The position numbers and the translations under genes were made by a program. From Trueperaceae bacterium (GTDB lineage Bacteria; Deinococcota; Deinococci; Deinococcales; Trueperaceae), in assembly GCA_040905465.1 (NCBI GenBank), contig JBBDRK010000060.1, positions 1 to 11,318 of the forward strand: a stretch of DNA of 11,318 nucleotides, read 5' to 3'. Within the stretch, counting starts at the first letter, position 1, and the number at the start of each line of letters is the position of its first letter. Of this stretch, positions 1 through 11,318 are shown in pieces. The notes under the pieces are model-generated. The model saw only the letters and a list, made by a program, of their open reading frames with translations. It had not been told where the DNA came from and searched no databases.

Positions 1-48
1 CACAAGGTCACAGCCCTTTCATGCCCACTTGACAAAAATCGATCTATA

Positions 49-1116
49 TCAGTTGGACGCCGGAGCTACCGCCGGAGCCTTGGCCCGGCCGGGAACCAGC
101 AGCAGCTTGACTCCGCGTTTCGACTCGAAGTCGTCGAAGGCCTCACGCCACTCTCCGAGCGAGTAGCTGTGACTGATGACAGATTCGGCGTCGACGAGGC
201 CCTCGCCGAGCAGCCGGAGCGCCCGCAACCACGATTCGGAGGTACTGGCGTTGCTGCCGCTGACCTCGAGCTCCCGGTAGCAGACCTGGTCGAAGTCCAG
301 GGCTACCGGTTTGCCGAACAGGCCGACCTGCAGGTAGCGGCCGCGTCGGCGCGCGAGGGTAAGGAGCTGCGTGGCGGCCGGACCGGCGCCGGAGCACTCG
401 ATCACCACGTCGGCGCCGTGACCCTCAACGGTCAGCCCGGCCAACAGTTCCTGCGGATCCTGTTCATCTACCACCACCGTGTGACTCGCTCCCAGTCGTC
501 GTGCCAGAGCCAGCCGCTCCTGGTCGGCGGCCGTGCCCAGCATCACCACTGTGGCGCCTGCGGCGCGAGCTACCTGACCGGCGAGCAGTCCGATCGCACC
601 GGGACCGGCGATCGCCACCACGTCTCCGGCACGGATCGCAGGCTTTCCCAGGAGGGCGTGGGCCACGCAGGCCAGCGGCTCGGTCAAAGCGCCCGCCTTG
701 TCGCTCACGTTGTCGGGCAAGCGGTGCAAGTTGCGAGCGGGCACCACGAGATGTCGGGCGAAGCCGCCGTCGATGGCGGAACCGATCGAGCGTCGCTCGG
801 GGCAGAGGTTCGACTGGCCGGCGCGACAGTAGCGGCAGCGGGAGCAGGTGGAGAAGTAGGTTTCGCTGGTGACCCGGTCGCCCTCCAGCACGCCGGCAGC
901 GCCCGGCCCCAGCGCAACTACCCTGCCGGCGACCTCGTGGCCCAGCACCACCGGCGGACTGCAGCGGAACTCGTCGTGATAGATGTGCAGGTCGGTCCCG
1001 CAGATTCCGGCGGCGCTCACCTCGACGAGAGCTTCGCCCGGTCCCGGCGCCGGCTCGGCTATTTCGCGCAGCTCGACGTTGCCGCTTCCCGCGGCCACTT
1101 TCATTACGGCTTCCAT
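49..1116 (-). CDS. Zinc-dependent medium-chain dehydrogenase (sorbitol/L-iditol/threonine dehydrogenase-like), ~355 aa
   Basis: Catalytic-Zn motifs GICGTD, GHE and TEP; structural-Zn cluster CSRCRYC...C; Rossmann GPGAIG. Start moved from 1326 to ATG 1116 (MEAVMK), which is where the MDR fold begins and follows an AGGAAGGA SD-like sequence. The longer ORF would run through a terminator. Confidence 0.93.
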
Positions 1117-1166
1117 TCGGGGCTTCCTTCCTGACTCAGCCGGCGTTGCAATCGCGGTCAACCGCG

Positions 1167-1207
1167 AAAAACCGCAGGCCGGACACGAACTGGTGTCCGG
1201 CCTGCGG
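1167..1207 (-). terminator. Intrinsic terminator
   Basis: Perfect 15-bp stem (1172-1186 / 1193-1207) with a 6-nt loop, followed on the minus strand by TTTTT (1171-1167). Confidence 0.88.
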
Positions 1208-1483
1208 GGCCGGGGGATCATGCGGGGCTGCAGCCCCATACCCCGATGATAGCCCACCACCGGCCACTCCAAGTGAGTCCCGGCCATATTCGTAGCCTGG
1301 CGCTCCATGGTGCCACCTTCAGCCATCTCCCCAGTTGCCGTTGTAGCCCGCCCCGGCCGAGTCGACCGAAACCGTGTCGACAGCCTGAGCGGTCAGCGAC
1401 GAACCCGGCACCCCTGCCGAATCCGCCAACACGTTCGATCGATCGTCGGGCGGCGTCTCCACGCCCCGCTGCTCCCCCCGGAT
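1167..1483 (-). ncRNA. Candidate structured ncRNA or long cis-regulatory leader, family unassigned
   Basis: Bounded by a promoter (1490-1518) and a terminator (1167-1207). 5' arm 1481-1463 pairs with 3' arm 1228-1210. Internal hairpins contain G-U pairs on the minus strand. No convincing protein-coding ORF inside. Confidence 0.6.
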
Positions 1484-1489
1484 AAGCAC

Positions 1490-1518
1490 ATGATATGACG
1501 CCGGCAAGGAGCCGGCAA
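1490..1518 (-). promoter_or_regulatory. Sigma70-type promoter TTGCCG-N17-TATCAT
   Basis: -35 TTGCCG (1518-1513), 17-nt spacer, -10 TATCAT (1495-1490). Predicted start at A1483, immediately before the 5' pairing arm. Confidence 0.7.
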
Positions 1519-1583
1519 AGATGCCAACTACTCCCAACGTAGATACAAATGCATCCCTTGCATCCACCGTCGGGGGAACCGAG

Positions 1584-2414
1584 TCAGTCGCCGGTCTCCG
1601 CTGCCTCGTCGGCCTCGACCTCCACTGGCGAGCTGTAGTTACGGCGAAGCCAACGGCTGAGTCCGTCGAGCCCGGGAAACAGCGTACGTTCGGTGATGTT
1701 CGCCTGGTCCAGCTTGTCGCGGACCTCCCACTTGATCTCTGCCGGCACGATGATCTTGCGCCACAATCGCGGGTGGGTGCGCAACCAGGCGTCTGGACCG
1801 GAGTGAGAGTCGCCGTAGACGGAGAACAAGGCGTACTGATTGACGATCCTCGGGTCGACCGCCGGCGGCTCGAAGAAGAGCATCACCGGATCCTCTGCCA
1901 GCTCGTCGAACTGGGCAAGTGTGGGCGCCACCTCCGCCAGCATGTCGGCGGTGAAAACGGCCGAGCCCTCGCGGTCGAGGCCCTCGACGAGTGCCTGCGG
2001 CAACAGTCGGTGGACCTCGTTGTAATCGACCGCCCATACCTCGCCGTCGTCGTCCATAAGGTGCAGGTAGGCGGTAACGAAGTGCAGCGCCACGAACGGC
2101 GAAAAGGTCCAGTCCACCAGCCGTGTCGGCAGGCCGTGATGCTGGGCCAGCGCCAGCCAGTGCCACACCGTGTCCTGGTTCACGTCGCCGCGCTGGGCGT
2201 ACTTCCGGAAGTTGCGGAGCAGATGGGGCTCGAGTTTGGCGTACGGACCACGCAAGGACATCAGGGCGGTCCTGAGGTCCTCGCCGGCGACCGCCTCGCC
2301 GTGGAAGGCGTACGGCGAACGGTGGCGGGCGATGCGTGGGTTCCAGGCGTCTCGGAACAGCAATTCCTGCAGGTGAATCCAGTCCTTGGCCCGCACCACC
2401 TGCTCGGTCTCCAC
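1584..2414 (-). CDS. FRG domain-containing protein, 276 aa
   Basis: RSPYAFHG (FRG-like), WLALAQHHGLPTRLVDWTFSPFVALHF, RIVNQYALFS and ITERTLFPGLDG are typical FRG-family blocks. GTG start lies 5 nt after the SDR stop. Confidence 0.92.
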   Translation of the reverse strand: METEQVVRAKDWIHLQELLFRDAWNPRIARHRSPYAFHGEAVAGEDLRTALMSLRGPYAKLEPHLLRNFRKYAQRGDVNQDTVWHWLALAQHHGLPTRLVDWTFSPFVALHFVTAYLHLMDDDGEVWAVDYNEVHRLLPQALVEGLDREGSAVFTADMLAEVAPTLAQFDELAEDPVMLFFEPPAVDPRIVNQYALFSVYGDSHSGPDAWLRTHPRLWRKIIVPAEIKWEVRDKLDQANITERTLFPGLDGLSRWLRRNYSSPVEVEADEAAETGD

Positions 2415-2419
2415 TGCGC

Positions 2420-3319
2420 TTAGCCGCCCACCGGTTCGCCGCCGTTTGGGTGCAGGGTCTGTCCGCTGATGTAGCTGCTGTCCGAGGAGGCCAGGAACAC
2501 GTAGCTCGGCGCCACCTCCTCCGGCTGACCCGGACGGCCGAGCGGCTGGTTCGTGCCGAACGAGGCAACCTTCTCTGCGGAGAACGAGGCGGGAATCAGC
2601 GGCGTCCAGATCGGTCCCGGTGCCACGGCGTTCACACGGATCCCCTTGTCGGCCAGGTTTGTCGCCAATGCCCGGGTGAACGAGAGGATCGCTCCTTTGG
2701 TCGAGGAGTAGTCGATGAGCGTGGGGTTGCCGCGATAGGCGGTGACGGAGGTGGTGTTGATGATCGACGCGCCCTTCTCGAGATGCTTCAAGGAAGCCTT
2801 GGTGAGGTGGAACATTGCCAGGATGTTGGTGCGGAAGGTTCGCTCCAACTGCTCCGCGGTTATGTCCTCGATGCTCTCCTGCGGATACTGCACGGCGGCG
2901 TTGTTCACCAGCACGTCGAGCCTTCCGAATTCGCCGACCGTCTGCTCGACCGCGTCGCGACAGAAGCCGGCATCCTGGACGTCACCGGGAATGAGCAGGC
3001 AGCGCCTGCCCTCCTGCTCGACCTGGCGTTCGGTCTCCTCGGCGTCGGCGTGCTCGTCGAGGTACACGACGGCCACGTCGGCACCCTCCTTGGCGAAGTA
3101 TACCGCTACCGCCCGGCCGATTCCGCTGTCACCTCCGCTGATCAGGGCCGTCTTGCCCTCCAGTTTGCCGGCCGCCCGGTACTCCGGCGCCTCGAACCGC
3201 GGCGCCGGTTCCATCTCGCTCTCGGTTCCCGGCTGCTTCTCCTGATGCTGCGGCGGCAGCCTGGTGGGGCGCTGCCGTTCGCTCTCGCGTTCCTGTCGGC
3301 CCTTGTCTGAACCCATCAT
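2420..3319 (-). CDS. Short-chain dehydrogenase/reductase, general stress protein YdaD/YhdF/YghA-like
   Basis: N-terminal PPQHQEKQPGTESEMEPAP extension, GGDSGIG, NNAA, catalytic YSSTK, VAPGPIWTPL, SYISGQTLHPNGG. SD spacing slightly favours the second ATG (3316). Confidence 0.93.
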   Translation of the reverse strand: MMGSDKGRQERESERQRPTRLPPQHQEKQPGTESEMEPAPRFEAPEYRAAGKLEGKTALISGGDSGIGRAVAVYFAKEGADVAVVYLDEHADAEETERQVEQEGRRCLLIPGDVQDAGFCRDAVEQTVGEFGRLDVLVNNAAVQYPQESIEDITAEQLERTFRTNILAMFHLTKASLKHLEKGASIINTTSVTAYRGNPTLIDYSSTKGAILSFTRALATNLADKGIRVNAVAPGPIWTPLIPASFSAEKVASFGTNQPLGRPGQPEEVAPSYVFLASSDSSYISGQTLHPNGGEPVGG

Positions 3320-3453
3320 TTACCCCCCATCGATCGTGCCGCCGCTGACCCTGCTTCGCTGTCGGGCAACCCACGGTTGCCTTCCGACGCCGCGAGTATG
3401 GTTGCCGCGTTCGGCCGGGCGAGCCTTTCGCCCGGGCCGGCGGGGGGTCCGTC

Positions 3454-5118
3454 ATGTCGAGTGATGCTGGCGCCGGACGATCGTTGTCCCGGCGCATCCA
3501 CGAGTTGGCGAAAGGGGCGTTCGGCTACAGCGACCTGCGGCCTGGCCAGGAGCGGGCCATCCAGGCCGTGGTGGAGGGGCGCGATGCGCTGGTGGTGATG
3601 CCAACCGGTTCGGGCAAATCGGCCATCTATCAGGTAGCGGGCATGCTGATCGAAGGCAAGACGGTGGTGGTGTCACCACTGTTGGCGCTTCAGCGCGATC
3701 AGGTAGAGGCACTGGCCGAGCACGGCGCCGACGGCGGCCAGGCCGAGGCGCTCAACTCGACGCTGACCCGGGATGAACGCGAGGAACTGCTCGAGCGGGT
3801 GGCGTCGGGCGAGCTGGAGTTCCTGTTCCTGGCACCCGAGCAGTTCTCGAGCGCCGACACCCTCGAACGGTTGCGCGCGGCGCCGCCGTCACTGTTCGTC
3901 ATCGACGAAGCGCACTGCGTCACGGAGTGGGGACACGACTTTAGGCCGGAGTATCTGCAGTTGGGCGCTGCCATCGAGGCGTTGGGCAATCCCCGGGTGC
4001 TGGCACTGACGGCTACGGCCGCCTCGCCGGTGCGAGACGAGATAGTTCAGAGGCTGGGGATGCGCGATCCCGAGGTGATCGTGCACGGCTTCGACCGGCC
4101 GAACCTCGAGCTGAAGGTGGAGCGGGTGGCCGGCGAGGAGGAGAAGTTCGAGCGCCTCCTCGAGATGCTGCCGGTCCTGGGTCGGCCGGGCATCGTCTAT
4201 GTGGCGACGCGGCAACATGCCGATGAGCTCGCCGAGCGGCTCCGCCAGGAAGGCGTGGAGGCAGCCGCCTATCACGCCGGCCACGACAAGCGGGAGCGTC
4301 AACGGGTGCAGTCGGCGTTCATGGACGACGAACTCGAGGCGATAGTGGCCACCACGGCTTTCGGCATGGGCGTCGACAAGGCGCATGTGGCGTTCGTGAT
4401 CCATTACGACATCACCGGCTCGCTCGACGCTTACTACCAGCAGATCGGCCGGGCAGGTCGTGACGGGGAGGCGGCCGACGCCATCTTGCTGTACCGGCCG
4501 GATGATCTCCGGTTGCAGCGGTTTCTCAACAGCGGTACCGCGATAGACGCAGACACCCACGAGCGCATCGCGACTCTCATCGACAGCGCCGGCGGGCCGG
4601 TCGATGCCGGCGAACTGCGCGAAGCTACCGGCCTTTCGGTCACCCGGCTACAGACGGTGCTGAACCATCTCGAGGAGGTGGGTGCGGTGACCGTTGGTGG
4701 CGACGGGATGGTCTGCCGCGTACCAGGCGGACCGTCGCCCGCAGAAGCTGCCGAGGCGGCCCAGAAGCTGCAGGAGCGCCACAAGTCGTTCGAGAAGTCG
4801 CGCGTCGAAATGATGCGGGGCTATGCCGAGGTGGAGGGGTGCCGCCGTGAATACCTGCTCTCCTACTTCGGCGAGAGCTACGATCCGCCGTGTGGGCACT
4901 GCGACAGGTGCGTAGCCGGTGCAGGGATCGAGCGGGCCGCAACCGGGCCGTTCCCGGTCGGAGGACGGGTGGTGCACGAAAGCTTCGGCGACGGCCAGGT
5001 GGTGCGCTACGAGGAGGGCAAGGTCGTGGTGCTGTTCGACGGGATCGGCTACCAGGCACTGGCACTGGACATAGTCAGTGAGCACGGCATCCTGCAGGTG
5101 ACAGACGGAGCTTCCTGA
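3454..5118 (+). CDS. recQ: RecQ-family ATP-dependent DNA helicase (no HRDC; wHTH insert; SH3/Tudor-like tail)
   Basis: Motif 0 FGYSDLRPGQ, MPTGSGKS, DEAHC, WGHDFRPEY, LTATA, AFGMGVDK, QIGRAGRDG and the Zn site CRR...CGHCDRC. GGGGGG SD upstream. Confidence 0.93.
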   Translation: MSSDAGAGRSLSRRIHELAKGAFGYSDLRPGQERAIQAVVEGRDALVVMPTGSGKSAIYQVAGMLIEGKTVVVSPLLALQRDQVEALAEHGADGGQAEALNSTLTRDEREELLERVASGELEFLFLAPEQFSSADTLERLRAAPPSLFVIDEAHCVTEWGHDFRPEYLQLGAAIEALGNPRVLALTATAASPVRDEIVQRLGMRDPEVIVHGFDRPNLELKVERVAGEEEKFERLLEMLPVLGRPGIVYVATRQHADELAERLRQEGVEAAAYHAGHDKRERQRVQSAFMDDELEAIVATTAFGMGVDKAHVAFVIHYDITGSLDAYYQQIGRAGRDGEAADAILLYRPDDLRLQRFLNSGTAIDADTHERIATLIDSAGGPVDAGELREATGLSVTRLQTVLNHLEEVGAVTVGGDGMVCRVPGGPSPAEAAEAAQKLQERHKSFEKSRVEMMRGYAEVEGCRREYLLSYFGESYDPPCGHCDRCVAGAGIERAATGPFPVGGRVVHESFGDGQVVRYEEGKVVVLFDGIGYQALALDIVSEHGILQVTDGAS

Positions 5119-5136
5119 AACGGGCGAGTGTCCGCT

Positions 5137-5178
5137 CGAATCAGCTTACAGAGCGTCCCGCCCAAATGCGCCTACCCT
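5137..5178 (+). promoter_or_regulatory. Conserved upstream box plus -10 element for P1
   Basis: CGAATCAGCTTACAGAGC (5137-5154) matches 7554-7571 at 16 of 18 positions; TACCCT (5173-5178) follows. Confidence 0.55.
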
Positions 5179-5208
5179 GACGGAGAGTCCAATTCTAGGG
5201 GGGACCAC

Positions 5209-6351
5209 ATGGCAGCATTTAAACGAACACTCACCTTGCTGATGATCTTGGCGTTGACCGCCTTCGGAGCGGGTATCGCGCAGGACGATCAGCAGGATGA
5301 TCAGGACCAGCAGCAGGAGCAGGAGCAGCAGCAGTCCCAGGAAGAGGAGACCAGCACCAGGACGGTCGAGATACGTGGGGAGGAAGTCGCCCCGCTCGGT
5401 GAGATTCAAGTCGGCGACGCCCAGCAATTCGATGGTGAGACCGCAACGGTCGAAATCGAGGTGGAGACGGGAGCCATCGTCTTTACCGCCGAAAGTGCCG
5501 GCGATCAGCATCCCAACATCGATCTCGTGGGCCCAAACGGTTTCTACGAGCGCTTCGAGGTCGACGATGACACCGACGCCCAGACGGTCGTAGACGGGCT
5601 CTTGCCCGGGGTCTACTCGATCGCCGCCAGCGACGAAGGTCTGCAGCTGGCGCATACCATCCTCGAGGTAACCGCGGGCCAGGCCGTCAACGTGAATATT
5701 GCGCTGCAGGAGCTCGCGGCCTACGAGGAAGGAACGTTCCGGGCCGGTGATGAAACCACCTTCCCGAACGAAGCTTTCCGGGCGGAGGACCCGCAGCCGA
5801 TCGAGAACGCCGACTTCGGTGAAGTGAGCGTCGAGACAGATAACGACAACGCACGCTTCGTCGTAACGGGTCCCAACGGTTACTCGCAGGAGTTCACGGG
5901 CGCCTTCACGGCCAGCGACCTGTCGCCTGGCATCTACGTGATCGCCGGTACCGCGGAGGGTACCTATGCGCTCGAAGGCACCCTGAGCGGGGCCAGAATC
6001 GCGACTTCCGCCGTTGAGGTGAACGTAGCGCAGACCGTGAGAATGGTGCCTGTCGCCGACTTCACCGGGGCGGAAACCGAAGAGGCCGAAGCTGTTACTG
6101 AGGACGTCGAGGACGTCGCCGGCGGTGGCGAGGCTCAGGAGGTCGAGACCGATGAGGTCGACGCTGAACAAGATGCAGACACCGAGCAGGTAGACACCGA
6201 AGAAGAAGTCGATACCGAGCAGGTAGAGACGGAAGAGGAAGCCGACACCGAGGAAGAAGTCGACACCGAGGAAGAAGTCGACACCGACGAACCGACCGAC
6301 ACGACCGAAGACGACGACACGGAGACCGAGGACGACGAGCAGCAGAACTGA
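5209..6351 (+). CDS. P1: secreted, highly acidic protein with two PEGA/prealbumin-like beta-sandwich repeats and an Asp/Glu tail, 380 aa
   Basis: ATG 5209 after AGGGGGGA; Sec signal MAAFKRTLTLLMILALTAFGAGIA/Q; internal repeat (VGPNGF...LLPGVYSIA and TGPNGY...LSPGIYVIA); clear paralog of 7634-8956. The fold assignment is inference. Confidence 0.85.
   Translation: MAAFKRTLTLLMILALTAFGAGIAQDDQQDDQDQQQEQEQQQSQEEETSTRTVEIRGEEVAPLGEIQVGDAQQFDGETATVEIEVETGAIVFTAESAGDQHPNIDLVGPNGFYERFEVDDDTDAQTVVDGLLPGVYSIAASDEGLQLAHTILEVTAGQAVNVNIALQELAAYEEGTFRAGDETTFPNEAFRAEDPQPIENADFGEVSVETDNDNARFVVTGPNGYSQEFTGAFTASDLSPGIYVIAGTAEGTYALEGTLSGARIATSAVEVNVAQTVRMVPVADFTGAETEEAEAVTEDVEDVAGGGEAQEVETDEVDAEQDADTEQVDTEEEVDTEQVETEEEADTEEEVDTEEEVDTDEPTDTTEDDDTETEDDEQQN
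6178..6290 (+). repeat. Coding tandem repeat (DTEQV/DTEEEV units, 15-18 nt)
   Basis: Repeated GACACCGA(A/G)GAAGAAGTC-like units encoding DTEQVDTEEEVDTEQVETEEEADTEEEVDTEEEVDTDE. Confidence 0.85.
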
Positions 6352-6353
6352 AG

Positions 6354-6383
6354 TCAGCACCGCGTACTTCAGCACCGAGTACT
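6354..6383. repeat. Tandem 15-bp direct repeat after the P1 stop
   Basis: TCAGCACCGCGTACT (6354-6368) and TCAGCACCGAGTACT (6369-6383), 14/15 identical. Confidence 0.8.
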
Positions 6384-6400
6384 GCTGACGCTGTAGTTCC

Positions 6401-6432
6401 AGGGGGCGAGTCGTAGGCTCGCCCCCTTCGTC
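6401..6432 (+). terminator. Probable intrinsic terminator of P1
   Basis: AGGGGGCGAG / CTCGCCCCCT 10-bp stem with two further inner pairs; weak T-tail (TCGTCT). Confidence 0.65.
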
Positions 6433-6472
6433 TGCGGTAATGATGCAGCCCGCGGATGGATTGAGGTGACGG

Positions 6473-7465
6473 ATGAAGGAGTGGGCACGCCGAGCGCTGC
6501 TGTTTCTCCACGCCCTGTGGCTCAAGTGGGGAAAAGACGACGTGGCGCGGCTCGCAGCTGCTCTCGCCTTCTTCGCCGCCCTGTCGATAGCTCCGCTTCT
6601 GCTCATTGCCACTGCAGTCGCCGGCGCGCTGCTCGAGCGAAGCGCCGTGCAGGAAGAGTTGGCCTCGCGCGCGCGCCAGGTGGCAGGACCGAACGTCGCC
6701 ACGGCAGTCGAGTCGATCCTGAGCAACGTGTCGCTCCCCGATGCCGGCCTGATGGCCACGATAGTAGCCGTCGCCGGCTTCGCCTTCGCCGGGTCGAACG
6801 CTTTCTTTCAACTTCAGCGGGCTCTCGACGAAGTGTGGGACATCGCTCCGAAGCCCGGCCAGGGGTTCCGGTACATGCTCCTTGATCGCTTCGAGTCGTT
6901 TCTCACGGTGTTCGTGGCCGGCCTGCTGTTGATAGCCTCGCCGGCGCTGCGTATCGTCACCAACGTCCTCGAGGAGTCGTTGTCCCGGATAGCCGGAGCC
7001 TCCTGGTTCTGGTCGCTGCTCGACATACTGGTTACCGTGGGCATCTTCACCGTGCTCTTCGCGTTCCTGTTCAAGGTCGTGCCCTCCGCCACGGTCACCT
7101 GGGGAGCCGCCTGGGTGGGCTCGGCAGTTACCGCCGGGCTGTTCACAGTGGGTACCACCCTTATGGCGTTCTACCTGCGCAACAACGCCACCACCTCGCT
7201 CTATGGCGCCGCCGGATCGCTCATGGCACTTCTCCTGTGGATATACGTGTCTTCGCACATCCTCCTGATAGGTGCCGAGGTTACCCAGCTCTACGCCCGT
7301 ATCCGAGGCGAGCCGATCCAGCCGCACGGCTACACGACGAGCTCGCTATCTGTGCAGCGGCGAAAGCGGGACCGGGTCGACGAAATCGTGCGCAAGTTGC
7401 GCAGCGAAGAGCGTCTGGCGCGCGGCCCCGACCCGCTGGAAGAGGTGCACCGTCGGGACGAGTAG
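6473..7465 (+). CDS. YihY / virulence factor BrkB family membrane protein, 330 aa
   Basis: DDVARLAAALAFFAALSIAPLL at the N-terminus, multiple hydrophobic helices, LYGAAGSLMALLLWIYVSSHILLIGAE signature; GAGGTG SD. Confidence 0.92.
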   Translation: MKEWARRALLFLHALWLKWGKDDVARLAAALAFFAALSIAPLLLIATAVAGALLERSAVQEELASRARQVAGPNVATAVESILSNVSLPDAGLMATIVAVAGFAFAGSNAFFQLQRALDEVWDIAPKPGQGFRYMLLDRFESFLTVFVAGLLLIASPALRIVTNVLEESLSRIAGASWFWSLLDILVTVGIFTVLFAFLFKVVPSATVTWGAAWVGSAVTAGLFTVGTTLMAFYLRNNATTSLYGAAGSLMALLLWIYVSSHILLIGAEVTQLYARIRGEPIQPHGYTTSSLSVQRRKRDRVDEIVRKLRSEERLARGPDPLEEVHRRDE

Positions 7466-7553
7466 TCCGAACCGACCGACGGCGAAGGGCCCGGCTAGAG
7501 CTCGCTGCCGCCAGGCGTGCCCGAGGTGCGAAGCGGACGTGAGAGCCAAGTTC

Positions 7554-7594
7554 CGAGTCAACTTACAGAGCAGCCTGACTCGCGTCGCTATGGT
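7554..7594 (+). promoter_or_regulatory. Conserved upstream box plus -10 element for P2
   Basis: CGAGTCAACTTACAGAGC (7554-7571) followed by TATGGT (7589-7594), at nearly the same spacing as upstream of P1. Confidence 0.55.
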
Positions 7595-7633
7595 GAATGG
7601 TGCGCAAGATGCTCGATTCAAAGGGGGGAAGCA

Positions 7634-8956
7634 ATGGCAGCCTTAAACCGAACGATCGCATTCGCGATGGTGGTCCTGTTGGCCATCGTTGGTGCCGTAA
7701 TGGCTCAGGACGACAACGATCAGGAACAACAGGACCAGGAGCAACAGGCAGAAACGCGGATGGTGGGCGGCGAGGAGTTCGTGCCCGTGGGCGAGGCGCG
7801 CGTGGGCGAGCCCGCGCCGTTCGATACCGAGAACGAACAGGTGGATGTCGAGGTCGAAACAGGCGCCATCGTCTTCACCGGCTCGACGCCCGACGACCAG
7901 CACCCGAACATAGACCTGGTCGGGCCCGATGACTACTTCAACCACTTCGAGATCGACGATGAGGCCGATGCGGAGCGGGTGATCGATAACCTGCTCCCCG
8001 GGGTCTACTCGGTAGCGGCCACCGACAACGGACTGCAACTCGTGCACACCCTCGTCGAAGTGGTGGCCGGTCAGGCGGTACGTGTCGACCTGGGGCTCGA
8101 TCAGGCCGTTACCGATTTCGTTCCGGGCAGGTTCGCCAACAGGGGCGCCCGCACCGCCTTCCCGGCTGACGGCTTCCGGGCGGGGGACCCGAGGACCATC
8201 GACAACGCCGAATTCGGCGGGGTTGCGGTCGAGACGGACAACGAGGACGCCCGCTTCGTCATCACCGGCCCGGACGCCTACTCGCGCGAGTTCACTGGCG
8301 CCTTCGACGTAAACGACCTTATGCCGGGGGTGTATGTCATCGCCGGCACTGCCGATGGAAGCCAGATCACCACCAGCGCAGTCGAGGTCGAGGTGTCCAG
8401 GGCCACCACGATGGTTCCGGCGTTCACGACCGTAGCGGAGACCGACGAGGTGGACGGTGACGTCGCCGGCGGCGGCGAGGCCGAAGAGGGACAGGACCAG
8501 ACCGACGGCGAGCAGCCTGCTGACGAGGAGGAGCAGCCCGAAGGTGAGGCACAGGAGGAGCCGGTAGAGGATACCGAGGAGCCGGCCGAGCCCGAAAATG
8601 GTGAAGAGGGAGCCGCTGGTGACGAAGCGGAGGCTGAGCAGGACGAGATCGCCGGCGGCGGCGAGGCCCAGCAGACCGTCAGGGTTTCGCTGGTAGACGG
8701 CGCGATCGATATGCCCAGCGAGATCCCGGCGGGAACAGTCACCTTCGAGGTGACCAACGACGGCACGATCGTTCACAACTTCGAGATCGAAGGCCAGGGA
8801 GTCGAGGAGACGTTCTCCCAGGATCTGCAGCCGGGCGACTCCAACACCATGACGGTCGACCTGGAGGCGGGCGAGTACTACGTCTACTGTCCGGTCGACG
8901 ATCATGAGGAGCAGGGCATGGCCATGGACCTGCAGGTTACCGACGAACAGCAGTAA
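7634..8956 (+). CDS. P2: secreted acidic P1 paralog fused to a C-terminal cupredoxin (plastocyanin/azurin-like) domain, 440 aa
   Basis: ATG 7634 after AGGGGGGA; signal peptide ending VMA/Q; shares ETGAIVFT, DQHPNIDLVGP, LLPGVYS and EFTGAF with P1; type-1 Cu ligands HNF...YCPVDDHEEQGM (C-x4-H-x4-M). Confidence 0.88.
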   Translation: MAALNRTIAFAMVVLLAIVGAVMAQDDNDQEQQDQEQQAETRMVGGEEFVPVGEARVGEPAPFDTENEQVDVEVETGAIVFTGSTPDDQHPNIDLVGPDDYFNHFEIDDEADAERVIDNLLPGVYSVAATDNGLQLVHTLVEVVAGQAVRVDLGLDQAVTDFVPGRFANRGARTAFPADGFRAGDPRTIDNAEFGGVAVETDNEDARFVITGPDAYSREFTGAFDVNDLMPGVYVIAGTADGSQITTSAVEVEVSRATTMVPAFTTVAETDEVDGDVAGGGEAEEGQDQTDGEQPADEEEQPEGEAQEEPVEDTEEPAEPENGEEGAAGDEAEAEQDEIAGGGEAQQTVRVSLVDGAIDMPSEIPAGTVTFEVTNDGTIVHNFEIEGQGVEETFSQDLQPGDSNTMTVDLEAGEYYVYCPVDDHEEQGMAMDLQVTDEQQ

Positions 8957-8972
8957 ACCGACGGCCGACATT

Positions 8973-9015
8973 AGCGAGTGGGGGACCGAATCTCGGTCCC
9001 CCACTCGCTTTCGTT
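8973..9015 (+). terminator. Intrinsic terminator after P2
   Basis: Perfect 17-bp stem (8973-8989 / 8993-9009), 3-nt loop, followed by TTCGTT. Confidence 0.85.
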
Positions 9016-9085
9016 CGGAGCCGTTGCGGAGCCCGGCTCACGTGGTCGGGGCGTTCTTTCCGCCACCTTCGGTGCTGGCGGGGGC

Positions 9086-9094
9086 TGGTAAACT
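9086..9094 (+). promoter_or_regulatory. Extended -10 promoter (TGG-TAAACT)
   Basis: TGn-TAAACT lies 6 nt before GTG ATG at 9101, downstream of the P2 terminator and upstream of ctaG. Confidence 0.5.
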
Positions 9095-9150
9095 TCGGCC
9101 GTGATGAAGTCGCCTCGTCTTGCCTCCAGCGCCGAAGCACTCCCACCACG

Positions 9151-9951
9151 GTGAGGCTGGGCTGGGAACTCGATCCGGTACTGATCGGCACCCTGTTGAC
9201 GCTCGGCCTGGTCTACGGCCTGATGGCCGGACCATTGCGGGCCAGGCTCGGTAGGGACCTGAAGCTGCCACGGCGCCAAGCACTGATGTTCTCGGCCGGC
9301 CTGCTGGTCGCCTTTCTGACCGAGGCCTCGCCGTTGCACGAGCTGTCCGACCGCTACCTGCTGAGCGCCCACATGGTGCAGCATCTGCTGCTCAGTTACG
9401 TGGTAGCACCGCTGCTGCTGGCCGGCACACCGGGTTGGATGGCCCGCCCGCTGGTCGCCAATCGGATCGTCCTGCCGGCGTTCAGGGCGCTCGTCCATCC
9501 GCTGACAGCGTTCGCGGTTTTCAGCCTGGCCATTTCGCTCTGGCATCTGCCGATGGTGTACGAGGCGGCCCTGGGCAACCCGGTCATCCACCACCTGCAG
9601 CACCTCATCTTCTTGGCCCTTGCGCTGATCGTATGGTGGCCGCTGATGAGCCCGCTGGCTGAACTGCCGCGCCTGGGCTTCGGTCAGCAGGTGTTCTATC
9701 TGGTTGCCCTTCCGCTCGGACAGTTCTTCGTGGCCGCCATCCTCACATTCGCGCCCGAAGCGTTCTACCAGACCTATCAGGAAGCGCCGCGCATCCTGCC
9801 GATGTCGCCGGCTGCCGATCAGCAACTCGGTGGTGTGGTCATGAAGATCGTCAGCTTCATAGCCTTCGGGGTTCCACTCGTGGTGGCCTTCCTGCGCTGG
9901 TCGGCGGCAGACCGGCCGCGGGCGGCCGGAGCGGGTGGCGGGGCCCGCTAG
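9151..9951 (+). CDS. ctaG: Cytochrome c oxidase assembly protein, Caa3_CtaG family, 266 aa
   Basis: SPLHELSDRYLLSAHMVQHLLL...APLLLAGTP, LWHLP, HHLQH, WWPLMSP and DQQLGGVVMK motifs; polytopic membrane profile. GTG start has no SD. Confidence 0.9.
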   Translation: MRLGWELDPVLIGTLLTLGLVYGLMAGPLRARLGRDLKLPRRQALMFSAGLLVAFLTEASPLHELSDRYLLSAHMVQHLLLSYVVAPLLLAGTPGWMARPLVANRIVLPAFRALVHPLTAFAVFSLAISLWHLPMVYEAALGNPVIHHLQHLIFLALALIVWWPLMSPLAELPRLGFGQQVFYLVALPLGQFFVAAILTFAPEAFYQTYQEAPRILPMSPAADQQLGGVVMKIVSFIAFGVPLVVAFLRWSAADRPRAAGAGGGAR

Positions 9952-9962
9952 CTGCCGCCGGC

Positions 9963-10280
9963 TCAGTCCTCCGGTGGAACGTTGTCGGCGTCCTCGGAAT
10001 CCTCCCCCTCGGCCTGTCCTGGCCGGCGACGGCGAAGCGGATCAGTTCCCCGGTTCCTTCGGTCGCGCTCGCGCGCGGCGTCTTCGTCCTCTCCCTCGGC
10101 CTGGCCGGGGGTGCGCGCCGGGGGTGGGACTCGTTCCTCCTCGTCTTCGAGCCACAGCGACTCCGGCCACACCACCTTCGGCCACACCGGGTGGGACCTC
10201 AGCGCCTCGGTCCAAGCCGCCTCGGGCCACGGCGCCCCAAACCGAGGCGTCGGCGTGCTGCTGGCGGGAGCGTCCCTCAT
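9963..10280 (-). CDS. Small hypothetical protein with a Trp-periodic segment and two PGQAEGED repeats, 105 aa
   Basis: AAAGGGGGA SD before the ATG; fits between the ctaG and fasciclin genes without overlap; the two repeats differ at synonymous positions. Confidence 0.7.
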   Translation of the reverse strand: MRDAPASSTPTPRFGAPWPEAAWTEALRSHPVWPKVVWPESLWLEDEEERVPPPARTPGQAEGEDEDAARERDRRNRGTDPLRRRRPGQAEGEDSEDADNVPPED

Positions 10281-10433
10281 ATCGTTCCCCCTTTCGGCCT
10301 GCTTCCTGTGCGTCGAAATCGGCCGCCTCGGCCGTAGTCGGGCTTTCGCGCCCCGACCAGGTCGCTGAGGCGGCCGCTGGTCATCGTTGCAGAGCCGCTC
10401 GAAACCCTGCCACCTGCTCGACGTGCCCGACGG

Positions 10434-11318
10434 TTACTGGGCCGCCTCGTCCTCCTCTTCCGGCATTGGCGGCAGCAAGACCGCGTCGACCACGTGAATG
10501 GTCGTATCGCCGGCGCTCAGGTCCGACTCGACGACTTGGGCGTCGCCAACGTAGATGATTCCGGGAACCGCCCGCACCGTTTCGGCGGTGGCCGCGCCTG
10601 CGTCGTCAGCCGCGCCGCCACCGGCTACTTCCGTGGCATCGGCGGCGTCCGTGCCTTCGGCCGCCGCATCGGCCGCGGGCGTCATGGCGGCAACGCGGTC
10701 GGTGGCGCTCAGCCGGCCGATTTCGATGTCCTCCCCCGCCCGAGTGCTCACCCGCACGAAGGCGTTGGGATCGAGGAGAGCGGCTTCCGTCGCCTCATCT
10801 GCTGCGGTCTCTGCTCCGACTTCGGCGTCGCCACCGACAGCCTCGGTTTCCGGAGCCGCAGCGACCTCCATGTCACCGGCTCCGCCGCCCGCCACGGCAC
10901 CCTCGGCAGACAGCCGGTCGTCGAGATCGGCGGAGGAGAGGGTCTCCGTGGCAATGTGACGTTCGAGAACTCGCCGCAGCTCGTCCGGGTCGTCCACCAG
11001 CGTCGAGAACTGCAGCCGGTCCATCTTGGCGAACGCCGAGTCGCTCGGTGCGAATATCGTGATCGGGCGATCTCCCTCCAGCAAGGTCTCGCTCATTCCC
11101 GCCTGCGCGAGCAGCATCAGGAAGATCGACATGTCCTCACGCGCGGCGAGAAACTCCGTAACCTCGTTGGGCTGAGTCGCAGCAGCGTGCTCCTCGGCCA
11201 TGAACGCCTCGAAGGCCGCTTCGGTCTCGGCCTCGTCGCCGAGCTCACCGTCGACCGCCGCGGATTCCATTGCAGCGGCGTCTGTCTCGGCCGTGTCGGT
11301 GTCAACGGTGTCGGTGTC
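10434..11318 (-). CDS. Fasciclin (FAS1) domain protein, acidic, 5'-partial
   Basis: H1 TIFAPSDSAF, central RHI, H2 IHVVDAVLLP. The frame stays open from ATG 11270 to the window edge (DTDTVDTDTAETDAAA), so the true start is probably outside the window. Confidence 0.9.
   Translation of the reverse strand, partial: DTDTVDTDTAETDAAAMESAAVDGELGDEAETEAAFEAFMAEEHAAATQPNEVTEFLAAREDMSIFLMLLAQAGMSETLLEGDRPITIFAPSDSAFAKMDRLQFSTLVDDPDELRRVLERHIATETLSSADLDDRLSAEGAVAGGGAGDMEVAAAPETEAVGGDAEVGAETAADEATEAALLDPNAFVRVSTRAGEDIEIGRLSATDRVAAMTPAADAAAEGTDAADATEVAGGGAADDAGAATAETVRAVPGIIYVGDAQVVESDLSAGDTTIHVVDAVLLPPMPEEEDEAAQ

Follow-up and report, generated by a model that had tools for sequence, protein, structure and literature searches.

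The window analysed here, a stretch of 11,318 nt of Trueperaceae DNA, carries a predicted minus-strand RNA whose conserved 5' module (1481-1455) has complementarity to the loop, and to part of the 5' stem, of a small hairpin RNA that is found across the family. We refer to the two kinds of RNA as G-type (for the G-rich 5' end in the window) and C-type (for the C-rich loop of the hairpin). From a comparison of the sequences, we lean towards the view that the window RNA is a base-pairing partner of the hairpin sRNA, as either a sponge or a leader through which the sRNA would control the downstream dehydrogenase. The first-pass annotation had described the window RNA as an orphan, which does not stand: the 5' module has relatives at 11 loci in five genera, and a complementary sRNA is present in the same genome.

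The predicted RNA lies in a 468-nt spacer on the minus strand, between an FRG-domain gene and a gene for a Zn-dependent dehydrogenase (ADH), whose start is at 1116 (Table 1). The ADH product is Tdh-like but falls below the equivalog cut-offs. A 425-amino-acid open reading frame (49..1326, minus strand) runs through the terminator and the 3' arm of the RNA in frame into ADH. We consider this extension to be a GC-rich run-on and not the real N-terminus, because relatives keep the ADH start at 1116.

Table 1. Coordinates of the features of the RNA locus in the window, in the order in which they are read on the minus strand.
Feature	Position	Strand	Remarks
FRG-domain protein gene	1584..2414	-	Upstream of the RNA; matches PADLOC candidate defence family PDC-S15, E = 7e-38
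Upstream element CATTTGYATCTA-N7-AGTA-N4-GCATCT	1519..1551	-	Conserved in the genus; abuts the -35
Promoter-like site TTGCCG-N17-TATCAT	1490..1518	-	-35 TTGCCG at 1518-1513; -10 TATCAT at 1495-1490
5' arm, the G-rich motif CCGGGGGGAGCAGCGGGGC	1463..1481	-	19 nt; near-perfect complement of the hairpin-sRNA loop
GGAGAC word	1455..1460	-	With the G-rich motif, forms the conserved 5' module 1455..1481
Nested helix, 5' half CCCGACGAU	1442..1450	-	9 bp with 1250-1242; in the MFE
13-bp hairpin GGCGGAUUCGGCA / UGCCGGGUUCGUC	1398..1427	-	In the MFE
Nested helix, 3' half AUCAUCGGG	1242..1250	-	In the MFE
3' arm GCCCCGCAUGAUCCCCCGG	1210..1228	-	C-rich look-alike of the sRNA loop; pairs with the 5' arm
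Intrinsic terminator	1167..1207	-	Stem 1207-1172, 15 bp (12 G-C), 6-nt loop, U5 at 1171-1167
ADH gene, Zn-dependent medium-chain dehydrogenase	49..1116	-	Downstream of the RNA; Pfam ADH_N + ADH_zinc_N

All of the sequence features that the first-pass annotation had listed for the minus strand (the promoter-like site, the closing helix, the inner hairpins, and the 15-bp terminator) are present. A consensus scan of positions 900-1800 returned exactly the promoter-like site that had been claimed and just that one, versus 0.2 sites expected, and the consensus scanner also called the terminator, with 15 pairs, of which 12 are G-C. The G-rich motif begins 8 nt after the end of the -10 box, and 51 nt separate the terminator from the ADH start codon. 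The scan likewise agrees with the description of a non-coding region that has, on its minus strand, a promoter-like site and a strong terminator. The short open reading frames that overlap the RNA region (82, 79, 63, and 88 amino acids) have no Pfam match, and the codon-position G+C profile over the region is uninformative about coding. As had been claimed, the RNA belongs to no known class in Rfam: there were no gathering-level matches in the whole window, and at E ≤ 10 there were just sub-threshold matches in 1050-1650, mostly over the terminator hairpin. Contigs from an RNA run (X3) overlap the window at 983-1127 (the 5' end of ADH) and 1810-1889 only; because contigs cannot show RNA ends, the gap over the RNA shows nothing either way.

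Elsewhere in the window, a RecQ-like helicase (3454-5118, plus strand), with DEAD, Helicase_C, and RecQ_Zn_bind domains, is a full-length match to DpdF from PADLOC (E = 1e-182). Despite this match, it may simply be RecQ. Two paralogue-like open reading frames on the plus strand (5128-6351 and 7517-8956) have weak CarboxypepD_reg-like matches at the same position in both. The second of these also has a cupredoxin domain, and a Caa3_CtaG assembly factor (9151-9951) adjoins them.

The window RNA folds well. As a 324-nt RNA, its minimum free energy (MFE) is -173.3 kcal/mol, versus -150.2 ± 5.2 kcal/mol for shuffled sequences (z = -4.48), and none of 100 shuffles was as stable, so the comparison with shuffles that had been proposed came out in favor of the RNA; the MFE structure contains the closing helix, the nested helix, and the 13-bp hairpin. 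Much of the z-score derives from the terminator and the closing helix, because z drops to -2.34 without the terminator (5 of 200 shuffles were as stable) and to -1.85 for the interior alone (8 of 200). The duplex of the 5' arm with the 3' arm has an energy of -33.4 kcal/mol, a value that just 1 of 500 dinucleotide shuffles of the body equalled. The motif's pairing with the 3' arm in the ensemble amounts to 86-100%, internal loop aside (pairing probability of 0.76-1.0 outside the internal loop). If the folded sequence is continued as far as the ADH start codon, the G-run is paired elsewhere in the MFE structure.

A length of about 300 nt and paired ends (the latter in the window species only) are shared with 6S RNA and Ms1, and a link to these RNAs had been raised in the first-pass annotation. 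If the window RNA were a stand-alone RNA of this kind, which acts through its fold and binds RNA polymerase, then the closing helix and the z-score of the whole RNA, both of which beat chance in the window genome, would be accounted for. Also, the niche of 6S RNA is not visibly occupied: the genome has no match to RF00013 at E ≤ 0.01, in a search that detects 6S RNA in only 5 of 14 control genomes. Against this, the interior of the RNA is multi-branched in both the MFE and the centroid structure, in place of a rod with a central bubble, and its own z-score is the modest one given above. Furthermore, the structure of a 6S- or Ms1-type RNA is expected to be conserved among close relatives, which can be examined within the genus.

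We compared the window genome (G000) with the two other species of genus g1 (G001 and G002). Both keep the gene order of FRG, spacer, and ADH, with identities to the window of 77% and 74% for ADH and of 82% and 83% for FRG, and their spacers are 321 and 444 nt long. In an alignment, the three spacers share only the upstream element, a TATnnT (TAnnnT) box, and the first ~30 nt of the RNA, CCGGGGGG(N)CAGCGGGG..GGAGA. The G-rich motif is invariant in the genus except for one extra A in the window. A further ~60 nt after the 5' module, which include the 13-bp hairpin, are more weakly conserved. The remainder of the window RNA (its body, closing helix, and terminator) is specific to the window species. 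The RNA would be 147 nt long in the G001 spacer and 350 nt long in the G002 spacer. Neither species keeps the nested helix or has an equivalent of the 3' arm, and on the RNA strand of their spacers the consensus scanner called neither a terminator nor a full promoter. The downstream partner of the 5' motif is no better than in shuffled sequences, as 339 of 500 shuffles for G001 and 244 of 500 for G002 were as good. The end-paired rod is thus a feature of one species. BLAST of a 371-nt region found no second copy in the window genome and, across 40 relatives, only four short matches (26-32 nt, E of 0.005-0.009), all of them at other loci and none in the syntenic spacers.

The search for homologues and covariation therefore gave a divided answer, with relatives for the 5' module and no conservation of the body, the closing helix, or the terminator. 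In the three-sequence alignment of the 5' regions from genus g1, 3 of 20 consensus pairs keep pairing despite changes on both sides, and the consensus structure is weak (-12.75 kcal/mol, with a covariation term of -0.32). Judging from this alignment, some cross-species support exists within the body for the 13-bp hairpin alone. A DNA contig from a near strain (X4, which covers 1274-1515) has 13 differences from the window and leaves the motif untouched. Eight listed differences fall in the RNA body: four are unpaired, three break pairs in the MFE structure, and one strengthens the 13-bp hairpin (from G-U to G-C). In other words, three of the four listed changes at paired positions break pairs and none is compensatory (this tally covers the listed differences; 3 of the 13 are not shown).

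Because the structure is not conserved among close relatives, we reject membership of the 6S/Ms1 class. There was also no match to RF00013 at E ≤ 10 in 1050-1650, nor a gathering-level match to any other family model in the window, and the broken pairs in the near strain likewise count against an RNA that acts through its fold. We consider such an RNA to be very improbable here, and a pairing partner of the sRNA, whether a decoy or a target, is more likely than a 6S-like RNA.

The upstream element has identical letters and identical spacing in all three genus-g1 species, within a spacer that otherwise cannot be aligned around it. Its TTGTATCTAC word is found again, inverted, ~60 nt upstream of the G-type copy in another genome (G014), which suggests a DNA-binding regulator, and the element is probably a regulator-binding site. 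A scan of metagenomes with the genus-specific upstream pattern gave no matches.

The partner of the 5' module was found within the window genome. Two more copies of the 17-mer motif are present there, on contigs C32 (hairpin at 27634-27708) and C74 (61073-61143). Read on the other strand, both are ~70-nt perfect hairpins with the complement of the motif as their 17-nt C-rich loop. The loop matches the motif of G001 and G002 exactly in complement (the extra A sets the window's motif apart). The C32 and C74 hairpins have TTGCAA-16/17-TAGAAT/CATAAT upstream and a U-run downstream. A covariance model that was built from 35 sequences identified this C-type sRNA in 64 of the 128 genomes of the family and in 28 of its 36 genera, with two copies in the window genome. 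The 22 pairs of the hairpin are 88.5% paired across the alignment of the 35 sequences, and at 12 of them both sides have changed; the loop does not vary. The covariation score was not reached by any of 500 shuffles, and slid registers were only 42-57% paired.

The C-type hairpin appears to be limited to this family. The 17-mer, with at most one mismatch, is present in 51 of the 128 family genomes, which is far above the control with a reversed pattern. Among 185,579 species genomes, an exact 25-mer occurs at 28 loci, of which 24 are in genomes titled Truepera or Trueperaceae and 4 are in MAGs. In a phylum-wide scan, we fetched 20 of the many one-mismatch matches outside of the family; none of the 20 had the flanks of a hairpin, and several were in conserved coding sequence. 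On the evidence of the covariation and of these scans, the C-type hairpin is a real structured RNA family that is confined to Trueperaceae. At the loci of this sRNA, the Rfam search gave chance matches and an unrelated c-di-GMP-II riboswitch; no family matched the hairpin at E ≤ 1, and neither the G-type nor the C-type RNA is in Rfam 15.

One of the hairpin sRNA genes has a c-di-GMP-II riboswitch ~1.6 kb upstream on the same strand (contig C32 of the window genome, L033, 3839-3922, minus strand; 66.2 bits, versus a gathering threshold of 53.5). In genus g14, the G-type RNA adjoins genes with GGDEF and EAL domains. A link of the two RNAs to c-di-GMP is only a thought.

How strong is the pairing between the two RNAs? 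Nowhere in the genome outside of the sRNA genes does the loop find a better binding site than the one in the window, whose energy is -39.0 kcal/mol, versus -44.1 kcal/mol for the sRNA's own antisense. The runner-up (C43:109826, -38.5 kcal/mol) is inside a coding gene, and the remaining sites are poly-G runs at contig ends. When the C32 sRNA was cofolded with the first 60 nt of the window RNA, the net energy was -27.5 kcal/mol, and none of 200 shuffles was as good (mean of -2.9 and minimum of -19.8 kcal/mol). The cofolded duplex takes in the loop and continues into the sRNA's 5' stem. With the fully folded 318-nt RNA in place of the first 60 nt, a net gain of -18.3 kcal/mol remains. Against the pairing model, for a 17-nt hairpin loop to form a full 17-bp helix, the stem must open. 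Also, the window's motif has an extra A relative to the perfect complement, and a single match within one edit is not rare in a genome with 67% G+C.

Long poly-G runs beside runs of N are found on six contigs of the window genome (C18, C29, C34, C49, C66, and C81), at or near the contig ends. These runs are probably artefacts of sequencing or assembly, and they dominate any search for G-rich targets.

The window RNA can be compared with sponge RNAs property by property. It has extended complementarity, at the energy given above, to the seed region of an sRNA from the same genome, and that sRNA is supported by covariation. It may have a transcription unit of its own: by the scan, the window has a promoter-like site and a terminator, and the relatives keep only the -10 box, with neither element called there. 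The full-length window RNA does not offer a single-stranded binding site, as the motif is 86-100% paired with the 3' arm. In this model of the fold, the site would be free only in the nascent RNA. With the 3' arm occupying the site once the RNA is finished, the sRNA would have to gain access during transcription or by strand displacement.

G-type RNAs were identified at 11 loci in 11 genomes. This count combines the pattern hits with regions that we inspected after scanning the 128 family genomes with a sequence model of the 5' module. Seven further regions from the model's matches were inspected, of which five are G-type, one is a C-type variant, and one is unclear; there were many weak matches besides. 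A looser gapped pattern gave 20 extra sites that we fetched, and most of these are coding or G-rich noise (the site in G047 is a C-type variant). The G-type RNA is present in all three genomes of genus g1, all five of genus g14, the single genomes of genera g13 and g15, and one of two genomes in genus g4. All 11 loci have a TAnnnT box 7-9 nt ahead of the motif, and at most of them a GGAGAC-like word follows the motif. At the six related loci that we tested with the consensus scanner, which include G001 and G002, it called no full -35/-10 promoter and no terminator.

The gene contexts of the G-type loci are unrelated to one another. In genus g1, the RNA is in front of ADH, and in genus g13 it follows an FRG gene (77% identical) at a distance of ~150 nt and precedes a gluconokinase-like gene. 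In both of these genera, then, the gene directly ahead of it is a candidate phage-defence gene (FRG / PDC-S15). Among the best 80 loci of FRG homologues in metagenomes, which are at most 60% identical, none had the motif within two edits. In genera g14 and g15, the RNA is located between the end of a gene and a convergent EAL-domain gene, with no coding target on that strand, and it ends in a stem-loop and a short U-tract that we saw by eye (the scanner did not call them). G043 has another site (contig C17, L205, near 420) at which the motif, with a 2-nt insert, is followed by a long G-C hairpin that contains GCCCCGC, and a TTGATGCAACTGCATCAA palindrome is upstream. This is possibly a second G-type RNA in one genome.

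The C-type sRNA was found in 9 of the 11 genomes that have a G-type RNA. The exceptions are G042, whose assembly is 62% complete, and G015, which is 92% complete. In the first six G-type sites that we examined, four have a bulge or mismatch at the center, and the sites in G001 and G002 are perfect complements of the loop. The deviations are the extra A in the window, an A for G in G042 and G043 (genus g14), and a U for G in G005 (genus g4). G-type RNAs were seen in just 5 of the 28 genera that have the C-type sRNA, which rules them out as its main or universal partner.

These other loci bear on whether the window RNA is simply a leader of ADH. A cis-acting attenuator that senses a metabolite or a protein, independently of any sRNA, could hold the G-rich 5' end in an aptamer or in a switch between alternative pairings. 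In favor of such a leader, the RNA is directly upstream of ADH on the same strand in all three genus-g1 genomes, and a C-rich stretch that precedes the ADH start is the partner of the G-run in all three MFE structures; in the window, the terminator's position shortly before the start codon and the lack of another promoter-like site in 900-1800 fit as well. However, the same 5' module is present in four other genera without ADH downstream, including between convergent genes, and the downstream pairing in G001 and G002 is the one that does not exceed that of shuffles. Those two species also lack the terminator. By inspection, the window has no anti-terminator either: we saw only a 7-bp alternative with a second GCCCCGC word, which is too weak to count. 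Nor did any riboswitch or aptamer family in Rfam match, at the gathering threshold or at E ≤ 10. We therefore regard an sRNA-independent leader as quite improbable.

The G-type loci also suggest where these RNAs came from. The C-type covariance model matches them in antisense and only over loop positions 28-46, and the other half of the stem has been lost. In G014, the G-type copy has ~36 nt of antisense similarity to the genome's own C-type gene, which suggests that the G-type RNA originated as an inverted partial copy of the sRNA gene. This remnant homology might instead mean that the G-type loci are pseudo-copies of the sRNA gene in the course of decay, or sites at which a protein binds DNA, with no function at the RNA level; the terminator in the window would then merely end the transcription of FRG. 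That the scanner called no promoter at the relatives' loci would fit, as would the occurrence of the TTGTATCTAC word in both orientations, which is how DNA sites behave. But under neutral decay, 17-19 nt would not stay invariant in three species with flanking spacers that cannot be aligned, and a TAnnnT box would not stay 7-9 nt from the motif at every one of the loci. Also, what has been retained is only the complement of the loop and the 5' stem, which fits selection for pairing and not for the function of a hairpin or of a symmetric DNA site. An explanation without RNA function is unlikely in our view.

If the window RNA is a pairing partner of the sRNA, then the minus-strand RNA that the locus would make, or at least begin, would work through its first ~27 nt (1481-1455). 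This G-rich stretch would pair with the 17-nt C-rich loop and with part of the 5' stem of the ~70-nt sRNA. The G-type RNA, which probably arose as an inverted partial copy of the C-type gene, would be a high-affinity partner of the sRNA in one of two ways. It could act as a decoy or sponge, which would titrate the sRNA and be degraded together with it, or it could be the 5' leader by which the sRNA controls the downstream dehydrogenase. The stand-alone copies in genera g14 and g15 favor the decoy as the ancestral role. Within genus g1, the role of target is favored because G001 and G002 have leaders without a terminator.

Two acquisitions would set the window species apart. The C-rich 3' arm would mask the site in the finished RNA, and the terminator would make most transcripts end as a separate RNA of ~315 nt. 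Pairing would then take place mainly on the nascent RNA. Because there is no other promoter-like site in 900-1800, expression of ADH would depend on read-through of the terminator. The sequences show the complementarity, its conservation, its place after a -10 box, and a partner sRNA that is real as a structured family; that the locus is transcribed, that the two RNAs pair in vivo, and in which direction regulation would run are matters that we infer.

A more detailed version of this model can be offered tentatively, and we doubt that all of its parts are correct. It is a module of two RNAs, with a family-wide hairpin sRNA and an anti-sRNA of a subclade. The anti-sRNA would have originated as an inverted partial copy, and its 5' end would act as an antisense trap of ~25 nt to open and remove the hairpin. 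In the window species, the mimic of the loop, which masks the RNA's own site, together with the terminator would have turned it into a kinetically gated sponge that couples the availability of the sRNA to read-through into the dehydrogenase gene.

To our knowledge, almost nothing is known about the RNA regulators of Trueperaceae, and our literature searches for small RNAs of Truepera and for C-rich small RNAs of Deinococcus found no relevant paper among those listed. A run of C in an exposed loop is a recognized mode of action of sRNAs with C-rich loops, such as RoxS/RsaE and the 6C RNA of Actinobacteria (Rfam RF01066). The C-type sRNA shares such a run with these RNAs, and it differs from them in that it is a single hairpin of ~70 nt that doubles as its own terminator and has one invariant 17-nt loop. 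The window RNA also resembles sRNAs that derive from 5' UTRs or attenuators, and leaders that are controlled by sRNAs: it is a promoter-proximal RNA with a terminator just before a gene, and in the sister species the leader is continuous into the gene. 5'-UTR- or attenuator-derived systems usually sense a ligand or the ribosome, whereas the only conserved element here would be a site for a trans-acting sRNA.

The closest parallels are pairs of a sponge and an sRNA. These include RosA of Bacillus subtilis, with the C-rich sRNAs RoxS and FsrA, and RsaI of Staphylococcus, with RsaE. A sponge of that kind is a stand-alone non-coding RNA of a few hundred nucleotides with its own promoter and terminator, and its pairing is proposed to open a stem-loop of the sRNA (PMC8216469). 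The likeness of the window RNA to RosA and its pairing with RoxS is in the G-rich regions that are complementary to the C-rich stem-loop region of a conserved sRNA (PMC8216469). The differences are several. The window RNA has no sequence relation to RosA and has one site, at its extreme 5' end. In place of short G-rich seeds, the window RNA has 17-27 nt of near-continuous complementarity. Unlike in RosA, the site in the window apparently derives from an antisense copy of the sRNA gene, is masked by the RNA itself, and lies upstream of a gene, and it is known here from sequence alone. An sRNA with a sponge or a target is thus a known kind of system; the two RNA families, the apparent antisense origin, and the self-masking are new.

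There is a methodological caution in this case, as an apparent orphan that is GC-rich and folds well was explained only by searching for its complement in the same genome. If the proposed pairing is true, then the window is an entry point to a family-wide sRNA of Trueperaceae and to its natural antagonist, and it would show clearly one way in which sponges arise, by antisense copying of the sRNA gene itself.
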